Origin: a virus
IMG/VR virus record: IMGVR_UViG_3300025849_000002
Length of the DNA stretch: 36,623 bases
Strand: one strand, 5' to 3'
Positions 1-36,623 of the stretch are shown piece after piece. A program made the position numbers and the translations under genes. Numbering within the stretch: the stretch's first letter is position 1; each line of letters begins with the position of its first letter. Below the pieces are notes generated by a model. It searched no databases. It had not been told where the DNA came from and saw nothing but the letters and a program-made list of their open reading frames with translations.

Positions 1-63
1 CTTTGGCCTCGTTGGCCTCGCCTTATGCATGCTCTATCTAATCATTACAGCTTGAGGAATTTG
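1..63. repeat. 63-bp terminal direct repeat, identical to 36561..36623 (closed circular or permuted contig)
   Basis: Read directly: ctttggcctcgttggcctcgcc...cttgaggaatttg occurs at both ends. The repeat lies inside a small ORF (36532..36615), which argues for an assembly overlap rather than a physical genome end. Confidence 0.9.
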
Positions 64-109
64 GTCACATCCAAAAAGCTTTATACATTTCGACCATAAA
101 TAAAACAAC

Positions 110-523
110 ATGAACAAAGAACAACTGCTCGAGACTCTCAAGGGTCTCACCACCGCTATCGAGAGCGGCAACAACACCGCCTCAAGCGAGGATCTGTATC
201 AGTCCTTCTATGCGGGCATCCGGTACGTCCTTGATGAGCTTCGACACATGGACTGTGAGGAGAAGGAAGTTAACTGGTCTATCGGTAGCGACGACGGGGC
301 CGATGAGTACGGTAGCCTTGCGATTAAGTGGCAGCTCAGTAAGGAGTTCTTGCGGGACGTCGGTAATTGGAACGACACCTTCGAAGTGAAGAGTGAGAAG
401 TATGTCGAGCACATTCCTAAGCGCGACATCTCCACCATCCTCAATGATATCGGCCTGGCTTGCGACCCACCGGCGCAGCCTACGACGACTGAAACCACTA
501 ACCCTGAAACCCCTAATGCCTAA
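110..523 (+). CDS. hypothetical early protein (137 aa)
   Basis: ATG-initiated ORF. Its TAA overlaps the next start (TAATG). No motif recognised. Confidence 0.6.
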   Translation: MNKEQLLETLKGLTTAIESGNNTASSEDLYQSFYAGIRYVLDELRHMDCEEKEVNWSIGSDDGADEYGSLAIKWQLSKEFLRDVGNWNDTFEVKSEKYVEHIPKRDISTILNDIGLACDPPAQPTTTETTNPETPNA

Positions 524-714
524 TGCCTAGTATGGACTACTGCAAGTTCGAGAACACCGCGATTGATATGGCTAAGTGTGTCGAACACCTCGAAGATGAC
601 CGCCGGCTGCCTTCCGTAAGGGAGGTGGCTGCTTTCAAGCGTCTCGTAAAGTACTGTGAAGACTTTCTTGAGTACGCTGAAGACTATAACCTTGATACAG
701 AAGACAATGACTGA
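523..714 (+). CDS. hypothetical small acidic protein (63 aa)
   Basis: Translationally coupled at both ends (TAATG upstream, ATGACTGA downstream). Asp/Glu-rich C-terminus. Confidence 0.55.
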   Translation: MPSMDYCKFENTAIDMAKCVEHLEDDRRLPSVREVAAFKRLVKYCEDFLEYAEDYNLDTEDND

Positions 715-901
715 ACACGACTACCTTGAACTGTGCTCTGATCTTGCCGACCTGATTGTCGCGGCGAGGCACGGGCGCGACTACTTAGTGCGAGAGGAGA
801 ACGGAGACATGCGTTACACACCTGCTGCCCAGCACACCTTTGACGACGCAATGTGTGACGTCGAGCGCCTCATTAAAAAAGCAACCAACTACAATGATTG
901 A
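707..901 (+). CDS. hypothetical protein (64 aa)
   Basis: ATG at 707 overlaps the upstream stop. The ORF-track start at 656 lies inside the previous gene. Confidence 0.55.
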   Translation: MTEHDYLELCSDLADLIVAARHGRDYLVREENGDMRYTPAAQHTFDDAMCDVERLIKKATNYND

Positions 902-1091
902 CCCTAACTCTGAAGAAACCTTAGTTGCCATTGGCAACGAGGTGGGCCGACTGCTCGAGCAGTACGGCGTAATTGAAACTGAGCCTATTGACGACGACGG
1001 TGGCTACGTCATGGAAGAGGACATGTACGCCATCTATGAGGACTTCGTCTGTTGCATCCTCGATAGCATCCAAAAATTAGAAAAGCAATGA
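894..1091 (+). CDS. hypothetical small highly acidic protein (65 aa)
   Basis: ATG at 894 overlaps the upstream TGA (ATGATTGA). About 30 percent Asp/Glu. Confidence 0.55.
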   Translation: MIDPNSEETLVAIGNEVGRLLEQYGVIETEPIDDDGGYVMEEDMYAIYEDFVCCILDSIQKLEKQ

Positions 1092-1372
1092 TATCTGCAC
1101 TCCAACGCACCAAGCACCTCGACAAGCACATCGGCGCACTGCTGCGGGACAAAGCCAAGCGCCTCAAGAATTACAACGACCGTAGGGGATGGGACGATGC
1201 CTGTGGGGACATCAAGCGGACCAGGGCGTTCGCTAGTCTTTGGAATACCCATTGCTCGACCCGACAACTGCGGAACTTCTATCTTGACGGCGAGACGGCA
1301 TGGCGAGATGCGATCCCCCGGTTTATCAACGAGGTCATCACTGAGAATCACAACCTAGAGAAAGAGCTATGA
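1088..1372 (+). CDS. hypothetical basic protein (94 aa)
   Basis: ATGA overlap with the upstream gene. Lys/Arg-rich. Confidence 0.55.
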   Translation: MISALQRTKHLDKHIGALLRDKAKRLKNYNDRRGWDDACGDIKRTRAFASLWNTHCSTRQLRNFYLDGETAWRDAIPRFINEVITENHNLEKEL

Positions 1373-1521
1373 GTAAACCAAGCCCAATGGGTGAAGCCCT
1401 AGTCAGATGGGGTATACAAAACGTCTCGATATGGCAGATTGCCGACCGCACTATGGGTCGAGAGTACGCGCTGCGTATCTACCCTGAGAGTGCTGAATTC
1501 TTTAAACACATGGAGCAATGA
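1369..1521 (+). CDS. small ORF not in the track (50 aa, MSKPSPMGEALVRWGIQNVSIWQIADRTMGREYALRIYPESAEFFKHMEQ), possible HTH
   Basis: Own translation. ATG 1369 overlaps the upstream TGA and its own TGA overlaps the methyltransferase ATG (ATGA at both ends). It fills an otherwise uncoded gap in a tightly coupled gene chain. Confidence 0.4.
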   Translation: MSKPSPMGEALVRWGIQNVSIWQIADRTMGREYALRIYPESAEFFKHMEQ

Positions 1522-2525
1522 ATCACGCAAGTTTATTCAGCGGTATCGGGGGCTTCGACCTCGCTGCCGAGTGGATGGGGTGGACTAACCTCTTCCATGT
1601 AGAGCGCGACGAGTTCTGTCGCGACATCCTTACACATCATTTCCCAAACTCACAGTCATATGAAGACATCAAACAGTTTAACGGATACCCATGGGCAGGA
1701 CGCATCGACGTTCTCTCTGGAGGCTTTCCTTGTCAGCCGTTCTCCACAGCAGGACAACGTCAAGGGGTTGCCGACGATCGATATCTCTGGCCGGAAATGC
1801 TTAGAGTTGTCCGAGAAGCTCGCCCCACATGGGTCGTGGCAGAGAATGTTCGCGGGCTTACTTCATGGTCAGACGGGATGGTTTTCGACCAGGTGTGCTC
1901 TGATTTGGAAGGTGAAGGCTACAAAGTCTTCCCGACCGTTCTTCCAGCTGCTAGCGTCGCGAACTGCCCCCACAAGCGGGACCGAGTCTGGATTATTGCT
2001 TACGCCCACGGCAGCAGAAACCATCGAGCACCCGGACAAGATGTGGGAACGCAGCCGCAAGGCAGGGTACCGGAATGGCACGAGGTGGTCTTCTCTGTGG
2101 AGTCAAGTCGTTTACGGGGACTTCCTGCCGACCCCGATAGCTTGGGATGGAATAGGTGGTGGGCCGAGGAAAATGAGCGAAGGCAAGGTGACACAGGGCA
2201 AGGGTTACAGCCCTCGACTGAAAGACCTAGCGGCAGCGGGAATGCTTCCGACACCGACGGCACGATGTTGGAATCAAGGCACAGAGAAGGAGCGACCGGA
2301 GGGTCAACCGACTCGCCGATCCGAACTGAATCATCTCGTGGCCCAAGAGGTTGGTCGGCCTTCCCAACTGAATCCCCGCTTTGTGGCGGAGATGATGGGC
2401 TTCCCACCGAATTGGACGGAATCACCTTTCCAAAGTGGAGAAAAGAAAGTGTGAAGGCGTATGGCAATGCCATCGTCCCGCAAGTAGCGTATCAAATCTT
2501 TAAATCAATACAACAACATGGCTGA
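1518..2525 (+). CDS. DNA (cytosine-5) methyltransferase
   Basis: Motifs read in translation: FSGIGG (I), GFPCQPFS (IV), ENV (VI), RDRVWIIA (VIII), GNAIVPQV (X). GGAG lies 5 nt upstream of the ATG. The segment between motifs VIII and X is R/G/S/E-rich and low in complexity. Confidence 0.85.
   Translation: MNHASLFSGIGGFDLAAEWMGWTNLFHVERDEFCRDILTHHFPNSQSYEDIKQFNGYPWAGRIDVLSGGFPCQPFSTAGQRQGVADDRYLWPEMLRVVREARPTWVVAENVRGLTSWSDGMVFDQVCSDLEGEGYKVFPTVLPAASVANCPHKRDRVWIIAYAHGSRNHRAPGQDVGTQPQGRVPEWHEVVFSVESSRLRGLPADPDSLGWNRWWAEENERRQGDTGQGLQPSTERPSGSGNASDTDGTMLESRHREGATGGSTDSPIRTESSRGPRGWSAFPTESPLCGGDDGLPTELDGITFPKWRKESVKAYGNAIVPQVAYQIFKSIQQHG
1660..2454 (+). other. 264-codon overlapping ORF in the +1 register of the methyltransferase gene, carrying LPTPxA repeats and an MMGFPPNWT (motif IX-like) element
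   Basis: Stop-free from 1603 to 2454. Translation shows LLLTPTAAE (1993..2019), FLPTPIAWD, MLPTPTARC and LNPRFVAEMMGFPPNWT (MMGFPPNWT = 2392..2418). Its status as separate gene, frameshift segment or chance is unresolved. Confidence 0.3.
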
Positions 2526-2739
2526 AAACAAGTTTCAACACTACCTCCCGGAGGAGGACGAGCTCATCATCAAGATGGCAAACCAAGGCTGTCCCACTTG
2601 GGAAATAGCTAACGCTCTTGGGCGTACCGAAACCGTTCTATATTACAGACGTACCAAGCTTGGCGTAGACCCTGGTCCGTGGCCCGGAAGCCGTAAGTAT
2701 CAGCGTCTCAAGGCCCTTTCCGAAAAGAACTCTATATAA
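2518..2739 (+). CDS. Myb/SANT-like helix-turn-helix protein (73 aa)
   Basis: The pattern EEDELIIKMANQGCPTWEIANALGRTETVLYYRRTKL fits the W-x-IA-x-GRT Myb/SANT repeat. The ORF overlaps the upstream stop by 8 nt. Confidence 0.5.
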   Translation: MAENKFQHYLPEEDELIIKMANQGCPTWEIANALGRTETVLYYRRTKLGVDPGPWPGSRKYQRLKALSEKNSI

Positions 2740-3086
2740 TGCAATTCATTATCTCTCTCGTCTGCCTCAGCATTCTTCTCAATGCAATCAATTGGTTCTA
2801 TGGCAAACCGAAAATACCACCACGCCTTGACCAGATAGCAAGCCGTATTGCACAGGGTAATGTGCCTAAGAAATACGACTTGATTCTGAGAGAAAAAATT
2901 ACAGGCTATCGCGAGCACTACACGCTTGTGGCTGGTCGAATGTGCTGCCGCGCCGAGCCTTACTATGACAGGACGACCAAAGAAAGTGTGTACGCTTTGG
3001 TCATTGGGTTCAAGGAGCACGTGTCTAGCCCGGCAGACAAGTACATCACCATTCCCGTCTATAAAAACGGTAACCTTTACGAATAA
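2739..3086 (+). CDS. N-terminally membrane-anchored small protein (115 aa), paralog of 3704..4024
   Basis: Hydrophobic N-terminus, PP-x-L motif, C-terminal NGNLYE. TAATG coupling at both ends. Confidence 0.55.
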   Translation: MQFIISLVCLSILLNAINWFYGKPKIPPRLDQIASRIAQGNVPKKYDLILREKITGYREHYTLVAGRMCCRAEPYYDRTTKESVYALVIGFKEHVSSPADKYITIPVYKNGNLYE

Positions 3087-3349
3087 TGAGCCTATCAGTA
3101 GAAGTTTTTGACCATCACAAAGGAGGTGTTTACTACGTCCTCCTACAGCACGACACCTTGTACGAGATGGACGAGTTGAATCCTCAAGGAGTGTTGCGCT
3201 GCATTAAGCTAGGTTCTGTATGGCCTAAAGGCGAGATGCTTACGCTAGACAGTCACAAGTTTGGTCGGCTTCTTCAAATGTCTGAAGTACCCCCAGGCAT
3301 AAGGAAGGAAGTCATGAATTTAATCTCAAAAGAAATAACACATGTATGA
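3086..3349 (+). CDS. hypothetical protein (87 aa), weakly DUF1653-like (HHKGGVYYVL)
   Basis: Coupled ORF. The family assignment comes from memory of one motif only. Confidence 0.5.
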   Translation: MSLSVEVFDHHKGGVYYVLLQHDTLYEMDELNPQGVLRCIKLGSVWPKGEMLTLDSHKFGRLLQMSEVPPGIRKEVMNLISKEITHV

Positions 3350-3701
3350 AACCACGCGCTTGTCGTATAAGATATTGATTGCAGACATTCGGATCTATAT
3401 CGACAACATCGACAGAAACTCAAATCAGCTTGAGCACAGGCTGAAAAGAATTGCTATTGCTGACAGTAACAGGCACCTGCATCACACGCTTAAGATGTTT
3501 AGAAATCACCTTGAACGTGACGACTACAACACAGCGCTGATCATGCTCGCCATTTGTCGCAACAAACTGTACAAGTATATAGCCGAAGCGTTGCTTGCTG
3601 ACGTAGACTTTGATATTAGCGGTGCAGCAGGTATCTTGAATGATATTGAACAGTACGCTAGGTCGTTGCAAATAAAAGAAGCCATCCAAAACCCCTGCTA
3701 A
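3342..3701 (+). CDS. hypothetical protein (119 aa)
   Basis: ORF overlaps the upstream stop by 8 nt. Looks helical. No motif recognised. Confidence 0.55.
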   Translation: MYETTRLSYKILIADIRIYIDNIDRNSNQLEHRLKRIAIADSNRHLHHTLKMFRNHLERDDYNTALIMLAICRNKLYKYIAEALLADVDFDISGAAGILNDIEQYARSLQIKEAIQNPC

Positions 3702-3703
3702 CA

Positions 3704-4024
3704 ATGATATTCTTCTCATCACTCTGCCTAATCATCTCAGGCGGCATCCTGTTGCGTTACTGGTACACCTGTAGGCTCGACCCTCCGCTGCGGTTGAGCG
3801 TTGCTGCCGACCTCGTCAACAGGGGCGCGATACCGGAAGAGTTATTCTGCCACATACCTATGGAGTATGAACAGAGTGAGAGTCACAGCATGTCTGCCAA
3901 GCTAGAGCGTACATTTGTGCAACGCGGTAGGCCCTTGTGGATTATCAGACTAGTCCTTGATGACGGGCATGTCATATCAGACCAGGCCGTACTGTTCGAC
4001 AATAACGGAGACCTATATCAATAA
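3704..4024 (+). CDS. N-terminally membrane-anchored small protein (106 aa), paralog of 2739..3086
   Basis: Same layout as 2739..3086: TM segment, PPLRL motif, C-terminal NGDLYQ. Confidence 0.55.
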   Translation: MIFFSSLCLIISGGILLRYWYTCRLDPPLRLSVAADLVNRGAIPEELFCHIPMEYEQSESHSMSAKLERTFVQRGRPLWIIRLVLDDGHVISDQAVLFDNNGDLYQ

Positions 4025-4028
4025 CATC

Positions 4029-4196
4029 ATGGAATTCATCTTGGAATATTGGGCTGAACTGCTCATCGCTGCAATGGCTTTTGGAAAAGTAATTGTGAAC
4101 TTGACTCCTACGGAATCTGACAATGCTGTCTTTGGCTATCTCGACATTATCATAACTGCCATTACCGGTGATCGGCGTAAGAAGCTTGACGAGTGA
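4029..4196 (+). CDS. small membrane protein (55 aa)
   Basis: ATG 4029 lies just after the upstream TAA. MEFILEYWAELLIAAMAFGKVIV is hydrophobic. The track start at 3957 lies inside the previous gene. Confidence 0.45.
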   Translation: MEFILEYWAELLIAAMAFGKVIVNLTPTESDNAVFGYLDIIITAITGDRRKKLDE

Positions 4197-4462
4197 ACCA
4201 CGCTCAGTATTTACACCTTGTCAGCCGCATCGGAATAAAGCGGGCGGAGATTGATTTGTGGCTCATGGAAAATGAGGGCAAGCTACCGGAGAAAAGGGAG
4301 CAGGTTATGAGGGAAATAGGTGAGCTTTTTGAGGAGGCTGACCATGCTTTATTCCACCTAATGCGACGTTTTGAGGTTGTGAAAAACGAGATGTATGTCA
4401 AAGAGCTTGAGCTAAAAGAAAAGCGCAAGGGCATGGACCGACTTATGCAAACCATGTTATGA
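4193..4462 (+). CDS. hypothetical coiled-coil protein (89 aa)
   Basis: GTG start overlapping the upstream TGA (GTGA). Charged heptad-like sequence. Confidence 0.5.
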   Translation: MNHAQYLHLVSRIGIKRAEIDLWLMENEGKLPEKREQVMREIGELFEEADHALFHLMRRFEVVKNEMYVKELELKEKRKGMDRLMQTML

Positions 4463-4848
4463 GAAGAGACCAGAAACAGAAGTTTACTGAGTTTGTAAAG
4501 CAGTATGGACTGACTAAGGAGGATTTCTTCCGAGCCAAGCAGGGCTTTGTGTGCGTCACCCGTACTGGAATCGAAAAGATTCAGCGTCACTTGAAGCTGA
4601 TTGTGCATTATGAGGTAGTTGCGGAGCTCTGTGACGTAGCATCTGGTATGTATGTCATCAAAGCCACTGGCGGAGTGGAGGTGGGTGATGAAATCGTACC
4701 GATGCTAGAAAGCTATGGTGAGTCGAGCCCAAAGAATAATCGCAATGCATACCCTGTAGCAATGGCTGAAAAGCGGGCCTTGTCTCGAGTAGTTCTCAAA
4801 GCTGCCGACCTGTATGAGCTTGGCGTGTACGGTGAAGATGAAGCCTGA
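4459..4848 (+). CDS. hypothetical protein (129 aa)
   Basis: ATGA coupling. The C-terminal AMAEKRALSRVVLK-type segment resembles conserved phage replication/recombination-module proteins, but I cannot name the family. Confidence 0.55.
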   Translation: MRRDQKQKFTEFVKQYGLTKEDFFRAKQGFVCVTRTGIEKIQRHLKLIVHYEVVAELCDVASGMYVIKATGGVEVGDEIVPMLESYGESSPKNNRNAYPVAMAEKRALSRVVLKAADLYELGVYGEDEA

Positions 4849-5131
4849 TTGGATTGATGAGCTTTTCGAGGATGGACAAGCGGGACAGGCGGACCCTTAT
4901 GTTGAGCGTCGTTTGGATAGTGCTCTACGTCTCCTGGGTACAAGTGCTCTTGACGATACAGAGAGTCTTGAGTTAGAACTAGTCGATACATATCTTGACT
5001 TCGACAGGGACGATTGGGACAGGCTGTTTACTTATCTTAAAATTAATCAACTTCGTGTTGTTGATTTCTACGCGCCCTCTCAGCGTGAGATTTCGAAGTG
5101 GGTGCGCTTAATTGCATTCAATGAGTTATGA
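4838..5131 (+). CDS. hypothetical acidic protein (97 aa)
   Basis: ATG 4838 overlaps the end of the upstream gene. The track start at 4814 is an upstream in-frame ATG. Confidence 0.5.
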   Translation: MKPDWIDELFEDGQAGQADPYVERRLDSALRLLGTSALDDTESLELELVDTYLDFDRDDWDRLFTYLKINQLRVVDFYAPSQREISKWVRLIAFNEL

Positions 5132-5450
5132 ATTGAAAGGCACGGTGAAACGTGTAATGGAGACTTGGAAGTCTGAGACAAGTGATTTTACCAAGCGGGA
5201 GTTTGTCATTACAGCAGGTGATGAATACCCAAATGACGTAAAGTTTACTGCAATTAAGGACAAGGCAAGTCAGTTAGAAGGACTGAAGGAAGGCGATGAA
5301 GTCTTGGTGCATTTCGACATTCGCGGTAGGGAATACGACGAGAGGTTCTACGTAGACCTGAATGCCTGGAAGATTGAGAAGCAGAAAGGTGCTCCGGCTG
5401 CCTCGAAGAGTAACGAACAACCCATCGGAGAGGATGATTTACCTTTCTGA
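5121..5450 (+). CDS. DUF3127-type OB-fold/SSB-like protein with SSB C-terminal tip (EDDLPF)
   Basis: Translation MSYELKGTV...REFVI...YPNDVKF...GDEVLVHFDIRGREY...WKIEK matches my memory of DUF3127. It ends in an acidic tail GEDDLPF like the bacterial SSB DDDIPF tip. Confidence 0.65.
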   Translation: MSYELKGTVKRVMETWKSETSDFTKREFVITAGDEYPNDVKFTAIKDKASQLEGLKEGDEVLVHFDIRGREYDERFYVDLNAWKIEKQKGAPAASKSNEQPIGEDDLPF

Positions 5451-5451
5451 A

Positions 5452-5829
5452 ATGCTGGATTTGAGGGATGCATTTTACAAGTCGTTGAAGGAGGCGTTAG
5501 AGGTGTATTTTAATGCAGCTCACAGCATTTCGGGGCAAAGCGATGCAGACACGATAATGGTTATTGTTGGTGACCATGTAGATCATTACTTTCCTGACGG
5601 TAAGCAGGGCAGCGACTACGGTAAGAACGCAAGCGTCAGCAATCCAGGCGTCACACTTATTGAAGGTGAGGGAATAAACATTGCATACTCTTACGGGGAT
5701 GCATTGGAAAGTGACCTCTTAAAATCGCTGTCCTTAGCTCAAAGGGTTGAGCTTTTAGAGGCTTGCATCTACGCACTGAATGAACGCTTGAACAGATTAG
5801 ATTCAGGAGGTGAAGACGCAGCTAACTGA
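5452..5829 (+). CDS. hypothetical protein (125 aa)
   Basis: ATG 5452 lies 2 nt after the upstream TGA. The track start at 5362 lies inside the SSB-like gene. Confidence 0.5.
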   Translation: MLDLRDAFYKSLKEALEVYFNAAHSISGQSDADTIMVIVGDHVDHYFPDGKQGSDYGKNASVSNPGVTLIEGEGINIAYSYGDALESDLLKSLSLAQRVELLEACIYALNERLNRLDSGGEDAAN

Positions 5830-7288
5830 TAGCACAATTGAAAGGCTGTGCCACCTAGCCGAAACCATGGTGACCCCCTCGTTTATTGTATCGACCGTAG
5901 GAATTGATTATGATCCCGCAAAAATCAGTGCTCGAAGTAGCGCTGCTCTTCTTGCGGCCTTCATACCTGCCTGTGCGAAAGACATGAACGTACCTGTCGT
6001 AGAGATGGGAGGGGTCACCATGGTATGGTGTGGCACTCACTTCAAACCGCTTACGGAACGGCAAAAGACTCGTGTAATGCGGGCCTTTGCTGCTCCGGCG
6101 GGACTGCTCCGACCAGTAGTGTTGACTCAAGAGTTTAATCGTGAGTATTCTCGAGGGTTCTCGATATACGCAAGTCCGCAAGAAGTCTTTGGTCAGGCTC
6201 AACCGCGAGCGGGCTTGAATTTTGAGGATGGCTTGGTTGTCTTTGATAACGGCGACCCTTTTCTGTGTGCGGGTCACGATCCGGAGTGGCTGACCACCTA
6301 CTGCATTCCCTGCGACAGTACTCGAAACGTAGTGGACAAGAACTGGAATGTGTTTATGGAGGAGACTATACCGGATGCCGAGATAAGGCGGTATACAATT
6401 GCCATGATGGCGAACGCAGTTGCAGGAGACCCTGCTCGTGCGCAAAAAATATTGCTCTTGATTGGTGCTGCCGGGGCCGGAAAGAGCACACTGATTGAGG
6501 CCGTGGCCTCTGTGATAGGTGCTCACAACGTTATGCGCACAGACAACCTTGCTCAAATCACAAAGGACGACAGTAGGCACAGGATGAAGTTGGCTCAAGC
6601 CACCTTGTGTATCAGCGCCGACGCTAGCGACAATCTTGGGGACAAAGACGCGCTTAAGATGATAGTCTCGAAAGAGCCAATCATTGCAAGGAAACTTTAT
6701 TCTGAGCCCGTTGAGGTTGTCCCTAGAGCAAGCTTGATTGTAGCATCGAATGAAGCGGGATTCACCTATGCGTTGAGCGACCCTGGTGTCGAGCGCAGGT
6801 TTGATATTGTAACCTTCAATCATGCCAAGCCTGAGTCACAAAGGGATAGTAGTTTGATTGACAAGCTTAAAGACGTCCGATGCCAAGCTGCCATAGGTAT
6901 TAGTCTAATGAATAGTCTGTCCTTGGAACTGAAGCAAGGCAACAGCAGGTTGGTCAGGCCAAGGGCAATGCAGGAAGAGCTGAATCAGTTACGTATTGAA
7001 GGCGACCCAATCATGAGCTGGATAAATGACAGCGGTATAACTATTGAGATTAAGAAAGGTTCAATCGTTATTCATCAGACGGAGGCGCTTGAGAGTTTCC
7101 GCACGTTCTGTGTGCGTAGCGGATATGCCTCTTGGTCAATGCGTAAATTTAAATCTCGATTGAGGGCATTAAAGGTTAAGGCTGTTGGTCGTAGGGGAAA
7201 GACTCATGATTATCAATTTGGTCTAGATGATGTGGATGCAGCTCGTCGAGCTATGCTAGTGTCCCCTCTTACTGTGATTGACTCTTAA
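5810..7288 (+). CDS. SF3 (P4/D5-like) replicative helicase-primase
   Basis: Walker A GAAGAGKST, Walker B-like LCISADASD, motif C-like LIVASNE, in a 490-aa protein of typical size. The start is uncertain (GTG 5810 or ATG 5867). Confidence 0.75.
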   Translation: MKTQLTDSTIERLCHLAETMVTPSFIVSTVGIDYDPAKISARSSAALLAAFIPACAKDMNVPVVEMGGVTMVWCGTHFKPLTERQKTRVMRAFAAPAGLLRPVVLTQEFNREYSRGFSIYASPQEVFGQAQPRAGLNFEDGLVVFDNGDPFLCAGHDPEWLTTYCIPCDSTRNVVDKNWNVFMEETIPDAEIRRYTIAMMANAVAGDPARAQKILLLIGAAGAGKSTLIEAVASVIGAHNVMRTDNLAQITKDDSRHRMKLAQATLCISADASDNLGDKDALKMIVSKEPIIARKLYSEPVEVVPRASLIVASNEAGFTYALSDPGVERRFDIVTFNHAKPESQRDSSLIDKLKDVRCQAAIGISLMNSLSLELKQGNSRLVRPRAMQEELNQLRIEGDPIMSWINDSGITIEIKKGSIVIHQTEALESFRTFCVRSGYASWSMRKFKSRLRALKVKAVGRRGKTHDYQFGLDDVDAARRAMLVSPLTVIDS

Positions 7289-7824
7289 TGGAATTAAGAA
7301 CTAGGATTTTAAAGTGCAAGCATCTTACAATGGATGAGGTGTCGGATCTAGTGAGGTCTTACATGCTCGGTCGGTTTGAGCTTGGGGGACAGCATGGTGC
7401 AGCAGTGCAGTATTACTTGAGGCACTTCCTTTACATGCCATTCTCTGTAATTGCAGAAGTGTTTGGGAGAAAACCATGGCACGTTCGGCAAACGATTGAG
7501 AGGATGGAACAGAATGCTGAGTCCACTAGGGTTCCCGTCACTATGAACGAGGACTACCAGGTACACATTGAGAACTTTGATGACTACTGTCGAGACAAGT
7601 ATGATGTGAGCAACGTTGAATTGGGTAGCCTAACGAATTATTTAGAGGCTGACTACCTAATGTGGCAAGCGCAAAAGGCAGTAGGCCGATACGAGGATAC
7701 TTGTAACGACGATTCATCTCAATTTGAGCTTTGGGCAGAGGCTCTAGCCTATTTGGAAATTGATGTAACGGAAGAGGTGGTTTTTGAGATGTGCCATACG
7801 TACACAATTAACAAAAATGCATAG
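7288..7824 (+). CDS. hypothetical protein (178 aa), possible HTH regulator
   Basis: TAATG coupling. FSVIAEVFGRKPWHVRQTIERM looks like an HTH. Ends in TAG overlapped by the next gene. Confidence 0.55.
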   Translation: MELRTRILKCKHLTMDEVSDLVRSYMLGRFELGGQHGAAVQYYLRHFLYMPFSVIAEVFGRKPWHVRQTIERMEQNAESTRVPVTMNEDYQVHIENFDDYCRDKYDVSNVELGSLTNYLEADYLMWQAQKAVGRYEDTCNDDSSQFELWAEALAYLEIDVTEEVVFEMCHTYTINKNA

Positions 7825-8524
7825 CAAAGACATAAGGATTAGTCGTGGTAGGAAAATTTTGGCGATATCGGATATCCACGTACCCTACCACGATAAGAGG
7901 GCCTTAGCTGAAGCCATGAAGTTAGGACGAGAAGCGGGTTGCAGTACCGTTATAGTCCTCGGTGACCTGTGTGACTTTCATAAGGTTAGCAAGTACAGGC
8001 ATGACGCAACCGCTTTGGAAATTGACGAAGAGATTGCTCAGGCTGAAAGGGTACTCTTTGAGCTAGCAGATAAGTTCCCTCACCGATATTTTGTACCGGG
8101 CAATCATGAGGACAGGCTTAAGGCGTACATCCTAGATAATGCCCCAAGCTTGCAGCACCTCGAGCAACTAGAGCTAGACAAACTGCTTAAGCTAGAGGAG
8201 CATGGCTTTAAGTATGTACCAGGTGGCTTTATCCACTGTGGTGACATGACTTTCCTGCACGGTCACGAGATTAGGATCAGCGGAATGGACCCTGCGCGAA
8301 AGTTGTTTATGAAGATGAAGAAAAGTGCCATATGCGGGCATCTGCATAGACCAGATAGTCACTACACACGCGACGGGGCTGGTAACTTGCTACAGTGTCA
8401 TGTACTTGGTCACTTAGGAGAGAAAAGCCCTGCATTTATGCCACGAAACGACTGGCAGCATGGGTTTGCAATTGTAAGTGTACCAAAATCAGGCAACGCA
8501 AAAGTTGAAACCCACATATTATGA
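7817..8524 (+). CDS. calcineurin-like metallophosphoesterase
   Basis: Metal-ligand motifs in canonical order: SDIHVPYHD, LGDLCD, GNHEDR, HGHE, GHLH. Confidence 0.75.
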   Translation: MHSKDIRISRGRKILAISDIHVPYHDKRALAEAMKLGREAGCSTVIVLGDLCDFHKVSKYRHDATALEIDEEIAQAERVLFELADKFPHRYFVPGNHEDRLKAYILDNAPSLQHLEQLELDKLLKLEEHGFKYVPGGFIHCGDMTFLHGHEIRISGMDPARKLFMKMKKSAICGHLHRPDSHYTRDGAGNLLQCHVLGHLGEKSPAFMPRNDWQHGFAIVSVPKSGNAKVETHIL

Positions 8525-8622
8525 ATTTACATCACGTACTCTCAGAAGCAGTTGGATTCCATTAATTTTTGATTACATTAGCTCTGCCGTAGGCAAGTGC
8601 GGCGTAGCAATTGGTTAAGTTG

Positions 8623-8655
8623 AGAGCCCCTAGAAAAGTCTGGGGGCTCTATTTT
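8623..8655 (+). terminator. intrinsic terminator closing the + strand block
   Basis: AGAGCCCC (8623-8630) pairs with GGGGCTCT (8643-8650) around a 12-nt loop, followed by ATTTT. Confidence 0.55.
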
Positions 8656-8700
8656 GGAGAGAACGGTTTAGTCACTGGGGTTCGATTCCCCCCTCTCCAC
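8655..8700 (+). ncRNA. tRNA-like acceptor/T-arm minihelix (no D or anticodon arm)
   Basis: TGGAGAG (8655-8661) pairs perfectly with CTCTCCA (8693-8699). In between are a 14-nt linker and a T-arm-like hairpin GGGG-TTCGATT-CCCC whose 3' strand abuts the acceptor 3' strand. Confidence 0.4.
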
Positions 8701-8814
8701 ATTTGGTTGTCATGTTCTAGACGTGACGTTTTTGGAAGAGATATGGTAGAATGGTGTGCAGGGAGAACCTGCAACAGGTAGTTCATAGTTATGCCTTTTG
8801 AAACACTACCTATC

Positions 8815-9225
8815 TCAACCAAAGTATTCATCAATAACCTGCATGCATGATGCCAGGCCGTAACAAATCTCGGCTCGCCAACCATTAGAGTTGAGCCTCT
8901 TAATCCAATCCTTTTGGTAAGTAGATGGGCGGCCCTTTTCGGTCTTTACCTCAATGGCTAAACCGGAATACATTCCCCTTGGTTCAAAGATGAGTAGATC
9001 CGGGATACCCCTCTTGTACCCAGCTTGCTTCATCTTCTTTGCTGTATGCATGGCAAGCCTTACTCCTCCGACCGTCGCCGAGAAGAGCGGGCTTTGCGGA
9101 TGCGCTTCAAGATAGCGCGTAAGAGCCACTTGAATATCGTGCTCAGGACTACGGTTTTTACGTCCCGTTTTGGACGGCGTGACTTGAAAATTCCCATTAC
9201 TCATAATACCAGTCGCAAACATCAA
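8815..9225 (-). CDS. VRR-NUC domain nuclease
   Basis: PD-(D/E)xK signature GIPDLLIF ... LAIEVK. Size and layout are typical of VRR-NUC. Confidence 0.7.
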   Translation of the reverse strand: MMFATGIMSNGNFQVTPSKTGRKNRSPEHDIQVALTRYLEAHPQSPLFSATVGGVRLAMHTAKKMKQAGYKRGIPDLLIFEPRGMYSGLAIEVKTEKGRPSTYQKDWIKRLNSNGWRAEICYGLASCMQVIDEYFG

Positions 9226-9613
9226 AACATGGGCAGTCCTTTTTCACTTTAGGGAAGTCGTTGTGTCCCATAAGAACAGCATCGGGGAATGCACCAAGCA
9301 TTCGGTCTATTAAGGCCCGCATCGCAGCCTTCTGCTCTTCAGTGCGGTTGTCCTCGGGTGCTTTAGTCTCTTCGTTGGCCCCACCAACCCAGCAGATTCC
9401 AATACTGTGGTTGTTAAAGCCCCTGACGTGGGCTCCAATACGAGTAATGTCCCTGCCTTCCTCTACAGTTCCATCTCTTCGGACTACAAAATGATACCCT
9501 ACGTCTGACCATGAATTGTATGTGGTATGCCACCTGCGAATTTCTTTGACACCAATGTCCATAGACGGCATCGTGTCTGCGCAGTGAACCACTACGTAGT
9601 CAATCCTTCTCAT
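9197..9613 (-). CDS. N-acetylmuramoyl-L-alanine amidase (Amidase_2/PGRP-type endolysin)
   Basis: VVHCADT, GYHFVVRRDG, GAHVRGFNNHSIGICWVGG. Adjacent to the holin candidate. Confidence 0.85.
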   Translation of the reverse strand: MRRIDYVVVHCADTMPSMDIGVKEIRRWHTTYNSWSDVGYHFVVRRDGTVEEGRDITRIGAHVRGFNNHSIGICWVGGANEETKAPEDNRTEEQKAAMRALIDRMLGAFPDAVLMGHNDFPKVKKDCPCFDVCDWYYE

Positions 9614-9782
9614 TGTTTTTCATTCGATTCTTTCGAGCAGCTACAGCCCTCTCCACATTGAACCATATCAGAGTTCCCACACCGAGTGCTTCTAGACCGA
9701 AGCTGACCACATCCTGTGTGGCAATTGTCAGCCAAGCGACATTGGCAATGTTGAGTAGCTTCCATTTCATCTCCTCGATCAT
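9600..9782 (-). CDS. holin candidate (60 aa)
   Basis: Two hydrophobic segments followed by a charged C-terminus (RKNRMKNNEKD). Overlaps the start of the endolysin gene. Confidence 0.5.
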   Translation of the reverse strand: MIEEMKWKLLNIANVAWLTIATQDVVSFGLEALGVGTLIWFNVERAVAARKNRMKNNEKD

Positions 9783-9840
9783 TATGTAAAAGTATTCCTA
9801 CTTCCGCGTGTTGTAGTAAACCATACACAGTGGTATGCAA

Positions 9841-10131
9841 TCAAATTCTGCGCTGTGAGTTTGCCTTAATACCGTATTCACCAGGGGCCAAGGTGTAGGT
9901 GATTGTTCCGCCGTTAAGCATATCGAGATAGGTGAAATCAGTAGGCTCTGATACTGTCAGTGAAGTGTAGGTTGCCACGTAAGTGCCGTCATCGTTCTGA
10001 AAACACTCAGAAATTTCAACCTGGTCATACCTGAACCCAAAGTTTGGGCACCGCTCATCCTGCCAATTTTCATCTAATTCTTCTTGACCAGAGATTATAA
10101 TAGAGTAGCTATTCATATTAATATTTTGCAA
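9841..10131 (-). CDS. hypothetical tail-module protein (96 aa)
   Basis: ORF overlaps the end of the RCC1-like gene by 14 nt. No motif recognised. Confidence 0.5.
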   Translation of the reverse strand: MQNINMNSYSIIISGQEELDENWQDERCPNFGFRYDQVEISECFQNDDGTYVATYTSLTVSEPTDFTYLDMLNGGTITYTLAPGEYGIKANSQRRI

Positions 10132-11446
10132 TAAGGGTCATTTGAAGAGAAGAGACTTTGTTGCAGACATAGACCCATACGTTTCCTGCTGCCAAGTCTT
10201 GTGGCTTTATTTCTGTCCAGATTCTAGCCACAGTTCCTTGATTTAATACTCTACCATATTGAGCATAACCGGTTAGATAGAGGCGATTACCCTTTTGCGC
10301 TACCGCTGAGTATAGAGTTTGATTGAGCCCTCCATCTTCCATAGTGACCCGCACCCAGTCTGTGTCTGTGCCAATCTGCACATGACTTCCATTCTTCGCA
10401 TCGGTATTAGTGTTGTCGCCGCGCAAAAAATATTGCCCCTCGCCTGCGAAATACAGTTCGCCACTTGTGTTAATTAGGTAGCTATTAGTTCTACTTAAAG
10501 CAGCGCTCTGCCAATCAGTTTGTAATACACCCCCAACATATCCGATAGCCTGTGGCACTGTTTTGTCTGAAGAGTTGTTTAGACCAAACCTCTCATTACT
10601 ATCATCATCACCCCAACCAAACGCTTCGCCGTTACTGCGAATAGCAATGCATCCATCGTAATCAACATGCACAAAGCTAAAGTTAGAGTTCGTCATGTTG
10701 GTGCTAGGTAAAAGAGTCCAGGTTGTGGTGTTTCCGCTATTGGTTCCTTGACCAGTCTGATACAAGTAATTCCTGCCGCAACTAAAAATTTGATTACCGC
10801 TACCTTTAATCCCCACACTATAGAAGCGGGATTTATGTACCGCAACCCAATCCGAATCAGTTCCTACTTGAGTATAGCTACCGTAACTAGAGGTTTGATT
10901 GCCCGTGCCTGCCTGCCCGTAACTATTAGCACCTAGGTAATACAGCTTGCCGCTATTGATACCCATGGTTCCGTCATACCCCACTGATATGTCGGTCCAC
11001 CCGGTATCAGAATCCCCAACGCCAGTTACCTGCTGGAATGTGGTGGTAGCGTTTCCATCTAAAAAAGAACTGGAATACCCCAGCTCCCATAGCTGTCCGC
11101 TAGCTGTAATTCCGCAAGCGGAATACCTCCCGTAACTAATTTTAATGAAGTCAGACTTACTCTCAGCAGCTATCAGCTGTTCAGCATTAACGTCGCTAGA
11201 GAAGTTGACTACAGGTGTGCTACCATGCTCAAACCTAGGGAGGGTTTCATTACTAATAACGCTACTACTGAGGCTCATGCCACCCATTTTTAATAGCCCT
11301 GATGTGGGTATGGTTTCAGTGTATGTACCAGTACCTGCAACCGGGTCATAGGCCCCGCCGCCACCACCTCCGGACGGAACGTCCTGCCCGTTTATGCTAG
11401 CAATGTCTCCCATTTCAATTCCGTTATATTTAGTGGTGTCCGGCAT
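10118..11446 (-). CDS. RCC1-like beta-propeller repeat protein (putative receptor-binding/tail fibre component)
   Basis: About 7 repeats of roughly 50 aa, of the type G-x-L/I-Y/F-x-x-G-x-N-x-x-GQ-x-G-x-G (GKLYYLGANSYGQAGTGN, NYLYQTGQGTNSG, GEAFGWGDDDSNERFGLNN, GELYFAGEGQYFLRGDN, NRLYLTGYAQYGRVLNQG). TAATG coupling to the 1,444-aa tail protein. Confidence 0.6.
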   Translation of the reverse strand: MPDTTKYNGIEMGDIASINGQDVPSGGGGGGAYDPVAGTGTYTETIPTSGLLKMGGMSLSSSVISNETLPRFEHGSTPVVNFSSDVNAEQLIAAESKSDFIKISYGRYSACGITASGQLWELGYSSSFLDGNATTTFQQVTGVGDSDTGWTDISVGYDGTMGINSGKLYYLGANSYGQAGTGNQTSSYGSYTQVGTDSDWVAVHKSRFYSVGIKGSGNQIFSCGRNYLYQTGQGTNSGNTTTWTLLPSTNMTNSNFSFVHVDYDGCIAIRSNGEAFGWGDDDSNERFGLNNSSDKTVPQAIGYVGGVLQTDWQSAALSRTNSYLINTSGELYFAGEGQYFLRGDNTNTDAKNGSHVQIGTDTDWVRVTMEDGGLNQTLYSAVAQKGNRLYLTGYAQYGRVLNQGTVARIWTEIKPQDLAAGNVWVYVCNKVSSLQMTLIAKY

Positions 11447-14400
11447 TATCCAAGCTCAATAAAGTCGGGTGACGGATCGAGGTAAATAAGCTGTGTGCTA
11501 AGGGAGTATCCTACCGCCCTAACAAAGTCACCTGTCGTATGAGACGATAGGTCATCGGTAAGTTCACCCGCAGTTAGACTGATATAGAGCGGCGCACCTA
11601 CGGTAAAGCTGTTTGAGAACGACCTTATCCCCCGCACAAGCAATCCATCTGTTGTTGGGCTAGTCCCTAGAGCCATACCAAACAGCCCCTTGGTTTGTAT
11701 TTCAGCATCGGCATCGGCTTCCTCCCAAAGACCAGTACCGCTATTATCTCTTAATACATAGACCTTTCCTGCAGTGAGAGTTCCTGTACCAAACTTAACT
11801 ACCTGACCTTCATGCGCTCCAGAGACATACGCAGCCGTTCGAGTCTTTACCTCAAGATAAACGCCGTCTAGTTCATTAGCTGAAGTGATAAAGCCTAGGT
11901 CATTAGTCAAATCAGATGTGGCAGAAGGTATAGCGGTATTACCTTCTAGTGCAGTGCCTGATGTTGTGCCAAAACCAGGGAAGGAAACCTTAGCAGTGTT
12001 AGCCGATACGTCAGTGGCAATGTCTATGCCGTCTACTGTTCCGGTTAAAGTAATATTACCAGTTACACTGAAATTACCAAAGACTGCCGTGTTGCCCTGA
12101 AATAGAACAATTAGAGCTTGGAAAGTAGTGGCTGCTGAAGTGGTTAAGGAAAAAGAAGCTAATGAATCATTAAAGGCATCTGTTGCGCTAGACGCTGCTA
12201 AGTCAGCAAGACCGATATCTGCCGCGCTAGCGACAACTTGGAAGTTGTTGAACTCCGCATTAAACTCTAGCTGTCCATCGGTTTCGGTAGCACCCTGTGT
12301 CCAAGTAAATGCCGTCGTCACTTCGTAGAAACCATCGCTTGCAACAGTACCCTTACAGGCAAACCTATCGCCCACAGCCATTGAGATTGTGCCGCTACCA
12401 ATGCCTGTACCGCCACTAGCGCCATCCAACAATACGCCGTGATACTTAGTCAGCCCGCTAAGTTTAGCGCGTTCAGCGGCAGTAATAGTTGTTGGAGGGT
12501 TGTCTAAGTCGCCGTAATCAATGCCCGAGGTTCCGGCAGTAAATGTGACGGTGCTACTCGCGTTAGTAAAGTTCCAATCCCTCCCATGGTTGACAAGGCT
12601 GTTAATAGTCGTGGTAGGCAGGGGACTAGAGCTACTTCCTGCAACGCTAATTGCCGTGGTCTGCACCTCGCTACCAGCTGTTCCGCTTTGTACGTTAATG
12701 TCAACTTGACCAGGGCTTGTTTCGCTTAGGTCAATGTTGGTACGCGCACCCGCTTGCAGCTTGCCCGTTGTACCAGTTACAGAGACATGGCTTTCGTCAG
12801 TCGCGCTAGTATTTATGTAGACCCCTGCGCCATCGCTAGTGGTGCTATTCTTAAACACGGCTAGTATATCACTGACGCTTGCGCTCGTGCTAGCAATATC
12901 ATTGATTTGCCCCTGAGTTACAAACTTGTGGGCAGCGGTAGAATCGTCTACTTCATCGGAGCTTAGTGGTTCAGAACTAGCGTCAACATCAAAGTCTGCA
13001 ATCTGATCACCATTAGCGTTCATGGTAATCGCGTCAAGCTTTAGCTGATCACTAGCACTAACACTTCCACCGCCTCCGGTAAACCCCGTGATTGTGTCAA
13101 CGCCAGTTCCAGCAGCGTTGACGTTTATGAAATCTAGCTTTGTTACCTGCTCAGGCTTTAATGACCGGCCCAAGAACCTTTCTTCGCCAAATATCCTTTG
13201 GGACCGTACAACCCCACCAGGCACCGGGGGTATACCTCCTCCGTCAAGATTCAGGCCCTTGTTGCCAGTGGTGTTTAGCTCAGTGATTACCCTTGGGTCA
13301 TGCTCAAGCTCTACGCCTGTCATATTGATAATGCCTGACTCCAAATCAATGTCAACCCGCTGCACAATAAGGCGCATACTCTCACGAGTAAAGTCAAAGA
13401 TGTTACGAGGGCTAATGACTCGATTTCTAGAGCTTCCTGGCCTAGGCTTCAGGATTAAATCAAACTGACGCCTTGCTTCACCATAGTAGCTCATCCCTAC
13501 ATTGGCGGCTACCTGTAAAATACCCTTGTTTGCAGCTTGAGTTTCATGTAAAGAATCCCATTGACTAGAATAGCTGCCTGTAGGCCACTCATTGGTGTTG
13601 GGATCGTATACGCCCACATGAAGGTAGCCAAGCGCACCAAAGAGCTCATTGTACCTGCTGCCCAAAAGAGTTGTTCCAAGTAGCAGGGATTCAGAGCCAT
13701 TTGGGTCGTCATCCTGTGAGCTGAACATCGTGTCTTCAGAACGACTTGCATCACCAAGATAGAATTCAAAGTCAGTCCAAGTAGGTGGGTCAATAAGAAC
13801 ATTACCTAACCAACTATAGTTGCTAGATGGGTTAGGCCAGGCCGATACATCAGTATCGTACAGGATAAACCCTTCAGCAGTATACCCCTTTACGGAACAG
13901 TCGATAGTAATACCCACTTGATCTCCTGCGACATCAGGTAGCGCAGGGATTTGCAGGTCTATGTCTGTAGATATAACGGGGTTAGGGTAGTCGTTGCCAG
14001 CTAATCCAATTGGATTGCTTTCTAGCCAGTCAATCAAAATACCGTTTGAACTTTCTCCCATCCACTCTTGATGGGATTCGTTGTTGTAAATGGTTTTGTT
14101 TACGCTGTCAGGCTGTCTCTTTAGAAACAACCCTACAGGGTACGTAGTTACTTCTCCGTTCTCGTCATCATACTCAATAGTCTCTACGGCAGGTTGCGTA
14201 AATTCAGGGTGCAAGACCATGAATTCAAACCGGTCAGCGGAATTAGTGGTCCATTCGGCGTCACTGTGCTGTATGGGATAGTAAAACCTGTTTGTATAAC
14301 TATTAGCACCTACCGCCAAATAAGGGATTTGAATCTCACCCCAATCAGTCTCGTCAGTAAAATCACTAGCGCTCAGTTGAGTGGCGGTCTGTTTTAAATA

Positions 14401-15780
14401 GTAGGAGCCAACCTGAATCTGCATGCTGCAAATTATTTTGGCGCCAATCATTTCGTCAGCCCTACTCACCGGATCACCAATCACATTTAGGCTGTCGTTC
14501 TTTGGGCTCCTTACCCGCATACGGAAAATTCCACGTATACGGAAACCAGTGCCCTGTGGTATTTCTATCTCGGCGTTATTCTTTGGGAAGTCACCTAGCC
14601 GAGCGCCTTCTTGGTCTCCTTGAAAGTCACCAAGGTTTGGGCGCGGAATGCCTGTAATAACCGGGTCACGAAAGTTGGCGTCAATTACGTGGGTTTGTGC
14701 CCGAGGAAACACCCTTGTGCTACCGCCATTGCGATGCACATACGTCACCGTAGAAGCTGGCGGAAGAACAGACTCCTTGCTGCCGACTAATATGTCGTAG
14801 TTTGAGTCAGAGTCAATGTAACTGCCCTGATTAATTTCCGTAGGGCCGTAGTTGCTCGTGATACCCGGACTAGAAAGATTATTTTTACTAAGACCGTATT
14901 GATACTTCCCGTAGAACTCAGGGTCTGCTAAGTAGGGCAGTGCACTGACGCAGTAAAACCTACCTTCACTCATTGACATAGTCAATTGGAAAGCAATCAT
15001 AATATCCTTTAGGACATCTAGACAACTTAGGGTCTTTCTCTTTACTAGAAAGAGGTTCTCAAAAATGTTAGGTCTTTCGGCTTCAGTTAAAAACGTACCG
15101 CTATTGCATCCAGTTCTTGACAATGGTCCTACATCGTATCCAACTTGATTGGCATTGATGTCATGATTGTCATGATAGATATCGGTAATGTAAGAGAACA
15201 CCACATCAGGTGTACCAAACAACGGCAGTGTGGGCAGGTACTGAAAGCACCGAGCCATATGCGTTTGCAGCGTAGCATGGTCATCATATTGAGCTCCATT
15301 AGGAGCACGGTATGACTGTTCAGCGAGCAGACTTAAACCATCGACGGCTGTAAAAGAAACCGCATATGGGTCAATGCCGTAATCGACCTGAACAGACTGT
15401 GGCGCAACCACGCCTCTCCATTCAACTATCTCATTTAGATAGGTTACACCACCGAGCTCTACTTCATCAATAAAACCATACGTAACACCGATATTGAACT
15501 CGGTAGTTTCGCGTATAGCCTCTAGTATTTTGGCTTGATCATCGTTCTGAATAATCAGGTTTACCTTTAAGCTGCTAGACTTAATTGGGTCAAACACATT
15601 GTCAGTCCTGCCTTCGTACTGGAGGTTTAACCCACCACTAGCAATGGTTAACTGCTTCGGATCATTAGAAGAAAACCCCCATCCAAAAGCAGTGTTCTCT
15701 AGGTCATATACATAAAGGAACCTTTGGAACTCCCGATTAGGCTGCTTCCACTTTGCGTAATACCTTTTTGTTACTGCCAT
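11446..15780 (-). CDS. large multidomain distal-tail/baseplate/fibre protein (1,444 aa)
   Basis: Immediately downstream of the tape measure gene (TAATG). Its size and position are those of Dit/Tal fusions. Gly/Thr/Ser-rich fibre-like C-terminal third. Confidence 0.75.
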   Translation of the reverse strand: MAVTKRYYAKWKQPNREFQRFLYVYDLENTAFGWGFSSNDPKQLTIASGGLNLQYEGRTDNVFDPIKSSSLKVNLIIQNDDQAKILEAIRETTEFNIGVTYGFIDEVELGGVTYLNEIVEWRGVVAPQSVQVDYGIDPYAVSFTAVDGLSLLAEQSYRAPNGAQYDDHATLQTHMARCFQYLPTLPLFGTPDVVFSYITDIYHDNHDINANQVGYDVGPLSRTGCNSGTFLTEAERPNIFENLFLVKRKTLSCLDVLKDIMIAFQLTMSMSEGRFYCVSALPYLADPEFYGKYQYGLSKNNLSSPGITSNYGPTEINQGSYIDSDSNYDILVGSKESVLPPASTVTYVHRNGGSTRVFPRAQTHVIDANFRDPVITGIPRPNLGDFQGDQEGARLGDFPKNNAEIEIPQGTGFRIRGIFRMRVRSPKNDSLNVIGDPVSRADEMIGAKIICSMQIQVGSYYLKQTATQLSASDFTDETDWGEIQIPYLAVGANSYTNRFYYPIQHSDAEWTTNSADRFEFMVLHPEFTQPAVETIEYDDENGEVTTYPVGLFLKRQPDSVNKTIYNNESHQEWMGESSNGILIDWLESNPIGLAGNDYPNPVISTDIDLQIPALPDVAGDQVGITIDCSVKGYTAEGFILYDTDVSAWPNPSSNYSWLGNVLIDPPTWTDFEFYLGDASRSEDTMFSSQDDDPNGSESLLLGTTLLGSRYNELFGALGYLHVGVYDPNTNEWPTGSYSSQWDSLHETQAANKGILQVAANVGMSYYGEARRQFDLILKPRPGSSRNRVISPRNIFDFTRESMRLIVQRVDIDLESGIINMTGVELEHDPRVITELNTTGNKGLNLDGGGIPPVPGGVVRSQRIFGEERFLGRSLKPEQVTKLDFINVNAAGTGVDTITGFTGGGGSVSASDQLKLDAITMNANGDQIADFDVDASSEPLSSDEVDDSTAAHKFVTQGQINDIASTSASVSDILAVFKNSTTSDGAGVYINTSATDESHVSVTGTTGKLQAGARTNIDLSETSPGQVDINVQSGTAGSEVQTTAISVAGSSSSPLPTTTINSLVNHGRDWNFTNASSTVTFTAGTSGIDYGDLDNPPTTITAAERAKLSGLTKYHGVLLDGASGGTGIGSGTISMAVGDRFACKGTVASDGFYEVTTAFTWTQGATETDGQLEFNAEFNNFQVVASAADIGLADLAASSATDAFNDSLASFSLTTSAATTFQALIVLFQGNTAVFGNFSVTGNITLTGTVDGIDIATDVSANTAKVSFPGFGTTSGTALEGNTAIPSATSDLTNDLGFITSANELDGVYLEVKTRTAAYVSGAHEGQVVKFGTGTLTAGKVYVLRDNSGTGLWEEADADAEIQTKGLFGMALGTSPTTDGLLVRGIRSFSNSFTVGAPLYISLTAGELTDDLSSHTTGDFVRAVGYSLSTQLIYLDPSPDFIELG

Positions 15781-18482
15781 TATCCTCCAATTCGGGTCAT
15801 TTGACGACCGCTGTTTTGATTGCTTATGACAATATCATTGCCATCAATGCGGCTGCCAAAAGCCATGGGGTCACCGCCACCCTGAGCAGACCGGAAACCA
15901 AGGCCACCCGAAAGAAACCCGCTGAGGCCACCATCACCCATAAGCTGAGATGCCGTCGAAGCAAGTCCGGTGGGCGCACCTGCTGCTGTTGTTCCGCCTG
16001 ACAGGAGAGCTAGAATTGCATATAAGGCAATTAAAGAAACTAGCTTACCAATGATTCGAGTGAAGAAGCTTAAGAAAGCATTGCCTAGCTCCTTAAAGAA
16101 GTTAGTGCCTCCTTCAAGTGCAGTGCTAAATGCATTGCCTAGCGCGTTAGCAAAATCCCGGACTACCCGAAGCTGATTGACGGTTGTTTCAGCGGCCTCA
16201 TCAGCGCTTTCCTTGCGCAGCTTACGGATGTCCTCATCCAACTTGTAGTACAGCTCCCGCTGCTCCTGGACACTGAGTTCAGCGTCCTTCACAATATTGT
16301 CTACAGCCTGTCTATGGTCCGCAATTTGATTCTCCAAATCTGAGCGAAGGAACTTGGTATATTCTTCCCTAGCTTTCTTTCTTTTAGCGTTGGCCTGGTC
16401 CTCTTGATCCTCAAAAACCTCACCGGTCAACCTTGTCTCAAGAAGCTCTAGTAGCGGAGCAATCTGATCTGATGAGATACCTAGGTCTGCGGCCTCATCC
16501 GCTATTCCCGCTATTTGCTGTCGAACCCCAATCAGCTTTCTGCCAATGTCACCTGTAGTTAAGCGCTCGAGCTGTAAGTTTAAATCAGCTAAGAAAGAAG
16601 TACGGTCGGCAGCTATGTCAGCCGTTGCAATTGCCCTAAGCGATGCTGCAATACCATCAATCTCATCTCCAGTTCCACCAGCAGCCTTAAGCTGGTCAAC
16701 CAAGTTTTTAATTTTAATATTGACTTCAGCTAGCCTCCTTTGATAATCAGGCAATTGCTGCGCACGAGCTTTAGCAAGTTCATTTTCAGCCCTTAAGAGT
16801 AGTTTGGACCTCTTCTTCGAGTTTTCTACTCCTCGTTTTTCAGCGTCCTCAGCGTCAGCCTGAAGCTTGTTTCCGTCAGCGAAGATTTGGTTCAGCGCTT
16901 TCTGCGATTCAGCGCGTTCTCTGGCTGCTACTATCGCTTTGTCTACTTCAAACCTCTCAAGTCTTAATTGATCTATAGTTCTTGTGCGCTCCACATAAGC
17001 GTCCGCAAGCTCACTTCCAACCGCTGTAAGCGCTTGCGATTTGGTGGCGTTTTCGCCCTCCTCAGCAAGCTTCCGGCCTAACTTTATTGTACCCCGCTGT
17101 AAATCCGTAAGGTCACGAATCTCTTCTCCTAAGGCTGAATAAGTACCCCGTAACCTAGTGATGGCAGCTACTGTTCCATCTACGTCACTAATCTGACTTG
17201 ATGACCTTAAGTCTTGTGAATCTTCTAATAACTGTTTACTTTTTCTAGCTTCTTCTGCTGCAAAACCTACCTCCCCACCAAAATAAGCAGCGGCAGCGGC
17301 GGCAGCCAAAAGAGAAATTACAATTAACCCCGAAGCTGTAGACAAGGCAGCAACTGCAATCGTAAGCTGACCAACAACAAAGGTTAGGCCGGCAATGACA
17401 GGTGTAAGCGCAATGAAAGTACCTAAAAGAGACTTTGTACCAGGGCTAAGAGATGTAAATACCCTTGCAAGACCAACCATAATGTCTCGCAACACCTCTG
17501 TTGCCGGAACTAAAGTTCTACCTAGCTCAATACCTAAGTTTTGAAAGGCGTTCTTGAGCTGTTCAACAGTAAAGAAAAGCTCTCCTTCAAACTCTTCAGA
17601 AAGCCTATTGGCAGCACCACCAGCTAGGTCAAACAAGACTTGTAAGTCCTTTAAGTCACCACCCTGGTCCTGCAAAATAGAGCCGACAACTGCGGCACGG
17701 CTATTAAGAATACCGAGGATTTCTGAGTACTCTAAATTGCCTTCAGTAAATTTAGCAAGGGCAACATTACCGTCACTGTATGATTTAGCTAGCTTATTAA
17801 ACGTAGACCTCAGCTTAGTACCGGCAGTAGAGCCCTTAATAGCTGAATTGGCTAGCAAAGCAAGCAGTGCAACAGAGTCTTCTAAACTTACATTTTGTTG
17901 CTTTAGGATTGGACCAATATTTTTTAGTCCCTCTCGCAACTGAGGAATTGTAAGCGCACTGCTTTGCACAGCCTGAGCATACAAGTCAGTAACCCTTCCT
18001 GCCTGATCAGCCTCTAATCTGAAAATGTTCAGAGCCTCCTTTACCGCTGACGCTGAACCTGCTAAGTCCTCATCAAGAGCACCGGCTAGTGAAGATATAG
18101 CAGGAATAATGTTGCCGATGTCGCGGCCCGAAGTACCGAGCTTCGCAAGTTCTTTTTGCGCCTCAACAATTTGAATGCGCGTAAAGATTGTGCTTTCACC
18201 TAAGCCCCGCGCTTGTTCAGAGAGTTTACGAAAATCAGCCTTGCCTACAAGGGACCGCAACTGAACACTGACCTTGTTAAACTCCGATGCCGTGCTAACT
18301 GCAGCGCCCCCTACCAAAGCAAACGCAAGACCCAATCCCCGGCTGATACTAGAGCCTACTTTCGTGGCCTTTTGACCAAAAGTGACTAACTTACTTTGAG
18401 CAATCTCAGCGTTCTTCATGAACCCTGTGATATCCATCGTTAGGATGGCACTTAGCCGTGAAAACTCTGATATACTCGCCAT
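15780..18482 (-). CDS. tail tape measure protein (900 aa)
   Basis: Follows the G/GT chaperones. Long Ala/Leu/Glu/Lys-rich helical sequence with central hydrophobic segments (LTFVVGQLTIAVAALSTASGLIVISLLAAAAAAAYF). Confidence 0.85.
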   Translation of the reverse strand: MASISEFSRLSAILTMDITGFMKNAEIAQSKLVTFGQKATKVGSSISRGLGLAFALVGGAAVSTASEFNKVSVQLRSLVGKADFRKLSEQARGLGESTIFTRIQIVEAQKELAKLGTSGRDIGNIIPAISSLAGALDEDLAGSASAVKEALNIFRLEADQAGRVTDLYAQAVQSSALTIPQLREGLKNIGPILKQQNVSLEDSVALLALLANSAIKGSTAGTKLRSTFNKLAKSYSDGNVALAKFTEGNLEYSEILGILNSRAAVVGSILQDQGGDLKDLQVLFDLAGGAANRLSEEFEGELFFTVEQLKNAFQNLGIELGRTLVPATEVLRDIMVGLARVFTSLSPGTKSLLGTFIALTPVIAGLTFVVGQLTIAVAALSTASGLIVISLLAAAAAAAYFGGEVGFAAEEARKSKQLLEDSQDLRSSSQISDVDGTVAAITRLRGTYSALGEEIRDLTDLQRGTIKLGRKLAEEGENATKSQALTAVGSELADAYVERTRTIDQLRLERFEVDKAIVAARERAESQKALNQIFADGNKLQADAEDAEKRGVENSKKRSKLLLRAENELAKARAQQLPDYQRRLAEVNIKIKNLVDQLKAAGGTGDEIDGIAASLRAIATADIAADRTSFLADLNLQLERLTTGDIGRKLIGVRQQIAGIADEAADLGISSDQIAPLLELLETRLTGEVFEDQEDQANAKRKKAREEYTKFLRSDLENQIADHRQAVDNIVKDAELSVQEQRELYYKLDEDIRKLRKESADEAAETTVNQLRVVRDFANALGNAFSTALEGGTNFFKELGNAFLSFFTRIIGKLVSLIALYAILALLSGGTTAAGAPTGLASTASQLMGDGGLSGFLSGGLGFRSAQGGGDPMAFGSRIDGNDIVISNQNSGRQMTRIGG

Positions 18483-19140
18483 TAGAACTTCTTTAGTTTA
18501 GCAAACAAGGCTTCGCGTTCTTCTGCAGAACTAACCTTGGTTTCAGCCTCTGAAGTTACATCTAGTAGCGGGTGGAAATCAGCCGGTGAAAACCTCTTGC
18601 CTTTCCCGCTATTTACGTTCGCAAGTAACGCTAGGATAGTTGCTGCCATATCCCACTGACGTGCCAACCTAAAGTCATGTCCGCGAGAATACAGGGAAAA
18701 CTCTCGGAACGTCATGTCCCAAAACTGATCCGGCGTTAACCCTAAAGCCATGCCCCTTTCGTAAAGGGACCACAAGGTTAGCTCTTCAGCGACCTCTTCT
18801 GAGCCCTTGTTTTTTTTTGCTCCTCGTCGCCGCCAAGGGACTCCGTAACAAAGTCCGACATCTCCTCGAACAACCCAGGCTCATCTAAAGCTTGGGCACA
18901 GAAGGTTTCAAAATCAGGGACAGGCTGCTTCTTCCCATGCTTCAGACTGTAGTTCTGAATCCCGTAGTAAACCATACTTGGAACACTATCGAAAGGGTTC
19001 TCGGTAAGGAATGCATCCAACTCACTCAGCTTCAGCTTTTCCTTAGCGCACAGGATGCGAAGGGAATTCATATTAAGCAAAGTGTGGTATGTCTTTGTAC
19101 CTACCTTAAAGGAGTACTCTCCTCGAAATTTATTGTCCAT
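18482..19140 (-). CDS. tail assembly chaperone -1 frameshift product, gpGT-like
   Basis: Hand translation: the -1 frame entered at the A9 run (18818..18810) is open (..KKNKGSEEVAEELTLWSLYERG..) and continues into ORF 18482..18775, whose listed start is only a TTG. Confidence 0.6.
18778..19140 (-). CDS. tail assembly chaperone, gpG-like (120 aa)
   Basis: Lies between the tube protein region and the tape measure. Contains the slippery run 9 codons before its stop. Confidence 0.7.
   Translation of the reverse strand: MDNKFRGEYSFKVGTKTYHTLLNMNSLRILCAKEKLKLSELDAFLTENPFDSVPSMVYYGIQNYSLKHGKKQPVPDFETFCAQALDEPGLFEEMSDFVTESLGGDEEQKKTRAQKRSLKS
18810..18818 (-). promoter_or_regulatory. A9 slippery sequence for -1 programmed frameshift (G CAA AAA AAA ACA)
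   Basis: Nine consecutive T on the + strand (A on the coding strand), containing the A-AAA-AAA heptamer in the gpG frame. Confidence 0.6.
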
Positions 19141-19142
19141 TA

Positions 19143-20114
19143 TTAGGTAATGTCAAACTGAATGTTAAACAGCGTTGCTGCTTCTGCCGTTGAGTCAGCG
19201 TGTTTAATTCTATAACCAAAGTCATACGTTCCATTAGTGCCGCTTACGGGCAGCCTAAAGAAAAGTTGATGGTTCGCAGAAAAAGGAACTGTAGCCCCCC
19301 AAATAGGGGATGCCGAGAAAAAGGCCAGTTCTAGATATGTTCTAACACCACTAGACGACTCAATAAACATCTCTATCGTATTTTGCGTACTACCACTAGT
19401 GGCTTGCTGTCCAACAGTAATGTCAAACTCGTCACCCCAACTCGCCGAGTGATTGGTGGTTTGACCAACACTCAAACTGACCAATCCATCACTAGTCTCA
19501 AAAGCTGTCCAGGTTCTCGGCTTATGCAGGGCTAAACCATTAGTAGTAGCCGCGAAGAAATCAAGGTTGTTGGCTAACTCGCTTCCAGTAGGTTGGCCAA
19601 AATCACCGAACGAGTAGCCAATCATATAGCCTACACTAGTTTCACTAGAGCCATCTGTAACCACCGTCTCCAAGTAAGCGTGATTCGCACTATTATCGTC
19701 AACACTACTGCTATTAGCAAAAATCAAATGACGCTCGTCAGTACCTGGACTAAAACCAGACCAAGTATAATCAACGCTATTACCAACTGAGCCGCTAATT
19801 GTAAACGACTTAGTTTGTACTAATTGCATCGCTTGCCCCATTCCTGGCCACATGTACAACTTAGCTTCGACAGTGTTTCCGTCTACGATATGAGAACCAC
19901 TCAAAGTAAATTGAATGAATGCGTTAGAATCCTGTAAATCAGGCAGAGAATATACCAGTCCATTCGTGTCCTCTACAGATAACGAGCTTGCTGTCTGCAA
20001 ATCAGAAATGGCATGGGTGGAAGTACTAGTGGGTGTTGAGAACGGCAGTTCGTTCTCGACGAAACCGCCACCGCCACCGCCGCCACCACCGCTGCCGCCA
20101 CCGGCGCCTGCCAG
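19143..20114 (-). CDS. Gly-linker plus beta-rich domain, probably a C-terminal extension of tube paralog 20115..20687 (or a TTG-initiated 285-aa protein from 20000)
   Basis: Same frame as the upstream gene. 38 stop-free codons (LAGAGGGSGGGGGGGGGFVENELPFSTPTSTSTHAISD) bridge the TAG to the listed TTG. The first in-frame ATG is 49 codons further in. Confidence 0.55.
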   Translation of the reverse strand: MAGAGGGSGGGGGGGGGFVENELPFSTPTSTSTHAISDLQTASSLSVEDTNGLVYSLPDLQDSNAFIQFTLSGSHIVDGNTVEAKLYMWPGMGQAMQLVQTKSFTISGSVGNSVDYTWSGFSPGTDERHLIFANSSSVDDNSANHAYLETVVTDGSSETSVGYMIGYSFGDFGQPTGSELANNLDFFAATTNGLALHKPRTWTAFETSDGLVSLSVGQTTNHSASWGDEFDITVGQQATSGSTQNTIEMFIESSSGVRTYLELAFFSASPIWGATVPFSANHQLFFRLPVSGTNGTYDFGYRIKHADSTAEAATLFNIQFDIT

Positions 20115-20117
20115 CTA
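20115..20117 (-). promoter_or_regulatory. candidate leaky TAG stop (context GAT TAG CTG)
   Basis: In-frame stop directly followed by a Gly-rich linker-like coding sequence. The next base is C. Confidence 0.4.
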
Positions 20118-20687
20118 ATCTTTAATCAGGCTGTCAACGCCAGAGAAGGTTACCGAGTAAGTTGCAGTTTCATCGACAGCGCCCGTAAGGCTGATGCTGT
20201 CAATAAGGGCAATACCTACGTAAGCCGTTTGGTTGTCCAAGTAGAACCGAACAATAACATACTCACCGTCGTTTGCAATGTCAACGAGGGTACGACCGGT
20301 ATCAGCAAGAACTGACTCAATAAGTCCCTCGGCGGAAACAGTAAAGCTGTTGTCCTTTTCCTGAATCACACCACCCTGACCAGCATCGCGAGCGACGTCG
20401 TTAATCTCATTGGAGATATCCAAGGTGCTGTTCGTGGCTGCAGCTAGGATTGTAAAGGAACTACGTGCCCATGTTCCGCTACCACCTCCGGTATATGATC
20501 CGGCAGCAGTAAATTCACCTGCTGTTGTTTTTACAAGGTAAAAGCCCACCACTAAGGATGCAGTGTTCATTGCGGTCTCAATATCTGCGTCTATCGTGGC
20601 AGAATCGACAAAAATCAAGGGCTTGTCAGTGCTATCTGTGTCAATGTGATAGACCGCAAGGTTATTTGCGTTAAGAATACTAGCCAT
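20115..20687 (-). CDS. major tail (tube) protein, paralog 2 (190 aa)
   Basis: Position upstream of the G/GT chaperones. Clear similarity to 20690..21298 (ILAAATNSTLDISNEINDVARDAGQGG vs LALAATNTSMDVSNTVNEIVARDGAGG; YVIVRF..AYVG..ISLTG..TYSVTFSG vs YVVVKF..VYVG..FSLSG..TYSVTVNG). Confidence 0.65.
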   Translation of the reverse strand: MASILNANNLAVYHIDTDSTDKPLIFVDSATIDADIETAMNTASLVVGFYLVKTTAGEFTAAGSYTGGGSGTWARSSFTILAAATNSTLDISNEINDVARDAGQGGVIQEKDNSFTVSAEGLIESVLADTGRTLVDIANDGEYVIVRFYLDNQTAYVGIALIDSISLTGAVDETATYSVTFSGVDSLIKD

Positions 20688-20689
20688 GA

Positions 20690-21298
20690 TTATGCAGTGT
20701 AATAGTAAAGTTTACCGTATCCGTTAACAGTAACAGAGTAGGTTACATTGTCGTCAAAACCACCAGAAAGAGAGAAGCTTTCGACCAAGCCCTGGCCTAC
20801 GTATACAGTAGAGCTAGTGCTAGTCACGTCAGTATCAAACTTGACAACGACATACTTACTTCCTGAACTAGAAAGAAACATATCCTGAGCATTGTCATTA
20901 CCTGAGTCAGTCAGGAATCCATCCCCTGAAAAACTCCAAGTCTGAGCTCCACTTACGATGTATGTTTCTGAGCCGCCAGCGCCATCACGAGCAACGATTT
21001 CATTCACCGTATTACTTACGTCCATGCTGGTATTGGTGGCAGCAAGGGCAAGGTTGAAATCTGTAACCTCAGTAAAGGTAGTAGGGGTGGCTGACACGCT
21101 TATGATGTTGACGAACTTCCGGAAAACCCCCGTGGTACCGACAAGCATGACGTTATCTCCGGCTGCTGCACCATTAGCCTCAGCGTCGGCGACGGCTAAA
21201 TCATCGGTGCTTCCTGCGCCAACAATGAATGGATTAGTGCTACCTTCTGTCGTGTCCAACACGTAGAGACCGAGTACTTTCGATTTAATAATTGCCAT
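20690..21298 (-). CDS. major tail (tube) protein, paralog 1 (202 aa)
   Basis: See paralog 2. Follows the neck proteins, as expected for a tube protein. Confidence 0.65.
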   Translation of the reverse strand: MAIIKSKVLGLYVLDTTEGSTNPFIVGAGSTDDLAVADAEANGAAAGDNVMLVGTTGVFRKFVNIISVSATPTTFTEVTDFNLALAATNTSMDVSNTVNEIVARDGAGGSETYIVSGAQTWSFSGDGFLTDSGNDNAQDMFLSSSGSKYVVVKFDTDVTSTSSTVYVGQGLVESFSLSGGFDDNVTYSVTVNGYGKLYYYTA

Positions 21299-21304
21299 GT
21301 CGAT

Positions 21305-21787
21305 TTATTTAGGTATAACGCCTTTCTTCCTCAATCTGCGCACTAAGTTCTGCATACCCTTGCGAATCTTCTTCTTTGCCACGGGGATGCCCCTACGGAT
21401 TGCCGGCTGAAGGAAGTAAGCCCCTTGGTGGTTGACCGTACCTAGCTCTGCCCAGTGCGCTCGCCAACCCGCCATCTTAACTATACCACCTTTAGCGCCT
21501 GTAATAGTGCCCTTTTTTATACCCCCGACAAAAACAGATACGTGACCGAACTTCTTCTTCTTAGCCTTCCTAGCGCGGAAGCTTGCCGCCAAAGCACCTG
21601 TAGCGCCAATAGGAGAGCCCTGGCGCATATCGGCAGCCATAGGTTCACCCGCCCTTTTTAAGATTAGGTAAAGCTCTTTCTGTCTCTGCTCTAACGAAAC
21701 GTATTTACGCAGTAGGGTAGGTAGCGGGTCTTTACGACTCGTGCCCTTGATAATAAATGCAGTAGACTTTCTTCCTAGTTGAGCCAT
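21305..21787 (-). CDS. HK97 gp10-like neck/tail-attachment protein
   Basis: Position and the segment WRAHWAELGTVNHQGAYFLQPA, which resembles the gp10-family A-x-x-EFGT...PF-x-x-PA motif. Confidence 0.55.
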   Translation of the reverse strand: MAQLGRKSTAFIIKGTSRKDPLPTLLRKYVSLEQRQKELYLILKRAGEPMAADMRQGSPIGATGALAASFRARKAKKKKFGHVSVFVGGIKKGTITGAKGGIVKMAGWRAHWAELGTVNHQGAYFLQPAIRRGIPVAKKKIRKGMQNLVRRLRKKGVIPK

Positions 21788-22146
21788 TAGTCAGCAGGGT
21801 TAGAGTCATTGGTGTTATCGCGGCGACGAGCTCGGATACGTACCCCCTCGCGGCGACCGATAGGTAGTATGCTGTATACGTTAAAGCGACCGCCATTGTA
21901 CATGATGATGTCGCTGAATTCAATGCCAGAAAGGTAGCGGCACTTAAACTCAATCTTCATTTCGCCAACGCGCTGATCGTCGTCCGTAAACTCTGAAGCA
22001 CCAGCGGAAGGTGTACCCATGTGGACTACCATGCAGCGGACATTGCCATATCGCAACGTCTCCGTTTCTACCCAGTCACCATATGTATTCACATTCTGTG
22101 CGACAGAGTAGATGCTGAACTTATCGTGTAAGTCACCGGCCCGCAT
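21787..22146 (-). CDS. head closure / head-tail joining protein (SPP1 gp16-like)
   Basis: 119 aa. Pattern YGDWVE..., CRYLSGIEFSDIIMYNGGRFNVYSI typical of the family. TAATG/TGATG coupling. Confidence 0.55.
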   Translation of the reverse strand: MRAGDLHDKFSIYSVAQNVNTYGDWVETETLRYGNVRCMVVHMGTPSAGASEFTDDDQRVGEMKIEFKCRYLSGIEFSDIIMYNGGRFNVYSILPIGRREGVRIRARRRDNTNDSNPAD

Positions 22147-23066
22147 CAGTATTGCCTTACACTAGATACCAAGCGCCGGACGCCCTCCTTTACCTCCGTG
22201 GTAATACCGCCTACTATTTCTGCCTCGCGCATGTTGTAGTAGTGACCAATCAACAATAAGGCCGCCTGGACATACTGCTTCGGTAGAGAACCTAAAGCGG
22301 TACCGCAGCTGACGCGCAACCTGAAACTCATTTTCTCCCCTCCCTCACTAAGCTGCTGGCATAGCTCACTGTAATCAAACTGACTTGGGTACTGGTCAGT
22401 CATGGCAGTATGCTTGAATAAAGTGCCGTTGTTTATCGCGAAGTAGGAGCTACTCGTATGCGTATGGTCACCAGTGACTGTCCCGTCAATACGGTATAGT
22501 CCCGCCTGAAGGTTTTGAAACGTATGGACTGTATAGCCGCCCGAGCCGCTAGCTGTATCTACCTGAACATACTGCTCAGTATGCCAATTATAGCGGCTTA
22601 AAGTATGTGTGATAGCCGAAGGTGTGTCGCTAGTGTCAGTGACTAATTGCTGCACATCAACGGAAGTATTAAAGACATCAACGTCAACAACCCTGTTTAC
22701 TGCGGTACCGCCTGTAAAAGAGAGTTGAACAAAGTGGTGACCGTGGACCTCATCGTCGGGCACTACCGGAATGTGCTTCGTAAATACACCATTTTCAAAA
22801 TACTCCAAAGACAATACAGAAGTAATGCCCTGAAGCTTTTGAATGCGAAAAGGTGCCCTGAACTCAGAGTAGTCCAGGAGCACCTTCGCAGTAGATAGAC
22901 CGAGAACTCGGTCGGAAAGATTTTGCAGATAGTCTACCGCAGCATCGCGATAGATATCTAGCAGGTCATCTTCAGATTCATCAATCGCACGAACGTGAGC
23001 CCGCATGGTAACGGAGCTCACGAACGTGTCGTCTATAGGCGATGTGCGATTGACTTCATAGAACAT
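22146..23066 (-). CDS. gp6-like head-tail connector (adaptor) with a large internal insertion
   Basis: The N-terminus (DDLLDIYRDAAVDYLQNLSDRVL) and C-terminus (AALLLIGHYYNMREA...VRRLVSSVRQY) look like a roughly 100-aa adaptor, split by about 170 extra residues. Confidence 0.5.
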   Translation of the reverse strand: MFYEVNRTSPIDDTFVSSVTMRAHVRAIDESEDDLLDIYRDAAVDYLQNLSDRVLGLSTAKVLLDYSEFRAPFRIQKLQGITSVLSLEYFENGVFTKHIPVVPDDEVHGHHFVQLSFTGGTAVNRVVDVDVFNTSVDVQQLVTDTSDTPSAITHTLSRYNWHTEQYVQVDTASGSGGYTVHTFQNLQAGLYRIDGTVTGDHTHTSSSYFAINNGTLFKHTAMTDQYPSQFDYSELCQQLSEGGEKMSFRLRVSCGTALGSLPKQYVQAALLLIGHYYNMREAEIVGGITTEVKEGVRRLVSSVRQY

Positions 23067-24988
23067 TAGTCGCGGTAACCGGTGAAACCGTAGCCACCGA
23101 AGTTAGTTCCGGTTCGGTTCGTCATGTCCGTCAGGGTCTTAAAGGACCGGTACACGTTGGCGATGATGCGAACGACCCCGCTATCGGCGTCAGTGTAAGG
23201 GTCAATAATCAAATTTAAACCACCCCACCTACATTGTACGGCGCGGGTAGCGTCCATCATGTACAGGTGACCGGCGTCAACAGAGCTATTGATGACCGTC
23301 GGGTACTCGAGGACGGATTGGCGGGTACTTGGGGAAGAGGCAAACAGCAGACCGGAACCGGCGTCGAGAGAGAGCTGACGATTAGTACGGTAAGCGGTAG
23401 GGCTAGTGAGAACGCGAATGTTCTGATTGTCTACGTTGTCAATCATCAAATCCTCCTCCATATGAAGGGCGTTCTGAGTTGCGGCGGCGAATTGGGCAAT
23501 CGTTCCACCAGCGCGGTGATCAGCAGCTGCGTCAATAGCAGAGACAACAGTGGTGTTGAACTTTGCGTCCACAGCCTTGCGAATCTCAGAAGCAACAAAA
23601 GCGCCGAGATCGTCAGAGGTCTGAGCCAAGAGCTGCTCGGTCACCTGAACGTGAGCGGAAACCCGGGTTGGGGTCAGCTCAATGGCGCTGAACGTCATGT
23701 TGCCCACTGCCTGGGGTACGCTCTCATTTGGGGTAGCCGTTCCGGGAGGCTTGTCCGCAACTTGGAAGACAACATTACCGCTGACGCCCGTGACCGTGCG
23801 CACACCCAGCTGCGTGGCGACGTCGTTCGGGTGCAAGAACTCGGTGAACCCCTGGTCGGCTACACCAATCTTACCACCAAACGCGTCAGCCGTGGAGCCT
23901 ACCGTCGCGGTTCCGAGGGCGTCAACACGCTTCTCCGTAAGAAAACTCGGGACGCTGATGCCACCGGCGATGTTCACCTTAGAGTCGGTAAACTCTGATC
24001 GAGCCTCTTGGTTCATCTCTGCTTCAAGGCCAGAGAGCTTACCTTGTGCGGCCTCACGAAGGGCCTTTCCAAAGCTGTAACGCTGTTGGACATTTGACTG
24101 TTGGTCGCCCCGGCTTTGTACGATAGCCGGAGCATTCTTTTCGTTCTCCATGGTATGGGAATTTGAATTATTAGAATTGCGAGCCTCCGGCTCAGGGATT
24201 ATTTCTTCTAGTGCGTAAGGATGTGGAAGGATGGCGGGGTCAATGAGCTGGTCAACGCGCTCTTCTTCCTCCTCCTCTTCTTCCTCGTCCTCCATCTTTT
24301 CCTCTTTCTCTTCCTCCTCGGCTTCGGATTTCTCCTCTTTCTCTTCCTCCTCGTCCTTGGCGCCATACGCCTTCTCTTCCTTCTCCTCCTCCTCTTCTTC
24401 GGCGCGAACCTCCTCTTCCTCAATCAGTGCCACATCCTCATTAGCGAGAGCAGTCTCCATGCTGCGAAGGCCGACATCAGTGGTTGGGTAGGCACCCTGG
24501 GTTGTGGGAGAAACGTCGAACAAAAGATCTACTTCTTTAATTGTACGCAAATTAACACCGTCATCCCTGCGTTCCCACTCATCATCACGGACAGTAAAAC
24601 CAAAGGAGCTAGTGCTTACGTTGCCCATGCGAATGTTCTCTACGAGATCTTTTGCATAGGATTGATTTCCAATCTCAAAACGGTACTTGAGCCCACGTTT
24701 ATCGACACTAAGCTCTAAGCCTCGCCCGACACGCGCCAAGGGTTGATTGATGTCGTGATTGAATAGCGCAACAGTGTTGTCCATCCGAGCACCTTTAAAT
24801 GCACCAGGGGCAACCCGTTCGGCGAACTGCCCACCGATGACCGTCTCATCGTTAAATACGGCAGCGTAGCCCTCAATGACAGGATTCTTGTCGGCAGCCT
24901 CACGGACTTCTACAGATCCTGTTAGAATTCGAATTTCTTTCTTGTCTGACATGACTTTACTTTTTTCCTTCGACTTTATTAATGACAC
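23066..24988 (-). CDS. prohead protease (HK97/S78-like) fused to HK97-fold major capsid protein through a poly-Glu/Lys linker
   Basis: N-terminal IEGYAAVFN...FNHD...STSSFGF is protease-like. An approximately 55-aa EEEEKEEK-type linker lies near 24230..24420. The C-terminal ~370 aa are capsid-like (..LNLIIDPYTDADSGVVRIIANVY..). One uninterrupted ORF. Confidence 0.8.
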   Translation of the reverse strand: MSLIKSKEKSKVMSDKKEIRILTGSVEVREAADKNPVIEGYAAVFNDETVIGGQFAERVAPGAFKGARMDNTVALFNHDINQPLARVGRGLELSVDKRGLKYRFEIGNQSYAKDLVENIRMGNVSTSSFGFTVRDDEWERRDDGVNLRTIKEVDLLFDVSPTTQGAYPTTDVGLRSMETALANEDVALIEEEEVRAEEEEEEKEEKAYGAKDEEEEKEEKSEAEEEEKEEKMEDEEEEEEEEERVDQLIDPAILPHPYALEEIIPEPEARNSNNSNSHTMENEKNAPAIVQSRGDQQSNVQQRYSFGKALREAAQGKLSGLEAEMNQEARSEFTDSKVNIAGGISVPSFLTEKRVDALGTATVGSTADAFGGKIGVADQGFTEFLHPNDVATQLGVRTVTGVSGNVVFQVADKPPGTATPNESVPQAVGNMTFSAIELTPTRVSAHVQVTEQLLAQTSDDLGAFVASEIRKAVDAKFNTTVVSAIDAAADHRAGGTIAQFAAATQNALHMEEDLMIDNVDNQNIRVLTSPTAYRTNRQLSLDAGSGLLFASSPSTRQSVLEYPTVINSSVDAGHLYMMDATRAVQCRWGGLNLIIDPYTDADSGVVRIIANVYRSFKTLTDMTNRTGTNFGGYGFTGYRD

Positions 24989-25283
24989 CGCTACACCAGC
25001 TCTTCATGGAGCTCCCGCCCCACGCCGCATACATAACGCTACCGCAGATTTCTTTGCCATCTTTATCGTAAAACCCACCTGTATTGTAAGTGGCACTTCG
25101 GCTCAAGAAGCTAAAGGTTCTTTTTATTGTAGACAGACTAAGCTTTTTTCCGGACGCGATTTGATTAGCACGTTGCCAGCCCACATTCGTCCCGCAAGAA
25201 GACCCTTTGTCCTCTTTGTGTTTCAGTGCCTTGCGGGCCGCTGCCTTAGCCGAAGCTGGATATCCCCCGTAACTTTCAGCCAT
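24957..25283 (-). CDS. hypothetical head-module protein (108 aa)
   Basis: ATG 25283 overlaps the upstream TAA (TAATG). The track start at 25295 is a TTG. The GTNVGWQRANQIASGKKLS...AAWGG pattern recurs in phage head modules (from memory, family name unknown). Confidence 0.5.
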   Translation of the reverse strand: MAESYGGYPASAKAAARKALKHKEDKGSSCGTNVGWQRANQIASGKKLSLSTIKRTFSFLSRSATYNTGGFYDKDGKEICGSVMYAAWGGSSMKSWCSGVINKVEGKK

Positions 25284-25726
25284 TAGTCTTTCCAAGTAAT
25301 GGTTGCCGTATCCGGGTTGATAAGAGCCGAGGAGCTGTATGCGTATCCAAAAATGTAGATGCGCTTTCCAACGCGCAGTCGGAAGTCGTCGCCGGAGCTC
25401 ACACTCGTAGCGGTGGTGGCGTCAAAAACCTGCTTCAGTTCATTAACGATGTGATTCGCATCAAAGCCAGTCGTTGGCTGTTGGGTAACGGCCAGTACAA
25501 GATTGGGGAATGCATTGGATAGCGCCAAATACGCCAAAGCCGCTTGAGTGGCAGCGGTCGTGCTGTTCCCAGTCAGACTGCTGGGCCACTGATAGAACAT
25601 ATGGTAGTTCTTACCACCAAAATCGGGAGTGCCAGCAAAGCCTACATCAATTGTGGTCGCGTCATTGGCAGCCGTAGGGTTGTCGTTCTCCCGAACATTC
25701 TTAATGAAGTAACCAATTCTAGGCAT
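25283..25726 (-). CDS. hypothetical head-module protein (147 aa)
   Basis: ORF overlaps the portal stop by 8 nt. No motif recognised. Confidence 0.5.
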   Translation of the reverse strand: MPRIGYFIKNVRENDNPTAANDATTIDVGFAGTPDFGGKNYHMFYQWPSSLTGNSTTAATQAALAYLALSNAFPNLVLAVTQQPTTGFDANHIVNELKQVFDATTATSVSSGDDFRLRVGKRIYIFGYAYSSSALINPDTATITWKD

Positions 25727-26948
25727 CGATTTTATTGTTATTAGTCACAGAAGAAGCGAAATCCTCCATCTTGTCCAAAGGTATCATGTTCACTTGGAGG
25801 TGGTGGGCATCGCCTCCCTCAACAGGTCCGTACCCTTCTTTCTCTCTAATTTCATTTATTGAGAAAACTCCGTCCTGGAGGAGGGAATGATAATACTTAG
25901 CGCGAGTCTCAGTATCACCGCGAAGTAGCGTACTCACATCAAAATAACAGCCTAAGCTCTTGTCGTCGCGAAGTAGCTTGCGTTCAATCTCTAATTCAAT
26001 ACGCCGGACCCAAGGCAAGATGCAGCCCTGCTGAAACTGCAACACCTGCTGCTCGTAGTTGCTGTATGCCGTGTTGCCCTCTAGTCCAATCATAGCCGGA
26101 GGAACACCGTAGATGCGGGCGATTTCCTCGGTAGTGTACTTGCGCATTTCCAAGAACTGCAACTGATCAAGAGGGACTGTAAGGGGCTGGTACTGGAAGC
26201 CACCACCTAGAATAGCCATCTTGTGGGCATTAGCTACACCAGAGTACTCCCGCTCCCACATATCCTTTGCCTCCTGCATCTGCTCTACGCTAAGGTGCTC
26301 CTTGGTAGATAGGATGCCACCCATCATTCCTCCATTCTGGAAAAACCTTGAGCCAAAATCCTGTACAGCCTTTGCCGTCGATAGGTTCTGAAGCTGCTGA
26401 TGCGTAGGATTAACCCCACGGAACGCTTTTATTTCCAAAACATCCGATGACGGTATCGGCCCTGGGCTATTCTCATAGCTATAGAAACGCTCACCGGTAA
26501 GGGGGTCGTCTTCATAGAAAACCCTGCTGCTTGGCAGGTAATAAATCTCTCCTTGATCCCTGTGGATGAATGCATAGCCGGTTCCGTAAAGCAGTGCGTC
26601 GCTAATAAGCATCTGCCAAAATTCATAAGCACCAATAAAAGGGTTTGGCTCTTTAGCAATCATCCTGTATGCAGGGTGGTCGTGACGCATAACGCGAGCG
26701 CCATGTGAGTCACCTTCAAACTGGACTACGTGCGCCTCTAGACTAGCAATTGTGTCAGCAATCTTACTGGTACAGGCGTATACAGCGCTGAGTTCGAGCG
26801 CTCCGCTGCCTCCGCTAAAGCCATCTCCAAAGATGCGCATATAGTTTTGACCCCTCGCGAGCATGTAGTCCGCGTAGTTCTGGCGCTTCTCCGGGAATAA
26901 AGCCCGCAGTGCTCGTGAAAAAATACTCGGCTTGCTTTCTGATGCCAT
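25719..26948 (-). CDS. portal protein (HK97-type)
   Basis: 409 aa, located between TerL and the protease-capsid gene. Sequence is typical of HK97-family portals. Confidence 0.85.
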   Translation of the reverse strand: MASESKPSIFSRALRALFPEKRQNYADYMLARGQNYMRIFGDGFSGGSGALELSAVYACTSKIADTIASLEAHVVQFEGDSHGARVMRHDHPAYRMIAKEPNPFIGAYEFWQMLISDALLYGTGYAFIHRDQGEIYYLPSSRVFYEDDPLTGERFYSYENSPGPIPSSDVLEIKAFRGVNPTHQQLQNLSTAKAVQDFGSRFFQNGGMMGGILSTKEHLSVEQMQEAKDMWEREYSGVANAHKMAILGGGFQYQPLTVPLDQLQFLEMRKYTTEEIARIYGVPPAMIGLEGNTAYSNYEQQVLQFQQGCILPWVRRIELEIERKLLRDDKSLGCYFDVSTLLRGDTETRAKYYHSLLQDGVFSINEIREKEGYGPVEGGDAHHLQVNMIPLDKMEDFASSVTNNNKIDA

Positions 26949-26978
26949 GACCGCAAAAGTCTGCGGTGCTCTGTGAGG

Positions 26979-28730
26979 TTATAGGTCCACGACAGCCATG
27001 AAAAAACTGAATCCATCCTCTTGCTCAAATGTTAGGGCTTCACCAATAGACATGATAGCAGCTACCACGCCGTCAATCTTGTCCCCACTCTTGCCTTTGT
27101 CAGGTTTAATATTGCCGCTAGGGTCCGTGCGCAGCACCACATTCCCCATCATCCATCGTAACACCGGGTCGCCACCGTGGTGAAGTTTATTGGTCCATAA
27201 AGCCTTAGAGAATTCCTTGCTTGGAAAGCTCATTGAGGCAAAACCCTGACCGTATGGGTCGCAAGTAATGCCGTCACCCTCTAAATCACGGATTAGGTTC
27301 AAGCTATTCCACCTATCATACGCCACGCCCATGATTTTGTACTTTTCACTTAGGTTGTCACTATCATACTCTACTTTTCCGTCCAATACATAATGACCAC
27401 TTACAAGTCTACGTATGGAGTTGTAATCCGTTACATTGCCAGGGGTGATGGTAACGTTGTCCAAGTCAGTCAGGTCACCGTAAATAGACGTTTCATCCTT
27501 TGCTAACCTGCGTTTAATTGACATTTCAGGTAGGAAATAGTGCATGCTTAAACCCCAGCCATTTTCAGCGTCACCAGTGCATATGGCAAGGGCAGTCATG
27601 TCATCAGTAGAAGCTAGGTCTAATCCCATAAATGCTTTTGGTTTGCCTGTCGCACGGTCTATTTCCGCATAGGTATCTGGTGAACAGCAGTTTTCCTCGC
27701 TCATAAACGTCGAATCCTCTACCCAAACCTCCTCTGTGCCCACAAATACGTTAAGGTGCTTGACCATAAACTCAGTTATGTTCCTGCCACCATACATCTG
27801 TGCGTTGGCAAATTGAGCACGAAGGTGTGACTCGCTGACGCTAACCCCAAGGTTTGGATTGGCCTTGTGCCATGCAGCCTGATCGTCCCATTCGTCCTCC
27901 TCATCTACCTCATACGGCAAGATAAGCAGCCTGTCATTGGCCTTACTGCCATCTAACACTGCTTTGCCTGCCCGAATGAACTGAGCGCAGGGTCCATCCG
28001 GTACAAAACCAGCAGTCGTAATAGCCAGCATCAAGGGGCTCTTTCGGCTACCCATGGAGCTAGCAAGTACGCGATAAAGGTCACCATTCTTCATGGCGTG
28101 AAACTCATCGACGACCGCGAGGTTTAGGTTCAAGCCGTCCAAAGTATTAGCATCCGAGCTCAATGGACGTATAGTACCATCCTTTGGGGCCAAAACCTCG
28201 CCTCTACGCACAGTAAAACGCTTGCCTAGGATTGGATTTGTCTTTATGCATCGACACACCTCATCAAACACCTCACGGGCTTGGTCCCGCTTTGTGGCAG
28301 CCGTTACCAACTGCGGAGCACCATCCTGGTCTAGTGTAGCCATCGCAAGTGCAATACCTGCTGCTAGCTGTGACTTGCCGTTTTTACGTGCAACAAACAG
28401 GTGCGCACTGCTAAATCGCCTGCGATGTGCGTCGGATCGGTCTACCCATCCAAAAATCTGCCCAACAAAGAAGCATTGCCAAGGCTCTAAAAGCATAGGC
28501 TGCCCTGCTAGCTCACCGCGTGTATGAACGCAGACCCGCTCAATAAAATTGATGTATCGCGCAGCAGATTCAAAGTTGAAGGTCCACTCCCAATCATCGC
28601 GCTGCAAGTCTGTAAGAAACCTCTGACCCGCTAATTGTATGTACTTACCGCATGGAATGCCACCAGTTGTGACTCCTTCCACGTAATTCCATATCCTATC
28701 TAGGGCAGAGGTGTCTGAGTTGCCTGCCAT
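26979..28730 (-). CDS. terL: terminase large subunit
   Basis: 583 aa. Walker A-like FVARKNGKSQ, Terminase_1-like layout. TAATG coupling to TerS. Confidence 0.9.
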   Translation of the reverse strand: MAGNSDTSALDRIWNYVEGVTTGGIPCGKYIQLAGQRFLTDLQRDDWEWTFNFESAARYINFIERVCVHTRGELAGQPMLLEPWQCFFVGQIFGWVDRSDAHRRRFSSAHLFVARKNGKSQLAAGIALAMATLDQDGAPQLVTAATKRDQAREVFDEVCRCIKTNPILGKRFTVRRGEVLAPKDGTIRPLSSDANTLDGLNLNLAVVDEFHAMKNGDLYRVLASSMGSRKSPLMLAITTAGFVPDGPCAQFIRAGKAVLDGSKANDRLLILPYEVDEEDEWDDQAAWHKANPNLGVSVSESHLRAQFANAQMYGGRNITEFMVKHLNVFVGTEEVWVEDSTFMSEENCCSPDTYAEIDRATGKPKAFMGLDLASTDDMTALAICTGDAENGWGLSMHYFLPEMSIKRRLAKDETSIYGDLTDLDNVTITPGNVTDYNSIRRLVSGHYVLDGKVEYDSDNLSEKYKIMGVAYDRWNSLNLIRDLEGDGITCDPYGQGFASMSFPSKEFSKALWTNKLHHGGDPVLRWMMGNVVLRTDPSGNIKPDKGKSGDKIDGVVAAIMSIGEALTFEQEDGFSFFMAVVDL

Positions 28731-29221
28731 TATGTTAAATCGTCAATAGCGTCACCCTCTTGGCTGCGGTCTACAGCTAGGCCACCATTGACAACAGCGC
28801 CTAGTATCCTGGTCCTGTCCATTGGACTTAGGCCAAGCTTCGCACTTAACTTCATTACTTGATCCTGAGCCTTGGATAGCGCAGTAAATGCTCCGCTGAC
28901 ATTGCTAGTGCCGTTAGGATACACCTGAATCATGTCATCCACCCCCTGCACTTGCCTTGCAGCCGCTATGTACAAAGCAAGGGACTTGGCTAGCATTGTG
29001 ACTGTTATTACATCCACAGACTCAATTAAACCCCGGTCCTCTAGGTAGTCAACGACCATAGTAAACAAGCGGTCACCATCAGTGTCTAGGTTAAAAATGG
29101 GGCGTAGTTCTACCACTGGAGCCGCATCTTGCTTCTGTTCAGCGGTGGGTGTCAATGCTACCTCAGCGGCTTCACGCATTTGACTTAATATGTCTTTTTT
29201 CGTATCAGACACTATATTCAA
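28730..29221 (-). CDS. terS: terminase small subunit (P27-family-like)
   Basis: 163 aa immediately upstream of TerL. C-terminal LSKAQDQVMKLSAKLGLSPMDRTRI resembles P27-type small terminases. Confidence 0.6.
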   Translation of the reverse strand: MNIVSDTKKDILSQMREAAEVALTPTAEQKQDAAPVVELRPIFNLDTDGDRLFTMVVDYLEDRGLIESVDVITVTMLAKSLALYIAAARQVQGVDDMIQVYPNGTSNVSGAFTALSKAQDQVMKLSAKLGLSPMDRTRILGAVVNGGLAVDRSQEGDAIDDLT

Positions 29222-29588
29222 ATGTACAGCTTAATGTGCTACGGTGAATGAGGTCTACGTCTACAAAGTAAGACTCATCAAATAAGCGAATAGTAAAATT
29301 GGCTGAATTGTAAGCTAAAGCCGCAGCCTTTACCGCCTCATGGATAAAAGCCGTCTGCTCGGCAGTATCTGAGTAAACCAAGTAGTCAACCCTGTATATT
29401 GTAGACGCAGTAGCATTTGTCATTGTAGCCTCATAGTCTACAGTACCCATATTGATGACGATGCCAGGCAACTGCTGCCCTTGGGCACGTTGACTAAATC
29501 CAATTTTTGTGGCGGGCACGTAAGCAGTCACGCCTGTGTTTTGGACTACAAGCCTTCGGGCATCGGGAATTAAAAGTGTCAGACTCAT
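29205..29588 (-). CDS. hypothetical protein, DUF3168/tail-completion-like (127 aa)
   Basis: Weak pattern resemblance only (..YVPATKI...QLPGIVINMG..). Sits between the HNH and TerS genes. Confidence 0.4.
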   Translation of the reverse strand: MSLTLLIPDARRLVVQNTGVTAYVPATKIGFSQRAQGQQLPGIVINMGTVDYEATMTNATASTIYRVDYLVYSDTAEQTAFIHEAVKAAALAYNSANFTIRLFDESYFVDVDLIHRSTLSCTFEYSV

Positions 29589-29974
29589 TGCGCAAAAAAT
29601 TTCATCTTCAGGTATCTAGCCCACTCTTCTTTGGTTTCTAACCACACACCTTTAGCAGTGTAGCTAGCTCGTTTGCTGTTGCATGACCGGCAGCTGCCGA
29701 CAAGATTTTCTTGGTCAAAGAATGCAGACCTGCTGTGCAAAGATGATGATGGTTGGATGTGGTCAGCGTCGGTGCTTTCGGTCATGATCCCAATGTGCTC
29801 GCACCAATAGCACACAGGGTACCGATCTAACACCGCTTGCCTAGTGGATTCCCATTCTGCCGTGCGGTACAGTGGGTTGGATGTGCTGACTGAAGCATTG
29901 GCGAAAGAGGGCCTGGTCCTGCCCTTCTTTTTTGCCATCCAAGGTTTGGGCTTTGCACGTCGTCGGATATACAT
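29585..29974 (-). CDS. HNH endonuclease (terminase-associated type)
   Basis: CYWCEH...DADHIQP...NLVGSCRSCNSKRA (HNH with Cys pairs). First gene of the late block, next to the terminase genes. Confidence 0.8.
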   Translation of the reverse strand: MYIRRRAKPKPWMAKKKGRTRPSFANASVSTSNPLYRTAEWESTRQAVLDRYPVCYWCEHIGIMTESTDADHIQPSSSLHSRSAFFDQENLVGSCRSCNSKRASYTAKGVWLETKEEWARYLKMKFFAQ

Positions 29975-30204
29975 GGGAGACTAGGAGACTAGGGATCGGG
30001 AAAGTTTCGTCCCAAGATACAAAGGGGCTGGCGTTCAGGGGTTTAGGTAAATGCCTCACGGATATTTTTTTTCATTACTCCTAGTCTCCATGTCTCCCAC
30101 CCCCCTGTAACACCAGTAAACACAGGGCTTTGCGCCGGAGACTTACGGGAGACCAGGAGACTTATGATATGATCGGGAGACATAGCGGGAGACATACGGG
30201 AGAC
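29975..30204. repeat. array of ten (G)GGAGAC boxes (8 on +, 2 on -)
   Basis: Copies read at 29975, 29984, 30084(-), 30092(-), 30137, 30147, 30156, 30175, 30187 and 30198. 29975-29995 and 30078-30098 form a roughly 21-bp inverted repeat. The downstream six are spaced 9-12 or 19 nt apart. Confidence 0.8.
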
Positions 30205-30305
30205 CAAGAACCCCCCCTACCTAAAAATAGCTGTGATGTGCGAGAAATGACCCGCCGCCGGTCCTTCGACCAACGCGGTATAATTATAGACCACCCCTTA
30301 TATTC

Positions 30306-30322
30306 TATCGACGAAAAATATT
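30306..30322. repeat. left arm of inverted repeat TATCGACGAAA(AA)TATT
   Basis: The reverse complement recurs at 31071..31085 (11-nt perfect core TTTCGTCGATA at 31075..31085). Confidence 0.7.
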
Positions 30323-30332
30323 ATATGTTATC

Positions 30333-30485
30333 TGTAGGATTATTCCTACACGAAATTGTAGGACGATTCCTACAAGATTTGTAAGAGGATTCCTACAAAA
30401 AAATGTAAGATTATTCCTACAGACGTGTAAGAGGATTCCTACAGTTGTAAGATAGTTCCTACAACATCATCAGAATTGTCCTACA
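30333..30485. promoter_or_regulatory. phased array of six 18-bp palindromic sites TGTA(G/A)GA-N4-TCCTACA plus one half-site (operator or iteron array)
   Basis: Sites at 30333, 30357, 30380, 30404, 30426 and 30446 (each 18 bp), with a degenerate copy ending at 30485. Start-to-start spacing is 20-24 bp. Confidence 0.8.
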
Positions 30486-31037
30486 CAAAAAATATCCAAA
30501 AAAATTAGGATAAATCCAGGGCGTTCACTATAGCCGTTGCCTTGAAGTCGCTATATGTAGAAAATTTGATATATACAAGCGTTGTGGATAACTATTAAAA
30601 AATAAATATGTTAAATAATTAGGATAAACAAAAAACATATCAGGGGCGATTTAAGGGGTCATTTAGCCATTTAGGGGGTAATATGGGCCCTAGGTATGCG
30701 AAGGAGTATAATAATCAAAATATGAAGGTTTGGGGTTCAAAAAGTGTATAATATGATATAATGTAACCGATGGATACCCGATTTTAATAGACTAAAAAAA
30801 ATACGTTATACGTTGTTCGATAAATCGGTGTAATTGATAGATGGATTGCATATAATAATAGACGAAAAAAAAGTGTTAAAAAGCTTGTGCATGTCATTTT
30901 TTGGATTAAGGAAAACGGCCATAATAATATTATACACTTTCGTCTATAGAATAAGTTAATTGGTCGTGTTATACCCAATATCTGTCAGGAACAATTCCCA
31001 CCAAATTAGTATGATATGGATCAGCGGATGCGCTGTT

Positions 31038-31055
31038 TGTAGGAATATTCCTACA
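31038..31055. promoter_or_regulatory. isolated perfect 18-bp palindrome TGTAGGAATATTCCTACA (consensus copy of the 30333-30485 sites)
   Basis: Read directly. It is self-complementary over all 18 bp and lies about 570 bp from the array. Confidence 0.8.
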
Positions 31056-31070
31056 AGAAGCATTTTGGTC

Positions 31071-31085
31071 AATATTTCGTCGATA
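31071..31085. repeat. right arm of inverted repeat (AATATTTCGTCGATA)
   Basis: Reverse complement of 30306..30322 apart from a 2-nt A-run difference. Confidence 0.7.
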
Positions 31086-31982
31086 TAATACGGCAATTGG
31101 ACCCCTGATTATCATATCTCTGCCATGGAAAATCCAGGTTTGGTCATAGATTATACAGTTTTCATAATTTATTATACATTTTGGTCGATTTAATTAACCT
31201 CTCTATCGATGATTATCAACTATCGGACCCAGAATCGAAAAGTTTATTTTTTTGTTCCGAAAAGTTGCCCCTACCTTTACAGCGTCGGAAGACAGGGAGC
31301 GCCCTGCATACGACATACCCCATTGGGGTCATGTATAAAGGGACCGCACACCGAACGACAAAGGTGCCCGTTGAAAGGACGTTCTAGGAACGTTGCGGTA
31401 AAAAGGACGGAACCCCTCCCCGGACCTACAAAATAGGTTAACCTACATGCAAAGTTTGAAGTTCTTTGACGTATTGAGATAATCCAATAATGTGTAAAGT
31501 CTAACTTATTGATTAGGTATTGATTGAGAAGACAGGATGCGGAAACGCGAAGGTGTATAATTCCAAGAAAGGGTTCACCGATACCCCCCCAATTGAGGGA
31601 GTGGGGGGCGAAGTTCCACAAGGTCAATATTGAAAACGGCGCCGCTTTATACTAGGATGGACAGGGCAATCCAAGAAACCCCCGATAGGTACAACACACG
31701 TTTTCCAAGGTTTGCATCCAAGGCCGGTCCTCGAGACTTACGAACCCGATGCAAAAACCCGTTTACAGGTGTACTATACAGACAAGCGTTCTCTATGTGT
31801 AGTCGGAGGTTACCTATCCACGGCAAATTATCTAAGTAAGTAAACGCGATACGGGCCACCCCGGGATTGAGTCAGTATCCGGACTCCGCGTTTACAGGTC
31901 CCGTGTAGACACTTCGGGAGGGTGCAATTCCCTCCGGGACCGCGACGTGGCAAGTTGCCATATCATTAATAAATTCAACATT

Positions 31983-32393
31983 ATGCAGGTTCGCATATAC
32001 CAACCAACCATCGAGGGCGATACGTCCATCGAATCTAGCCTGACCATCAAGTTCGGCACATCCACGAGGAGCCTCAACACGCAACTCGGCACACTACTCA
32101 CGGAAATCTTCGAACGGATGGATTTCTACAAGTCCATGGGTTCACGGCTCTGCACGTGCAATGCCCCCCTGTTGGTCACCTTCAGCACGAAGAATCAGAC
32201 CATAGACCTCGGGTCTATCGACGAGGAGCTCGTCCACAAGCTCAAGCCCTCGTACAATACCAAGGGTCGAATCCGGTATGCTCGACGCATCGTCAAGTCG
32301 GCGAAGTGGATGATTGAGACCCCTGACCGTCTCAACAATACCATCGGTGCCGACGAGCTGATTGCAGGTCTCGAGGCTCAGTTGAAGGACTGA
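31983..32393 (+). CDS. first early-block protein (136 aa), function unknown
   Basis: ATG at 31983 (the track start 31947 is a GTG inside a hairpin). Codon style (ctc, gac, atc, acc) matches the following early genes. Confidence 0.55.
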   Translation: MQVRIYQPTIEGDTSIESSLTIKFGTSTRSLNTQLGTLLTEIFERMDFYKSMGSRLCTCNAPLLVTFSTKNQTIDLGSIDEELVHKLKPSYNTKGRIRYARRIVKSAKWMIETPDRLNNTIGADELIAGLEAQLKD

Positions 32394-32401
32394 TTCTGAC
32401 A

Positions 32402-32455
32402 ATGGTACTTGGAGGGCACAACGTGCCGGGGGGCTCGATTCCCCCCTACCATCCA
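32402..32455 (+). ncRNA. tRNA-like acceptor/T-arm minihelix ending in CCA
   Basis: ATGGTA (32402-07) pairs with TACCAT (32447-52). Internal hairpin GGCAC-AAC-GTGCC. T-arm-like GGGGGG-CTCGATT-CCCCCC abuts the 3' strand, which is followed by CCA (32453-55). Shares TCGATTCCCCCCT with the 8655 element. Confidence 0.4.
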
Positions 32456-32473
32456 ACCCCAAAACAAAACAAC

Positions 32474-32545
32474 ATGTACCACATCATCCTTTTCATCAGC
32501 GTCCCGGCAATCGTCGGGGCGCTCCACCTCTTAAGAAACCTTTAA
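32474..32545 (+). CDS. tiny hydrophobic ORF not in the track (23 aa, MYHIILFISVPAIVGALHLLRNL)
   Basis: Own translation. One TM-like segment. The next ATG follows 1 nt after its stop. Confidence 0.3.
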   Translation: MYHIILFISVPAIVGALHLLRNL

Positions 32546-32546
32546 A

Positions 32547-32678
32547 ATGCCACGTCCACGCATCAAGCGCCGCTCGAATGTTGACCAACGTATCAACGCT
32601 GTACTCAAGCAACTCACCCGACACGAAGTTAAATCCGCACAGATCCGCCTGGACATGCGCAAAATTGCCACATCATGA
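32547..32678 (+). CDS. small basic ORF not in the track (43 aa, MPRPRIKRRSNVDQRINAVLKQLTRHEVKSAQIRLDMRKIATS)
   Basis: Own translation. Its TGA overlaps the ATG of 32675..32887 (ATGA). Confidence 0.4.
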   Translation: MPRPRIKRRSNVDQRINAVLKQLTRHEVKSAQIRLDMRKIATS

Positions 32679-32887
32679 CCACCAATCCCGATTACCTCAA
32701 CACCTCGAACAACTTGCTCAGGCTTCGGCGCTATCAGCGAGCCATCAAGCATCACGATAAGGAATTGTACAGGGAGAACCACGAGTACCTGCTTATCGAA
32801 ACCTTCTTCTCCATGGACTCTAGCAGACGCCACAAGCTCGCAACCGCTTTCCCATGGCTCAACATGCAATACACAACTTGGATTTGA
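32675..32887 (+). CDS. hypothetical protein (70 aa)
   Basis: Coupled ORF in the early chain. Confidence 0.5.
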   Translation: MTTNPDYLNTSNNLLRLRRYQRAIKHHDKELYRENHEYLLIETFFSMDSSRRHKLATAFPWLNMQYTTWI

Positions 32888-32888
32888 C

Positions 32889-33206
32889 ATGAACCCTCTC
32901 AACCCCCGCCCGATGAGCAATCCCAAGCAAATCCAAAAGCAGTTGGCCCGTGAGAAGGCCCACGCGGAACGCATGGCCGCCCCGAACGGCTTCGTCATCT
33001 ACAAGTACTCCTTCAGTGAGATGAAGCGGATGTACGTCAAGTCTATCTCCGACAGCCTGGACTACGTCGATGAGGTCGAGTACACCGAAGAGAAGTCCGA
33101 GGCCCTCGTTCACCCCAACTACGAATCCGCCCGGTGGGACACCGCAGGACGCGACCACCTCGAGTACGTCATCGTCGGCGAGGTCTTCCGCATCGAAAAA
33201 CTTTAA
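32889..33206 (+). CDS. hypothetical protein (105 aa)
   Basis: ATG lies 1 nt after the upstream TGA. Its start region ACATGAACCCTCTCAACCCCCGC is near-duplicated at 33221. Confidence 0.55.
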   Translation: MNPLNPRPMSNPKQIQKQLAREKAHAERMAAPNGFVIYKYSFSEMKRMYVKSISDSLDYVDEVEYTEEKSEALVHPNYESARWDTAGRDHLEYVIVGEVFRIEKL

Positions 33207-33222
33207 CCCCACATTACGAGAC

Positions 33223-33483
33223 ATGAACCTTATGAACCCCCGCACACGTCGGCGCTCATCACCTCTCGACAGGTTGGTGATGCGCAACTCCAATGGCGAG
33301 TACCTCGTCAGCTATCAGAGCAAATTGGGCAACTACTTCTTGGTCAAGAGCGACGACCTCGCCGATGCCCGCAGTTTCACAAGAGTACAACGCCGCTTCA
33401 TCGAGAAAGTTCTCGGATTCACGACAGTCAGATACGGCGATTGTGTACACAACACGACCCCACATTACGACGACCAACGCTAA
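33223..33483 (+). CDS. hypothetical protein (86 aa)
   Basis: ATG 33223 follows the upstream TAA. The track start at 33070 lies inside the previous gene in another frame. Confidence 0.5.
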   Translation: MNLMNPRTRRRSSPLDRLVMRNSNGEYLVSYQSKLGNYFLVKSDDLADARSFTRVQRRFIEKVLGFTTVRYGDCVHNTTPHYDDQR

Positions 33484-33488
33484 TTACT

Positions 33489-33767
33489 ATGTATCAATAC
33501 CGCCCCCTTTTCGTACAGATGGAGCAGAATAACGACGGCTCCGACCGCGTCTTCATCGCAGACCTCGACAGCGAGACCAATGAGCCCTGCGACGGCTTGA
33601 CAATCTCTTACGACTACAGACTCAACACGGCTCGTCAGGTAGCTATCAAGTACCTGAACTCCATTGATGTCTACGTCCACGGCTACACGGTCAACGACGA
33701 CCACTACATCCTGTACATCACAGACTTCGCATTCATCCTCAATAAACCAACCACCTCAAATGGCTAA
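33489..33767 (+). CDS. hypothetical protein (92 aa)
   Basis: ATG 33489 lies 5 nt after the upstream TAA. Confidence 0.55.
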   Translation: MYQYRPLFVQMEQNNDGSDRVFIADLDSETNEPCDGLTISYDYRLNTARQVAIKYLNSIDVYVHGYTVNDDHYILYITDFAFILNKPTTSNG

Positions 33768-34104
33768 AGCAAATGGCCCCCTGGCATACGCCAAGCTGAT
33801 TCAACAGTCGGGCGACATCAGTCCTGTACACTTCGCCTACCTCGTAGGAATCCTCCACACAGCTCTCGAGCATGCCTTCAAAAATCGACAGGCAGAACTT
33901 GACGAGAAGATCCGCGCAGGTGTCAACTACATCGTCAACCCGCACTTCGAGAAGCGCATGATTGAGGAGTTGTACTTCTTGGTCAACCAAGCTCAAGAGC
34001 ACATGGACGGCTCGAAGGGCTCTATCAGCAAAATCAATTACCGCGACCTCTTGCACGAGTACAATCTTGAGGAAGCACGAAAGCAACACCCCCTGAAATC
34101 ATGA
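33760..34104 (+). CDS. hypothetical protein (114 aa)
   Basis: ATG 33760 overlaps the upstream stop by 8 nt. Confidence 0.55.
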   Translation: MAKANGPLAYAKLIQQSGDISPVHFAYLVGILHTALEHAFKNRQAELDEKIRAGVNYIVNPHFEKRMIEELYFLVNQAQEHMDGSKGSISKINYRDLLHEYNLEEARKQHPLKS

Positions 34105-34427
34105 GTAACAAACATCCCGACGGGTACATCCCGAAAATCAAGTATTGGAAGTCACGCCTCGAATCTGCTACGACCTCGTATGACAAGGCAAAGGCAAACT
34201 CAAAGCTCGCCTACTTCGTCACTCAACACACCTCGAAGTACGGGCCTCTCAATACGGAAGAGCTCAGTCCCCCTGATTGGAATACACAAGCCAACTACGA
34301 CAGGCTACGCCGAGAGGGCGGCGGGTCGTTTTACACAGCCCTCATCGACGCCTTCTTCAAGGCTGACAACAACAACAAGCCTCGCCTTGTCAAGGCGTTC
34401 CCCGAAATCTTTATCCCACAATCATGA
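34101..34427 (+). CDS. hypothetical protein (108 aa)
   Basis: ATGA coupling at both ends. Confidence 0.55.
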   Translation: MSNKHPDGYIPKIKYWKSRLESATTSYDKAKANSKLAYFVTQHTSKYGPLNTEELSPPDWNTQANYDRLRREGGGSFYTALIDAFFKADNNNKPRLVKAFPEIFIPQS

Positions 34428-34687
34428 GCACAGACGACTACGACTTCAAAGTCAACGAAATCCTTATCCCGTTCATCATGGACGGTGACAACTCAAACCT
34501 TGTAAACGACGAGCAAGATGAGGTTGAGTCCTTTCTCACGGAGCATGAAATCGAGACCGTCGAGCTCCTGTACAACGGCGAGGACATTGACAAATGCTTT
34601 GCCCGATGCGACATCTCAGGTCTCATGTGCATGACAGTACGCGTCCTGTGTTACAAGCACCGAAACTTTAAACTGACACGAGTATGA
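34424..34687 (+). CDS. hypothetical protein with acidic N-terminal half (87 aa)
   Basis: ATGA coupling at both ends. Confidence 0.55.
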   Translation: MSTDDYDFKVNEILIPFIMDGDNSNLVNDEQDEVESFLTEHEIETVELLYNGEDIDKCFARCDISGLMCMTVRVLCYKHRNFKLTRV

Positions 34688-35088
34688 ACCTCTACTTCGA
34701 ATTCAGCACAATGCAACTCCAATCTGACTTCGTGTACAACGAGCACGAGACCTTCATCGTCCGCTTCCTCGAGGCACAAGGCCTTGAGTTCGAATGTTGG
34801 TCGAGCGGCAACGACGTGTGTAAGTACCTGCATCACCCCGCGTCCGGCTACTGTTTCCACATCCCTAACTCGCACTTATACGACGAGTCAGAGGAGCTCT
34901 TCAATACCTTCTCGATTGCGTGGGACAAGTGGAGCACGGGTCGTGGCATGTACACCTTCCTTGGTATACGACCGCTGCTCGCCCTGCTCAAGTTCGCCCC
35001 TCATATCGACACCGATACTGAGGAGGACATGAACAATTGGGAACGCGCCCTTCAAGATTACATCCAATCACACGACTATGCTAACTGA
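34684..35088 (+). CDS. hypothetical protein (134 aa)
   Basis: ATGA coupling upstream. Confidence 0.55.
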   Translation: MNLYFEFSTMQLQSDFVYNEHETFIVRFLEAQGLEFECWSSGNDVCKYLHHPASGYCFHIPNSHLYDESEELFNTFSIAWDKWSTGRGMYTFLGIRPLLALLKFAPHIDTDTEEDMNNWERALQDYIQSHDYAN

Positions 35089-35089
35089 C

Positions 35090-35419
35090 ATGAACTTCCG
35101 ACGAAGCCTTCAATCCAAACCCAAGTTAGTCGAGGAGCTATGCAACCTCTCGGAAGAGGCACTTGAGTGCATCGGCAGATGTGAATCCAAGGCGGCACAC
35201 ATCACCTCGAATCAGCTGAAAATGTTCTTAGAATTCCTTGACGACGACGACGATTGGTACCTCGATTGGAAAGACATCATAGATTCAATATATGCACAAG
35301 CGAAGTTCGTCACGCGTTATGAGCACGGTCCCAATTGCCGTCGCAAGCAGATGTGGACTAACATAGAGCGCATTTGCTACCTCTTCTACCGCCACTCTCA
35401 AACCCCTCAAGACAAATGA
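35090..35419 (+). CDS. hypothetical protein (109 aa; alternative start 35078)
   Basis: ATG 35090 lies 1 nt after the upstream TGA. Confidence 0.5.
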   Translation: MNFRRSLQSKPKLVEELCNLSEEALECIGRCESKAAHITSNQLKMFLEFLDDDDDWYLDWKDIIDSIYAQAKFVTRYEHGPNCRRKQMWTNIERICYLFYRHSQTPQDK

Positions 35420-35652
35420 AGTACACACCTCAAGACATCGAGAATACAAGGCGCGTCATCCTGGACGAGCTGATTGACGAGATGGTACGCACCTCTCGTG
35501 CAAAGAACCTGCACCCTGTCGATAGGGTCGCCGCACTTCAACTAACCTTAGACCTTGAGGGCATTCGTAATGAGTCCTTCGACTCTGAGTACCGCCACGC
35601 ACAAGCCATGCTTATGGAAGATTCCAATCAAAAACCCAAAGACAATGAGTAA
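35416..35652 (+). CDS. hypothetical protein (78 aa)
   Basis: ATGA coupling upstream. The downstream gene overlaps it by 8 nt. Confidence 0.5.
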   Translation: MKYTPQDIENTRRVILDELIDEMVRTSRAKNLHPVDRVAALQLTLDLEGIRNESFDSEYRHAQAMLMEDSNQKPKDNE

Positions 35653-36277
35653 GCTCAACCTTCTGACGCAGAACAGCAAGATGAAAAAGACCTCCGAGTA
35701 CTTCGGGCTCGGGGTCTACAACTTCACGATTCCTGCACATCGAGACCCGGAGACGGGCCGCACGACCTGTCCTTTCGCCGGGGCATGCAAGTCCTTCTGT
35801 TACGCCAATTGGGAGACCCGATACGGCTACAGCTTCGACGCCTCGAAGGCTGCTTCTGCTCGCAAGTACGAGCTGACCAAGACTGACGACTTCGTAGACG
35901 AGATGGTGTCCGCCATCCGCCGCAAGCGCAAGCTCGACGTGGTCCGCATCCATGACGCCGGCGACTTCTACTCTCCTGAGTACAGAGACAAGTGGCTCGA
36001 GGTCATGCGCGTCTGCGACGACAAGCAATTCTATGCATACACTAAGTCCCTGCCGTTCTTCCGTGACATTGACCTGCCTGACAACTGTAGCATCACCTTC
36101 AGCTTAGGCGGTACGCTCGACGAAACCATCGACTTCGATACCGAGCGCCACTCACGCATATTCGACACAGTTGACGACCTTTTAGAGGCCGGGTACGTGG
36201 ACTGTAGTAAGCACGACCTCTATACAACACACTTTATTTCCCCGGACAATCACCGATCCGGCCTCATCAACCACTAA
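35645..36277 (+). CDS. conserved-looking phage protein with N-terminal Cys cluster (CPFAGACKSFCYA), function unknown
   Basis: 210 aa from ATG 35645. C-x5-C-x3-C motif followed by RIHDAGDFYS. It reminds me of a GP88-like family, but I am not certain. Confidence 0.55.
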   Translation: MSKLNLLTQNSKMKKTSEYFGLGVYNFTIPAHRDPETGRTTCPFAGACKSFCYANWETRYGYSFDASKAASARKYELTKTDDFVDEMVSAIRRKRKLDVVRIHDAGDFYSPEYRDKWLEVMRVCDDKQFYAYTKSLPFFRDIDLPDNCSITFSLGGTLDETIDFDTERHSRIFDTVDDLLEAGYVDCSKHDLYTTHFISPDNHRSGLINH

Positions 36278-36284
36278 TCACACA

Positions 36285-36542
36285 ATGCCTGACCCTAATC
36301 ACATCCCCGGGTACGATGCCTGGAAGACCTCCGGCCCACCCGAACGAGACGAACTGCTCACCACCACAATCCAAATAACAGTAGACATAGAATTCTTACA
36401 TGATAACCCTGATTCTCCTACAGACTGTGCGCAACAAGCGCAAGAAGCAATATCAGAAGCAATACGCACCAAGCTCGGCCTCAACACAGCAGACTTCGAA
36501 GTCAATGTCGAGCTCGCAATACAAGAGACACATGAAGCGTAG
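36285..36542 (+). CDS. hypothetical acidic protein (85 aa)
   Basis: ATG-initiated ORF, Asp/Glu-rich. Ends in TAG overlapped by the next small ORF. Confidence 0.55.
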   Translation: MPDPNHIPGYDAWKTSGPPERDELLTTTIQITVDIEFLHDNPDSPTDCAQQAQEAISEAIRTKLGLNTADFEVNVELAIQETHEA

Positions 36543-36615
36543 CTCTTACTTCTGTGCAGCCTTTGGCCTCGTTGGCCTCGCCTTATGCATGCTCTATCTA
36601 ATCATTACAGCTTGA
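36532..36615 (+). CDS. tiny membrane ORF (27 aa, MKRSSYFCAAFGLVGLALCMLYLIITA) spanning the contig junction
   Basis: Own reading of the ATG inside track ORF 36400..36615. It overlaps the upstream TAG by 11 nt. Its 3' part is the terminal repeat. Confidence 0.35.
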   Translation: MKRSSYFCAAFGLVGLALCMLYLIITA

Positions 36616-36623
36616 GGAATTTG
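36561..36623. repeat. 63-bp terminal direct repeat, identical to 1..63
   Basis: Exact match read directly. Confidence 0.9.

Follow-up and report, generated by a model that had tools for sequence, protein, structure and literature searches.

Which protein, or proteins, are made from a C5-methyltransferase locus when two long open frames run through the same DNA? We asked this of the locus at 1518..2525 in a 36,623-nt stretch of viral DNA (IMG/VR record IMGVR_UViG_3300025849_000002; hereafter the window, with all features below on its plus strand). An earlier note, made from the sequence alone, had described two overlapping frames with different C5-methyltransferase motifs. It left three readings: one frame1-frame2-frame1 product made by two compensating shifts, either programmed or due to assembly indels; a genuine overprinted gene; or a complete frame-1 protein with a frame-2 relic. 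Our analysis indicates that the locus is probably a nested alpha/beta C5-methyltransferase resembling M.EcoHK31I, encoded by two overlapping genes on the same strand.

Both overlapping ORFs are present in the ORF listing at the coordinates first reported. The alpha gene (frame 1, 1518..2525) starts with ATG and encodes 335 aa, and the beta gene (frame 2, the +1 register, 1660..2454), also ATG-started and encoding 264 aa, lies wholly inside it. The third sense frame has many stops at the locus. The setting is a phage early-gene cluster, in which the downstream ORF is a transcriptional regulator by PHROG match; alpha and beta themselves match phrog_363 (E 7e-67) and phrog_1008 (E 1e-20), respectively. 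We carried out the profile search that had been proposed for the frames and their chimera. Frame 1 scored 155.8 bits on PF00145 (cut-off 22, E 2.5e-45), where aa 1-195 aligned to positions 1-193 of 324, and 129.2 bits on TIGR00675 (cut-off 100.65), where only the first half of the profile was covered. The frame1-frame2-frame1 chimera covered PF00145 from 1 to 323 of 324, with an E-value better than that of frame 1 alone.

The motifs that had been read in frame 1 were all located: motif I (FSGIGG, 1536-1553), IV (GFPCQPFS, 1722-1745), VI (ENV, 1842-1850), VIII (RDRVWIIA, 1977-2000) and X (GNAIVPQV, 2463-2486). Their cores (F.G.G, PCQ, ENV, R.R and GN..P) vary little or not at all among 94 relatives. 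The alpha linker, aa 162-278 (117 aa, 2001..2351), which includes GLPADPDSLGWNR, is an open, unconserved, G/S/R/E/P-rich stretch of low complexity, and neither a target-recognition domain (TRD) nor motif IX was found between motifs VIII and X of the alpha chain, as the earlier note had stated. Further downstream lies the C-terminal segment LDGITFPKWRKESVKAYGNAIVPQV with motif X (2412..2486). The AF2 model of alpha is confident at aa 1-165 and in a C-terminal helix, and its linker (pLDDT 29-48) is predicted to be disordered. Foldseek matched the model to 3g7u, M.HhaI and M.HaeIII (E about 1e-12, 167-211 alignment columns). As modeled, alpha is a methyltransferase large-domain fold.

The three LPTP repeats and the motif IX-like element that had been noticed in frame 2 could be mapped, and they are conserved in the beta family. 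Module 1 (LLLTPTAAE...YGDF, 1993..2124), module 2 (LPTPIAWDG...AAAGM, 2125..2244) and module 3 (LPTPTARCWNQG...EVGRP, 2245..2361) are mutually homologous units of about 40 aa, of which relatives carry one to four and this locus three. L156, P157, T158 and P159 in module 2, and T198 and P199 in module 3, are nearly invariant. Single-linkage clustering put nearly all modules into one cluster, marking them as homologous repeats without usable types. They are followed by the motif IX-like element SQLNPRFVAEMMGFPPNWT (2362..2418) and by a tail, ESPFQSGEKKV plus the stop (2419..2454), that is unselected in frame 2; the beta sequence includes MLPTPTAR and FVAEMMGFPPNWTESPFQSGEK. L237, P239, E244, M245, M246 and F248 of the IX-like element are invariant in the beta alignment. 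The assignment of motif IX to beta combines this strong family conservation with a weak alignment to M.HhaI 269-287 (GKTRKLHPRECARVMGYP; 7 bits); the element gains about 16 bits in Pfam and completes the PF00145 match of the chimera. Foldseek and profile searches of beta against the PDB gave noise only, with neither a fold nor a sequence match, and none of the beta homologs (n=2168) carries a Pfam domain. The AF2 model of beta from a 95-sequence alignment was poor (pLDDT 58, pTM 0.30), ranging from about 30 at aa 1-39 to 81-88 in module 1, the highest values in beta. Judged by their position, the LPTP modules may be recognition domains.

Could the two frames be an artefact? Two compensating 1-nt indels of assembly or sequencing, or a recently broken pseudogene, would give such a picture in one sequence, and isolated 1-nt frame variants are known in metagenome contigs (P0001, L151 and L162). 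For this locus the probability is close to nil. The closest relative, from another sample (L246-L248), is 93.7% identical in nucleotide sequence; the two genes are separated by 64 substitutions and no indel, so that an independent assembly with identical frames excludes the assembly-indel form of the first reading. The layout is also found in cultured-phage genomes in GenBank, from Bacteroides, Paenibacillus and Lacticaseibacillus phages, and in hundreds of bacterial genomes.

The suspicion that the arrangement might be a family-wide property was borne out. Our first set comprised 80 loci picked with the full frame-1 protein, which might favour an open frame 1; because of this possible bias, we drew two further samples, one with an N-terminal-only query and one with frame-2-only patterns. 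When just the N-terminal domain served as query, 72 of 75 viral loci had frame 1 open to motif X together with a frame 2 carrying MMGFP. Of 77 loci collected from bacterial genomes by frame-2 patterns alone, at least 69 contained an alpha ORF that runs across beta in the -1 register. All of the best 120 alpha matches and the best 120 beta matches showed the nested layout. The earlier statement that proteins of the GGDDGLP..LDGITFPKWR type and of the MMGFP..WTE.PFQ.GE type both exist, as one DNA read in two frames, was correct. Of the apparent exceptions, L235, L183 and L096 had been missed by the search pattern and show the normal layout; in L166 a nonsense codon interrupts alpha, and L172, L110 and L151 each show a disruption or a 1-nt variation. 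In one rare natural variant, P0004/L162, the N-terminal domain reads on in frame into the frame-2 part, and motif X is in the other frame. The layout is common to thousands of phage and Bacteroidota relatives.

We then examined both frames in the homologs for selection, as the earlier note had proposed, and found that it is frame-specific and changes along the gene (N/S ratios by zone are simple counts). The first zone (1518..1830), with motifs I-IV, is selected in frame 1 only and contains, from 1660, the unconstrained beta leader (aa 1-57). Its N/S was 0.18-0.25 in frame 1 and 6-9 in frame 2, and comparison with L246 gave 20 S/4 N in frame 1 and 4 S/20 N in frame 2. The next zone (1831..2000), where alpha motifs VI-VIII lie over a beta N-domain with the conserved pattern GSW..F..LL.G..W.S.RC.L.WK..T...R..FQL, is selected in both frames. 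N/S here was 0.54 in frame 1 and 1.92 in frame 2, frame-1 wobble entropy fell from 1.2-1.5 to 0.6, and several frame-1 Leu, Phe and Ala codons showed one and the same wobble base in 64-65 of 65 loci. The handover of selection from frame 1 to frame 2 falls at motif VIII (1977..2000), whose bases overlap the frame-2 GLL codons that open the first LPTP module. One correction to the earlier note concerns the extent of frame 2. Its LPTP part is indeed selected, but frame-2 selection begins at about 1831, before the end of motif VIII, and beta therefore overlaps the alpha motif VI-VIII region as well.

Over the LPTP stretch the balance was reversed, with N/S 0.21 in frame 2 vs 12.2 in frame 1, and 17 S/4 N in frame 2 against 6 S/15 N in frame 1 when compared with L246. 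These counts bear directly on the third reading, in which frame 1 encodes the complete enzyme and the motifs of frame 2 are left over, in decay, from an ancestral reading. That reading draws on a frame 1 that is a complete ORF, called in 115 of the 120 best matches, and on the strong conservation of both frame-1 ends. It is nevertheless highly improbable, and the LPTP counts exclude the relic as it was first put: selection there follows frame 2, which is stop-free and ATG-started across the family, at E <= 1e-10 the beta profile matches 9284 cluster representatives, and it is the frame-1 middle that is predicted to be disordered.

A second doubly selected zone (2352..2418) carries alpha W..FPT..P.C-GGDDGLP over beta GKTSQLNP.FV.EMMGFP..WT, with N/S 2.18 in frame 1 and 0.44 in frame 2. 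Where frame 1 needs F, P, P and C, the fourfold-degenerate sites of frame 2 do not vary, and the D/N, L/F/I and P/S variation of frame 1 coincides with wobble changes in frame 2. From about 48 nt before GNA, wobble variation is back at frame-1 position 3. In the C-terminal segment selection is on frame 1 only (N/S 0.19 in frame 1, 7.8 in frame 2), and the L/S and E/x changes of the beta tail are synonymous in frame 1. The beta stop lies at -11, +10, +22 or +46 nt from the G of GNA among relatives. Across the stretch coded by frame 2 (61-190 codons), 77 non-identical relatives contained 0 frame-1 stops, where 248 would be expected from synonymous permutation of the frame-2 codons and 496 from the codon usage of flanking genes. 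The alpha linker is kept open but is free of amino-acid selection.

Frame 2 is open well upstream of its selected part. At 61 of 67 loci, vs 4.6 expected, an ATG-started frame-2 ORF opens 290 nt or more ahead of motif VIII, and frame-2 stops were absent from the last 305 nt before motif VIII (65 loci). Over the N-terminal domain as a whole, 154 frame-2 stops were observed vs 296 expected; the frame-3 control gave 660 vs 636. An M.TS N-terminus is common to the called beta proteins; in most representatives the start falls at one profile position, and a W.S.RC motif stands at residue 71-73 in 74 of 108. No recognisable Shine-Dalgarno sequence precedes ATG 1660 or the corresponding start in Bacteroidota-type relatives, which is expected for Bacteroidota-type initiation and uninformative. 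Phage Diva has GGGAGG 12 nt upstream of the nested-gene ATG and Lacticaseibacillus phage R23.9 has a weak purine run upstream of its beta start; as ribosome-binding-site signals these are only suggestive. Because beta is unconstrained at the amino-acid level over aa 1-57, the true start could be further downstream. By analogy with M.EcoHK31I, beta would be initiated on its own inside the alpha message.

The remaining form of the first reading is one canonical polypeptide, made by a programmed +1 shift after motif VIII and a -1 shift between IX and X, with the frame-1 middle and the upstream part of frame 2 never translated. The end-to-end PF00145 match of the chimera speaks for it, as does the spacing of IX and X: alpha motif X aligns to motif X of M.HhaI, and beta IX plus alpha X span M.HhaI 269-314. 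The in-frame fusion of N-terminal domain and frame-2 part in P0004/L162 shows that such a join exists in nature, although motif X still lies in the other frame there. In programmed frameshift genes such as dnaX, prfB and phage tail chaperone G/GT, the protein sequence continues in another frame at a conserved slip site, and the zero frame need not stay open far downstream. The present locus differs on each count. Per-base entropy and a sequence listing of relatives revealed no conserved slippery sequence at the junction from frame 1 to frame 2, which differs in sequence and is displaced by 3-5 codons in L058, L061, L077 and L078. The second junction likewise has no conserved slip site. The earlier note had singled out the A-rich stretch GGAGAAAAGAAAG at the end of frame 2; it proved to lie in a variable codon and is unconserved among relatives.

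The reading frames argue in the same direction. Frame 1 stays stop-free in all 77 loci. Ahead of the supposed first shift, frame 2 is already open, with an ATG, over about 300 nt, and the last 140 nt or so of these are under amino-acid selection; frame-1 W..FPT..P.C is selected upstream of the supposed back-shift. A fused frameshifted product does not need the double constraint at 1831-2000 and 2352-2418, which thus counts against shifting. We consider the single shifted polypeptide very unlikely. Separate alpha and beta chains accompanied by a little fused protein from low-level shifting are unlikely too: the frame evidence demands separate products, permits a minor fused one and is joined by in-frame fusion variants found in nature, but slip sites are not conserved and the selection pattern needs no fused product. 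The overprinted-gene reading, which the earlier note had illustrated with a trans-acting subunit bearing the TRD and motif IX, is the one supported by the open and selected frames and by the family-wide layout.

How might the two chains of a nested alpha/beta enzyme divide the work? The frame switches, one directly behind motif VIII and the other between motifs IX and X, fall where a canonical C5-methyltransferase crosses between its large and small domains. Alpha would thus be the large domain with a loop replacing the small domain, and beta the detached small domain. Alpha would provide AdoMet binding and catalysis through motifs I-VIII, followed by the 117-aa linker, which would be translated, unconstrained in sequence and probably disordered; a short conserved segment (W..FPT..P.C ... 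LDGITF.KWR.ES.KAYGNAIVPQV) may then bring motif X back to the large domain. Beta, most likely running from ATG 1660 to the stop at 2454, would begin with its unconstrained leader of about 57 aa, continue with the conserved N-domain of about 55 aa carried on the bases of alpha motifs VI-VIII, and place its three tandem LPTP modules at the TRD position of single-chain enzymes, ahead of the motif IX-like element. By analogy with M.EcoHK31I, the chains would assemble non-covalently and beta would supply sequence recognition. The enzyme is probably a phage orphan methylase that shields phage DNA from host restriction, with its target site or sites probably set by the number and kind of beta modules.

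The closest known system is M.EcoHK31I (E. coli HK31, YGGCCR), a two-polypeptide C5-methyltransferase with motifs I-VIII and X in alpha, motif IX in beta and both polypeptides needed; its beta coding sequence lies wholly within that of alpha, on the same strand but read in a different frame (Lee, Kam and Shaw 1995, cited from PMC2836561 and PMC3404938). Compared by description, our locus has the same nesting and the same division of motifs. One of these sources also reports that the N-terminal part of M.EcoHK31I beta matters in association with alpha and that its internal Met codons can be used as starts (PMC2836561). The TRD of M.EcoHK31I is assigned to alpha (PMC2836561, PMC3404938); here, by contrast, the alpha region between VIII and X is unconserved, of low complexity and predicted to be disordered, and it is beta that holds the conserved modules found at the TRD position. 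Beta here also has a conserved N-domain overprinted on alpha VI-VIII. A tblastn search of beta against plasmids returned Bacteroides and Paenibacillus only, with no E. coli match.

The earlier note had named M.AquI as precedent. It holds as a split C5-methyltransferase with motif IX on the small subunit, but M.EcoHK31I is closer because motif X stays in alpha. M.AquI has consecutive subunits with the break in the variable region, and its small subunit carries the distal variable region and motifs IX and X (Karreman and de Waard 1990, cited from PMC3404938). Here motif X is in the alpha ORF, and beta is nested and stops before or within the motif X codons.

A further parallel is found in GenBank records of Paenibacillus larvae phages, where a homologous nested ORF is annotated 'internal gene' (Diva gp49/gp50 and Shelly 55/56, for example) and matches beta by tblastn at 27-29% identity over 80-95% of the query. 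As here, the host gene is a DNA-cytosine methyltransferase with an alpha middle of low complexity, the nested ORF uses its +1 frame, and its parts follow the same order: leader, W..C.LTWK domain, W.TP.A modules and NP.WVE.LMGFP.GWT. These phages differ in their Firmicutes host, in the Shine-Dalgarno-like GGGAGG, in an alpha motif X reading LGNAVNPVQV and in the segment before it. The P. larvae phage comparative papers examined for the nested gene do not discuss it.

Monomeric M.HhaI, M.HaeIII and the prophage CP-933R enzyme (3g7u) share with alpha the large-domain fold and motifs I, IV, VI, VIII and X, and reading the frames in the order 1-2-1 restores the M.HhaI-type order of VIII, variable region, IX and X. 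They differ in being single chains in one frame, and their small domains have no detectable sequence similarity to beta beyond the short IX element. The C5-methyltransferases of Bacillus phages SPR, phi3T and rho11s are orphan, multispecific enzymes with tandem recognition modules that vary in number and kind among relatives. The variable number of tandem homologous beta modules is similar to theirs; the Bacillus phage enzymes are single polypeptides in one frame.

Our literature search for a family-wide nested layout found only M.EcoHK31I and M.AquI and, covering few subscription journals, is weak evidence of novelty. We see about an even chance that the loci form a very large, essentially undescribed class of which M.EcoHK31I was an early, isolated example. 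If so, the 'Dcm-like' methyltransferase of phages and Bacteroidota would be a heterodimer from a nested gene pair of about 800 nt, with about 230 nt under purifying selection in two frames together. In bacteria and phages, long overlaps on one strand for which purifying selection in both frames is proven are, to our knowledge, rare. This overlap of about 800 nt, kept across Bacteroidota and Firmicutes phages, would offer thousands of natural replicates for studies of frame sharing. Annotation is affected as well: most records call frame 1 alone as an ordinary DNA cytosine methyltransferase, and the frame-2 product, for which neither Pfam nor NCBIfam offers a model, is overlooked or listed as hypothetical. 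Specificity predictions made from the annotated protein, being frame 1 only, would therefore rest on a meaningless linker.

Work on targeted methylation seeks an enzyme divided between a catalytic large domain and a modular subunit for recognition, as this one would be by nature; M.EcoHK31I has been used for that purpose (PMC2836561). If the proposed class is real, a detachable subunit, made up of exchangeable cassettes of about 40 aa, would carry the entire DNA-recognition domain, and the catalytic subunit would be limited, in its disordered loop, only by the need to avoid stop codons. Specificity could then evolve by gain, loss and swap of cassettes, and the variable cassette number on a phage orphan methylase suggests a cheap escape from several restriction systems.

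The window genome is that of a tailed phage, with PHROG matches to terminase, portal, a protease-capsid fusion, tape measure and primase. Its methyltransferase locus, part of a plus-strand cluster of small, densely packed early genes, holds two overlapping ATG-started ORFs on the plus strand: alpha in frame 1 (1518..2525, 335 aa) and, in the +1 register, beta in frame 2 (1660..2454, 264 aa). The C5-methyltransferase motifs FSGIGG, GFPCQPFS, ENV, RDRVWIIA and GNAIVPQV all lie in frame 1, where a 117-aa G/S/R/E/P-rich stretch separates RDRVWIIA from a conserved W..FPT..P.C segment. Frame 2 carries three modules, each opening with LPTP, and then SQLNPRFVAEMMGFPPNWT. An earlier note had described these frames, motifs and modules accurately in every particular, and had proposed a PF00145 search; the Pfam profile matched frame 1 in its first half only, and the frame1-frame2-frame1 chimera covered it end to end.

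Within ATGA (1518-1521), the alpha ATG overlaps the stop codon that closes the upstream ORF (1369..1521), and at the other end the final alpha codons (2518-2525) contain the start ATG of a regulator-like gene downstream (2518..2739, phrog_323). These overlaps at both alpha ends suggest a translationally coupled operon. On the minus strand, a 640-aa ORF (23066..24988) matches head maturation protease PHROGs over aa 8-244 and major head protein PHROGs over aa 57-611; it looks like a protease-capsid gene fusion. A 1444-aa minus-strand ORF (11446..15780) adjoining the tape measure gene had no PHROG match at E <= 1e-5.

The closest relative, from independent assemblies of other samples (L246-L248), differed by 64 substitutions and 0 indels over the 1008-nt gene, which rules out an assembly artefact. 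Using the chimera as protein query, we found that 115 of the best 120 matches were frame-1-type proteins (...FPT.AP.CGGDDGLP.RLDGITFPKWRRESIKAYGNAIVPQV) and five were frame-2-type proteins or hybrids ending in ...MMGFP..WTE.PFQSGE; none of these 120 held MGFP and motif X in one ORF. On three-frame translation, nearly all of 82 related loci, GenBank Bacteroides phages BKO1-TP3 and BS-TP4 among them, had frame 1 open with low complexity, frame 2 open and protein-like there, and frame 3 riddled with stops over the dual-coded stretch. Because this first sample could be biased towards an open frame 1, two further samples were drawn. The two-frame layout was found in 72 of 75 viral loci selected by the N-terminal domain alone, and in at least 69 of 77 bacterial genome loci selected by frame-2 patterns alone an alpha ORF in the -1 register spans beta. 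The suggestion that this is a family-wide property was thus borne out. The bacterial loci were mostly from Bacteroidota (Alistipes putredinis, Pedobacter, Flavobacterium, Dyadobacter, Chitinophaga). In a library clustered at 50% identity, the number of representatives matching a beta profile was 24,809 with a cut-off of E <= 1e-3, and 9,284 with E <= 1e-10.

Exceptions to the layout were isolated 1-nt variants or decayed copies. Among metagenome contigs, L162 (protein P0004) has the N-terminal domain and the beta part fused in a single frame while motif X remains in another; P0001 is a frame1-to-frame2 hybrid switching mid-gene; and in L151, whose MMGYP is in the third frame, the beta modules are fused to the C-terminus of alpha. 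Mutation or sequencing error may account for these rare variants. Decay is seen in some chromosomal copies: a Flagellimonas MAG (L166) has an alpha nonsense codon in the doubly constrained zone with beta still open, and Arachidicoccus rhizosphaerae (L172) has lost motif X from the alpha C-terminus. In an otherwise Bacteroidota-dominated list, six beta relatives (L167, L174, L182, L227, L241, L245) come from MAGs labelled Chlamydiia, Burkholderiaceae, Sphingomonadaceae, Phycisphaerales and Saccharibacteria, which could reflect binning contamination or horizontal spread. Two genes downstream of the nested methyltransferase, BKO1-TP3 (2883-3788) and BS-TP4 (2112-2984) both have a gene for phosphoadenosine phosphosulfate reductase, and a putative N6-adenine methyltransferase or 'demethylase' is adjacent to it.

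Over the frame-2-coded stretch, frame 1 had no stop in 77 of 77 loci, against 248 expected in total when synonymous frame-2 codons were permuted within each locus and 496 when codons were drawn from flanking genes. Upstream of motif VIII, the 154 stops of frame 2 (296 expected) were confined to the neighbourhood of the 5' end, with none downstream of -305; the frame-3 control had 660 versus 636. Both frames are maintained open by selection. An antisense ATG-started ORF opposite the dual-coded stretch (2000..2473, minus strand, 157 aa), a third long open frame on the same DNA, is probably a side effect of avoiding stops in two sense frames. In 61 of 67 loci (4.6 expected), frame 2 has an ORF whose ATG lies 290 nt or more upstream of VIII and which stays open across that motif; in the remaining six it starts at -281. 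ATG 1660 of the window is the counterpart of the commonest start position, and the profile position of the beta start was the same in most representatives. Called beta proteins share an M.TS N-terminus, with a W.S.RC motif at residue 71-73 in 74 of 108.

Per-base entropy over 76-77 non-identical loci showed the variable codon position passing from the wobble of one frame to that of the other along the gene. We then counted single-difference codons between locus pairs, with zones in nt relative to motif VIII or X. N/S in frames 1 and 2 was 0.18 and 9.1 from the gene start to -300 before VIII, 0.25 and 6.1 from -300 to -141, 0.54 and 1.92 from -141 to +24 around VIII, 2.18 and 0.44 from -111 to -48 before X, and 0.19 and 7.8 from -48 to +48 around X. 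In the LPTP stretch it was 12.2 in frame 1 versus 0.21 in frame 2 (only 3 usable pairs), and the idea that frame 1 is complete and the frame-2 motifs a relic was rejected. S/N counts between the window and L246 gave the same map (frame 1, then frame 2): 7/0 and 0/7 at 1518-1659, 13/4 and 4/13 at 1660-1830, 3/7 and 6/4 at 1831-2000, 6/15 and 17/4 at 2001-2351, and 7/0 and 0/7 at 2419-2525. Purifying selection in both frames of the overlap, which the earlier note had asked about, was found in two zones, 1831-2000 and 2352-2418, about 230 nt in all. In the first, several wobble bases of frame-1 Leu, Phe and Ala codons are identical in 64-65 of 65 loci and determine residues of a conserved frame-2 motif, W.S.RC.LTWK..T...R....L. 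In the second, frame-2 sites with fourfold degeneracy do not vary where F, P, P and C of frame-1 W..FPT..P.C are required, and the frame-1 GGDDGLP variants D/N, L/F/I and P/S are exactly the products of wobble changes in frame-2 E-M-M-G-F-P.

A single fused product made by two shifts would account for the end-to-end profile match of the chimera, yet it needs neither an open frame 1 through the middle, nor an open frame 2 with an ATG start and partial conservation upstream of the first junction, nor frame-1 conservation upstream of the second, and all of these are present. A conserved slip sequence is absent: the first junction varies (TGG TTT GTT GCC / TGG ATT ATT GCT / TGG TTC GTC GCT TAC AAT GCT ...) and in some loci is shifted by several codons, and the frame-2 stop takes four different positions relative to motif X. 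The A-rich run noted near the frame-2 end is present in the window and falls in a codon that varies in relatives. We therefore rejected the fused product, leaving a small residual chance of a minor one beside separate chains. Frame openness, conservation beyond the junctions and the lack of a slip sequence favour two separately translated chains. The locus is likely a pair of nested alpha and beta genes, and the proposed overprinted gene for a trans-acting subunit gained support from stop avoidance, the frame-2 start and frame-specific selection. Beta translation would begin at ATG 1660, the two chains would assemble, the LPTP modules would recognise the DNA target, and the methyltransferase would serve an anti-restriction role.

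In M.HhaI-type enzymes, the chain exits the large domain after motif VIII and re-enters it between IX and X. Selection changes frame at these same two places, so the split is structurally sensible; the IX-X region of the chimera aligns weakly with M.HhaI residues 269-314. The AF2 model of alpha was confident over aa 1-165 (pLDDT mostly 80-90) and matched the large domains of 3g7u, M.HhaI and M.HaeIII, with pLDDT of 29-48 in the linker (aa 174-288) and 66-73 in the C-terminal helices. Beta alone gave a poor model with a disordered leader (aa 1-39), and fold and sequence searches found no match for it among solved structures; such a result would suit a subunit that acquires its fold by contact with alpha or DNA, though it is no proof. 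The beta middle (1993-2361, frame 2) is a tandem array of mutually homologous modules of ~40 aa, each starting with LPTP. Relatives have 1-4 modules and the window three; among the 82 loci, 22 have two, 42 three and 12 four. In some beta representatives, 610-660 aa long, the profile is matched by 5-6 stretches.

This kind of system is already known: the closest by published description, M.EcoHK31I, is a precedent 30 years old. There, beta is read in another frame from within the alpha gene. Its alpha holds motifs I-VIII, X and a target-recognition domain (TRD) assigned by prediction, and its beta holds motif IX; both are needed, the beta N-terminus is important for association, and internal Met codons are able to start beta (PMC2836561, PMC3404938). 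Unlike M.EcoHK31I as published, here the conserved modules at the TRD position belong to beta, and alpha has an unconstrained linker for its variable region. In two further departures, beta bears an additional conserved N-domain that overprints motifs VI-VIII of alpha, and the layout is typical of a very large phage and Bacteroidota family. M.AquI splits differently, with motif IX and motif X both carried by its small subunit (PMC3404938).

In GenBank, records of Paenibacillus larvae phages list the nested homologue under 'g49 internal gene' or 'g55 internal gene'. In phage Diva, the DNA-cytosine methyltransferase (1023-2075) contains the 'internal gene' 1207-1911, and Shelly is annotated likewise; in Diva, the ATG of the nested ORF has GGGAGG, to which arginine codon CGG contributes, 12 nt upstream. 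The nested ORF goes undiscussed in two comparative papers on these phages. PHROGs places the two frames in separate families (phrog_363 and phrog_1008), and beta has no model in Pfam or NCBIfam. Mis-annotation of the nested pair is widespread. Most specialists would be surprised by this, by the scale, by the double purifying selection and by a putative recognition subunit that is modular and detachable, and each point can be tested directly.

Follow-up and report, generated by a model that had tools for sequence, protein, structure and literature searches.

Phage capsid and tail proteins often gain C-terminal domains by recoding, and the well-documented cases are ones of frameshifting. The locus analysed here raises the question of whether a stop codon can serve the same end. 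In a 36,623-nucleotide stretch of viral DNA (IMG/VR record IMGVR_UViG_3300025849_000002, hereafter the window), a tail tube gene ends at a TAG, beyond which the same frame runs through a Gly/Ser-rich stretch straight into a second ORF. A preliminary description, based on the sequence alone, had proposed programmed readthrough of this TAG.

The tube gene, its stop codon and the ORF beyond

A 190-codon ORF on the minus strand starts with an ATG at position 20687 and ends with ...GVDSLIKD, followed by a TAG at 20117..20115 (Table 1). Past this stop of tube paralog 2, the frame is open for 323 codons before it meets a TAA at 19145..19143, and these codons comprise a Gly/Ser linker and then a beta-rich module. 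With linker and module as a 323-residue extension, the predicted readthrough product has 514 aa. The 38 codons from 20114 to 20001, which read LAGAGGGSGGGGGGGGGFVENELPFSTPTSTSTHAISD, are free of stops and lack ATG, GTG and TTG alike. A TTG is found at 20000, right after this spacer, and the first in-frame ATG lies 49 codons beyond it. On re-reading, we observed the arrangement that the preliminary description had given, namely an ORF ending in SLIKD-TAG, 38 start-less and stop-free codons leading into the next ORF, and a nominal start that is only a TTG. Its Gly/Ser run does have 15 residues, but starts two codons past the stop and not one. Taken by themselves, 323 open codons show only that there is a real ORF downstream.

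Table 1. Features of the tube paralog 2 locus (positions are those of the window)
Feature	Coordinates	Strand	Basis or remark
Tail tube paralog 1, 202 aa, TAA-ended	20690..21298	-	PF06199 E=5e-11, phrog_1407 E=6e-16
Tail tube paralog 2, short 190-aa product (termination at TAG)	20118..20687	-	PF06199 E=4.9e-7; phrog_1407 'major tail protein'
Putative recoding context GAT-TAG-CTG (Asp, stop, Leu); TAG = 20115..20117	20112..20120	-	Conserved in module-bearing lineages
Linker inferred to be translated, 38 codons, without canonical start	20001..20114	-	dN/dS, open frame
Gly/Ser/Ala run, 15 residues, then conserved ENELPFSTPTSTSTHAISD	20064..20108	-	Inside linker
Beta-rich C-terminal module, 285 codons from nominal TTG	19146..20000	-	Orphan family
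TAA closing the extension, 2 nt ahead of the G-like chaperone ATG	19143..19145	-	Read from sequence
G-like tail assembly chaperone	18778..19140	-	A_AAA_AAA -1 slippery site at 18811..18817, read directly from sequence
T-like part of G-T frameshift product, -1 frame versus G	18482..18775	-	PF06223 Phage_tail_T E=3e-6

Pfam and PHROGs confirmed the identities of the genes in this region, i.e. both tube paralogs, the G-like chaperone, the T-like ORF (PF06223) and the tape measure protein. Tube paralog 2 reaches 30.3 bits against PF06199, above the curated cut-off of 23.8, and synteny places it with the tail-completion protein on one side and the G/GT chaperones on the other, so that both the tube identity and the location inferred beforehand are borne out. 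Only 2 nt separate the stop of paralog 1 from the ATG of paralog 2, and tandem tube paralogs were found across the whole family. The extension ends with TAA in every related locus that reaches that far.

The module belongs to an orphan family, with 4 clusters in 5.8 billion proteins and 2 matches in 1.84 billion representatives. None of the module types distinguished below matched Pfam at E<=0.01, and no PDB sequence match was found for the module. AlphaFold models are all-beta, with pLDDT values of 43 (4-sequence alignment) and 40 (7-sequence alignment), a level at which structural matches would carry no meaning. The Ig or lectin fold and the carbohydrate binding considered in the preliminary description thus stay suggestions, with no profile match and no confident model behind them. 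The exhaustive HMMER search contributed just one weak profile match, to an InlB-B-repeat protein, which we took as a compositional or repeat resemblance and not as an indication of fold. By analogy, the module may resemble Ig-like or FN3 decoration domains in function, but membership in these families is not shown (Big_1, Big_2 and FN3 were not recognised).

Stop codon and module in related phages

We collected 68 distinct tube-2-type genes from metagenomes, belonging to uncultured marine tailed phages. All 14 genes followed by a module display GAT-TAG-(CTG/CTC/TTG), and in each of them the module continues the frame, giving an extension of 265-339 codons. The 54 module-less genes end with TAA (53) or TGA (1), and no mixed cases were observed (Fisher p = 8e-15). 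In 19 of these 54 genes, a second stop immediately follows the first. Across the module-bearing genes, with tube-2 identities of 52-100%, a sense codon, TAA or TGA never takes the place of the TAG. As the lineages share ancestry, fewer independent events must underlie the 14/14 count than it suggests. Because the same stop codon and register recur in all 14 module-bearing lineages, the open frame goes beyond what chance would produce. In the tube-2 tree, module-less lineages (L066, L113, L067, L015 and L118) interleave with the TAG lineages, which implies several changes of stop codon, each coupled to gain or loss of the module.

Several module types described as unrelated were distinguished (Gly-linker type A, PEVTPVF type B, the hybrid L115 and the L119/L010 type), all of which sit behind the same KD-TAG-Leu junction. 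The module of L120 is 97% identical to that of the window, while its tube-2 protein is just 70% identical. Judging by these comparisons, modules are exchanged by recombination, with the TAG and the frame persisting. The preliminary description had suggested aligning related phages as a test of readthrough. The prediction holds in that the TAG is conserved, with neither a sense codon nor another stop in its place, the spacer is free of stops, and the frame survives both linker indels and exchange of the whole module. Among 29 homologous tube-2 clusters (130-235 aa), none is fused to a longer protein, and neither the word-indexed searches nor the exhaustive HMMER search identified a tube-module fusion with a sense codon in place of the TAG.

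Searches of 50,697 phage genomes by megablast with the locus and by tblastn with tube 2 gave no match, which leaves the phage without a cultured relative; for the terminase, the closest match reaches 34% identity. A prophage and host scan of 185,579 species genomes gave a single match, 39% identical and without a module, on a MAG contig labelled Parvibaculum. This contig shares its length (33,262 bp) and its tube-gene end with the viral contig L032 and is probably the same contig. A match so distant and without a module was not retained as a clue to the host.

Decoding at the TAG

In the absence of protein data, we consider it probable, from the strong comparative evidence, that context-dependent UAG readthrough produces a minority of extended tube subunits. 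Most ribosomes on tube paralog 2 would stop at the TAG and release the 190-aa subunit. A minority would decode UAG with a near-cognate tRNA and stay in frame; suppressor-free Escherichia coli inserts glutamine at UAG (PMC8954436), and the tRNA used here is inferred. These ribosomes would add the flexible Gly/Ser linker and the ~285-aa beta-rich module. The resulting 514-aa subunit, with an ordinary tube domain, would co-assemble into the tail tube and leave the module outside the tail, where it would probably aid adsorption to the surface of the host. The ratio of the two forms would thereby be set by the stop codon, and the linker would serve as a socket behind which different modules can be swapped by recombination. 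The decoding event itself, its efficiency, the external display of the module and its adhesion function are likewise inferences.

The context of the stop is well conserved. The codon ahead of it is GAT in all 14 lineages, and the codon after it is always a Leu codon (CTG in 9, CTC in 4 and TTG in 1). GAT at the stop is invariant where neighbouring synonymous sites vary, and the codon of a conserved Asp five codons upstream alternates between GAC and GAT. In the aligned genes, the conserved element is thus GAT-TAG-Leu codon rather than a C at position +4. The C pointed out in the preliminary description as the base after the stop is correct for the window but not invariant among lineages, as the TTG shows. 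Miller and Albertini reportedly found in 1983 that CUN after UAG favours amber suppression in E. coli, a point on which our reading does not rest.

RNA structure around the stop is not significant (z = -1.5), and the alifold consensus (-3.8 kcal/mol) contains no pairs 3' of the TAG and no conserved structure. A local hairpin across the stop, considered as a stimulator, is present in the window but not conserved. As no stimulatory RNA structure was detected, efficient readthrough would need to depend on the short linear context, the effect of which in the unknown host is untested. We also discarded frameshifting, hopping and transcriptional slippage, since the junction has neither a slippery run nor a matching landing codon and a zero-frame extension requires no such event. 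UAG is the stop codon least used in highly expressed bacterial genes (PMC8954436), which makes a TAG on a tube gene conspicuous.

Because a Leu codon abuts the TAG, frame conservation alone cannot separate readthrough from reinitiation at that place. Termination followed by reinitiation, or a de novo start, at this CTG or TTG would yield the linker and module as a separate protein, not covalently joined to the tube subunit. The codon is a CTG or a TTG in 10 of the 14 lineages, successive genes are closely linked by TAA-n-ATG junctions and lack Shine-Dalgarno sites at their starts (an SD-like motif was detected for only about 4 of 38 genes), and adjacency of stop and restart would likewise fix the frame. 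However, CTC, present in four lineages, is not a known initiator, and 33 of the 38 genes here begin with ATG. Furthermore, any stop codon would couple the two genes, yet TAG, which represents 11% of the stops in this genome, is found in 14/14 cases, and the module-less relatives use TAA. Lastly, a 15-residue Gly/Ser tether at the N terminus of a free protein would have no obvious role. We therefore hold reinitiation to be unlikely, without dismissing it.

Alternatively, the TAG might be efficiently read as sense in the natural host, owing to an amber suppressor tRNA of the host or a co-resident element or to a weak RF1, in which case the product would effectively be a constitutive fusion. The host is unknown, and amber-reassigned phages exist (Crassvirales preprint). 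The other TAG-ended genes, which meet their next stop only 4-27 codons on, would tolerate suppression. Nevertheless, no tRNA genes were detected in the near-complete 36.6-kb genome, and no other listed structural gene has an in-frame TAG, the structural ORFs being otherwise contiguous in the standard code. Under efficient sense decoding, at least some of the 14 lineages should also have replaced the TAG by a synonymous sense codon, which none has. As the portal gene and other ORFs terminate at TAG (three of the five other TAG-ended ORFs are confident genes) and the window has no tRNA, code reassignment is not the explanation. Constitutive suppression in the host appears quite unlikely.

Gene callers in all databases annotate two ordinary genes, with the module starting at the TTG at 20000 (or at a GTG or ATG further in), a non-coding 114-nt spacer and a coincidental frame. 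In the window alone the open spacer is indeed not significant, since an all-frame stop frequency of 0.048 gives a stop-free stretch of 38 codons a chance of ~0.16. The missing SD site before the TTG is normal in this phage, which almost never uses such sites, and it was set aside as uninformative. The relatives tell a different story. Between type-A lineages, we observed purifying selection on the spacer upstream of any ATG, GTG or TTG, with dN/dS of 0.10-0.35 compared with 0.33-0.54 for the module, i.e. the linker is at least equally constrained, and the peptide ENxxPFxTxTSTxxHxIS is conserved ahead of the TTG. Frame 0 is the only stop-free sense frame across all 12 lineages examined. The frame is kept in 14/14 lineages, whereas their first canonical starts are found at non-homologous positions, 0-58 codons past the TAG, and a start at the ATG would remove the sub-domain FxxxLSGxHxVxGN common to the module types. 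All lineages have a Gly/Ser or Pro/Thr/Val linker directly behind the tube domain, and no promoter- or terminator-like site was found in 20001..20114. The comparative data thus already contradict the annotation as two independent genes, which we regard as very unlikely. They support the earlier proposal that ribosomes reading through the TAG translate the Gly-rich stretch, which would make it an interdomain linker rather than a spacer, with the readthrough itself inferred. An antisense ORF at 19915..20118 (+) was rejected as a by-product of the GGN run; it is closed in relatives.

Lastly, a sequencing or assembly error in a plain fusion gene, which the preliminary description had left possible, or a nonsense mutation that recently inactivated such a gene, has nothing in its favour beyond the single window and next to no chance of being correct, as the same TAG recurs in independent TARA/ENA, JGI and Logan assemblies at 52-100% tube-2 identity, which refutes either version.

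Implications and comparison with known systems

Our full-text literature search yielded no report of stop-codon readthrough in the tube gene of a tailed dsDNA phage, and Q-beta is the sole phage entry for stop-codon readthrough in the table of a recoding review (PMC7026636 Table 1). Sub-stoichiometric C-terminal extension of the tube by recoding is an established strategy, as in SPP1 and Listeria phages (PMC8718954, PMC5009743). All other known tube extensions in DNA phages arise by frameshifting or by direct fusion. If confirmed, readthrough would join the recoding mechanisms of tailed phages, and bacterial UAG readthrough would have a short, structure-free context available for testing. The locus would also exemplify a natural plug-in design for decorating tails with modules. 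Confirmation would also reveal a systematic misannotation in all 14 lineages, as a tube gene and an orphan hypothetical gene with an arbitrary TTG or GTG start.

A more far-reaching reading, which we put forward only tentatively and rather doubt, is that GAU-UAG-CUN and the flexible linker constitute a portable, structure-free bacterial readthrough cassette, a universal socket for low-dose surface-binding modules on the tube. In its strongest version, the dose may follow RF1 or Gln-tRNA levels, so that the state of the host would tune tail decoration. Were this true, host-range or adsorption modules could be swapped with tube assembly undisturbed.

In phages with reassigned stop codons, in-frame TAGs are numerous and a suppressor tRNA is usually present. 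The locus resembles those with TAG in late genes, e.g. some Crassvirales, in that a structural coding region is interrupted by an in-frame TAG. Unlike in such phages, the in-frame TAG is single here, no tRNA is present, and TAG terminates the portal gene and others.

The tube proteins lambda gpV, T5 pb6 and YSD1 harbour directly fused C-terminal Ig-like (Big_1/Big_2) domains (PMC8718954). The order of a tube domain and then an accessory domain, outward-facing in those phages, is the same here. However, theirs is a plain fusion present on every subunit, whereas here a stop is kept between the two parts and no fusion was found.

In SPP1 (gp17.1/gp17.1*) and in the Listeria phages A118, A500 and PSA (Tsh), the tube protein is extended by +1 or +2 frameshifting; the two forms of SPP1 occur at 3:1, the minor one bearing an FN3 domain (PMC8718954, PMC5009743). 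The system proposed here would similarly produce two tube forms from one start, the minor one with a beta-rich C-terminal domain on the tube, and the gene is likewise located just upstream of the G/GT chaperones. In contrast with those phages, the extension follows a conserved TAG without any change of frame, and a slippery site is neither needed nor present. The module is also far larger (~285 aa and a linker) and has no recognisable Ig or FN3 domain.

As for Q-beta, a leaky stop on an abundant virion structural gene gives rise to a few extended subunits that co-assemble (PMC7026636 Table 1). The proposed leaky stop, with a few C-terminally extended subunits beside the short form, follows the same principle. 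Nevertheless, Q-beta is an ssRNA levivirus that uses UGA on its capsid protein, whereas UAG on a tail tube subunit of a dsDNA tailed phage is involved here, and the A1 extension of Q-beta is a single conserved domain, whereas the module described here is exchangeable.

Anatomy of the second tail-tube gene

Our reading of the minus strand (see the table of features) agrees with the preliminary description, which had placed the second tail-tube ORF (tube 2), a TAG codon, a start-free spacer and a downstream module ORF in one frame. Read in frame, the spacer lacks stop codons as well as ATG, GTG and TTG, and the first in-frame ATG lies 49 codons past the TTG listed as the start of the module ORF. 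The TAG and the closing TAA are separated by 323 sense codons. Of the two tandem tube paralogs, tube 2 comes second; it matches PF06199 (30.3 bits; cut-off 23.8) and phrog_1407, 'major tail protein', which identify it as a tail tube protein. The G-like chaperone gene is followed by a T-like ORF in the -1 frame (PF06223) and by genes for a 900-aa tape measure protein and distal tail proteins. The chance of a 38-codon open stretch in this genome is ~0.16, and thus the single-window observation is real, yet not significant alone.

Features of the tail-tube locus and of other genes of the phage
Feature	Coordinates	Strand	Remarks
Capsid gene	23066..24988	-	640 aa
Tube paralog 1	20690..21298	-	first of the tandem paralogs
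Tube paralog 2	20115..20687	-	ATG at 20687; 190 codons; ends ...GVDSLIKD; read from sequence
Tube 2 stop TAG	20117..20115	-	
Spacer	20114..20001	-	38 codons, LAGAGGGSGGGGGGGGGFVENELPFSTPTSTSTHAISD; directly after TAG
Gly run	20064..20108	-	within the spacer
Antisense ORF	19915..20118	+	67 aa
TTG	20000	-	listed start of module ORF
Module	19146..20000	-	
TAA	19145..19143	-	closes the frame
G-like chaperone	18778..19140	-	downstream of module; stop 18778..18780
Slippery heptamer A_AAA_AAA	18811..18817	-	-1 site; T-like frame runs to 18482
Large ORF	11446..15780	-	1444 aa; after tape measure protein
Next ORF	10118..11446	-	442 aa

Throughout the phage family (among others in L089, L094, L104 and L105) there are two tandem tube paralogs, which in related loci share ~35-38% identity, and some loci hold three. 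The copy nearest the chaperones was the only one seen with the TAG and module. The capsid gene codes for a head maturation protease (Peptidase_S78) fused to the major capsid protein, an arrangement conserved in related contigs. The 1444-aa ORF has no PHROG match and the 442-aa ORF matches the RCC1-like (regulator of chromosome condensation) family; both probably code for distal tail or host-recognition proteins.

Stop codon identity and presence of the module

Related loci were drawn from ENA/TARA, JGI, Logan, IMG/VR and metagenome contigs; in each, we followed the tube-2 ortholog as far as its stop codon and determined how long the frame stayed open after it. Relatives of tube 2 form 29 clusters, many more than the module, a near-orphan with four clusters among 5.8 billion proteins and, when 1.84 billion representatives were searched exhaustively with a HMMER profile, two matches. 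In the set of 68 distinct tube-2-type genes, all 14 that end with TAG have in-frame extensions of 265-339 codons, and none of the 54 that end with TAA (53) or TGA (1) has one. The association is without exception (Fisher p = 8e-15), but these counts overstate independence, as the lineages share ancestry. In a neighbour-joining tree of tube 2, module-less lineages (L066 and L113, with 72-76% identity to the window, L067, L015 and L118) interleave among the TAG lineages. Stop identity thus switched several times together with module gain or loss.

The codon preceding TAG is GAT in 14/14 TAG lineages, and the following one always codes for Leu (CTG in nine, CTC in four, TTG in one). A second stop immediately follows the first in 19 of the 54 module-less genes, which is the opposite of a leaky-stop design. 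Tandem TAA-TAA stops are very common in module-less genes, such as those of loci L016, L018-L026, L028, L030 and L031. The candidate programmed readthrough proposed in the preliminary description fared well in relatives: TAG is kept in every module-bearing lineage, none of the searches turned up a sense codon in its place, and over the first 150 nt after TAG the sense zero frame alone is stop-free in all 12 lineages examined. All other frames, on both strands, contain stops in some lineage.

The best-supported explanation is context-dependent UAG readthrough of tube 2. The majority of ribosomes would stop at UAG and produce the 190-aa tube subunit, and a minority would insert an amino acid and read on across linker and module, generating a 514-aa subunit. 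The latter would co-assemble via its tube domain and show the module on the tail exterior. The sequences themselves establish the anatomy, its conservation, coding-type selection on the linker, the link between TAG and module, and module exchange; the decoding event, its efficiency and the tRNA used are inferred, with no protein evidence. Suppressor-free Escherichia coli puts glutamine at UAG, and UAG is nearly absent from highly expressed bacterial genes (PMC8954436). Because of this rarity, its strict conservation on a tube gene, as opposed to TAA or TAA-TAA in module-less relatives, looks selected. Lambda gpV, T5 pb6, YSD1 and SPP1 gp17.1* have C-terminal domains that stick out from the tube (PMC8718954), and external display is inferred from this analogy; a role in adhesion is likewise an inference.

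The strongest rival, which we consider unlikely, is that ribosomes terminate and reinitiate, or start without an AUG, at the Leu codon abutting TAG. A restart there would also fix the frame, but that codon is CTC in four lineages, TAG is exclusive although any stop would do for coupling, and a long, flexible N-terminal tether on a free protein has no obvious purpose. Somewhat less probable still is that the native host suppresses the TAG efficiently, so that the gene acts as a constitutive fusion; against this, TAG never drifts to a sense codon. The host is unidentified since there is no cultured relative, the best terminase match being 34% identical.

Selection on the spacer and module exchange

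The spacer was compared among six lineages with the same extension type as the window (type A: window, L001, L005, L006, L013 and L114). Over 41 aligned codons, from TAG to the window's TTG, dN/dS is 0.10-0.35 (pS 0.29-0.86), compared with 0.33-0.54 for the rest of the module, and thus constraint on the spacer is no weaker. A conserved peptide, ENxxPFxTxTSTxxHxIS, lies 5' of any canonical start codon. Canonical in-frame starts first appear 0-58 codons past TAG, at non-homologous positions among lineages, and starting at the window's first ATG would remove a sub-domain, FxxxLSGxHxVxGN..., conserved even between module types. No promoter- or terminator-like site was found in the spacer. On this comparative evidence the spacer is coding, and the Gly-rich stretch, initially described as a linker rather than an intergenic spacer, can be retained as such. 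Independent initiation of the module behind a non-coding spacer is contradicted by these selection data and appears most improbable. The antisense ORF overlapping the Gly run is a by-product of GGN repeats, with stops in related lineages.

Several different extensions share one ...KD-TAG-Leu junction. Type A has a Gly/Ser linker followed by an FP(F/I)A...THSIS motif, and type B a Pro/Thr/Val linker, PEVTPVF; there is also a hybrid of 339 codons (L115) and a further type (L010 and L119). Between L120:1588-3144 and the window (19143..20687), the modules are 97% identical and the tube-2 genes just 70%, which shows a recent recombination whose breakpoint falls within or close to the linker that follows TAG. 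The TAG, the preceding GAT, the following Leu codon and the frame are kept through all module exchanges. Between two closely related type-A loci, L005:1301-2275 and L006:5839-6813, dN/dS is ~1.47 for the module 3' of the linker (pS 0.07, pN 0.10) and 0.10 for the linker, which hints at diversifying selection on the putatively displayed domain. An Ig-like or FN3 fold was not established: the module has no Pfam or PDB matches, and two AF2 models indicated all-beta content with pLDDT of just 40-43.

Context of the stop codon and known systems

Genome-wide TAG reassignment was rejected. The 409-aa portal gene and other ORFs terminate in TAG, with only 4-27 open codons behind it; TAG represents 6/54 stops, and under the standard code no structural gene is otherwise interrupted. 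No tRNA was detected in the near-complete 36.6-kb genome. Assembly error is ruled out by recurrence of the arrangement in independent datasets, and a frameshift or hop by the absence of a slippery run at the junction and the conservation of the zero frame. A canonical -1 slippery heptamer is present near the end of the G-like gene and leads into the T-like frame; judging from this signal, the phage uses conventional G/GT frameshifting 1.3 kb from the putative readthrough site. We found no significant or conserved RNA structure 3' of TAG (fold z-score -1.5; alifold consensus -3.8 kcal/mol, with no pairs 3' of TAG). The only invariant nucleotides at the junction are GAT-TAG-YT.

Type-A linkers are GGNGG repeats. 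In the type-B linkers of L011, L112 and L116, the PEVTP codons include GGAGGTGA, which is perfectly complementary to the anti-Shine-Dalgarno sequence and lies ~24-31 nt past TAG, and partial versions occur in L010, L115 and L117. Immediately 3' of the stop, both linker types are thus G-rich and Shine-Dalgarno-like, even though such sites are missing from the phage's own genes. Across the window, 33/38 genes start with ATG, leaders are A-rich, and only ~4/38 genes have a Shine-Dalgarno-like motif, so that its absence before the TTG is no evidence either way. These start regions suggest, speculatively, a host with Shine-Dalgarno-independent initiation, e.g. Bacteroidota-like.

Full-text searches on this point yielded no report of a tailed-phage tube protein lengthened by stop-codon readthrough, although absence from the texts searched does not prove absence from the literature. 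In functional logic, the putative system resembles SPP1 gp17.1*, a tube protein extended by frameshifting (ratio 3:1, FN3 domain), and Tsh, the frameshift-extended tube protein of Listeria phages (PMC8718954, PMC5009743). In decoding logic, it resembles Q-beta A1, which arises by UGA readthrough at about 5% (PMC7026636).
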